A stretch of DNA of 44,174 bases from an uncultured archaeon (GCA_964388035.1 CAYLZE010000036.1:1-44174), one strand, 5' to 3'; counted from the first letter of the stretch, positions 1 through 44,174 are shown. Program-made: numbers and translations. Notes: generated from the sequence alone by a model not told the origin.

Positions 1-1
1 A

Positions 2-1429
2 TTATAGCTTCAATTCTCTTATCTTCTTTTTTAATTCAAAGACCGTATCTTGATCTAGGGGATACACGAACCAAAAGATTACCGCGCCAACAAGAAGGAG
101 TGCCATGGGAATGATCCCTATTAAAATATGAAATCCAAAGATAAAGCCCTGAATCTGTGCAGGGGTGGCAACTGCCTGTAGGTCTGCCAATGTGGCTACA
201 CCCGAAAATGCTGCGAATCCCGTGATGAAGAACACGATGGTAATGAGATAAGTATCGATTGTAGCTGCGAGACGATTGAATATGGAATTTATCCCTTGAA
301 CCATGCCCTTTTGATTCAACCCTGTCTTTACCATGTGATCGTCTAAGACGTGTGCATAAATTAGATTATTAAAGGTCCACATGTTCCCTACTGTAAAGCC
401 CAGAATTGCTGCAAAGATTAATAAGGATATTAGATTGAAGTAAAAGAAAAAGATACCAAAAGCTATTCCATAAATTATCATTCCAATCGTGTAAATCTTC
501 TTGGTATTTTGATATTTTTTCGCTAACGTGATCCAAACGGGAACAGATACTAAGGCGGCCACAAGCCAGACGGCTAAACCTATAACGATTAATCCGGGAC
601 TATTAAACTCAAAAGTAAAGATATAATATAACATACCCGTCATAATCCCATTTACGGTCATGTACAAGACCGTTGCTAAAAGTTGCATCCAAAAGCTTTT
701 CATTTTAAGTACGCTCCAATATCCTCTCCATAGGTTCATTCTTGGCGATGTATCTGCTAAGTAAAGATCTTTTACTTGTTGATCTTCGCGACATCCCGGA
801 AGATATAGAATTACGGACACTAAGGTAATAATGGCAATCGTTAATCCCATCAAACTAAAACTTGCCTCCGTCTGCCCACCAAAAAGGAGCAATGGGGGAA
901 TCAACATTCCAATTGCGATGGCAATCATTGAAATGGGGGTATTATAGCCCATTAGCAATCTTCGCTCTTCTTCAGTTCGGAATTTATCGGGGAATAATAA
1001 TTGGATGTTAATCATTGCGATAGCACCGAATAAATCAAAGACAAATAAAGACATTATTAACCATAAAAACGTGGGTAGGGGATCTATAGCTGCGGGAGGT
1101 AATGGGGGCACGGAAAATAAGAGATATAGACCAAGAGCCCACGGAATGGAACCTAAAACGATCCACGGAAAGCGTCGTCCCCATTTTGCGGTCCATCTAA
1201 AATTTCTATCAAGGAGCCATGCCACAATGGGATCATCAATCGCATCCCAAATTGAGAAAAGTAACAGCGCAATGGCGTAATATCCCACGTTTAGTCCAAT
1301 TATTTGCACGTAATAAAATAACAAAAAAAGATCAATGGGGGCAAAAACGAAGGACATAGTAAAGCGAGTAGTCCCAAATGAGAGATACGTTAATACAGAA
1401 TGCCGATTTTCTTTATATTCATTACTCAT
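2..1429 (-). CDS. MFS transporter, glycoside-pentoside-hexuronide (GPH/MelB-like) family
   Basis: 475 aa with about 12 hydrophobic segments; GPH motifs WDAIDDP and WGRRFPW. Confidence 0.9.
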   Translation of the reverse strand: MSNEYKENRHSVLTYLSFGTTRFTMSFVFAPIDLFLLFYYVQIIGLNVGYYAIALLLFSIWDAIDDPIVAWLLDRNFRWTAKWGRRFPWIVLGSIPWALGLYLLFSVPPLPPAAIDPLPTFLWLIMSLFVFDLFGAIAMINIQLLFPDKFRTEEERRLLMGYNTPISMIAIAIGMLIPPLLLFGGQTEASFSLMGLTIAIITLVSVILYLPGCREDQQVKDLYLADTSPRMNLWRGYWSVLKMKSFWMQLLATVLYMTVNGIMTGMLYYIFTFEFNSPGLIVIGLAVWLVAALVSVPVWITLAKKYQNTKKIYTIGMIIYGIAFGIFFFYFNLISLLIFAAILGFTVGNMWTFNNLIYAHVLDDHMVKTGLNQKGMVQGINSIFNRLAATIDTYLITIVFFITGFAAFSGVATLADLQAVATPAQIQGFIFGFHILIGIIPMALLLVGAVIFWFVYPLDQDTVFELKKKIRELKL

Positions 1430-1642
1430 TAATTTTCACTTTTTAAATGGTATTTTATAAAAATTATATGTTATGATCATTCTTAGTCAAATTAATATTT
1501 AAATATTTCTTAAACACTGTTCAGTATAAATTACGGGAAATAGAAAACTATAAAATATAAGCCGATAATTAATAAAATAAAAAAATGTAATAAAAAATCA
1601 ATGTTCTTCGTATCAAATTTAAATAACATGGGTTGAGACATT

Positions 1643-2746
1643 ATGGGGTTAGAATTATCAAAATATGCAAAATTTGTGATTGAATATAGTGTAGATGTCC
1701 AAAAGGGAGATAAGGCTTTAATTCTTGGTCCGTCAGAATCCATCCCCCTTATAAAAGAGTTATATCGGGAAATTCTCAAAGCCGGAGGTCATCCTCATCG
1801 CCCTTTCATTGATTTTCCCGAGCAGGAATATATCTTCTATAAAGAAGCTCAAGATTTTCAATTAGATTATAAGGATCCCTTCGATCTTTATGCCATGCAA
1901 AATATAGACGTGTTGGTCATGATACAAAGTATAATGAATACGAGAGAATTATCTAATATCCCTCCTCAGAAGATCCAGCAAAAGAAAATGGCAGATTTCG
2001 GAATGATGGCAACTTTTTATAAACGACAAGCAATGGGGGAGTTAAAATGGACCATGATTCCCTATCCGACCGTGGCACTGGCGCAAGATGCAAGCATGAG
2101 TCAAGAAGAGCTAGCAGGACTAATAACAAGGGCTTGTTTCCTGGATAAAGCCGATCCCATTGCTGCATGGAAGGAACTTCACGAAAAGCAAGAAACTTAC
2201 TGTAAATATTTAAACAAGGTAGATAAATTGCGATTTATTAGCAAGGACACGGATCTCGTAATGTCGGTTAAAGACAGGAAATGGATGAATAGTGATGGAA
2301 AAGGAAATTTACCGGATGGAGAGATTTATACCGGTCCTGTTGAAGATTCTGTCAATGGAAAAGTTAAATTTTCTTATCCTACCATGGATAAATCCCATGT
2401 AATTGATGGAATAGATTTAATGTTTCAGGATGGAGCTGTCGTAGAGGCAAGGGCAAGTAGGGGGCAAGAAGTATTAAATTCAATATTAGAAATTCCTGGT
2501 GCTCGGCGGGTTGGAGAAATAGCTGTTGGAACGAATTGGGCGCTTAATGCGTTCGTGGGAAATATTTTATTTGATGAGAAAATGGGCGGAACGTTCCATT
2601 TAGCTCTCGGGAGCGGATATCCGGAGACGGGCAGCAAGAATGAAAGCAGCACGCATAAAGATCTCCTCTGCGATATGAAAACCCAGGGAAAAATCTATGC
2701 TGATGACCGGTTAATTTATGAGAATGGCAAGTTTCTCATTTCTTAA
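1643..2746 (+). CDS. Aminopeptidase, M29 (AmpS/PepS-like thermophilic metallopeptidase) family
   Basis: Motifs NLPDGEIYTGP, GEIAVG, LFDEKMGGTFHLALG and STHKD (metal ligands). Confidence 0.92.
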   Translation: MGLELSKYAKFVIEYSVDVQKGDKALILGPSESIPLIKELYREILKAGGHPHRPFIDFPEQEYIFYKEAQDFQLDYKDPFDLYAMQNIDVLVMIQSIMNTRELSNIPPQKIQQKKMADFGMMATFYKRQAMGELKWTMIPYPTVALAQDASMSQEELAGLITRACFLDKADPIAAWKELHEKQETYCKYLNKVDKLRFISKDTDLVMSVKDRKWMNSDGKGNLPDGEIYTGPVEDSVNGKVKFSYPTMDKSHVIDGIDLMFQDGAVVEARASRGQEVLNSILEIPGARRVGEIAVGTNWALNAFVGNILFDEKMGGTFHLALGSGYPETGSKNESSTHKDLLCDMKTQGKIYADDRLIYENGKFLIS

Positions 2747-2819
2747 AATTTTTGTCAATTTTGAACGATAAGTTAGAAGAATAATGATTTAATCTATTAA
2801 TATAAAATAGGGGAAAAAA

Positions 2820-3920
2820 ATGATAAAGCGATTAGATAAAGTAATTCCAAAGTTGTTAGAAAAACTCAATATACCCGGAGTTTCGATTGCGTTTATTTCC
2901 AATTCTGAAATCTCTTCAATCAATACTTTTGGATATGCTGATAAGGAAAAAGGAATCCCTATCACTGAAAAGACGTGGTTCCAAGTGGCTTCGATTTCTA
3001 AACCAGTCTCGGCATGGGGGGTAATGAAATTAGTAGAAAAAAATGCTATCTCCTTGGAAGATCCTATAGAGAAATATTTAACGCGATGGCATTTACCCCC
3101 TTCTAAATTTAACCACGATGAGGTCACCATAAAGCGCGTTTTAAGCCATAGTGCAGGATTATCCCTGTCGGGCTATCAAGGAAATCCGCCCCAATACACT
3201 TTATTATCCATCGTAGATTCTCTCAATGGTAAGATCCCTGGACCCAAGGATGAGCATCAGTTAGAATATAGCAAGACTTGGGATTTTGACCCTCACAAGG
3301 AGGAATTCCCTCTAGAAGTAATTCAAGAACCAGGAGAAGAATTCATGTATTCTGGAGGGGGATATTCCATGCTACAGCTTCTTATTGAGGAAATATCCCA
3401 TCAAGGATTTAATGAATACATGAAAAACGAAATATTGGACCCCTTAGGAATGAAAGATGCCAGTTTTGCTTATCCTGATCCAACCTTAATCGCAACTCCG
3501 TATGATGAGAAAATGAACCCGCTCCCTCTTTACAAATTCGAAGCGAAAGCAGCGGGAGGACTTAATTCGACCATAATAGAACTGGCTAAGTTTGGAATCG
3601 CAGAAATGGAAGGTCCAAATGGAGAGATTCCTGGGAGGGGCGTTTTGGCACCAGAAACCGTTAATTTAATGCATCAAGGCATTATTGCTGCGGGAGATGA
3701 TTTCGGATATCAATGGAAATATGGATTGGGACATTATATCACGGAAGTTGAAGGATTAAAAGTCATCCAGCATAGCGGGGGACATATAGGGTGGAGGAGC
3801 ATGTTGGTAATAATTCCTCAATTGAAGGAAGGCATTGTAATCTTGATCAATACCAGTGCTGGAAATCCATTATGGGCGAATATTATGACCCGCTGGTCGA
3901 AAGAAGTACTAAAAAGTTAA
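2820..3920 (+). CDS. Serine hydrolase, beta-lactamase class C / AmpC-like (peptidase S12) family
   Basis: SxxK motif (FQVASISK), LSHSAGL, PGEEFMYSGGGY and HSGG. Confidence 0.9.
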   Translation: MIKRLDKVIPKLLEKLNIPGVSIAFISNSEISSINTFGYADKEKGIPITEKTWFQVASISKPVSAWGVMKLVEKNAISLEDPIEKYLTRWHLPPSKFNHDEVTIKRVLSHSAGLSLSGYQGNPPQYTLLSIVDSLNGKIPGPKDEHQLEYSKTWDFDPHKEEFPLEVIQEPGEEFMYSGGGYSMLQLLIEEISHQGFNEYMKNEILDPLGMKDASFAYPDPTLIATPYDEKMNPLPLYKFEAKAAGGLNSTIIELAKFGIAEMEGPNGEIPGRGVLAPETVNLMHQGIIAAGDDFGYQWKYGLGHYITEVEGLKVIQHSGGHIGWRSMLVIIPQLKEGIVILINTSAGNPLWANIMTRWSKEVLKS

Positions 3921-3951
3921 TGTAGGTTTACACGCTATATTAATTTCATTA

Positions 3952-4176
3952 TTATTCTGATTTATAATGCTTAAGTAGAAGTTTGCTGACTTCTTCCCCC
4001 AATTTTAATGCTTCCTCTGGTATAATTTCGCTATCTAATCTGAAATTTTTTAAAAAATTGAGTTCTATAATTTTTTGTTTAATTGACGTTCTCACTACCT
4101 CTAACCAGTTAATTCCTGGATATTTATCCATTTCTTCTTTCGGATCTTCGGGAATGGAGAAAGTGATATTTGGCAT
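3952..4176 (-). CDS. Small ribbon-helix-helix protein (archaeal antitoxin/CopG-like), orphan and possibly decaying
   Basis: MPNITFSIPED...M..YP.INW.EVVR..I pattern typical of archaeal RHH antitoxins; no toxin ORF follows. Confidence 0.65.
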   Translation of the reverse strand: MPNITFSIPEDPKEEMDKYPGINWLEVVRTSIKQKIIELNFLKNFRLDSEIIPEEALKLGEEVSKLLLKHYKSE

Positions 4177-4396
4177 TTTAATAGGTTTCTAAGATAGAAT
4201 TTGCATATATCATGTAATTATATGTGAATTCGCAATATATCTTTTTTGATTATTTGGATTCTTTTTTAATCTCAATTTAATATAAATTTAACTTAAAATC
4301 GATGTACTAATTAATAATTTTATGATCCATTGATTTTGAGAATTTATTTAATTACATTTTATCAACTTGAATATCACCGAGATATATACCTTCCAC

Positions 4397-4416
4397 CGTG
4401 AAAGAGGGATTTCACG
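4397..4416. promoter_or_regulatory. Perfect inverted repeat CGTGAAA-N6-TTTCACG, a candidate operator or RNA hairpin
   Basis: 7-bp arms read directly; GC-rich patch in an AT-rich divergent intergenic region, 43 nt before the 4460 start. Confidence 0.35.
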
Positions 4417-4459
4417 AACTTAATTAAGAATATTTCTTTTTTTATAAGGGAAGATTAAC

Positions 4460-5338
4460 ATGAAAATTGATACGAGTTTAGTGGATACTCCTTATAAAGA
4501 CTATAACGTGAAAATTGATTGGAGAAGTACGATGAATTTTGCGGCTGCAATTGAGGACGATAGTCCATATTATTTCGATGATGAACGAGAGGGGGGAATC
4601 GTGGCACACCCGATGCATGTGGTGGCGGTGACTTGGCCAATCATACAAAATCTTTCAGAATATATTCTATCAACTGATTTTCCAATCAAAGCTATAAATA
4701 AAGTGGTTCATTACACTGAGCACATTATCCTCAATCGATTAATAAGACCTGGTGATGAGCTTACCATAAAAGGTAAAATTGCTGCAATTTTTCCACATCG
4801 AGCGGGAACTCAATTAATCCAGCGTTTCGATGCAATAAATGAAGCCAACGAACCAGTATTTACGGAATATATGGGGGGTTTACTTAGAGGGATTGGTTGT
4901 AAAGGAGAACCAAGAGGAGTAGGTACTATTCCAGAAATACCGAATTGGGATACTACGCAAGAGAAAATTTGGAGCCAATTGGTTCCCATAGATAAATTGA
5001 GATCATTCATTTATGATGGTTGCACGCAAATATTTTTCCCCATTCATACTTCAAAAAAGTTTGCCCATTTTGTTGGTTTACCAGATATCATTTTACAAGG
5101 AACTGCAACCTTAGCTTATGCTGTAAAAGAAATAATCCATCGAGAAGCAAAGGGAGATCCTCTTAAAATCTCACACATTGCTTGTAAGTTCACGGGAATG
5201 GTTTTTCCCGGAACAAATATCCAAATAAATCTAATTGGCAAAGAAGAAAGAAAAGATGGATATAATCTATATTTCGACGTGGAGAATAATCAAAATCAGA
5301 AAGCGATAAGAGAGGGATACGTGCATTTAAAAAAATAA
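4460..5338 (+). CDS. Double hot-dog MaoC/PaaZ-like acyl dehydratase family protein
   Basis: N-terminal hot-dog (AHPMH...VVHYTEH...PGD) and C-terminal hydratase-like segment FPIH...GLPDIILQG...FTGMVFPG. Confidence 0.8.
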   Translation: MKIDTSLVDTPYKDYNVKIDWRSTMNFAAAIEDDSPYYFDDEREGGIVAHPMHVVAVTWPIIQNLSEYILSTDFPIKAINKVVHYTEHIILNRLIRPGDELTIKGKIAAIFPHRAGTQLIQRFDAINEANEPVFTEYMGGLLRGIGCKGEPRGVGTIPEIPNWDTTQEKIWSQLVPIDKLRSFIYDGCTQIFFPIHTSKKFAHFVGLPDIILQGTATLAYAVKEIIHREAKGDPLKISHIACKFTGMVFPGTNIQINLIGKEERKDGYNLYFDVENNQNQKAIREGYVHLKK

Positions 5339-5389
5339 GTAAATATTTCCACTATTCTGATAAGTTTTTCTTTCTAATGGGCAAATTTT

Positions 5390-6331
5390 TCATGTAAATA
5401 ACACGATTAGCACACCCATTAAAATTATCAATATTCCAATCAATTCCATTTTCTTGATCTTTTCTTTATTTATAAGATAAGAAAATGGTATGGTGAATAG
5501 GGGAATGGCAGTATTTATTAAAGATAAAAAAACCGCTCCAGCAGTTCGAGCTGATTCTGCAAATAAGATACTTCCTAAGGCACTACTAATTAAAGCGGAT
5601 ACCAGAAGGTAAGACCATGTATGGGATGTTCTAGGTACGGATTGTTTGCGTTCTACCTTTAATGCGATGATGCCTAATACTAAAGAGGCAAAAAGATAGC
5701 GAATTGTTAGACCTATAATCGTGCTCATGATTCCAATATTGAGTTCAGTATTAATCTGATTCATTGAATAGTCCGTTAAAATAATTCCAATTGACCAAGA
5801 AACTGCAGCCAAAAGAGCCATTATCGTTCCTATTAAAGATCCTCTACTGACATTTTCATCTTTTTCCTCAATTATTTGATTATCCCTATCCTCTTCTTTT
5901 CCTTTAACTTTTTTATAGTTGATGATGATCACGCCTAAAGAAATGAATATTCCTGAAATAATTAAATTGAAGGAAAGGGGTCTATTTAAAAAGAAAACTG
6001 AAAATGCTATAGTTAAAAAGGGAGAGATCGTAGTTATTGATAAGGTTTTTGCAGGATCTAAATAATTCTGTGATTTTAACGCCAGAGAATCTCCGAAAAT
6101 GACCATTAATAAAATGCTGCCTATAAGCACTAACCATAATTCTGCTGAAACCTGAAAGAGTACTAAAAAAAAACCACTAAATATACAAATTATTATAAGC
6201 ACTATTAAGGAAGTGATGGAACGGATAGCGTTTTGAAAAATTGGAGATGCTTGATATCGAATGTTTCTTGCCATAACAAACCCCAACGCAAAAGCTACAA
6301 TAGTTAAAATCCCCAGGGTTTCTCCGTACAT
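5390..6331 (-). CDS. DMT/EamA family transporter
   Basis: About 10 TM segments in two EamA repeats (ISPFLT...FLNRP; IPLFT...INKEK). Confidence 0.88.
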   Translation of the reverse strand: MYGETLGILTIVAFALGFVMARNIRYQASPIFQNAIRSITSLIVLIIICIFSGFFLVLFQVSAELWLVLIGSILLMVIFGDSLALKSQNYLDPAKTLSITTISPFLTIAFSVFFLNRPLSFNLIISGIFISLGVIIINYKKVKGKEEDRDNQIIEEKDENVSRGSLIGTIMALLAAVSWSIGIILTDYSMNQINTELNIGIMSTIIGLTIRYLFASLVLGIIALKVERKQSVPRTSHTWSYLLVSALISSALGSILFAESARTAGAVFLSLINTAIPLFTIPFSYLINKEKIKKMELIGILIILMGVLIVLFT

Positions 6332-6462
6332 GATTATTAACAGTGTTTAATTAAAAAATAAATTTAAATTAATAAAAAACCTAATAAAGATAATAAAGCG
6401 ATGATAAATTAAAAATTTATAAAATCAATGTTCATTAAATTTTTAAAAAAACGATGATTTAA

Positions 6463-7197
6463 TTGGTAGAAAAGGAGAAAATTAAAAAAGATTTATCGAA
6501 AAATAAAGCGAGAACCAAGAAAAGAATTAGATCTAAGGAAGATAAGTTCAAAAAACTTCAAGAAATTATAGATGCAGGAAGTAAGCTTTATGTAACAAAA
6601 GGATGGGAAGGATTTGGAATGCGTGCCCTTGCTAAACAACTTGGCATGTCCGAAGGAAATCTATACAATTATATTAAGAGCAAGAGAGAATTATACATTG
6701 CGATACGTAGCAAGTATTTTGAATATTTCACGGCTAAATTAAAAAAAATCATTAATAAAAATCGGGGAAAAATTTCCTATATTGATTTATTCATGAAGAT
6801 CGCGGAGTTTTATTTAGATTTTGCTTTTGAAGATTTTCCGCGATATAATATGATAAATATCATAGCACCACCTTCTTCGGATGAAAAAGGTCCTTTTGAG
6901 CAAACGTACCAGACCTTCAATATTCTTAAAATCATCCAAGATTTAATAGAAGAAGCCACCGAAGCCAAGGAATTGAAAGTGGAAGATTCTGAACTTCTAG
7001 CTTATCATTTTTATGGATTAGTATATGGGGCAGTGAAGGTAATTAGAGAATTTGATCACGTCGATCCGATATTGGAACCCATTATCCCACATAATAAATT
7101 AGCTATCGAGGAATATAGAAGTTTGATCAGGGAAAAATATAGAATCTTTTTTCTAAAACAAATTAAGGACCAATTAGAATCATCTAAATTAACTTGA
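6463..7197 (+). CDS. TetR/AcrR family transcriptional regulator
   Basis: HTH motif GWEGFGMRALAKQLGMSEGNLYNYIKSKREL; TTG start. Confidence 0.92.
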   Translation: MVEKEKIKKDLSKNKARTKKRIRSKEDKFKKLQEIIDAGSKLYVTKGWEGFGMRALAKQLGMSEGNLYNYIKSKRELYIAIRSKYFEYFTAKLKKIINKNRGKISYIDLFMKIAEFYLDFAFEDFPRYNMINIIAPPSSDEKGPFEQTYQTFNILKIIQDLIEEATEAKELKVEDSELLAYHFYGLVYGAVKVIREFDHVDPILEPIIPHNKLAIEEYRSLIREKYRIFFLKQIKDQLESSKLT

Positions 7198-7259
7198 TTG
7201 AAATAAAATTTAATAGAGAGAGTTAGGAAGGCGAATAAGCTATTAATTTTAAATCGAAA

Positions 7260-8672
7260 ATGATTGATAAAGGCATTGAAAATGCTCAAATTACCACTTA
7301 TGGTAAATGCTTTTTAATGCAATTTCCGGAAGATAAATATAGACCTCCCATTTTACATCTTCAAGGAAATCCCTACGAAGTGGGTAAGGCACATGGATAT
7401 CTTTACTCGGATAAAATAACTCAATTTTTTGCCGAATATTTCACTCCCGTTGCTGCGATGTTTGGTGGATGGCAGCCTGAATCCGGAATATCGCCATCGT
7501 TAGAACAAATGAATGCCGGTAAAGAGGTAATTTTTTCCCTTGCAGAAAATAGATGCATACCCGCGATAAAAGCGCAAGAAGCTGATTATTGGAGGGAAAT
7601 TGAAGGGCTATACGATGGTTTGAAAGAAGCAGGTTCTCCTCTGCAATGGAACGATATTTTAATGGGAAATTGCATGCCTGAAGACGCTTGGATGCTACGG
7701 GATCAAGATTGTAGTAATTTTGCCGCTTGGGATAAAGCAACGGGGAACGGCAAGCTCATACATGGCGTTAACATGGATTTTGAAACATTTGATGTCATGC
7801 AGTATCATGTAAGTATCATGGTTGCCAAACCGGAAAAGGGATATTCATTTTTAGGGATTCATTCCATGGGGAATATCTCTCCGAATTCCTGGATTAATGA
7901 AAAGGGATTGAGCTATGGCGAAATGACGTGTAATTCCGTCAAGGTGAAATGGCCTCAAATTCCCCATTTAATGCATGGTAGGAAAATTGCCCAAGAAGCT
8001 TCTACGATAAAAGAAGCTTATTCAATTTTGGAGAATACGGGGGGCACGACGGGATGGGCTAACTTGATTGCTGAAGGAATGGGGAATAATCCGCACGCGG
8101 CAGACATTGAATTAGTAGGTAAAGATCTTACGATTAGATATGAAGATCCCGAATTCAAGAATGTAATTTGGGTTACCAATATTTTCACGTGCTATCCAGG
8201 ATTTCAAGGGTATGAAGGAATTAACATGATCCCCGGTCAGGTATCTTATTGGATGCAATTAGATGAAAAAGACATGCCTGATTATATTGATCCCTCCATT
8301 ACATTGGAAGATGTTAGCACTCTGGAAAAATGGCGAGAAAACGTTATTTGTCCGAGATATGAACGCTATGCTGTCATGTTGAAAAAAGCACATGGTAAAA
8401 TTGATATTGAGAAAGCAATTGAAATTCAGAGCGATAAAGTTTTAACCTTAGATCGAATGCCTGGAAAAATTCAACTGACTCCTCCTTGCAAGCATTTCTT
8501 AGGGTATGAGAGACCTATTATTAGTAATAGGGTCAGTAGTGTATGGTCTTGTATATTCATTCCCCAAGATGGGGACGCATGGATTGCTGCTGGAGATATT
8601 CCTGCGCAAAATGGGAATTTTTGGAAGATTAATCTTTCTGCTCATTTAGAATTGATGGAAAAGCATAATTAA
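7260..8672 (+). CDS. C45 family autoproteolytic Ntn-hydrolase (acyl-CoA:6-APA acyltransferase-like)
   Basis: Alpha-chain motif GNPYEVGKAHG, internal nucleophile D|CSNFAAW, HGVNMDF, INEKGL and VTN. Confidence 0.8.
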   Translation: MIDKGIENAQITTYGKCFLMQFPEDKYRPPILHLQGNPYEVGKAHGYLYSDKITQFFAEYFTPVAAMFGGWQPESGISPSLEQMNAGKEVIFSLAENRCIPAIKAQEADYWREIEGLYDGLKEAGSPLQWNDILMGNCMPEDAWMLRDQDCSNFAAWDKATGNGKLIHGVNMDFETFDVMQYHVSIMVAKPEKGYSFLGIHSMGNISPNSWINEKGLSYGEMTCNSVKVKWPQIPHLMHGRKIAQEASTIKEAYSILENTGGTTGWANLIAEGMGNNPHAADIELVGKDLTIRYEDPEFKNVIWVTNIFTCYPGFQGYEGINMIPGQVSYWMQLDEKDMPDYIDPSITLEDVSTLEKWRENVICPRYERYAVMLKKAHGKIDIEKAIEIQSDKVLTLDRMPGKIQLTPPCKHFLGYERPIISNRVSSVWSCIFIPQDGDAWIAAGDIPAQNGNFWKINLSAHLELMEKHN

Positions 8673-8708
8673 TTAACTTAAAAAAAAGAATTAACAAGGT
8701 GTTTAAAA

Positions 8709-9968
8709 ATAATCACTAAATCTAATTTTCCAGATTATCCAATAGAACGTATTAGAGCACAATTTCCGGCATTGAAACGAGAATTAAACGGAAAAAAAGT
8801 GGTATATTTGGATGGACCATCGGGATCTCAAATGGTAGGATCTGCAATTGAAGCCATTCATGATTACATGTCTAATGGATGTGCAAATGTTCACGGTAAG
8901 TTTCCCACGAGTATTGAAACGGAAAAACATATTGCGGAAGCAAGGCAAGCAATTGCGGATCTGGTGGGAGCTAGACCAGAAGAAGTTATATTTGGTCCAA
9001 ACACGACCACGTTAGCATTTTCCATTTCCAGGGCTATAAGTCGCACGTGGAAAAAAGGGGATGAGATTGTTGTAACTGAATTAGATCACCGGGCTAATGT
9101 GGACTCATGGCGATTAGCGGCTGAGGATAAAGAAGCTAAAATACGATGGATAAAGCTCGATACTGAAAATTTAACTTTAAAATATGATGAATTGGAAGAA
9201 TTAATCAATAATAATACTAAAGTGTTAGCAGTAGGGTTAGCATCCAACGGAGTCGGAACTATAAATGACGTTAAAACTATATCCTCCTTGGCTAAAAATG
9301 TAAGTGCTATAGTTGTGGTAGATGCCGTTCACGCCACACCACATATTTCCATTGATCGTGATGCTTTAGGAGCTGACATCATTTTTTGTTCAGCTTACAA
9401 GTTTTTTGGTCCCTATATAGGCTGTGCCATAGTGAAAAAATCCTTGTTAGAATCACTCAAACCATATAAGGTAATTTCTTCACCAGAATACGTTCCAGAT
9501 AATTTTGAAACAGGCACTCAAAATCATGCGGGATTGGCCGCAATGAAGCCCGTTATCGATTTCATTGCAAGTCTTGGGGAAGGACAAAATAGAAGAGAAA
9601 AAATTGTAAATGCTTTTACGAGGATTGAAAAGTATGAGAATTCTCTAGCTAGCAAGATTAGATCCGCATTAAAGAAAATGCCTGAAGTAACGTTATTACA
9701 AGCCCCCGATCACGTGCCTAAAACCCCAACTATTTCATTTCGAATTAAAAGTATCCCCCCTTCAGAAGCATGCAAGTTTCTGTGTGATCATCATTCCATA
9801 TTTGTTGGAGATGGTCATTTTTATGCCCAAACCATAGGAGATATCCTGGATATAAACAAATCTGGAGGGTGGGTTCGCGCTGGAATTGGCCCCTACAATA
9901 CCGAAGAAGAAATGGATCGATTCATTCAAGGTATCCAAGATTTATTAGAAAATTATCCCAAGAAATAA
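8709..9968 (+). CDS. Cysteine desulfurase-like class V PLP aminotransferase (subfamily lacking the persulfide Cys); probable ATA start
   Basis: IRAQFPAL lies upstream of the 8772 TTG; YLDGPSGSQ, LDHRAN, VDAVH, PLP Lys in SAYKF, FETGT; GDGHFYA replaces RxGHHCA. Confidence 0.85.
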   Translation: MITKSNFPDYPIERIRAQFPALKRELNGKKVVYLDGPSGSQMVGSAIEAIHDYMSNGCANVHGKFPTSIETEKHIAEARQAIADLVGARPEEVIFGPNTTTLAFSISRAISRTWKKGDEIVVTELDHRANVDSWRLAAEDKEAKIRWIKLDTENLTLKYDELEELINNNTKVLAVGLASNGVGTINDVKTISSLAKNVSAIVVVDAVHATPHISIDRDALGADIIFCSAYKFFGPYIGCAIVKKSLLESLKPYKVISSPEYVPDNFETGTQNHAGLAAMKPVIDFIASLGEGQNRREKIVNAFTRIEKYENSLASKIRSALKKMPEVTLLQAPDHVPKTPTISFRIKSIPPSEACKFLCDHHSIFVGDGHFYAQTIGDILDINKSGGWVRAGIGPYNTEEEMDRFIQGIQDLLENYPKK

Positions 9969-10011
9969 CTACCAATCAATGAAGACTATAAATAAAGAAA
10001 GGTGAAATATA

Positions 10012-10767
10012 ATTCCATTCTTCCTTCATGATAAGAAAAAAGTATTTTACGATATTAAAGAAGCCGAAAATCAAAAAGCAATAATATTCCTTCATGGGTC
10101 TGGAAGTACCTCTAAAGTTTGGAAACATCAACTTGCTCTTGACGTTGATTATAATCTAATAGCGTTAGATTTGCCTTCTCATGCGAAATCAGAAGAATTT
10201 ACTAATTTGACCATGGATTTATTCGTGGATGTGGTTCAAAAATGCATTACCACGTTGCAACTCAATGAAATCATTTTATGTGGACATGCTTTAGGGGGTG
10301 CAATTACCCAATCCTTCTATTTAAAGTATCCTGAAAAGGTATCGGCATTAATTTTAATCGATACGGGAGCAAAATTAAGGGTTTCTCCCTATATCCTTAA
10401 TACGGTAAAAATTAATTACCAAGAATTTTTAGACTCCCTTTCAGTTGGTATTTTTTATAGAAAAACATCCCCCCAGATTGTTGACGAATATGTTAGGCAA
10501 TCAATGGATATAAAACCTGAAGTGGCGTATTCCGATTTTAAGATTTGTGATAACTTCGATGCTATAGGACAAATTAGCTCTATTAAAGTTCCTACCTTGA
10601 TTATCTGCGGGAAAGAGGATAAAATCGCTCCCTTGAAGTATTCCATGTTTTTTAACGAGAAGATTGTAAATTCAAAGCTCATAGTTATTCCCAAAGCTTC
10701 TCACATGGTAATGCTTGAGCAACCCCAAGAAGTCAATAAAGCTATCGAAGAATTTTTAAAAAAATGA
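10012..10767 (+). CDS. Alpha/beta hydrolase with Ala at the nucleophile position; probable ATT start
   Basis: Frame upstream of 10171 encodes PFFLHDKKKVFY...IIFLHGSG...W...IALDLPSH; elbow GHALGG; GKED and ASHM triad residues. Confidence 0.85.
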   Translation: MPFFLHDKKKVFYDIKEAENQKAIIFLHGSGSTSKVWKHQLALDVDYNLIALDLPSHAKSEEFTNLTMDLFVDVVQKCITTLQLNEIILCGHALGGAITQSFYLKYPEKVSALILIDTGAKLRVSPYILNTVKINYQEFLDSLSVGIFYRKTSPQIVDEYVRQSMDIKPEVAYSDFKICDNFDAIGQISSIKVPTLIICGKEDKIAPLKYSMFFNEKIVNSKLIVIPKASHMVMLEQPQEVNKAIEEFLKK

Positions 10768-10834
10768 AAGGTAAATTTATTTTATTTTACTCCAATAGGA
10801 AAATTTTCGGGAATCCAATCAGGAATTCAGATCA

Positions 10835-12343
10835 TTATACCCGACTTAGCGCTCCAATCCTAGTCATCTTTCTTGTCATGGTATCTCCCGTAGTTTTACG
10901 CCAATTCATTAATCGGTTCTTTAAATCACTTAAGATCTCGCTGTGATTGGAATCATTAATCAAATTCTGTAATTCAAAAGGATCTTCTTCAAGGTTATAT
11001 AACTCATCCATGTCTCTCTCATTATATACATATTTATAATTATCATGAACAATTAGTCGTCCTAAGTGAACATGCACGTGGCCATGGGTCTCAACCATGA
11101 GATCTTCTCGCCAATCTCCCTTTTCTTGTTTACTCAGTGGTAATAAACTTTTCCCATGAACTTTCTTATCGAATTGAGTACCCGCAAAATCCAATATAGT
11201 AGGACCAATATCTAAATTACTAACAAACTTATCTGATTGGATTCCGGCTTCTATTTTATCTGGAAATCGCATTGTCATGGGAATTCTAACCATCTCCTCC
11301 GGCATGTAGCTATCTTTATCAAAATGCCCGCCATGGCAAGCCACACCATCTCCGTGATCCGTGGTCCATATCACGGCGGTATTTTCACTAAGTCCTGTTT
11401 CTTCCAAGGTTTGTAAGATTAATCCTCCCGCTTGATCCACCATAGATATCTGTCCGTAATGAAATGCCAACACCTTCTGCCAAGTAGACCAGGGTAATGG
11501 ATTAGGATAAATCAATTTTCCTCGAAATGTAGTGGGATAATTAATATCGTGCTTGTAAACTTCTGGCTTGTTTTCAAGATCATCTCTAAAATTAGGATAT
11601 AGTGGAATTTCCTTAGGATCATAAAGTTCATAAAATTCTGGCGTGATATAATAGGGTTGGTGAGGCCCCCAAAAATCGACTCTTAAATGGAAGGGCTGCG
11701 AATTGTCCGAACGAGCAATTTCCCATAGTTTTTCGCAAGCTAATTTTGCCAAGAAAAAAGCCTCATGGGACTCTTTTGGCGTGGTCATGAGGCCTACCGC
11801 ATGTTCACTTAACATTTCGTCCTCAGGACGATGGAGTTTTCCGGAAATTAGTCCCTTTTCTCTTGTTACAGGCCATTCTGGATTGAGAAAACTGTGCTCA
11901 ATTTGAACTTCAAAACTGGGAAGATTATTCTTTTTTAAATATTCTCGATATTCCCGAGTAAGGTAAGGATTACCATAATCAGGATAATTAAATCCTTCAC
12001 ATCCGTGATCGTATGCTGTACCTGGTCCAGAATGCCACTTTCCGTAGTAAAAATTCTCATATCCTTCCCTTAGTAATTTTTCAAAATAAGTCTGTCTATC
12101 AAAAGGGTAAAAAGAATTGTTGGTCAATTCCCCATGATCATGAGGAAATAATCCCGTTAGCATTGTGCGCCGTGCTGGAGCACATAAAGGGCAGGCTGTA
12201 TACGCTCGCGCGAATTCTATCCCCTGAGATGCTAATTTTTTAAAAAAAGGACGTTGTATCTTAGGACCCCCCGCCATTGTTCCATGCCCATAATAAGCTT
12301 GATGGTCATTTAAAAGGAATAAAATATTCGTTTTATCCGTCAT
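10835..12343 (-). CDS. Cys-type formylglycine-dependent sulfatase (S1)
   Basis: NILFLLNDH, CAPAR..MLTG, GKWH, GPHQPY, TDHGD and ELYNL..DP.E. Confidence 0.93.
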   Translation of the reverse strand: MTDKTNILFLLNDHQAYYGHGTMAGGPKIQRPFFKKLASQGIEFARAYTACPLCAPARRTMLTGLFPHDHGELTNNSFYPFDRQTYFEKLLREGYENFYYGKWHSGPGTAYDHGCEGFNYPDYGNPYLTREYREYLKKNNLPSFEVQIEHSFLNPEWPVTREKGLISGKLHRPEDEMLSEHAVGLMTTPKESHEAFFLAKLACEKLWEIARSDNSQPFHLRVDFWGPHQPYYITPEFYELYDPKEIPLYPNFRDDLENKPEVYKHDINYPTTFRGKLIYPNPLPWSTWQKVLAFHYGQISMVDQAGGLILQTLEETGLSENTAVIWTTDHGDGVACHGGHFDKDSYMPEEMVRIPMTMRFPDKIEAGIQSDKFVSNLDIGPTILDFAGTQFDKKVHGKSLLPLSKQEKGDWREDLMVETHGHVHVHLGRLIVHDNYKYVYNERDMDELYNLEEDPFELQNLINDSNHSEILSDLKNRLMNWRKTTGDTMTRKMTRIGALSRV

Positions 12344-12473
12344 AGTTAATTAATAGAAGGAAGAGTCAGAAATAAATCATTTTAAAACAAATTATGATTT
12401 TTTTCCGTGTTAAAAGATAATCTATTTTTTTTAATTATTCAATTCATATCATCATTTACATTATTAATATGAT

Positions 12474-13469
12474 TTAGAATTCGGGGCCAGTATTCGTATA
12501 AATAGTTCCAAAATTCATTTTTCTAACAGGAGACTCCTTCATTTCAACCCAATCTTTATCTTCCCACCGAAATATTCTATTTGAATGTGGATTAGGAGAT
12601 CTAATATTGATATCTTCATCAATAGTTCCTAAAAATCGCCAGAAGGAAGCTCTACTCGCACGAGATCCTCCATGGTGCCAATGTCCGGGCAATTCAATTT
12701 CAAATCGCCAAGTATCCATATCATAATTATAAATTAAGTGTTGCTTTTTTACAGGACCCTTATAAGTACCTGACCGGGGATTATAAAAGCTTTCATTCGT
12801 ATTCCAGCCTCCTATAATGTGTAGTTCATCAAAATATTTATCCCCCGAACCATCTGTAGTAGGAATAGGGCACGGTTTCATGACTTCCCACTCATCCGTT
12901 TTAGGATTATATCTTTGGTTTAGGGCTCCCTCATAAGTATTTTGTTCACCAATAGTTTGGGTATTTCCTGTCGTAAAGTATAACCATCCCCCATGATAGG
13001 AAGGAAGCGGAAATGATTGTGAAAAAGGAGCATCCTTTACTTCAGTCTTCCAAGTATCCTTTAATAAATCATACTTCCAATTCCAATTCACGCGATTATA
13101 AGGTCCTTTTATATTATCCCCTCCAAATAGAAAGATATAGCGATTGACGATTACGGGATAATATTTTCCTAACTTACTGCGAGGTTCAGGCATCTTCTCA
13201 TAAAGTTCCCACGAATCTTCTTGAATGTCATACACTTGTACATGATCGCAACAGCCCGAATGAGGTTTGGTTTTTCCTCCAAAACAAAAAATTTTATTTT
13301 CAAAAAATGTCCATCCTGCTCCTTGAACATTGATTGGCATGGGAGTTAATTCTCCATTTTCACTGCTATACCATTTGTCTTTATCAATATTATAAACTGT
13401 CACGTCTCCCACACAATACTTATTTTCTAGCTTTCCGCCAATTGCCCATAAAAATTCACCTTCATTCAT
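12474..13469 (-). CDS. Kelch-repeat beta-propeller protein (NanM/galactose oxidase-like fold)
   Basis: Repeated hhhGG...Y(D/N)....W units (WAIGG, FCFGG, FLFGG, HIIGG; YNIDKDKW, YDIQEDSW, YNPKTDEW). Confidence 0.85.
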   Translation of the reverse strand: MNEGEFLWAIGGKLENKYCVGDVTVYNIDKDKWYSSENGELTPMPINVQGAGWTFFENKIFCFGGKTKPHSGCCDHVQVYDIQEDSWELYEKMPEPRSKLGKYYPVIVNRYIFLFGGDNIKGPYNRVNWNWKYDLLKDTWKTEVKDAPFSQSFPLPSYHGGWLYFTTGNTQTIGEQNTYEGALNQRYNPKTDEWEVMKPCPIPTTDGSGDKYFDELHIIGGWNTNESFYNPRSGTYKGPVKKQHLIYNYDMDTWRFEIELPGHWHHGGSRASRASFWRFLGTIDEDINIRSPNPHSNRIFRWEDKDWVEMKESPVRKMNFGTIYTNTGPEF

Positions 13470-13609
13470 GACTATTTTCCTTAAAATTAATGAAAATTCA
13501 CGGATTTTGATTCGTGGAAGTAATATAAAATAATCTTAATTAATTAAATCATAAAAAAGTAATTGGTCATATTTGAAAAAAAATTTAGATTACTTTTTTT
13601 AAAAGCTAA

Positions 13610-14830
13610 TTATTGTTCCTTACGCAAGCAGCAGTTCTTATACTTTTTGCCGCTTCCACAAGGACAAGGATCATTCCTTCCAACTTTACTTAAATTATTC
13701 TCTACTGGAACAGTAATATTGCCTTCGAACCTGATTTTCTTTGCTAAAGACTCAAAAAATGGAAGAGAATAAGCATAGAATTTTTTCCAGCCCTTACATA
13801 AGACACTTAAGGTTTTAGAATAACTATTACTCCCTACTCGAAATTTTTGGCAATCTCCATGACATAATGAGAGAAAAGGACATGTTTTACATGCCTCATT
13901 GAATGCGAATTTTTGCTCGCCAAATTGACGGTAAACGGGGGAATTCATGAGCTGTTCCCAGCTATCTGTCATGATATTTCCAAGCTTTAAGTCATTTTCC
14001 ACAAAAAAGTCACAGGGATAGACCCCTCCATCATATTCTACTACAAAATATTGACGGCAATCTTTATTCATGTAACACACGTTATATCTCCCATATACAA
14101 GATATTCCAGAATTGAATCAAAATGTCGTATCGAAACGCGATATACATCTTTTTTTCTCCATTCATCAAAAAGATCGCATAAGAAAGTACCCCACCCTTC
14201 CCCATTTATGGAATATGGAAATAACTTGTTGCTTTTCTCGTCAAATTCCACGCAAGGAATGTATTGTTGAAAGTAAAATCCATTCTTAACTAAATAGTTA
14301 TAAACCAGTTGTGCTTTAGAAACATTCTTGCTATTTATTAATATTAAAATATTAAATTCCACTTGATTGTTCTTTAAATTTTCGATACCTCGCATTACTA
14401 ATTCATGGGTTTCCTTTTGCCGTATCGTTTTTCGATAAAAATCGTGAATTTGGGGAGGACCATCAAGACTAACACCCACTAAAAATTTATATTTTCCAAA
14501 AAATTGTGCCATCTCATCTGAAATCAGAGTTGCATTTGTCTGGAGTCCATTGCTGACTCGTGAACCAGGAGCGCCATATTTCTGTTGTAATTCTACTACC
14601 TTTTGAAAGAATTTCAGTCCCATTAATGTTGGCTCCCCTCCTTGCCAACCAAAAGCGTAGTGTCCTCCTTGATCAGTGCTCATATAGCTTGATATCATTT
14701 TCTCGAGAACTTCATTTGTCATTCTCGGTCTAGATTCTTTATTCTTTAAATGATCAATGTAAAAGCAATATTCGCAGCGAAGATTGCAATCCCCATTGGC
14801 TGGCTTGATTAAAAGTGAAAACGGATTCAT
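13610..14830 (-). CDS. Anaerobic sulfatase maturase (anSME, radical SAM/SPASM) with C-terminal SEC-C motif
   Basis: [28 protein letters not shown] cysteines (VYPCDF, CKTC...CHGDC) and [19 protein letters not shown]. Confidence 0.93.
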
Positions 14831-15113
14831 TGAGAAAAATATTCAATTTATTTTAAGATGTTCTAATAAATTTATATAAAGGGCAATTTTTAAAAATTAA
14901 AAAATTTATTCTTAGGATAAATATACCTTATTGATTCAAAATCTTAAAGAGTATAAATATTATAATTTTTAAGGATTTCATATAAGAAAAAGAATTAGCG
15001 AAACGTGTCAAAAAAAGCAAGGGCTTTAATATAGCTTTAATATTCAGCTTGCGAAAAATTGCCCACGATTCTTATTTTATTTTTAAATTTATTCATTCCT
15101 CTACTGATTCCTT

Positions 15114-15157
15114 TTAATCCTTTCTAGTTATCTAGAAGTTTTAAAAGAAAGGATTAA
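15114..15157. repeat. Inverted repeat TTAATCCTTTCT-N20-AGAAAGGATTAA in the divergent anSME/tsaA intergenic region
   Basis: 12-bp perfect arms at 15114-15125 and 15146-15157. Confidence 0.5.
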
Positions 15158-15302
15158 GAAGTAAAGCCATGTATTAATGAAAATTGAATTATTCGAATTT
15201 CAGAGAGATTTTATAGAATGATTCTTTATTTATTCTAGTAATACTAGATTATAAAATAGTATGAATCCCTTATTTATAATAAAATCTTAGCAATATATCA
15301 AA

Positions 15303-15908
15303 ATGACAGAATATATCATAAAACCCGTTGGAATTGTAAAAAATCTTGCAGAAAAGGAAGTTTTAAAATTCTCAAATAATGATATAAAATTAGATGTTGA
15401 AGTTGCTGTAAACCAAGGAAAAAATTTAATAAGGTCTCAGATCATCATAAATAAAGAATATATCGAATGCTTAGATGGAATCGAAGATTTTTCTCATATT
15501 ATCGTAAGTTTTTGGACCCATAAAGTGCCCGAGAGTGCCCGCCAAATTAAAAAAGTACACCCTGCTGGAATGAAGGACATGCCAATGAAGGGGATTTTCG
15601 CTACTAGATCTCCTGTAAGACCTAATCCGATTTGCAAAACTACCGTAAAGCTGCTTGAAAGAAATGGAGCAACGCTGTTGGTTGAGGGATTGGATGCTAT
15701 AAACAATTCCCCCGTAATTGATATTAAACCACATTTGCCATTTTATGATTCCCCTCTTAACGTGAGATTGGCAGGATGGATGTATGATTTAATGAATAGA
15801 TTAAAGGAAATAACGAAAAGTTCAGATGCACAAGATTCTAAAAATCCCTATTCAACGGATATTGCTGCTCATCCTTGTTTAAATCATGATGACCAAAAGA
15901 GAAAATAA
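15303..15908 (+). CDS. tsaA: tRNA (N6-threonylcarbamoyladenosine(37)-N6)-methyltransferase TrmO/TsaA family
   Basis: LDGIEDFSHII, GIFATRSPVRPNPI and GLDAINNSPVIDIKP. Confidence 0.88.
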   Translation: MTEYIIKPVGIVKNLAEKEVLKFSNNDIKLDVEVAVNQGKNLIRSQIIINKEYIECLDGIEDFSHIIVSFWTHKVPESARQIKKVHPAGMKDMPMKGIFATRSPVRPNPICKTTVKLLERNGATLLVEGLDAINNSPVIDIKPHLPFYDSPLNVRLAGWMYDLMNRLKEITKSSDAQDSKNPYSTDIAAHPCLNHDDQKRK

Positions 15909-16111
15909 CACCTTAGAAATTTTTTTTAATTTTTCTTTTGAGATTGATATAATTTCTTCTATCTCTATCGAATTAATTGTTCTTATTCAACTTTTTTTCA
16001 TTGAATAATTATTCAAAATATTTAATAAGGAAGGGAATAATGATCTACATAGAGATTGATTTTGAATAAATATTCATAAAAACAATATATTGCAAAAATA
16101 AATGATTTAAC

Positions 16112-16456
16112 ATGAATATAAGTGATTTAAATCAGTATGGAATTACTAGTGCTAGCAAGGGGAAATTAATAATTGATATCTCTTCTGATTGGTGTGGACC
16201 CTGTAAATTGCTTTCCCCTATCTTAGAAAGCTTTCGGGATAAAGGCATGATAGAACTAATTCAAATTAATATCGATGAAAATAGGGAATTAGGTCAGAAA
16301 TTAAATATCTATGCGATACCAACTTTATATTTTTTTAAAGATGGAGAGCTTTTAGATAAAGACATTAAGGTTCAAGGTCAGACATTGGTAAATAAAGGAG
16401 TAATGGTCGGTGCAACTGGAGAGCTGGTCCTTAAGGAAATTATTGAGCAAATGTAA
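16112..16456 (+). CDS. trxA: Thioredoxin
   Basis: WCGPC active site and cis-Pro motif AIPT. Confidence 0.9.
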   Translation: MNISDLNQYGITSASKGKLIIDISSDWCGPCKLLSPILESFRDKGMIELIQINIDENRELGQKLNIYAIPTLYFFKDGELLDKDIKVQGQTLVNKGVMVGATGELVLKEIIEQM

Positions 16457-16543
16457 TTTTTCATAATTATAAAGTAATGAGATGATAAGTTAATCCATTT
16501 CAATAATTTTAAATCATAAATCAAAAAATGAATGTGATGCATA

Positions 16544-17092
16544 ATGGAAAAGAAAAAAGCACTCTTCATTATAGGATCTCCAAGAAAAGACGGAAACACA
16601 GCTTTCTTAACAGATAAACTTATAGATTCTTTAAATGATAAATATATAATTGAAAGGATATTTCTAACAGATTATAATATCAGCCCATGTAAGGAATGTT
16701 ATTACTGCATGGATAAAGATGAGTGCTCGATTGACGATGATATGCAACAATTATATATCAAACTAAACGAAAGCAAATTAATAATATTATCAAGTCCCAT
16801 ATTCATGGGAGGAGTTTCTGCGAGAATGAAAGCTTTTATGGAAAGAACCTGGCATTTAAGAAGAGGACAGTTAATGGGTAAAACGGGAAGTTACATTTTA
16901 GTTGGGAGACGCGATTTTGGTTCGGGAATTAATGAGATGGAAGAGTATCTTTCTAGATTAAAATTAAATAAAGTTCCAGGTGTTTTAGGATTTGGTTTCC
17001 GTAAAGGAGATGTTTCACAAGACGATGAAGCGTTAAAAAGTATTGATCGTCTTTGTAAGCAAATCCTTAATTTCAATTATAATATAAATTAA
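16544..17092 (+). CDS. Flavodoxin-family iron-sulfur flavoprotein (NADPH-dependent FMN reductase-like)
   Basis: GSPRKDGNT, CKECYYC.....C cluster motif, DDM and SPIF. Confidence 0.88.
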   Translation: MEKKKALFIIGSPRKDGNTAFLTDKLIDSLNDKYIIERIFLTDYNISPCKECYYCMDKDECSIDDDMQQLYIKLNESKLIILSSPIFMGGVSARMKAFMERTWHLRRGQLMGKTGSYILVGRRDFGSGINEMEEYLSRLKLNKVPGVLGFGFRKGDVSQDDEALKSIDRLCKQILNFNYNIN

Positions 17093-17122
17093 AGTATCAA
17101 AGAATTACGAGGTGATTAATTT

Positions 17123-17320
17123 TTGAGTTATGGTGATAGAAGAGGTAGAGGAGGTCAAGGTGGTAGAGGGGGTCAAGGTAGAATGGGAGGGCCTTATAAA
17201 GCAGGTCCGGGTGGTTCATGTAAATGCCCTAATTGTGGTAATATCGTTTCTCATCAAGTTGGAACCCCATGTTACCAACTTAAGTGTCCAAAATGTGGCA
17301 GCTTGATGGTAAGACAATAG
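17123..17320 (+). CDS. Small Gly/Arg-rich, double zinc-knuckle protein
   Basis: SD GAGGTGA at 17109-17115 and TTG start; GRGGQG x2, then CKCPNCG...H..G.PC...CPKCG..M.R. Confidence 0.75.
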   Translation: MSYGDRRGRGGQGGRGGQGRMGGPYKAGPGGSCKCPNCGNIVSHQVGTPCYQLKCPKCGSLMVRQ

Positions 17321-17465
17321 TTCTGATATGTAAATGAAAGAAACATCTCATTTATTAACTTATTCATTTTACTGGGGTATAATAAGTCATGAACATCTCT
17401 GATCAAAAAAGAGATAGCAATGTTTTAGATTTTTTAATTTCAGTTAATTAATATGGGGAATTTAT

Positions 17466-18098
17466 TTGGCACGAACAGAACCTTTTGATAAATATTTAAA
17501 AGATTATGAAAATTGGTTCGAAAAAAAAGAACATGTATATAAATCCGAGCTGAAAGCAGTAGGGCATTTTATTCCGAAAGATAAAAAAGGAGTTGAAATT
17601 GGAATTGGTTCGGGTCGTTTTGCTTTACCCTTTAATATTAATATAGGCGTTGAACCCTCAACCACAATGAGAAATTATTCAATTAAGTATGGATTGAAAG
17701 TGTACGATGGTATCGCCGAAAACCTGCCATTAAAGGATGCTAATTATGATTTTGCTTTAATGGTAACTACTATTTGTTTTATAGATGATGTAAAAAAAGC
17801 ATTTCTAGAAGTTAAAAGAATTTTAAAGTCCGGTGGTGCTTTTATTATTGGCTTTATTGATAAAAATAGCTCAATTGGAAAAATTTATGAAAGATTAAAG
17901 TAGAAAAATAAGTTCTATCGTATCGCTACCTTATACTCAATTGAAGATGTATTGAATTTCTTGAAGGAAACTAATTTTAAGAAAATTCAAATTATTCAGA
18001 CTATCTTTTGAAATCTTAGTGAAATTAAACAAGTTCAACAGTTTCGGGAAGGTCATGGGGAAGGGAGCTTTTTGGTTGTTAAAGCTGAGAAAGAATAA
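17466..18098 (+). pseudogene. Class I SAM-dependent methyltransferase interrupted by in-frame TAG (17901-17903) and TGA (18009-18011)
   Basis: EIGIGSGRF, GVEPS, AENLP, YDFALMVTTICF; the same frame continues KNKFY..AT.YS...QTIF*...EGHGEGSFLVVKAEKE to TAA at 18096-18098. Confidence 0.75.
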
Positions 18099-18234
18099 AA
18101 AAAAATTATAAATTATAAATTAATTGAGATTTTTCTTATGAAGTTCTATTCATAATCAATATATACTTAAAATTCCCTATCATTAATGTAATTTGAATAT
18201 ATAAAATGACATCATGTTAAGTTGGTGATTGTAT

Positions 18235-18396
18235 ATTACAAATAAGTTTAAATTTAGAATTCAAGCAATAGAAAACTTAAAAGAAAATCAATACTATTGT
18301 TGTTCAAATGGGGAATTTTTATTTCATGATCGTGCAGAATTTATCGATTTTTATGATGAAGATGATGATGATTTGCCAACAACATATGATCTATAA
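18235..18396 (+). CDS. Unannotated small acidic protein (53 aa from ATT; 55 aa from TTG 18229)
   Basis: Open frame TNKFKFRIQAIENLKENQYYCCSNGEFLFHDRAEFIDFYDEDDDDLPTTYDL*; SD GGTGA at 18224-18228; TATA-like TATATAAA at 18198-18205. Confidence 0.45.
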   Translation: MTNKFKFRIQAIENLKENQYYCCSNGEFLFHDRAEFIDFYDEDDDDLPTTYDL

Positions 18397-18444
18397 AATT
18401 TAAAAGATTGAGACGTTAGAATAGTCGATTTAACGTGAAAGGAG

Positions 18445-19548
18445 TCAATTTTCGATTTGAGAGAAACTGCCCACAATTCGTAATTTATTTTCAAATTTAT
18501 TCATTTCTGTTATGATACCTTTTAATCCCGAGCCGTCATGATATAACATCCGATCTAGTTTCATGGTTAATTCTCCACTTTCTCCAGGTTTTAAAGGATT
18601 ACCCTCCATGAATTTAAACGGAGAAGATTTTAGTTCTACAATGGCATGATATTGAATATTATCATTGGGTGAAATAAATCCTTGTTTAGGTTTATAAAAA
18701 GGGTTGATCTTAACCATTGCTTCTATCTGTTTTTCTACTTTGAAAATTCCCGGAGTAGCAAGCAGGTTATCACGGCTAATTTCACTAACGGATAAATTTC
18801 CTTTTAATGCCAAACCGACTCGATCTCCCTCATTCGCTTCCTTGAAATCCCTATCATTTTTTTGGATGCTTCGTATTATCACCTTCTTTGAAGGGCCATC
18901 AAATCCTGTTAATTCTAACATCTGATTTGCTTTAATTGTTCCATTCATTATTATACCGAGGATTACAGTCCCAATTCCTTTAACAGGGAAGGCATGATCG
19001 ATTAGAACTTTAGTATATGGTTTATTCTCCTTTTCGGAGGGAGATTTAGTTGCTAATTCTACAATAAATTCCTTTATATCGTCGATATCTTCCTTTGTCT
19101 TAATTTTTAAAATGCTTGAATTGCTTAAACTCGTGGTATTGAGCACATTCTTTAATTTTTTCTCAAGATCACTTAATTTCCATTCATTTTTTTCGGTGAT
19201 CCCTGAAATTGCAATAAGGGATTTACTGTTCCTTTCTTGATGAAACATGTCCATTCCTACTAAAATTTCTCCAACTGACGCATTTAACCCTTTTTCCACA
19301 TCAATGACGAGCACGTGGATTTTAGTGAGAGTTAAAATTTGTAAAAACGGTTTTATTTTATCAGGATAGTCTACGGGAGTGATCGCGCAGAAAATCTGAC
19401 CCAAGCTTGCATCCAATCTATTAAAAAAAAGCATGTCCGATTTAGTTCCGGGAGCACCGAGTCCTTGTCCCATGAGATTGACTAATTCAAAATTATCACC
19501 GAAAATTCCGATAGTTAATGTAATCTCATTTAATGGCTCTTGTTCCAT
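18445..19548 (-). CDS. SelB/EF-Tu/aIF2gamma-like protein (MM1309-type) with a degenerate G domain
   Basis: Domain II motifs IDHAFPVKGIGTVILG, IRSIQ..D and GDRVGLALK; N-terminal LG..GT.SD and YP...K features; no P-loop. Confidence 0.8.
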   Translation of the reverse strand: MEQEPLNEITLTIGIFGDNFELVNLMGQGLGAPGTKSDMLFFNRLDASLGQIFCAITPVDYPDKIKPFLQILTLTKIHVLVIDVEKGLNASVGEILVGMDMFHQERNSKSLIAISGITEKNEWKLSDLEKKLKNVLNTTSLSNSSILKIKTKEDIDDIKEFIVELATKSPSEKENKPYTKVLIDHAFPVKGIGTVILGIIMNGTIKANQMLELTGFDGPSKKVIIRSIQKNDRDFKEANEGDRVGLALKGNLSVSEISRDNLLATPGIFKVEKQIEAMVKINPFYKPKQGFISPNDNIQYHAIVELKSSPFKFMEGNPLKPGESGELTMKLDRMLYHDGSGLKGIITEMNKFENKLRIVGSFSQIEN

Positions 19549-19951
19549 TAGGATAATAATTTAACAAAGAACTAAAGCTTAATGATATATATACTTCATT
19601 TTAAAGCCATGGTAAGATAGCTTTTGAAAATCACTTTACCAAATTATTTATATTAAGCAAGGGGCGATCGAATACCATTTAAAATATAAAATGGGTTTGC
19701 TTCTTAAAGAAAGAAAAAGTTTAGAGAAAATAAAAAACCAAGCAATGCTCAAGAGTTATTTACTTAACTCGCATTACAATTGAAATGCAAAAAAGAATGA
19801 TATGCTTTTACATTCTTTTTTTTAATTTCTTTTCTATTGAAATAACTTTTCATTTATTACTTATTCTTTTTGAATATACAGCAAATGCGCTTTAAAAGAA
19901 AATTGAGAAAGAGTTTGTTTATTGTAAAGAAATCAACATGTTGGAATCATG

Positions 19952-20815
19952 TCATGCCTTATTGATACTCCCAAATACTTCCATCCGATTTTTCACTACA
20001 TCTTTAAAAGTTTCTCGAGACCATTCAAAAATATCTTGATAGTAAACCTCGTTACCTTTTGCTTGTAGCTTTTCTTTAACTTTTAACGCTACGGCATGGG
20101 AAACATTCGAAAAATAATTAATCTTTGAAATCCACCCTTTTTCCACGCATTTCCTAAAATCCTGATCAGAAACTCCAGAACCACCATGTAAAACTAGGGG
20201 TACCTCCGTGATTTCATGGATCGCTTGGAGACGTTCGAAATCAATTTTCGGCTCCTTTAGGCAAACACCATGTGATGTCCCAATCGAAATGGCCAACGCA
20301 TCTACATTGGTTTCAGCGACAAATTTTTCGACTAGTAAGGGATCTGTATAAACCCTTTCCTCTATTTTATTTCCCATTCTATCAGGATTTCCTTCTTCCA
20401 TGGAAACATGGCCCAACTCAGCTTCAACCGAGATACCAAGGATATGAGCATACTCCACTATTTTTTTGGTATTTTCAGCATTTTTTTCAAAGGGAAGGGA
20501 AGAACCATCATACATGACAGCTGGTACTCCTAACTTCATGGCTTTTATGTTTGCACTATAACCACCATGATCTAGAATTACCGCAATGGGGGCACTCGAT
20601 TTTCTTGCTACTTTTAACATGATGGGAAAAATAATATCCATGGGTATAAATCTCTCATGACCCTCCCCGAAAGCCATGATCACGGGAGAGTTTGCTTCTT
20701 CTGCAGCTTGTATCACGGCATTGATACTTTGAAGGTCAAACACATTAAAACTACCAACCCCATAGTGCTCGGACTGAGCTTTTTTAAGCATTATTTTAAA
20801 AGACACTAATGTCAT
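19952..20815 (-). CDS. Class II fructose/tagatose-bisphosphate aldolase
   Basis: GSFNV, ILDHG, MYDGS, VEAELG, SIGTSHG and LVLHGGSG. Confidence 0.92.
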   Translation of the reverse strand: MTLVSFKIMLKKAQSEHYGVGSFNVFDLQSINAVIQAAEEANSPVIMAFGEGHERFIPMDIIFPIMLKVARKSSAPIAVILDHGGYSANIKAMKLGVPAVMYDGSSLPFEKNAENTKKIVEYAHILGISVEAELGHVSMEEGNPDRMGNKIEERVYTDPLLVEKFVAETNVDALAISIGTSHGVCLKEPKIDFERLQAIHEITEVPLVLHGGSGVSDQDFRKCVEKGWISKINYFSNVSHAVALKVKEKLQAKGNEVYYQDIFEWSRETFKDVVKNRMEVFGSINKA

Positions 20816-21066
20816 GATTATACATCTTTATTTATTATTGTAAGAAATTCTTAAAAATATTTGAAATTTATTAAACAATCCTTTTCTCTTAGTGGATTCA
20901 AGAATTCTATAAGATAATGATATATTTGCTATATTACACATACTTTTTAAAAACAAAATAAATGCCATAATAATTAATGATATATCAGAAAAGCATAAAA
21001 ATTAAAAAGAGTTAATTTAGTATTAAAACATCCCTTGCTCTCTGTTGTATTGAAAGAAATCAGAAA

Positions 21067-21519
21067 CTATGTTTTTAAATTTAATATTTCTTTACTTTTT
21101 CTCTCAAGTATTTTGATTTGCATTACAATCTGCCCCCAACCCCCACATTTTATCCCGACATCAAAACAGCTTGTTCGATTAAATCTCATTTGGTTTGGAT
21201 CGATTCCTGCATATAACAATTCATTAACAGCAAAAATCAATTTATCTAATTCTGATAATGCATAGATGCAAATTTTCTTTGGAGAGAGTTTTGTTAATAA
21301 ATTCCCTGCCCCATCAAAATAAAATTTATCGCCAACTTCATGTTGGCTATTACATCCATGAGATTCAATTACTTCCACGACAATGGTTTTTCCCAATAAT
21401 TCCAAGGATTTTGCCAAAATATCCTTATTCCTAGGATTATTAATGAATGTATCTAATTCCCCTTCAGAATAATTCATTCTTTGTCGTAATTCGCTTTTTT
21501 TTTTCTTGCTTAATTCCAT
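21067..21519 (-). CDS. Conserved Cys-rich protein (TIGR04076-like, possible Fe-S/metal binding)
   Basis: GCNSQHEVGDKFYFD...ICIYAL...CFDVG..CGGWG; SD GGAGG; 13 nt downstream of the Fe-S gene. Confidence 0.6.
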   Translation of the reverse strand: MELSKKKKSELRQRMNYSEGELDTFINNPRNKDILAKSLELLGKTIVVEVIESHGCNSQHEVGDKFYFDGAGNLLTKLSPKKICIYALSELDKLIFAVNELLYAGIDPNQMRFNRTSCFDVGIKCGGWGQIVMQIKILERKSKEILNLKT

Positions 21520-21532
21520 TTCAACTCCCTCC

Positions 21533-22618
21533 TCAAGTGGATTCTTTTCTAATTTGATTCTTTTTGTCTATGATCTTTATGTATGTTTCTATTGTATTTT
21601 TTGGCGGAACAGTCACTTTTTCTTTTTTGATCAGCTTAATTGCATCATTTGAACAATTTATAACGCATATTCCACATCCTATACATTTTCCTAAATTTAC
21701 TTCACTAGATTCTTCCCCAATTTCAATTGCATCCAATGGGCAAGCATCTTTACAATTACCACAAGCAATGCAAGATTCATTATCAATTTCTGCATAATAG
21801 TTTGTTGCAAAGAATCGAGCGGGATCTTTGAATCGTTTCTGATTGGATATTACTTCACAACAACAACTACAGCAGTTACAGACTACAAAGGGTTTCTGTG
21901 AATTTGAGGGAGAAGGAATTAATCCTACCTCTTCAAATTTTGTGGCTAATTCATAGGCTTCTTCTTTCCTTATGACTCTTGCAAGCCCCCTTTGAAGAAA
22001 AAATCTTGCTCCGGAATCAAAGGTCATGCAAGTTTCTCTTAAATTGGTCTTCTTGCAAGGATCATTAACTAAATCATGAGCTTTTCGACAAATACAGTCC
22101 ATAATTCCGATAATAGATGCATTTTCGATGAAAGTACGCAATTGATCATAAGATGCTATTGACATCTCAGGAGATACTGCTTTATTTACCGGTATCGTTC
22201 TGAGCTGAGGAATTCCCGTAAGATTAAATTCTTCAAAATATCCTTCTTTGAAGTATTGAAGAATATTAGAAACAAGGTTTGGTGTTAACCGTCCTAATTG
22301 ATATTCATACATCCCTACCACGAACATCGCATTAGAATATGTTTTTTCACCCTTACCCTCCCCCATCATAATAATACCCTTTTCCCACATTTTGTTTAAA
22401 ATACTTTCAAGATTTTCCAGGCCAATTCCCTCATTTTTTAACTTTCGATGTATTTGCTTTATTTTCTGTGGAAAAAAAGAGAGTTTCATTGCGATGTTTG
22501 CTTCTTCTGGAGTGAATAGCTCCTTAATAATTTTAAGCTCCACCTTTGATTGAGTTGGGGGAAAACCTACTGGGAGATTATTCAAATGGGCTCTTAATTC
22601 TTCATAAATCTCAGTAAT
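21533..22618 (-). CDS. 4Fe-4S dicluster protein with N-terminal winged-helix-like region; probable ATT start
   Basis: CICR, C...C, VCNCCSCCC, CIACGNCKDACP and CIGCGICVINC; in-frame TEIYEELRAHL precedes the 22585 TTG. Confidence 0.85.
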   Translation of the reverse strand: MTEIYEELRAHLNNLPVGFPPTQSKVELKIIKELFTPEEANIAMKLSFFPQKIKQIHRKLKNEGIGLENLESILNKMWEKGIIMMGEGKGEKTYSNAMFVVGMYEYQLGRLTPNLVSNILQYFKEGYFEEFNLTGIPQLRTIPVNKAVSPEMSIASYDQLRTFIENASIIGIMDCICRKAHDLVNDPCKKTNLRETCMTFDSGARFFLQRGLARVIRKEEAYELATKFEEVGLIPSPSNSQKPFVVCNCCSCCCEVISNQKRFKDPARFFATNYYAEIDNESCIACGNCKDACPLDAIEIGEESSEVNLGKCIGCGICVINCSNDAIKLIKKEKVTVPPKNTIETYIKIIDKKNQIRKEST

Positions 22619-23029
22619 TTTAATCTCTCCTTTATTATATTTTTATAATGGAAAAATAGATAAGGTCTTTATAAACTATAATCGATCATTTACAACTAAA
22701 ATTAGGTTGTATTGAGAATTTTTCCTTATCATAAATCGTAAAATACTGTGTTCCTTAATCTCTTACCTTAATCTTAATACTTAAAACCCTGGAGTAAGGG
22801 ATCTCAAACAAGAAGTTAACAAAAATCATTACGGAAATTTCTTTTTACTTAGTCTTTAAATTGCGGATTATTAAATTTAAGGGAGTGAGTTAATTTAAAT
22901 TACTTCTAAAAAAAAAATATATAAAAATAAGACCCCAAGCTTAAATAAAAAATATAATGTTTTTACTTTAAAAAGCAATTCAAGCACTCATATTTAGAAT
23001 TAACAATTGAAAAGGAATTAGTATATATC

Positions 23030-23701
23030 ATGAAACCAAAATCATTTCTCTTGGGTTTTATTTTATTGAGCTTAATTGCCTTCAGCATGCTATCTTTCGT
23101 CTTAATGGCACGTGGAGCGACCTACTCTTTAGGAGTTTCAGTAGGAGACGAAATGAAATATAAAATATCTAAAAATGATAATGGGGAAGTTGTTGGCGCA
23201 GTTGGAGATATCATAACTTTCTCTATCGTAGATATAAAAGAAACGGCTCCTGGAAAAATAGATAATGGGTGGTTGATTAAATACCATCCCGGGAGCGTGG
23301 ATGTAACCCTAGAAATGCCAATCTTGTATCAATATCCCATGGAATATCCGAAAAACGGCATACTTTTATTTATCTGTCCAAAATCGGTAGGAGTTTATTT
23401 GATTGATATGGCAAGAAATTGGTACCCCATTAAGACAAGTGCCGCAAATGCTGATAGATATCTTTGGACTCTCAATGCCGAGGGATTAACTAATTATCCC
23501 ACATCTAATTCTTGGTCGATAACATATGATGATAAAACGGGTTGGGCAGTAAGTTATCAAGCTTATTTGAATGGAGCGTTAGTAACGGAACTCAATCAAG
23601 CTCAGACTTCGTCAGTACCTGGCTATAATCTTCCCATATTACTTGGCGTGACTGCCATATTTACTATGGGTCTGGCAATTATTAAGAAAATGTGGAAATA
23701 A
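23030..23701 (+). CDS. Secreted/surface protein with C-terminal Loki-CTERM-like (PGY) sorting signal
   Basis: N-terminal signal peptide (MKPK plus hydrophobic stretch), YSLGVSVGD start of the mature region, C-terminal VPGY-TM helix-KKMWK. Confidence 0.75.
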   Translation: MKPKSFLLGFILLSLIAFSMLSFVLMARGATYSLGVSVGDEMKYKISKNDNGEVVGAVGDIITFSIVDIKETAPGKIDNGWLIKYHPGSVDVTLEMPILYQYPMEYPKNGILLFICPKSVGVYLIDMARNWYPIKTSAANADRYLWTLNAEGLTNYPTSNSWSITYDDKTGWAVSYQAYLNGALVTELNQAQTSSVPGYNLPILLGVTAIFTMGLAIIKKMWK

Positions 23702-23847
23702 ACTCTCTTTTAATAACTATCTTTTTTATTTTTCTTTTAAAGAGAAATATTTGAAAGAAGATATAATAAAACCAAAAATAGATTTTTTATTATAAAAATT
23801 CCTTTATATCACAAGTTTTAAACCGAGTTTTCGATAGTAGATGAATA

Positions 23848-24753
23848 ATGTCTGAAGATTTAATTGAAGATTTAAAGGAATTTCTAAACGATGCAAATCT
23901 TTCGACTTATGAAATTAACACATTTATCATGCTACTTACTGCTTCAAAATCAAATCCGCCAACTGCTCGTGAAATTTCCCAAGAATCAGGGGTTCCAAGC
24001 GGTAGAATTTATGAAGTTTTAGGTGATTTAGAATCAAAAGGATTAGTTGAAATCATCGAAGCTCGTCCGAAGAAATTTAAAGCACTCTCTCTTAATAAGG
24101 CTCTTGACAATCTGATTAGTTTTCATTCAAACGAAAATAAGCGAAGAGTTGACTATTTATACGACAGGGCAAAAATATTAGAATCAATCTTATATAACTC
24201 GGATTTTTCTCTTGGAAAGGAAGCATCCAAGATTTTCTGGTCGACATCCTACGGGACAAAATCAATTCTTGCACTGTATGCTAAATATATCTCTTCTGCC
24301 AAGAATGAAATTATTTTTAATGAATTCTTTAATGAAACGACTTTAAAAATTATTCCGCACGGGCATCTCGTTTATAATTCCCTTAAAGAAGCAGTGGATA
24401 GAGGAGTTGAGGTAAAGGATTTATGGAGTTTTGAATTTGATGCAAGACCTTTAACAGAAGAGCTCAAACAGAAATGTCATCAATCTTTTGAACAACTTCA
24501 AAATCTTTTAGCCACTTTATACGGTTTCACACCAAAACTTCCAAATTTCAGAATAAAATATATATATCATCGAATGCCATCTAATTTCGATATATTTGAT
24601 AAAAAACGAATTATTTTCAAATTAAAAAATCCTTTAAAACCATATCAAATATTTTCGGTTATGAATGTGGTAGATCTGGGTTTAGCTGAAGATCTACGCG
24701 GCAAATTTTTGAGCATGTGGAATTTTGAATCTATAGAATTAACGTTTTATTAA
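23848..24753 (+). CDS. TrmB family transcriptional regulator
   Basis: LSTYE...TAREISQESGVPSGRIYEVL..L..KGLVE...RPKKF HTH; C-terminal PLD-like effector domain (AVDRGVEVK, FDIFDKK). Confidence 0.92.
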   Translation: MSEDLIEDLKEFLNDANLSTYEINTFIMLLTASKSNPPTAREISQESGVPSGRIYEVLGDLESKGLVEIIEARPKKFKALSLNKALDNLISFHSNENKRRVDYLYDRAKILESILYNSDFSLGKEASKIFWSTSYGTKSILALYAKYISSAKNEIIFNEFFNETTLKIIPHGHLVYNSLKEAVDRGVEVKDLWSFEFDARPLTEELKQKCHQSFEQLQNLLATLYGFTPKLPNFRIKYIYHRMPSNFDIFDKKRIIFKLKNPLKPYQIFSVMNVVDLGLAEDLRGKFLSMWNFESIELTFY

Positions 24754-24949
24754 AAATAACTCATAATATGAAAAAATAAGTGAAATAGAAATTGGCATTA
24801 ATGCTAGAATTAGTAAAGATATTAAAGACTTGAGCTTCTTTATTCGGTAACTTCGATATTTAGATAAAAAGGACTTAACTTACTTAATTACCAATAAATT
24901 CTTATTATAACATGATTAATAATAATAAAACGCAATAAGCATTCAAATC

Positions 24950-25915
24950 ATGACCAAAATATTAAACTTGGATCAAATAAAGCAAGTTGTAAAAAACATT
25001 GACGTCATCCGGGAAATGGAAAAGGGATTTATCTTGTATTCACAGGGGAAAGTCGTGGTACCTCCCGTAGGAGAGATGCTCTTTGAGGATCCGCCTGGTG
25101 ATTGTCATATTAAATACGGTTTTATCCGAAATAATGATTATTACGTCATAAAAATCGCTTCCGGTTTTTATAACAATCCAAATCTGGGCTTACCAGCAAG
25201 TAATGGCTTAATGCTACTATTTAGTCAGAAAACCGGAGAAGTTATAGCCATCTTATTAGATGAGGGGTGCCTGACCGATATTAGAACGGCTGCGGCAGGA
25301 GCAGTCGTAGCAAAATACATGGCTCCCAAAAAGGTAAAGTCTATTGGTATAATTGGTCCGGGCATTCAAGGCAGGTTACAACTTCAGTATTTATTGGATG
25401 TAACTTCATGCCGTGATGTCATGGTGTGTGGTCGTGATATGAAACGATTAGAAATGTACAAACGGGAAATGGAAGCTTTTGGATTCAAGATCACCCCTAC
25501 TCTAAACGTTTCAGAGGTCATGAATAAATGCAATCTAATAATAACTTGCACGCCGTCAAAAATACCCCTTATAAAAGCAGATCAAGTCAAGAAAGGGACT
25601 CATATCACTGCAATGGGCTCAGACACGGCAGAGAAGCAAGAATTAGATTCTGCCATTCTTAAAAAAGCCGATAAAGTGATTGTAGACAGCATTGAACAAG
25701 CGCAATCTAGGGGAGAGTGTTATCATGCTCTTGAACGAGGATTGATTAAAAAGAAAAATTTGATCGAACTCGGTCATATGTTAATGAATGAAAAATATCA
25801 AAGAAAAACAGAAGACGAAATCACCGTAGCTGATTTAACGGGTGTGGCTATTCAAGATATTCAAATTAGTAAGGCTATATATGAAGGCTTTCTAGCTTCC
25901 CTTGAGAGATTATAA
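24950..25915 (+). CDS. Ornithine cyclodeaminase/mu-crystallin family protein (EutC-like)
   Basis: IKIASGFYNNP..GLP, LTDIRTAAAG, GIIGPG.QG, HITAMGSD and DLTGVAIQD. Confidence 0.9.
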   Translation: MTKILNLDQIKQVVKNIDVIREMEKGFILYSQGKVVVPPVGEMLFEDPPGDCHIKYGFIRNNDYYVIKIASGFYNNPNLGLPASNGLMLLFSQKTGEVIAILLDEGCLTDIRTAAAGAVVAKYMAPKKVKSIGIIGPGIQGRLQLQYLLDVTSCRDVMVCGRDMKRLEMYKREMEAFGFKITPTLNVSEVMNKCNLIITCTPSKIPLIKADQVKKGTHITAMGSDTAEKQELDSAILKKADKVIVDSIEQAQSRGECYHALERGLIKKKNLIELGHMLMNEKYQRKTEDEITVADLTGVAIQDIQISKAIYEGFLASLERL

Positions 25916-26024
25916 AGTATAGCATGGCGAATTTTCCAATTTGAAGTTTAATTTTTTAAGTTCTGCTTATTAAAATTGAAAATGCCTCAGTTATTTATTT
26001 TCCATAGTTTTATTATGATCTAAT

Positions 26025-26795
26025 ATGGGTGTCTTAGAACAATTTAGATTAGATGGAAAAACTGCGTTAGTAACGGGAGTAAAGAGAGGAATAGGAAAAA
26101 GCTACGCGTTAGCATTAGCAGAAGCTGGTGCTGATATTATAGGCGTTTCTCGTACTTTAGAATTATCCAATAGTGAAATTGAAAAAGAAATTATTGAATT
26201 AGGAAGAAATTTCACGGCTTATCAATGTGATTTTTCCAATAGAGAGCACTTATACAAATTTATTGAACAAGTCAAATCTAATTTTAAAAAAATTGATATA
26301 TTGGTTAACAATGCGGGTACCATTTATCGAGCATCTGCGATTGAACAATCTGATGAAAAATGGGACCAAATAATTGAAGTAAATTTAAATGCACAATTTG
26401 TTTTAGCTCGTGAATTTGGTAAAGAAATGGTGAAAAGAGGTAAGGGAAAAATAATATTTACGGCTTCTTTATTAACATTTCAAGGTGGAATCGCGGTGCC
26501 GAGCTATAGTGCAAGCAAGGGAGCTATAGGACAGTTAACCATGGCATTATCGAATGAATGGGCATCACATGGCGTGAATGTTAACGCAATTGCTCCTGGA
26601 TACATAGAAACGGATCTAACTGAGGAATTAAGAGAAAATAAGGAAAGAAATAAGGCAATACTAGACCGGATTCCCGCTGGTAGATGGGGTAAACCCCAAG
26701 ATTTTAAGGGGATTATAGTTTTTCTCGCTTCTGATGTGTCTAACTATGTTAATGGTGCAATTATCCCTGTGGATGGTGGATGGTTAGGAAGATAA
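26025..26795 (+). CDS. kduD: SDR, 2-dehydro-3-deoxy-D-gluconate 5-dehydrogenase-like
   Basis: TG..RGIG, NNAG, ASLLTFQGGI.VPSYSASK, NEWA and RIPAGRWG, all characteristic of KduD. Confidence 0.8.
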   Translation: MGVLEQFRLDGKTALVTGVKRGIGKSYALALAEAGADIIGVSRTLELSNSEIEKEIIELGRNFTAYQCDFSNREHLYKFIEQVKSNFKKIDILVNNAGTIYRASAIEQSDEKWDQIIEVNLNAQFVLAREFGKEMVKRGKGKIIFTASLLTFQGGIAVPSYSASKGAIGQLTMALSNEWASHGVNVNAIAPGYIETDLTEELRENKERNKAILDRIPAGRWGKPQDFKGIIVFLASDVSNYVNGAIIPVDGGWLGR

Positions 26796-26852
26796 ATTAA
26801 AGCCTTGAGAAATCTCTCTTGAAATCCAATTTTTAGAACATGCTTCAAATGT

Positions 26853-27848
26853 TTATTTTTCTTGTTCCTTAATGATTTTAAGTAAATCTGAATAATCCAA
26901 ATTTCCTCCCGTAATCACCACACCCACTTCTTTTCCCTTAAATAGTTCAGAATATCGTGATAACGCCGCTAAACCTACTGCTGCAGCTCCTTCACATTCT
27001 TGATGATGATATTTCAAGAAAGTTATGATTGCCTCTTTAATTTCCTTTTCAGAAACCAAGAGAATATCTTTACAGTATTTCATGATATAGGGAAAAGTGA
27101 TAGAACCTTTTTCAATACCCCCATATAATCCCTCGGCAATTGATTCTTCCATTGGCACATCCACTATTTTTCCTTGCTTAAAAGATTCATACATGGGCTT
27201 ACTTGCTTCTGATTGTACCCCATGGACTTCGATTTTTGGATTTATCTTTTTCACGGCAAAAGCAACTCCCGAAAGGATTCCACCGCCCCCTACGGGTACA
27301 AGAATGATTTCCAGTTCGGGATTCTGATTTAACATCTCAATTCCAACCGTGCCTTGCCCTGCCATCACGACGAGATCATTATATGGAGAGATGAATTTTT
27401 TATTTTCTTCTCTTTCAATCTCTCGCGCACGTAGCTCACTATCATCATAGACCTCACCTTCAATACGTAGATCGGTATTATAAGATTTAATCGCTTCTAT
27501 CTTTGTTTTGGGGGTTATTTTTGGAATTACGACAGTTGCAGGAATGTTCAATAAACGAGAAGCAAAACCGATTCCTTGAGCGTGATTACCCGAAGAAGCT
27601 ACTACTACGCCTTTTTTCCTTTCATCTTCAGTAAGCGAGAGCATGCTATTTAATGCTCCACGAATTTTATATGATCCTGTAAGCTGTAAATTTTCCAATT
27701 TTAAATATACATTCGCTCCTATCGCTTCACTATAATACCTGCTATATTCAAGGGGTGTTTCTCGAATAAAGGGACTTATCCGTTTCACAGCTTTTATTAC
27801 ATCCGTATATTGAAATTTCTCATCTTTTATTCCTATATTCATGAACAT
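26853..27848 (-). CDS. PLP-dependent threonine/serine dehydratase (no ACT domain)
   Basis: KLENLQ.TGSYKIRGA, ASSGNH, GQGT, PVGGGG and TGGN. Confidence 0.9.
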   Translation of the reverse strand: MFMNIGIKDEKFQYTDVIKAVKRISPFIRETPLEYSRYYSEAIGANVYLKLENLQLTGSYKIRGALNSMLSLTEDERKKGVVVASSGNHAQGIGFASRLLNIPATVVIPKITPKTKIEAIKSYNTDLRIEGEVYDDSELRAREIEREENKKFISPYNDLVVMAGQGTVGIEMLNQNPELEIILVPVGGGGILSGVAFAVKKINPKIEVHGVQSEASKPMYESFKQGKIVDVPMEESIAEGLYGGIEKGSITFPYIMKYCKDILLVSEKEIKEAIITFLKYHHQECEGAAAVGLAALSRYSELFKGKEVGVVITGGNLDYSDLLKIIKEQEK

Positions 27849-28251
27849 GTTCTCGAGTTTTTAATATGAAGAGTCGAAAGAAAAATAAATAAATTTGGGT
27901 ATCGTTAGAAATCATAAAAAAAGATTTAAAAATGTATCATTAACATGGCAAAAATTCAAAAATGTGAGAAATAAGGATTGGTTGCATTGAAAAACGGAAA
28001 TAATTTCAAATTATTCATATTAATTTAGAAAATAGAATCAAGAAAGGGATCAATAGGGAGAGAAATATAATTTATTCTCGTTTGATAGGTTTTAAATAGT
28101 ACATTTTCTATTATTGTATTAAATATGATTAACAATACTATCAGAGATTTTTTTAAAACTTCTTTTCTATTTAAGAGTCAATTATTGCTTCATAACATGA
28201 TGTGTTTTCAAAATTATCCAAATTAAACATGCGTATTTACTCGAGAATTAA

Positions 28252-28845
28252 GTGATGATACTTTATAAAATAGGTCCTAAAGGAGGATTAGTAAAAGTTC
28301 AAAAAGCCTCTTTTTTGACAAACGAAGCTTACCTTATTGATGATTATAAGAATATCTATGTATGGTTTGGTAAGAAAATATCGGAAAAACATAGAGAGTT
28401 GGGTCTCAAAAAAGCCGAGCAGATAAAAAAAGTGCGAAAACTTCCTCCTAGTATTCAAATTAATTATGAGTCTAAAGAATATGGCACCTTTTTAGTCATG
28501 AAAGAGATCCTCGAAAAAGGTAAGAACCTTGCAGATATAATGGATGAAAGAGCTGAATTGGAAATAGAAATAGATGATACCATGGATTTTCTTGAAGCCG
28601 GATTGGAACCTGATTTAGAAGGAACTATTACTTTGAAAGCTCATGAATTACAACAACAAGGGAAATCTTATGAAGAATTATGTAGATTATTAGCTGAAAA
28701 GCAATTAGCTTTAATTCAAGGTAAGGTAAGTAAGAATAATTTAAATATAAAAACTAAGGAAATTCTAGATTCTTCGGCAACCTATGATGAGCTTTGTTGG
28801 TTAATTTCGGAGATAGAAATTTTAATGGAGAAAAAAGATGTGTAG
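28252..28845 (+). CDS. Asgard gelsolin-domain protein with a helical C-terminal extension (1DGelX-like)
   Basis: Gelsolin pattern F...AYLIDD...IYVWFGK....A..I...R....ESKE...F; C-terminal repeated YEELCRLLAE/YDELCWLISE helices. Confidence 0.8.
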   Translation: MMILYKIGPKGGLVKVQKASFLTNEAYLIDDYKNIYVWFGKKISEKHRELGLKKAEQIKKVRKLPPSIQINYESKEYGTFLVMKEILEKGKNLADIMDERAELEIEIDDTMDFLEAGLEPDLEGTITLKAHELQQQGKSYEELCRLLAEKQLALIQGKVSKNNLNIKTKEILDSSATYDELCWLISEIEILMEKKDV

Positions 28846-28972
28846 ATAAATTCGATAAATTATTTATAATTTTAAAGAAAATCCCATCCATCAGATTAAA
28901 AATAATCCTGCATTTACAGTATACTATTAAAAAAATAGAGCATATTAAGATGTTTTCAATCATTATTATTTT

Positions 28973-30448
28973 TCAAGGTAGTCGCATTCGCTTCCAATTG
29001 GGATTGTCGCTCGTATCTAAATACCATCTCAACATCCTTTCTCTTAATTCTAATAGAGTTTGAATTTGGTCCTCGTCATTAATTAAATTATCTAACTCTT
29101 GAGGATCATTTTTTATATCATATAATTCTTCCATTGCATCATTTCTAAGGATGTATTTCCATTCCTTAGTTCTAATCATGGTTGCTCTCGTGACTAAATT
29201 TCGATTTTCTTTTGGAAGATTGGTTTTCTCATAATAGATTCCCATCAGCGGATCATTCGAATCCTTCACCACGTTTTCAAAACACTGGGGTTCGCGTGCA
29301 TTAAATCCTGCCTCTGAAAACACAGCTTCTCGGTGAATGGTACCTTCTTTATTAATAAGTGGAATTAATGATTTCCCAAACTGAGTATATTTTGTTTTGA
29401 CTTGAGCAATTTCTAAAATAGTAGGGAAAATATCAATTGTTTCTACTAGATCATCATATATTTTTTTTATAGGTTGAAAACCCGGAATTTTTGCAATTAA
29501 AGGTACATTTACTAAGCAATCTTGTAGAGATCCTGGCCATTTTTCTGTCAATCCATAATTTCCCGCATAATCCCCGTGATCTGCAAAGAAGAAAATGGCG
29601 GTATTATCATATTCTCCTATGGATTTTAATTTATTAATAATTTGACCGAATTGATCGTCAACTCGTGTAATCATGCCATAATAAGTCGCCACGATTTCCC
29701 TAAAATCTTCCTCAGATAAATTATTTAATCCATATCTTTCATGCACCCGTTTCATGAATTCAGGTTTATTTTCGAGATTTGAAATAATAGGAGCTGGTAC
29801 TTTTCTTCTATCATAAATTGAAAAAAACGGTTCTTCAACCGTATAGGGCGGATGCGGAAAGGCTAATGCAATATACAAACAAAACGGGCGATCGGGTTTT
29901 GAATCCAGATATTCCAAAGCATTTTGAATGGTGAAATAATCAATATCTTTTGCTTCTTGTTCGTTTCTCTTGCCAAAGTAAAAAGATTTGCTAAAGCGAT
30001 GATTCTGTGGAAAAGGATTTTTCTTTCCTTTTAATAATTGCTTAATTAAGAAAGGATTGTTGGATATATTAAAATACTTGGATACGCTAACTTTAATTGT
30101 CTCTGGATTAAAAAGGTCATTTCGTCCCATCCAATAAACAGCATATCCATTTTCCCTTAAGAATTTGAATAAATTCTCTTCATGGGGCTCTAACATTTGA
30201 TATAAACTCCGATGTCCACTGGAATGGACGTATTGTCCCGTGAAAGTAGCACATCTTGAAGGTACACAAAAAGGACTTGCGGTAAAACAATTCGTGAAAA
30301 TCATCCCATCCTCGGCAACTTTATCAATGTTGGGCGTTTTGATTACGGGATTAATTTTTCCTCCTAATGATACCGTGTCTGCTCTCATTTCATCGGGTAA
30401 AAAAATTAGGATATTAGGTAAGTCTGTTTTGTTCTCCAAATTTACCAT
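28973..30448 (-). CDS. Cys-type sulfatase (S1)
   Basis: PNILIFLPDE, TPNID, CVPSR...TG, PHPP, ADHGD and ELYD...DP.E. Confidence 0.92.
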   Translation of the reverse strand: MVNLENKTDLPNILIFLPDEMRADTVSLGGKINPVIKTPNIDKVAEDGMIFTNCFTASPFCVPSRCATFTGQYVHSSGHRSLYQMLEPHEENLFKFLRENGYAVYWMGRNDLFNPETIKVSVSKYFNISNNPFLIKQLLKGKKNPFPQNHRFSKSFYFGKRNEQEAKDIDYFTIQNALEYLDSKPDRPFCLYIALAFPHPPYTVEEPFFSIYDRRKVPAPIISNLENKPEFMKRVHERYGLNNLSEEDFREIVATYYGMITRVDDQFGQIINKLKSIGEYDNTAIFFFADHGDYAGNYGLTEKWPGSLQDCLVNVPLIAKIPGFQPIKKIYDDLVETIDIFPTILEIAQVKTKYTQFGKSLIPLINKEGTIHREAVFSEAGFNAREPQCFENVVKDSNDPLMGIYYEKTNLPKENRNLVTRATMIRTKEWKYILRNDAMEELYDIKNDPQELDNLINDEDQIQTLLELRERMLRWYLDTSDNPNWKRMRLP

Positions 30449-30741
30449 CTATATTTTGAATTTTTAATTATTACCTTCGTTTATTATTTTGACAAAATTT
30501 CTTTTCAATTTAAAGTTAATTTTATGACTCATGGAAAAGAAAATGAAGCAGAATCATCCATGTCCAAGATAGGTTTCACATTCTTAAAAAAACCTCCCGT
30601 TAGCTTCTTCTTGGAGCCCCTTTACTAATAAATAGGTAGAGAAAAAGATCATTGAAGATATCGATGAGCATTAATCGTGTAAACTTGAAAAGTAACATTA
30701 ATATCTAGCACAATCCTTGATATATCTATAGAATTTAAGAT

Positions 30742-32163
30742 TTACATCGCTCGATAATCTGGGTTAGGTTTTGGCAATTTAGCGTCAATTTGAGTTATCC
30801 AACCATTTAATTTATCTTCCAATTCCTCTTTTACTCCGGGATAGATTTCTGAAAGATCATTATTTTCGCTAATATCTTTTCGGAGATTATATAATTCTAC
30901 TCTATTATCTTCATAAAATTTAATCAACTTATAATCTCCCGCTCGTATTGAAGAACCTGGCGTGCCTCCTTGATTGCCATAATGTGGATAATGCCAATAT
31001 AGGCCTTCTCGTTTTTGCATCTTTAGTTCTGTCAATAATGGTAAAAAGCTTTTTCCATCACATTTAAGATCCTTTATATTTCCTCCCGCAATTTCAAATA
31101 AGGTAGGATAAAAATCGGGGCTGGTAATAGGAATGTTACACTTTGATTTTTCTTTCACCTTTTTTGGCCATTTTATAATGAGAGGTTCTCTCGTACCCCC
31201 CTCATACATCCATCCTTTTCCTTCTGCTAAAGGAGCATTACACGTTGGAGACCCTTCCGCCGTAGCCAATCCCCCATTGTCTGAAGTAAAGATGATGATA
31301 GTATTCTCGGTTTCTTCTAACTTGTCAATGGTTTCTATAATTTTACCTATATTTTGATCTAACGAGTGGATCATTGCCGCATATTTAGGATCAGATTGGA
31401 TTAGACGCCGTTTCACTCGGTATTTACTCTTATGTTCGCATGGAAAGAACTCACCGATTTCAAAAGTTTGTACATCATCCAACCCCATCTTTTGTTTCTT
31501 TTTCTTATAGTATCGTGTAATCTCTCGTTTAGCTTGAATTGGGATGTGAACGGAATAATACCATAAATTCAAAAAAAAAGGATTATCCCCTTTATTTTCA
31601 AGGAGTTCGATTGCTTTATCGGTCAAATGATCCGTTAAATAGGTACCCTTAGGCATCTCCTCTAATTCAGGATTATGCCATGGACTAAAATAACCATAAA
31701 CAGGCATCCCCCATTCGCAACCCCCAACATTCATATCAAACCCTTGCTTTTCGGGATAATAAGAAGTACTACCAAGATGCCACTTTCCCACATGCCAGGT
31801 GGAATAACCCATTTCTTTTAATGATCTTGCGATATTAGGTTCTGATAAAGGTAAATGGGTTAAATAAGGAGCATCAATGAGCTTTCCTCTGGATTGATGT
31901 TTGCTGGAATAAGAAGAATTATCATCAGATTCATCGTCTTCTATATAATTAGTGATTCCTACGGTGGCGGGATATTTTCCCGTAAGAATACTTGCTCTCG
32001 TTGGAGAACATACTGGAGCGGCAGCGTAGGCGTCGGTAAAACACATACCTTCTGATGCAAGTTTATCTATATTAGGTGTTTCATAAAACTCACTGCCATA
32101 ACAGCTTAAATCTTTCCATCCCAAATCATCTATTAGAATGAATATAATATTTGGATTTCCCAA
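30742..32163 (-). CDS. Cys-type sulfatase (S1, arylsulfatase/GALNS-like)
   Basis: PNIIFILIDDLG, CSPTRASILTG, GKWHLG, SDNGG and KGWMYEGG.R.P; TTG start. Confidence 0.93.
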   Translation of the reverse strand: MGNPNIIFILIDDLGWKDLSCYGSEFYETPNIDKLASEGMCFTDAYAAAPVCSPTRASILTGKYPATVGITNYIEDDESDDNSSYSSKHQSRGKLIDAPYLTHLPLSEPNIARSLKEMGYSTWHVGKWHLGSTSYYPEKQGFDMNVGGCEWGMPVYGYFSPWHNPELEEMPKGTYLTDHLTDKAIELLENKGDNPFFLNLWYYSVHIPIQAKREITRYYKKKKQKMGLDDVQTFEIGEFFPCEHKSKYRVKRRLIQSDPKYAAMIHSLDQNIGKIIETIDKLEETENTIIIFTSDNGGLATAEGSPTCNAPLAEGKGWMYEGGTREPLIIKWPKKVKEKSKCNIPITSPDFYPTLFEIAGGNIKDLKCDGKSFLPLLTELKMQKREGLYWHYPHYGNQGGTPGSSIRAGDYKLIKFYEDNRVELYNLRKDISENNDLSEIYPGVKEELEDKLNGWITQIDAKLPKPNPDYRAM

Positions 32164-32869
32164 GGTTTACATACTAAATTTTATTAGATATTGTAGTGTA
32201 TTTTTTCTTTTAAATACATTTTTTTGAGATTACATAAATAAGATAATAAAAGTTAGATAGAAGAATAAGGTGGCGACACTTCAGTGGAGCGATTTACACG
32301 CAACCGGGTGATGAAAACTCGTTAAAATTGCTTTTTCAATTTTGCTTACTTTATCATTCCTCTTTTGAATGCTTAATGATCTTGATCATGAAGAAATAAA
32401 GAAAAATGAGCATGATTAGAGCGAAAATCTTTTAATTTTGGAAGAGATGCAGTTCCGGTAGCTTTTTCTTCAGGTTTTACCTCTGTCGTTGTTTAACATC
32501 TCTAAAAGTTATATTATAAGCTAAATAATGGCACTATATCATTTTAAATTGGGAATATTTAAGCTTTGATAACAAATTATTACGAATTTAAAGAAATGGC
32601 GTATAATAGCGAAGAAAAAAGGCATTTCAAATTACTTTGGATAAGTTGTAACTTTTACATTTCTTTTTTCAATAAGTGTAGGTTATTTCAGATATCTTTT
32701 TTATAGATTTACCGTTTAAGAATAACAATACAAAATCTTTTTTGTATTACTGCTACGAATTAACGAAGATGAATATTAACATAAATAATATTAATTATTT
32801 ATATAAGTAAAGTTAACAAATTTTTTAGAATTTCTCTAAATTTCAGAGTTCTTTTGGACATTAGAAATT

Positions 32870-33502
32870 ATGAATAAAAAAGTATTTAACATCATCTCAG
32901 TAATAGGAATTCCACTTTTCTTACTCGGATTAGTTGTGTCACTCATTTTAGCATATGATTTCGGCAATTATAGCATGCTCGTAAATACGATCAGTGAACT
33001 CGGCTCCATTCACTATACGCAATATCCAATGGTAATTAATATTACTTTCATGGTTTCAGCTTCATTTCTAAGTTTCTTTTTTATCAAGCTATTTAGAAAA
33101 ATACACCATAAAGCAAAAATGAGACGAGGTTATAATTTTCTTTCAATCTTTGGATTTACACTGCTGGAGATCATGACTATTTCCTTTTTTTTGGTCGGAA
33201 TATTTAATGTTGATTTTTCTTTCGTTTTACACATAACATTTGCGACTATTGTTTTTGTATCTTTGTTATTTGCTGAAATAATATTTGGATTCCTAATATT
33301 GCGATTAAACGTCTTTTCTAAGAGCTTTGGATATTTTATGGCACTAGGACACATTTCAGTAGCTCTCTTATTTCCCGTGATGCCTCAAGCCCTACTAGAA
33401 TGGAGCATGTTCTTTGTATTACTCGTCTGGGGAATTCCTCTCTCATTGAAATTTGCTCTTGAAGGAAACAAAAAATTTGCTTTTATCAATCGGTTAGTTT
33501 AA
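32870..33502 (+). CDS. DUF998-like membrane protein
   Basis: About 6 TM segments; NTISELG, VGIF...LH...A and LLEW motifs. Confidence 0.7.
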   Translation: MNKKVFNIISVIGIPLFLLGLVVSLILAYDFGNYSMLVNTISELGSIHYTQYPMVINITFMVSASFLSFFFIKLFRKIHHKAKMRRGYNFLSIFGFTLLEIMTISFFLVGIFNVDFSFVLHITFATIVFVSLLFAEIIFGFLILRLNVFSKSFGYFMALGHISVALLFPVMPQALLEWSMFFVLLVWGIPLSLKFALEGNKKFAFINRLV

Positions 33503-33801
33503 ATATCATTTTCATCCTTTAGCTTGTTCCTAATCATAAAAAAATAAATAAGAAAAGGTCTATTATTCTATTATAAATTCTTATTCAAGAAAGTTTAAAA
33601 TTCCTTCAAGTATCTGAAATTAACTTTTTATTCATATCTCTTCTCAATATAGACAGGGGTTTTTTATACTCCATATTGGAATTAATAGTGAAGAAATTTC
33701 TCAAAATTTGGATTCGCATGTTAAATGAAGAGATTGTAAATTCTTTCCGATAATTAAAGAGTTTAAAAAGAGAATTTGGTGAAAGTTGTATATTAAGTAT
33801 A

Positions 33802-34494
33802 CTAAAAGGATTGACTCGATACAGGCCATTCTAATCCAAAGTCTTGTCTTTTAATTTTAGCCATCCTCCCATCAGAATGATGCCATACAATCCCTTCCAT
33901 TTTTCCTTCTTCTGATTTAAAAAATCGTTTCAAATTATCATGAGTAATACCATTTTTAGTAAAATCATAATACTTCGAACTTAGTGGATGAAAACCGTGT
34001 TTTATATAATATAATCCATTAATATTCTCAGGATTTCCATTTATTGTAATTCCCACTAGTTCATAGGTTCCTTCATCTTGCTTTGGGTTATATTTTTCAT
34101 ACATTTTATCATTTAAAGGATCGATTAAATCCCATGCCATAATAAACCATTTATTTTCCTTTCCTATTTTCTTATTTTTAGCATCAATATCAATAGGCAG
34201 CCATCCCGGTTGATGTCCCGTTATCTCATCGGGCTCATCACACGGAATAAAGTCTACCGGTTTATTCTTCCATTCTCCCAGTTTTTTATCAAATTTGGCA
34301 TCAAATCTTTTATATAATTTCATGCTTCCTTTTTCTTTTCGGGTCATGCAACAAGTCCCATCCCATTTTCTCGTTGGGACCCCCTCTCCATCAAAAACCC
34401 ATTGACACTCGGGATTATGGACATCAGTAACTTTACTTCTATCTCCTTCCCAATCCCTAAAGAATATGCTTGGTATTTTTTTCATGTCAGTCAC
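33802..34494 (-). CDS. RNA ligase of the RLIG1/C12orf29 (DUF5565) family; ATG at 34485 is the likely start
   Basis: Nucleotidyltransferase motif I PTRKWDGTCC, GHQPGWLP, TYELVG..INGNP, motif IV EGIVWH.SDG, motif V AKIK and GLEWP. Confidence 0.85.
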   Translation of the reverse strand: MTDMKKIPSIFFRDWEGDRSKVTDVHNPECQWVFDGEGVPTRKWDGTCCMTRKEKGSMKLYKRFDAKFDKKLGEWKNKPVDFIPCDEPDEITGHQPGWLPIDIDAKNKKIGKENKWFIMAWDLIDPLNDKMYEKYNPKQDEGTYELVGITINGNPENINGLYYIKHGFHPLSSKYYDFTKNGITHDNLKRFFKSEEGKMEGIVWHHSDGRMAKIKRQDFGLEWPVSSQSF

Positions 34495-34670
34495 TAGTTG
34501 TAAAAAAAACTTTTCTAATTAGATGGAAATATCGTTTTTAGAACTTAGATGTTAGAAGTAATTGATAATTCCTAAAATTTTTTTCTGAATTATTGAAGAA
34601 AAGCCACAAATTTAAATCTATAATTAAATTTAAATAAGTTAGAGTACAATAGGAATTCTTATTTAGAAGC

Positions 34671-35351
34671 ATGACGCTCGATCCAAAATTGAGTAAAGAA
34701 ATAAAAGATTTTATCGAGACTCAGGTGGAGGATAAAGTCAAAGAAATTCAAATTAAATATTTGAAAGAGAATTTTCTTACCAGAGATGAATTTCTCGATG
34801 CAATGGAAAAAATGGACGATAGATTCAATGCCATGCAAAAACAGATGGACGATAGATTCAATGCCATGCAAAAACAGATGGACGATAGATTCAATGCCTT
34901 GCAAAAACAGATAGATAAAAGATTTGAGAGAGTATATGAACGACTGGATGCCCTCGATCTTGGGTATTCAAACGTTGTAGAAGGGATAGGGTATTCAATT
35001 GTAAAACGAGAATTCAGGAAAAAAGGATTTGAATTAGATTTACAACTTAGACAACATTTTACAGATAAAAATCACGTGGTTCATCCTGATACTGAAGATG
35101 TAGAAATCGATATTTTTCATATTAATCCGAACATAATTGGGGAAGCAACATTGAGGATTGCTGGTTTAGACAAAATAAGAACCTTCATCAAAAAAATTGA
35201 ATATTTGGAAAAAACCTATAATATGAAATTTCTGAGATTTTTCTTTTGTTTTAAAATTCCTGAAAAAATTAAGGGAGATGTAGAAAATTTACTTAAAAAA
35301 TATGATATCGACTTGATCATGCCCGAAATAGATGAAGAAGATATCAAATAA
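34671..35351 (+). CDS. Coiled-coil protein with C-terminal PD-(D/E)XK nuclease-like domain (DUF3782/DUF1626-like architecture)
   Basis: 11-aa repeats MDDRFNAMQKQ, then VVEG...VEIDIF....IGEAT restriction-endonuclease-like core. Confidence 0.7.
   Translation: MTLDPKLSKEIKDFIETQVEDKVKEIQIKYLKENFLTRDEFLDAMEKMDDRFNAMQKQMDDRFNAMQKQMDDRFNALQKQIDKRFERVYERLDALDLGYSNVVEGIGYSIVKREFRKKGFELDLQLRQHFTDKNHVVHPDTEDVEIDIFHINPNIIGEATLRIAGLDKIRTFIKKIEYLEKTYNMKFLRFFFCFKIPEKIKGDVENLLKKYDIDLIMPEIDEEDIK
34812..34910 (+). repeat. Tandem 33-bp in-frame repeat x3 (ATGGACGATAGATTCAATGCCATGCAAAAACAG)
   Basis: Copies at 34812, 34845 and 34878; the first two are identical and the third has one substitution. Confidence 0.95.
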
Positions 35352-35522
35352 AATATTATACTTATTCTATATATCTGGATTTCTTAACATTGCTTAATCA
35401 CGTATTCCATTTTAAAATCAAGTTATTAACGTAATCGCTTTTTCTTTTTTTTTCTCCGTTTAATGAATAAAGTATTTTAAGCTTTTTTCAATTTGTTAAA
35501 TTAAGTTATTTTAGTATTCTAA

Positions 35523-38708
<3,186 letters not shown>

Positions 38709-38775
38709 TTTAATATCATTTCATTTTTTTACTTCATTATACTTGTAGAAATCAAATTGGATTGATGTTTAATAT

Positions 38776-41490
38776 ATGAACGAATTAAAGATATTTCAAG
38801 AAGTTAAATTCAAGCCAAATGCAAACCCCAAATCCATGATTATAAGGGGAAAGGCACGTTTTACACTTCTCACGTCAAGACTCATTAGAATAGAATATGA
38901 TGAGAGTTCCAAGTTTGTTGATAATGCGAGTCAAGCATTTTTATTTCGTGAACAACTTGTTCCGAAATTTGAAATTATAGAGAAGGGAAACGTGTTAGAA
39001 ATAATAACGGATTATCTCGAATTATATTATTTAAATGACGGGAATAAGTTAAATTCCTCAAACTTATTTATTAAAATTATTGAGACGGGAAATACGTGGC
39101 ATTTTGGTCAAAAAAACTATACTAACCTCAAGGGAACAACCAGAACATTGGATAATACTAATGGAAAAATTCCTCTCGAAAATGGCTTGATGTCAAAAGA
39201 GGGCTGGAGTGTGGTAGATGATTCCAAATCTCTCGTTTTTGATGAACTTGGCTGGATAAGGAAAAGAGAGAAGGAAGAACTTGATCTTTATTTCTTTGGT
39301 TATGGACGCGATTTTAAACAATGTCTTAAAGATTATTGCAAAATAGCAGGATCTATAGCTCTCATTCCACGTTGGGCATTGGGAAACTGGTGGTCACGTT
39401 ATTGGGAGTACTCTCAAGAGGAATTAACGGATTTAATGAATGAATTTGAAAAAATGGAAATTCCCCTCTCGGTTTGTATCATTGATATGGATTGGCATGT
39501 TGTAAAAATCAAAGAATATTTGGAAAAACATTCCAAGGGAGATTTCACAGGAGTAAAGTTTCACGATGGATGGACGGGTTTTACATGGAATGAGGATTTA
39601 TTTCCCGATCATGAGGCATTTATTAAATTTCTCCATGAGAAGGGATTAAAAACGGCACTCAACATGCATCCTGCGAGTGGGATATATCCCCATGAGGTTC
39701 AATATGAACAATTTGCCCGATTTATGGGAATAGATCCAAAATCACATCAACCCATCGAGTTTGATTTGTCAGATCCTCGATTTGTTGAAGCGTATTTTCA
39801 GATAATTTATCATCCCTATGAACAAGAGGGAATCGACTTCTGGTGGACCGATTGGCAACAAGGAGAGTCTTCTAAGATTGAAGGCCTCGATCCTCTCTGG
39901 TGGATCAATCATCTAAGTTTCTATGACTCGGGAAGAAATAAAGACAAGCGCCCCTTCATTTTCTCTCGATGGGGGGGTTTAGGTAATCATAGGTACCCCA
40001 TAGGATTTTCTGGTGATACCTTCGCCACGTGGAACTCTCTCTCTTTTTTACCGTATTTTACAACTACTGCTTCAAACGTGGGTTTTTCATGGTGGAGCCA
40101 TGACTTGGGAGGGCACATGAATGGCAGGGGGGTAGATCCAGAATTGTACGTGCGATGGATACAATTCGGCTTATTCAGTCCGATTTTCCGATTGCATAGC
40201 ACTAAGAACCTATATAACGAACGCCTTCCTTGGATGTTCAATGAAGAAGTATTTGCCATCGCAAAACATGTAATGCAACTTCGACATTCATTCATTCCTT
40301 ATATTTATACCATGGCATGGAAAACATGTACTGAATCGCATCCCCTGATAACTCCAATGTATTATGAATATCCCAATCAAGAAGAAGCATATGAATTTCC
40401 AAATCAATATTTTTTTGGAACGGAATTATTATGCTCTCCCTTTATTTCTAAAATTGATGAGGATCTGGGACAATGCCGGCAAGAAGTATGGCTCCCCGAG
40501 GGAACGTGGTTTGATTTTTTTACAGGTGAGTATTATGAGGGAAATCAAGTCATAGCTGTGTATGGACTTTTGAATGAAATTCCCGTCTTTGCAAAAGCGG
40601 GTGCAATCATTCCACTCTCGAATTACACCTATGGAAACATTAAATGGAATAATACAGATAACCCGCGAGTGCTAGATATGATAATCTTTCCGGGAAAAGA
40701 TAATGCATTCAGTCTTTATGAAGATGATGGCATCTCGCAAGATTTTAAAGAGGGAAAGCACGTTCTTACCGAATTTGAATTGAAGAACACGAAAAAAACC
40801 TTACAATTTAGCATAAAAAAGGTTAATAAAGAAAATCCTTCTGAATTTATTTTAGGAAAAAGAGCTTATAATTTAATATTTAAAAGTATTAATCAGCCCG
40901 AGATAATAGACGTTAAAGTTAATGGAAAAGAGACTTCAATTACACCAGAATATGAAGAAGATCAACACTTCTTACAAATAAATGGAATAGAAATAACTCC
41001 CTTCGATGAAATTGAAATATTCCTTTCTATGAAGTCAGGAAATATAATTTATAACCGTGGAATAACCCTAATGAAATGCCGAAAATTATTGAGATACATG
41101 AATTTGGATTCCATTGTAAAAATGCATCTTGATAACAAGCTTGAGATTATAATAAAGTCGAGTAAAAAGATGTTGAAATTCTTTAACATGATCATGTCTA
41201 GCGTCCAATTAGCCTCGAACTCTGTTTCAGCAAATGATCTTGATTTTTTAAAGAAAGTAATTCCAATGATAATGATCGGAAATCTCATAGAAGAAATATT
41301 GAATCAACCCAAAGAAAACTTAATAAAAAACAAGCTTTATTCCCTAAATCTAACGGATTTAAATGAAGCAAAAACTAATATTTGGGAAATCATTCAGAGA
41401 AGCTTGGCTATCAAGAATCTATTTTTACTGAAAGAAAATCAAATACAAGCACTAATTGAAATGAGCCAAAATGGACGAATTAACAAATAA
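38776..41490 (+). CDS. GH31 alpha-glycosidase with an extra helical C-terminal region
   Basis: GNWWSRY, IDMDWH, nucleophile FWWTDWQQG, acid/base GFSGDT, SHDLGGH, RLH and YEDDG. Confidence 0.9.
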   Translation: MNELKIFQEVKFKPNANPKSMIIRGKARFTLLTSRLIRIEYDESSKFVDNASQAFLFREQLVPKFEIIEKGNVLEIITDYLELYYLNDGNKLNSSNLFIKIIETGNTWHFGQKNYTNLKGTTRTLDNTNGKIPLENGLMSKEGWSVVDDSKSLVFDELGWIRKREKEELDLYFFGYGRDFKQCLKDYCKIAGSIALIPRWALGNWWSRYWEYSQEELTDLMNEFEKMEIPLSVCIIDMDWHVVKIKEYLEKHSKGDFTGVKFHDGWTGFTWNEDLFPDHEAFIKFLHEKGLKTALNMHPASGIYPHEVQYEQFARFMGIDPKSHQPIEFDLSDPRFVEAYFQIIYHPYEQEGIDFWWTDWQQGESSKIEGLDPLWWINHLSFYDSGRNKDKRPFIFSRWGGLGNHRYPIGFSGDTFATWNSLSFLPYFTTTASNVGFSWWSHDLGGHMNGRGVDPELYVRWIQFGLFSPIFRLHSTKNLYNERLPWMFNEEVFAIAKHVMQLRHSFIPYIYTMAWKTCTESHPLITPMYYEYPNQEEAYEFPNQYFFGTELLCSPFISKIDEDLGQCRQEVWLPEGTWFDFFTGEYYEGNQVIAVYGLLNEIPVFAKAGAIIPLSNYTYGNIKWNNTDNPRVLDMIIFPGKDNAFSLYEDDGISQDFKEGKHVLTEFELKNTKKTLQFSIKKVNKENPSEFILGKRAYNLIFKSINQPEIIDVKVNGKETSITPEYEEDQHFLQINGIEITPFDEIEIFLSMKSGNIIYNRGITLMKCRKLLRYMNLDSIVKMHLDNKLEIIIKSSKKMLKFFNMIMSSVQLASNSVSANDLDFLKKVIPMIMIGNLIEEILNQPKENLIKNKLYSLNLTDLNEAKTNIWEIIQRSLAIKNLFLLKENQIQALIEMSQNGRINK

Positions 41491-41527
41491 GTAATTTTCC
41501 TGCCTTTTCTTTTCTCTATTCTTCTTT

Positions 41528-42724
41528 TTATGGCGATTCTTCTATTTTCATGAAAAATAAGGGGATAATGGATGCGGCTATTAAAACTCCGGCAATTCCA
41601 ATGATGTATTCTGTGGGAATTATTGCACTCAAATAAGTACCCGTGGGAGTGAATACCGCCGCGGAAACAGTGGCAAAGATCGACATTAGTTGAAAATAAA
41701 AGACATTTCCCTTACTCAAATCAATCCATAGCGACATCATGTTGATAATAATAAAGCCAGAACAGAAATAGACTCCCCCAACTAGAATAAAAAACATGTA
41801 AATCGGAGTGAAGGGAGCAATAGCTATTAAAGCTCCATCAATAAAAGAAAATATTATGACCAGTTTTTTTCTATTGTATTTGTGAGAGATGGTACCAGCA
41901 ATTAAATACCCAATCGTCATGATTACGACGAAGCTCATCATTATAAGTGAAAATATTCCGATATTCTCTTCCCCTAATTTGGAAAGGGCCCACGGTTCCA
42001 AGGGATATTGGTATAAAGCATCAGCATATAGAAAAAATACGAATATGCACATTAATAATATAGATTTTAGAGAAACCTTTTCTTTTTTAACATTCTTTTC
42101 TTTATCCAAATAAACTTCTTGTCCCCGCTTAAAAAATAAGACTAATACAATCAATGGTAATATGCAAAAAATACCAGCAAGAAAAAATATATTCCATGAA
42201 GTAAATGAACGAATATCAACTAAAAGAACAAGAGCCAAACCCATTGGGATTATTGAACCGATGAGAGAACCCAAGTTTAAACATAATGCATTCCGCTGCT
42301 TTACTTTTTTAGTGGGAGATTGAATCACGATAAATTTATCAATTGCAACGTCTAAAATTGAACCAAATACGAAATTTACAGCTAAGAAAATTCCGTATAT
42401 TATTAGCAGTTGCAAATTTGTGATCAATACGATAAAACCTGTAATAGAAGCAACTGAACTAATGATCATCCAATACCAAGCTTTTTTCATGGACTTGTCA
42501 AAATATAGTGAGATTAAGAGCTTAGCAAATAAAGCAGAATAACTAAAAATTTGAACGAACGCTAATTCTACCCTATCCACATTCAATACAGTATAAAGGA
42601 AAATTGGAACATACACGTGAATTATAGTACCTTTCACGGCACCGGCAAAATAGCCATAAAAATAAACGAGATAATTCCGTTTGTATGTCGAGCTAACTTG
42701 TATTTCAGGTTCTAGTTCAGTCAT
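41528..42724 (-). CDS. MFS transporter
   Basis: About 12 TM segments; DVAID motif and GTISHKYNRK loop. Confidence 0.85.
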   Translation of the reverse strand: MTELEPEIQVSSTYKRNYLVYFYGYFAGAVKGTIIHVYVPIFLYTVLNVDRVELAFVQIFSYSALFAKLLISLYFDKSMKKAWYWMIISSVASITGFIVLITNLQLLIIYGIFLAVNFVFGSILDVAIDKFIVIQSPTKKVKQRNALCLNLGSLIGSIIPMGLALVLLVDIRSFTSWNIFFLAGIFCILPLIVLVLFFKRGQEVYLDKEKNVKKEKVSLKSILLMCIFVFFLYADALYQYPLEPWALSKLGEENIGIFSLIMMSFVVIMTIGYLIAGTISHKYNRKKLVIIFSFIDGALIAIAPFTPIYMFFILVGGVYFCSGFIIINMMSLWIDLSKGNVFYFQLMSIFATVSAAVFTPTGTYLSAIIPTEYIIGIAGVLIAASIIPLFFMKIEESP

Positions 42725-43123
42725 GGTTGAAACTTTTTTTTAATTTTAAAAATTCGTATTCGGTAATAATAAATTAGAGTTAAGAATATAAAAACATTTT
42801 AAAAAATAGATCAAAATAAAAAAAATTGGCTTTTATTCTTACTTTATAAGTAAATCAAACTAATTGCTCTTATTTTTTAGTATCAAAAAATAGGTTATTA
42901 GTAAATTATAAAAATTGGAAGAATATGCTGCTGAATTTCGTTTAAAATTTGTAGAAAACAGAGGAATTATCACTCACGATTTCTAATTTTTAATAAAATA
43001 TTCTTTAAACTTTATTATTTCCTTTTATTGAAAGAAAAAAGGAATCTTAAATTATTTTCATGCGTTTCAAGAAATATTGAATAAAATAGAAGATATTTAA
43101 AAATGATTCTTTAAATTAATATA

Positions 43124-44174
43124 ATGTTAAAAATGTCTTTCATCGGGGCAGGATCATTAGTTTTCAGCGAGCAAGTGCTCACGGACTTGCTCTCCTTTCA
43201 CGCATTAAGAGAAGATCTAATATTATGTCTCGAAGATGTGGATTCTCATCGGCTAGAATTAATATATAATTTTTTAAAAAAATATATAGAAGATAATTCC
43301 CAAAAATTTAAAAATATAGAAATTGAAAAAACCACGGATCAGAAAAAAGCTATTCAGGAAGCTAAATATATTATATCCGCAATTCAAGTGGGAGGATTAG
43401 ATGCATTTAAGTTCGATCTAGAAATACCTCTTAACTATGGGGTCACTCAATGCGTGGGAGATACACTCGGACCAGGAGGTGTTTTTCGATTTCTTCGCAC
43501 TGCTCCTGTACTTGAATCGATCATGAAGCAAATGAAAGAAGAAGCAATTAATAATAACGATAATGAATTTACGCCCTTATTATTAAATTATGCAAATCCC
43601 ATGGCAATGAACACGTGGTATTGTAATACGATATATCCCGATTCCATGATAGGTTTGTGTCATGGCGTCCAAGACACTTCCTTTTTTTTAAGATCCATAA
43701 TTAATTCAAAACCAGAAAATTTCAGTTTTTTTTGCGCTGGAATTAATCATATGGCATGGTTTTTAGAATTATGGTATAAAAGCCCAACTGATCCCCTTGC
43801 CAAATGGGAAAATGCTTATCCCTTGATTTATGAGATTATTGAAAGAAAACAACATGTTGCTGAAAGGGAAAAAGTAAGATTCGATATGATGAAAGCCACC
43901 GGATACTTCATGACTGAATCGTCTGGACATCTATCTGAATATCTCGCTTATTATCGTAAAAGGCAAGACTTATTGGAAAAATATAAAGGTACAGAAACTC
44001 TTTTTGGACATTTAAAACATGGTGCTTACCATGAATGGAATCTTTATCAGTTAGAAAATATGGAAAAAAACTTTAAAAGAAAAATGAAAAAGAATAAAAT
44101 TAAATTCAAGAAAAAACCTTCGGATGAATATGCTTCTCACATCATCAATGCCATCGAAACGGGGATACCATTTC
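43124..44174 (+). CDS. GH4 NAD-dependent alpha-galactosidase/alpha-glucosidase (MelA-like), truncated by the window end and absent from the ORF track
   Basis: Translated by hand: MLKMSFIGAGS, QVGG, GDTLGPGG, NYANPMA, GLCHG, AGINHMAWF and TESSGHLSEY; no stop before 44174. Confidence 0.92.
   Translation, partial: MLKMSFIGAGSLVFSEQVLTDLLSFHALREDLILCLEDVDSHRLELIYNFLKKYIEDNSQKFKNIEIEKTTDQKKAIQEAKYIISAIQVGGLDAFKFDLEIPLNYGVTQCVGDTLGPGGVFRFLRTAPVLESIMKQMKEEAINNNDNEFTPLLLNYANPMAMNTWYCNTIYPDSMIGLCHGVQDTSFFLRSIINSKPENFSFFCAGINHMAWFLELWYKSPTDPLAKWENAYPLIYEIIERKQHVAEREKVRFDMMKATGYFMTESSGHLSEYLAYYRKRQDLLEKYKGTETLFGHLKHGAYHEWNLYQLENMEKNFKRKMKKNKIKFKKKPSDEYASHIINAIETGIPF

Follow-up and report, generated by a model that had tools for sequence, protein, structure and literature searches.

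Probable use of ATT and ATA as translation start codons at a fixed Shine-Dalgarno distance in an Asgard archaeon and its family

Genes and proposed start sites in the window

The window (the whole 44,174-nt stretch of DNA that was analysed) contains three conserved genes for which the original prediction proposed ATA or ATT as start codon, each 7–8 nt behind a Shine-Dalgarno (SD) motif and each with a conserved N-terminus that no in-frame ATG, GTG or TTG would reach. The positions of all three codons and motifs were found to be right (Table 1), and the same was true for two canonical starts in the window, ATG 16544 and TTG 17123, that had been cited for sharing this geometry.

Table 1. Predicted start sites, genes and comparators in the window
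Feature	Coordinates	Strand	Remarks
SD AAGGTG, gene 1	8696..8701	+	7 nt before ATA 8709
Gene 1, class-V aminotransferase (cysteine desulfurase-like), 419 codons if read from ATA 8709	8709..9968	+	Pfam Aminotran_5, E 6e-68
SD AGGTGA, gene 2	10000..10005	+	GGTG 7 nt before ATT 10012; contains in-frame stop TGA 10003–10005, which closes the frame upstream
Gene 2, alpha/beta hydrolase, 251 codons if read from ATT 10012	10012..10767	+	Pfam Abhydrolase_1/6 from open-frame residue 25
SD GGAG, gene 3	22627..22630	-	8 nt before ATT 22618
Gene 3, 4Fe-4S dicluster protein, 361 codons if read from ATT 22618	21533..22618	-	Homologue alignment
Ambiguous fourth case: GGTG 18224–18227, in-frame TTG 18229, ATT 18235, 55-codon frame ending at 18396	18224..18396	+	
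Canonical comparator: SD TGTGAT, TGTG + 7 nt, ATG 16544	16533..16546	+	
Canonical comparator: SD GAGGTGAT, GGTG + 8 nt, TTG 17123	17109..17125	+	

The open frame of gene 1 (8682–9968) follows TAA 8679–8681, and GGTG (8698–8701) is succeeded by the 7-nt spacer, ATA 8709 and then ATC 8712. The SD of this gene is complementary to the 16S rRNA 3′ tail of an order-level relative (GATCACCTCC), from which the anti-SD was read as a stand-in for this genome, and its spacer lies inside the genome-wide peak of 7–8 nt; no 16S gene was found in this genome bin or in the assembly of a second genus of the family (G024). The earliest in-frame canonical start, TTG 8772, is located downstream of the conserved IRxQFP motif. 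The nearest homologue, from a Desulfosporosinus MAG (55% identity), has an ATG that aligns 3 codons past ATA 8709. As there is no close archaeal orthologue, SD spacing was used to choose between ATA 8709 and ATC 8712, the latter being the lesser alternative start.

For gene 2, initiation at the earliest canonical codon, TTG 10171, would remove 53 residues including the HG oxyanion-hole motif. Comparison with orthologues showed that ATG-CCA-TTT of six hydrolases aligns with ATT-CCA-TTC of the window, and that four further orthologues from other genera also have ATT, in each of them with GGTG exactly 7 nt upstream. At this aligned position the start codon was thus ATG in 6 copies, ATT in 5 and ATC/ATT in 1, and five genera keep the ATT form open behind an identically spaced SD.

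Gene 3 is the weakest of the three cases, as just 11 residues are at stake: the earliest canonical codon is TTG 22585, 11 codons past the ATT and behind the conserved EIY motif, and translation could start there at the cost of these 11 conserved residues. Homologues were found to align from open-frame residue 10–11, directly past the ATT. They begin at an ATG located 5–7 codons ahead of a (D/E)(I/V)Y motif and 3–5 codons upstream of the aligned ATT position. GGAG is also found 8–11 nt before ATG starts genome-wide.

The fourth candidate of the original prediction, ATT 18235, was indeed found 7 nt behind GGTG, but its frame also contains a canonical start. It is ambiguous because of the in-frame TTG 18229, which follows directly after a TGA and lies 1 nt behind GGTG. 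Conservation of this frame is weak: two relatives match it at E about 2e-5, and their frames contain a GTG or ATG.

Genome-wide occurrence and spread within the family

In the main genome-wide test, in-frame codons at least 7 codons upstream of the first ATG, GTG or TTG of ORFs of at least 150 codons were scored for an SD of at least 5 nt at a spacer of 7–8 nt. Such an SD was found for 27/1168 ATT (p 3e-10) and 16/839 ATA codons (p 2e-5), compared to about 0.5% at control spacers; pooled, the two codons gave an odds ratio (OR) of 3.8 (p 2e-12), and no other in-frame upstream codon was significantly enriched for an SD at this spacing. The occurrence of these sites at more than chance level, for which the original prediction had proposed a scan of this kind, is thereby supported. 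In a frame control (ORFs of at least 200 codons, spacers 5–11), the SD rate was 3.3% for in-frame ATT and 0.7–1.0% for out-of-frame ATT. The spacers of ATT/ATA share the 7–8 nt peak of canonical starts yet are spread less widely (78% vs. 55% of spacers at 7–8 nt, p 0.002). In the window, 3 of the 33 ORFs of at least 150 codons need an ATT or ATA start, which fits a genome rate of 3–4% (binomial p 0.09–0.18).

The boundary between coding and non-coding sequence was shown to fall at the candidate codons. Between the candidate and the first canonical start, the coding log-likelihood was 0.13–0.15 per codon, compared to 0.15 downstream of ATG starts, and upstream it was -0.96 at candidates and -1.08 at ATG starts. 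Ser follows ATT/ATA as second residue in 15 of 43 cases and is also the commonest residue at this position after ATG starts. A Pfam scan was run on 20 candidates, namely those in which ATT/ATA and the first canonical start are farthest apart. In 10 of these, a domain begins upstream of that canonical start; the other 10 were uninformative and none contradicted it. These domains comprise AFOR_N and PCNA_N (both from residue 3), ApbA (from residue 4), ATP-synt_D, Aldo_ket_red, CitMHS, ECH_1, Creatinase_N, DUF362 and SIR2.

As expected from the original prediction, orthologues were found to have ATG where this genome has ATT, not only for the hydrolase but also for PCNA, for which all 10 of 10 family orthologues have ATG at the aligned start. 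For the two proteins together, (A/T)GGTG was present at exactly 7 nt in 6/6 ATT copies and in 0/16 ATG copies (Fisher p 1e-5, calculated on related copies that are not independent). More exchanges between ATG, ATT, ATA and ATC at aligned starts were detected between two genera.

In the second genus (G024, 1.2 Mb), 14/491 ATT/ATA codons had an SD at the test spacing compared to 19/3383 other codons (OR 5.2, p 2e-5). For a closed genome from another family of the same order (1.2 Mb), the corresponding numbers were 5/412 and 29/3406 (OR 1.4, p 0.30, low power), and the difference between that closed genome and the family pool was not significant (p 0.11). The trait may not be order-wide, or may be weaker in the other family. 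The "lineage" to which relaxed start selection was originally attributed can hence be read as a family, with at least five genera, and not as the order, in view of the missing significant signal in that low-powered 1.2-Mb comparison.

The number of genes starting at ATT/ATA is estimated to be at least about 100 (3%), or 4% by model. An unsupervised expectation-maximization start model covering all 61 sense codons, which provides rough figures only, assigned 73% of starts to ATG, 8.3% to TTG, 4.0% to GTG, 2.3% to ATA and 2.1% to ATT; since this model is noisy (the decoy AAA, with 3.5%, scored above both ATA and ATT), the total frequency is uncertain, ranging from 3% to perhaps 10%. Among 150 ORFs selected as "extension genes" by coding potential alone, SD-led ATT/ATA was found in 46% compared to about 30% for decoy codons, a set too noisy to fix the dependence on the SD.

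Interpretation, proposed mechanism and alternatives

These results indicate that ATT and ATA, and rarely ATC, probably function as start codons of translation in this archaeon and in the family to which it belongs, a reading to which we assign a probability of about 0.85. Translation of the three window genes, and of about 3% or more of all genes, PCNA included, very probably starts at an ATT or ATA located 7–8 nt past the ribosome-binding site. What was observed directly is the sequence geometry, the genome-wide statistics, the exchange of start codons between orthologues and the domain boundaries; translation from these codons, with Met as first residue, is inferred from them. The SD-anchored, relaxed choice of start codons proposed originally is thus backed by the genome statistics, the coding boundary, the Pfam domain starts, the ATG/ATT exchange and the narrower spacer.

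According to the mechanism that we propose, the SD would base-pair with the 3′ end of 16S rRNA (in the order-level relative, the 3′ tail is complementary to GGAGGTGAT), and this pairing would put the codon 7–8 nt downstream into the P site, where the initiator Met-tRNA (anticodon CAU) may pair with the first two bases and tolerate a mismatch at the third. In Pyrococcus abyssi, the SD has been reported to preposition the initiation complex near the start codon (PMC6237735). A weak codon would need a good SD at the best spacing, and such a need would explain why GGTG is found at exactly 7 nt in ATT copies and is absent in ATG copies. AT-biased mutation in a genome of 33% GC may turn ATG into ATT or ATA, and such changes would be tolerated or compensated.

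In 30S complexes of Saccharolobus solfataricus, AUU mRNA was bound without aIF1 and rejected with aIF1 (PMC4705826). The aIF1 frames of this genome and G024 have no ATG, GTG or TTG before the CPxC zinc knuckle and share ATT at the same aligned codon, while other families show ATG, TTG or ATA. The aIF1 gene of this genome thus appears itself to start at ATT, and since this factor turns AUU away in other archaea, a feedback keeping the stringency of start selection low is plausible; it would concern the aIF1 gene and not the three window genes. A single tRNA-Met(CAT) was found, with A1:U72 and an anticodon stem containing three G-C pairs (read by eye). Its canonical appearance offers no structural explanation for relaxed selection, and lost initiator-tRNA identity elements were rejected as the cause.

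A wider reading is put forward tentatively, and we consider it somewhat improbable as a whole: that start-codon stringency has been heritably lowered throughout this Asgard (Loki-type) family, with fixed SD anchoring at 7–8 nt in place of full codon-anticodon pairing, AUU/AUA as routine starts for 3–10% of genes, essential ones included, and flips on a short timescale between AUG without SD and AUU/AUA with SD.

It is very unlikely that the start codons have simply been lost, so that the genes are decaying or yield truncated proteins from the next TTG, with the conserved upstream codons as untranslated remnants. Downstream in-frame TTGs do exist (8772, 10171 and 22585), gene 3 would lose few residues in this way, and gene 1, with its bacterial best match, looks horizontally acquired. 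Yet the frames are uninterrupted over their whole length and give complete Pfam matches, no disruption or truncated domain was found in them, and the use of TTG 10171 would delete the oxyanion-hole motif of a hydrolase whose ATT form stays open behind the same SD in five genera. The same pattern in essential genes (PCNA, A-type ATPase subunit D) also speaks against decay, and random decay does not predict in-frame ATT/ATA specifically 7–8 nt past an SD. An assembly or sequencing artefact, either a true G at the third base (ATG) or an indel hiding a GTG start inside GGTG, is extremely unlikely, even though the source is a metagenome bin of 211 contigs with a depth of 2–6x per run and, in genes 1 and 2, the GTG within GGTG is one frame off (+1) at a distance of 10 nt upstream. 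A Logan contig from a salt-marsh run (X3) spans 8634–8941 with the gene 1 site unchanged, and a contig of another run (X4) spans 9790–10122 with an identical gene 2 site; these separately assembled contigs are identical over both regions. No substitutions or indels were found at the three sites in DNA contigs of four salt-marsh runs, with explicit coverage for sites 1 and 2 and coverage at bin level for site 3. ATT is moreover present at the same aligned hydrolase codon in independently assembled genomes of other genera; in these copies the GTG frame closes at once (e.g., GTG TGA in L007), and a frameshifted start at GTG is therefore not conserved. On the basis of the orthologues and per-run contigs, GTG as the true start via an indel or +1 shift was rejected.

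There is only a slight chance that the starts are real but used by a different mechanism, for instance that the third base is edited from U to G in the RNA, that Ile is the initiating residue, or that ribosomes reinitiate past the upstream gene independently of an SD. The present data are compatible with any tRNA at these starts, and gene 2 begins only 43 nt past gene 1 on the same strand, which favours reinitiation. Against this, there is no known editing system and no sign of one, a canonical initiator tRNA was found, and most genome-wide candidates, such as PCNA, have no gene end closely upstream; the strict SD spacing points to ordinary placement in the P site under guidance of the SD. Other readings were rejected. 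A changed genetic code does not fit, as ATT (4.9% of coding codons) and ATA (2.7%) are still common inside genes and align with Ile in homologues, and only their role as starts is unusual. The A/T-rich spacer as TATA box of a leaderless mRNA was discarded because gene 2 has no in-frame start at the expected distance and the orthologue ATGs align with ATT. Pyrrolysine behind a TAG inside a methyltransferase frame was also dismissed, no PylS being found above the cut-off.

Significance and comparison with known systems

If SD-anchored ATT/ATA starts are used as proposed, gene finders limited to ATG, GTG and TTG would truncate or overlook the N-terminal part of several per cent of the proteins in these genomes, here including PCNA, the ATPase subunit, HdrA and a sirtuin, and tubulin in a case from the literature. 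Structure predictions, phylogenies of eukaryotic signature proteins and expression constructs would inherit the error. A lineage with at least 3% AUU/AUA starts and compensating SDs would also provide a natural experiment on the stringency set by aIF1, aIF1A and aIF2, the initiation core shared by archaea and eukaryotes. This lineage belongs to the closest relatives of eukaryotes, and in eukaryotes near-cognate initiation and feedback through eIF1 are familiar phenomena.

AUU and AUA starts are textbook rarities, and pcnB is one bacterial gene with an AUU start behind an SD. Another is E. coli infC, which encodes IF3 and is under autocontrol (PMC4705826, citing Butler et al. 1987). Genes 1–3 resemble these in having an SD at functional spacing and no canonical start that keeps the conserved N-terminus, and the near-cognate codon stands where orthologues have AUG (six for the hydrolase, 10/10 for PCNA). 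As in infC and pcnB, a near-cognate AUU a few bases past an SD would be read by the initiator tRNA, its use being set by the strictness of a fidelity factor. Bacterial genomes have just one or two such starts, as regulatory exceptions; here, about 100 or more genes of all functional classes, PCNA and an ATPase subunit among them, would be concerned, and the machinery is archaeal (aIF1/aIF1A/aIF2).

Only a single, anecdotal case of an ATT start in Asgard archaea was found in the literature. For tubulin in a Heimdall-group genome, the deposited N-terminus was too short, and an upstream ATT with a plausibly spaced ribosome-binding site restored the first beta-strand. The genes described here would likewise be too short if read from the first canonical start, and have upstream ATT or ATA codons that fit a ribosome-binding site; that case concerned one gene and was called rare, whereas the present evidence is statistical, covers a whole genome and was replicated in the family.

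The core machinery (30S, aIF1, aIF1A, aIF2 and Met-tRNAi, with SD-led mRNA) is the same as in Saccharolobus solfataricus (PMC4705826) and Pyrococcus abyssi, for which SD pre-positioning and proofreading by aIF1 have been described (PMC6237735). Unlike in these species, where aIF1 excludes AUU, AUU and AUA appear to pass here with a strong SD 7–8 nt away. Eukaryotes also show near-cognate initiation, with efficiencies well below 1% in yeast, and their eIF1 is autoregulated via a poor start context (PMC4705826). They differ in that they scan and use Kozak context without an SD, with mostly CUG, GUG and ACG as near-cognates; the proposed likeness lies in weak starts that would be used according to the level of a SUI1-family factor whose own gene appears to have a weak start.

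Probable start sites of the window genes

The original prediction held that three conserved genes start at ATA or ATT codons placed at near-fixed spacing behind Shine-Dalgarno (SD) motifs, and all of its coordinates were found to be correct (Table). The N-termini of genes 1–3 were shown to be out of reach of any in-frame canonical start (ATG, GTG or TTG), as a motif or domain lies upstream of the TTG codon in each case. In gene 1, the first canonical start is located behind the IRxQFP motif, which is found near the N-terminus in homologues. The frame of gene 2 is closed upstream by the TGA within AGGTGA (10000–10005), and a start at its first canonical codon would cost 53 residues, among them those of the HG oxyanion-hole strand. 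Homologues of gene 3 start with ATG 5–7 codons before a (D/E)(I/V)Y motif, and in the window this motif lies upstream of the TTG, which is 11 codons downstream of the ATT. The geometry claimed for the two canonical comparators was likewise found. For the fourth candidate, the spacing behind GGTG is as predicted, but a TTG is present in frame and the 55-codon frame is weakly conserved. The observation is therefore confirmed at three of four sites.

Table. Probable start sites and other features of the window (spacer, nt between motif and start codon).
Feature	Strand	Position	Motif and spacer	In-frame canonical start	Domain
Gene 1, class-V aminotransferase	+	open frame 8682–9968; ATA 8709	AAGGTG, last base 8701; 7 nt	TTG 8772	Aminotran_5, E 6e-68
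Gene 2, alpha/beta hydrolase	+	ATT 10012	GGTG; 7 nt	TTG 10171	Pfam domain from residue 25
Gene 3, 4Fe-4S protein	−	ATT 22618	GGAG 22630–22627; 8 nt	TTG 22585	
Fourth candidate		ATT 18235	GGTG; 7 nt	TTG 18229	
Canonical comparator		ATG 16544	TGTG; 7 nt	ATG 16544	
Canonical comparator, 66-codon frame	+	17123–17320	GGTG, 8 nt; 8-nt SD GAGGTGAT	TTG 17123	zinc ribbon, weak Pfam match
SAM-methyltransferase	+	17448–18011			Methyltransf_11
367-residue protein	−	18445–19548			EF-Tu domain 2

Several metagenome runs from salt marsh contain the window region in their DNA contigs, and no substitution or indel was found at the three sites in separately assembled contigs of four runs (explicit contig cover, 8634–8941 and 9790–10122). 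For genes 1 and 2, the GTG within GGTG was considered as a start in the +1 frame and rejected, as a stop codon immediately ends this reading frame in the orthologues with ATT. The window (44,174 bases) spans contig C36 in full. Its source bin comprises 5.47 Mb in 211 contigs with 33% GC, and the four eukaryote-like actin genes in this genome (top PF00022 match, 423 bits) fit with the assignment to a Loki-type Asgard archaeon.

Three other frames of the window were noted. The 66-codon frame encodes an RGG/Gly-rich N-terminus and two CxxC pairs. The methyltransferase frame is stopped by a TAG (17901–17903), beyond which the same frame stays open for 35 codons to a TGA (18009–18011); this could point to a nonsense mutation, to readthrough or to a short form. 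A search of the genome for PylS gave no match above the cut-off. The 367-residue protein matched EF-Tu domain 2 alone, its N-terminal region being without a GTPase-domain match, and is predicted to be an EF-Tu/SelB-like paralogue.

Association of ATT and ATA with the SD motif

No gene caller was used for the genome-wide statistics. In this genome the SD consists of pieces of GGAGGTGAT, and GGTG is found 5–11 nt before canonical starts with a peak at 7–8 nt. The motif is complementary to the 16S 3′ tail in a relative at order level, which was used because a search for the 16S gene in the bin found none. Every in-frame codon upstream of the first canonical start in long open frames was tested for an SD of at least 5 nt at a spacer of 7–8 nt, with other spacers as control. 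Relaxed initiation was supported beyond the window: such an SD preceded 27/1168 ATT (p = 3e-10) and 16/839 ATA codons (p = 2e-5), compared with approximately 0.5% at control spacers. Besides these, no codon stood out; ACG (3/130) and CTG (2/87) were marginal, and ATC was outside the twelve most enriched codons. In frames of at least 200 codons (spacers 5–11), 3.3% of in-frame ATT carried an SD vs. 0.7–1.0% out of frame, and out-of-frame ATT and ATA triplets showed no enrichment.

The spacer peak of ATT and ATA coincided with that of canonical starts and was narrower, 78% vs. 55% being at 7–8 nt (p = 0.002). The stretch from the candidate codon to the first canonical start scored as coding (0.13–0.15 per codon vs. 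0.15 after ATG starts), and the 15 codons upstream of the candidates scored as non-coding (−0.96 vs. −1.08 for ATG starts). Serine was the second residue after 15 of the 43 SD-led codons and is likewise the favourite after ATG. A G directly followed only 1/27 SD-led ATT codons, vs. 37% after ATG and 15% after in-frame ATT without SD; this depletion (seen, e.g., at 10012–10015) was not significant against the 15% background, and may reflect avoidance of an out-of-frame TTG one base downstream.

The excess of SD-led ATT and ATA over the out-of-frame rate corresponds to approximately 105 genes among 3253 frames of at least 200 codons, i.e., a lower bound of 3.2%. An EM start model gave a noisy 4.4%, and 3/33 frames of at least 150 codons in the window need an ATT or ATA start.

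Orthologues and domain borders

ATG and ATT were found to replace each other at the same codon in both the hydrolase and PCNA. The hydrolase orthologues compared all belong to the family, and their alignments stop no more than a few residues short of the ATT. At the codon aligned to ATT 10012, six showed ATG (ATG-CCA-TTT), four from other genera ATT and one ATT-ATC. (A/T)GGTG was present exactly 7 nt upstream in every ATT copy and in no ATG copy. The PCNA gene of the window genome carries AGGTG-N7-ATT-TCA-TTT, and 10/10 family orthologues carry ATG-(AGT/TCG/ACT)-TTT at the same codon without an SD. Pooled, the SD at 7 nt was present in 6/6 ATT vs. 0/16 ATG copies (p = 1e-5, the relatives not being independent). 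When 1.2 Mb from another genus was compared two-way with this genome, further exchanges between ATG and ATT, ATA or ATC were seen, as was one ATT-ATT start with GGAGGT kept in both genera.

A Pfam scan of the 20 candidates with the longest gap between ATT/ATA and the first canonical start placed the domain start upstream of the latter in 10, often 2–4 residues from the ATT/ATA (AFOR_N, PCNA_N, ApbA, ATP-synt_D, Aldo_ket_red, CitMHS, ECH_1, Creatinase_N, DUF362, and SIR2). Of the remaining 10, all were uninformative and none was contradictory.

Gene 1 (8709–9968) is without a close archaeal relative and showed no match at E 1e-60 or better among 24 relatives. Its top match, at 55% identity, was from a Desulfosporosinus MAG and begins with an ATG that aligns to a position three codons downstream of ATA 8709, which suggests that the gene may have been acquired horizontally from Bacillota and now carries an ATA start.

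Taxonomic spread, initiation machinery and known systems

Enrichment was of the same size in a second genus of the family (1.2 Mb; 14/491 vs. 19/3383, p = 2e-5). A closed genome from another family of the order gave no significant enrichment over 1.2 Mb (5/412 vs. 29/3406, p = 0.30), and the difference between the two was not significant either. SD-anchored, relaxed start-codon selection is supported by the SD statistics, Pfam domains and orthologues, and by the second genus.

In the gene for translation initiation factor aIF1 (SUI1) of this genome (G000, contig C78:3054–3377, locus L244; see also L245–L249), no canonical start precedes the CPxC zinc knuckle, and the third codon following the stop is ATT. 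In the second genus, aIF1 likewise lacks a canonical start before CPxC and has ATT at the same aligned codon; in other families the gene has ATG, TTG or ATA. As a correlation alone, the ATT codon of aIF1 would be compatible with an infC/eIF1-like feedback holding stringency low. Among the 22 tRNAs detected by aragorn in the whole bin, the only tRNA-Met(CAT) looks canonical, with the initiator features A1:U72 and three G-C pairs. It contains a 23-nt intron after position 37 (record 31-4, sequence 31, 36337–36435).

The established part comprises geometry, covariation and conservation, and from these we infer that the SD–anti-SD duplex would set the weak codon into the P site, where Met-tRNAi would pair with A and U and mispair at the third base. 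The SD is known to pre-position the archaeal pre-initiation complex (PMC6237735), and 30S complexes of S. solfataricus reject an AUU mRNA only in the presence of aIF1 (PMC4705826). No genome-wide description of such starts was found in the searchable literature, and a single anecdotal Asgard case is the "rare ATT start codon" of a tubulin (PMC13394414). The frequency and breadth shown here are undescribed for any archaeon; the mechanism itself is a known one.
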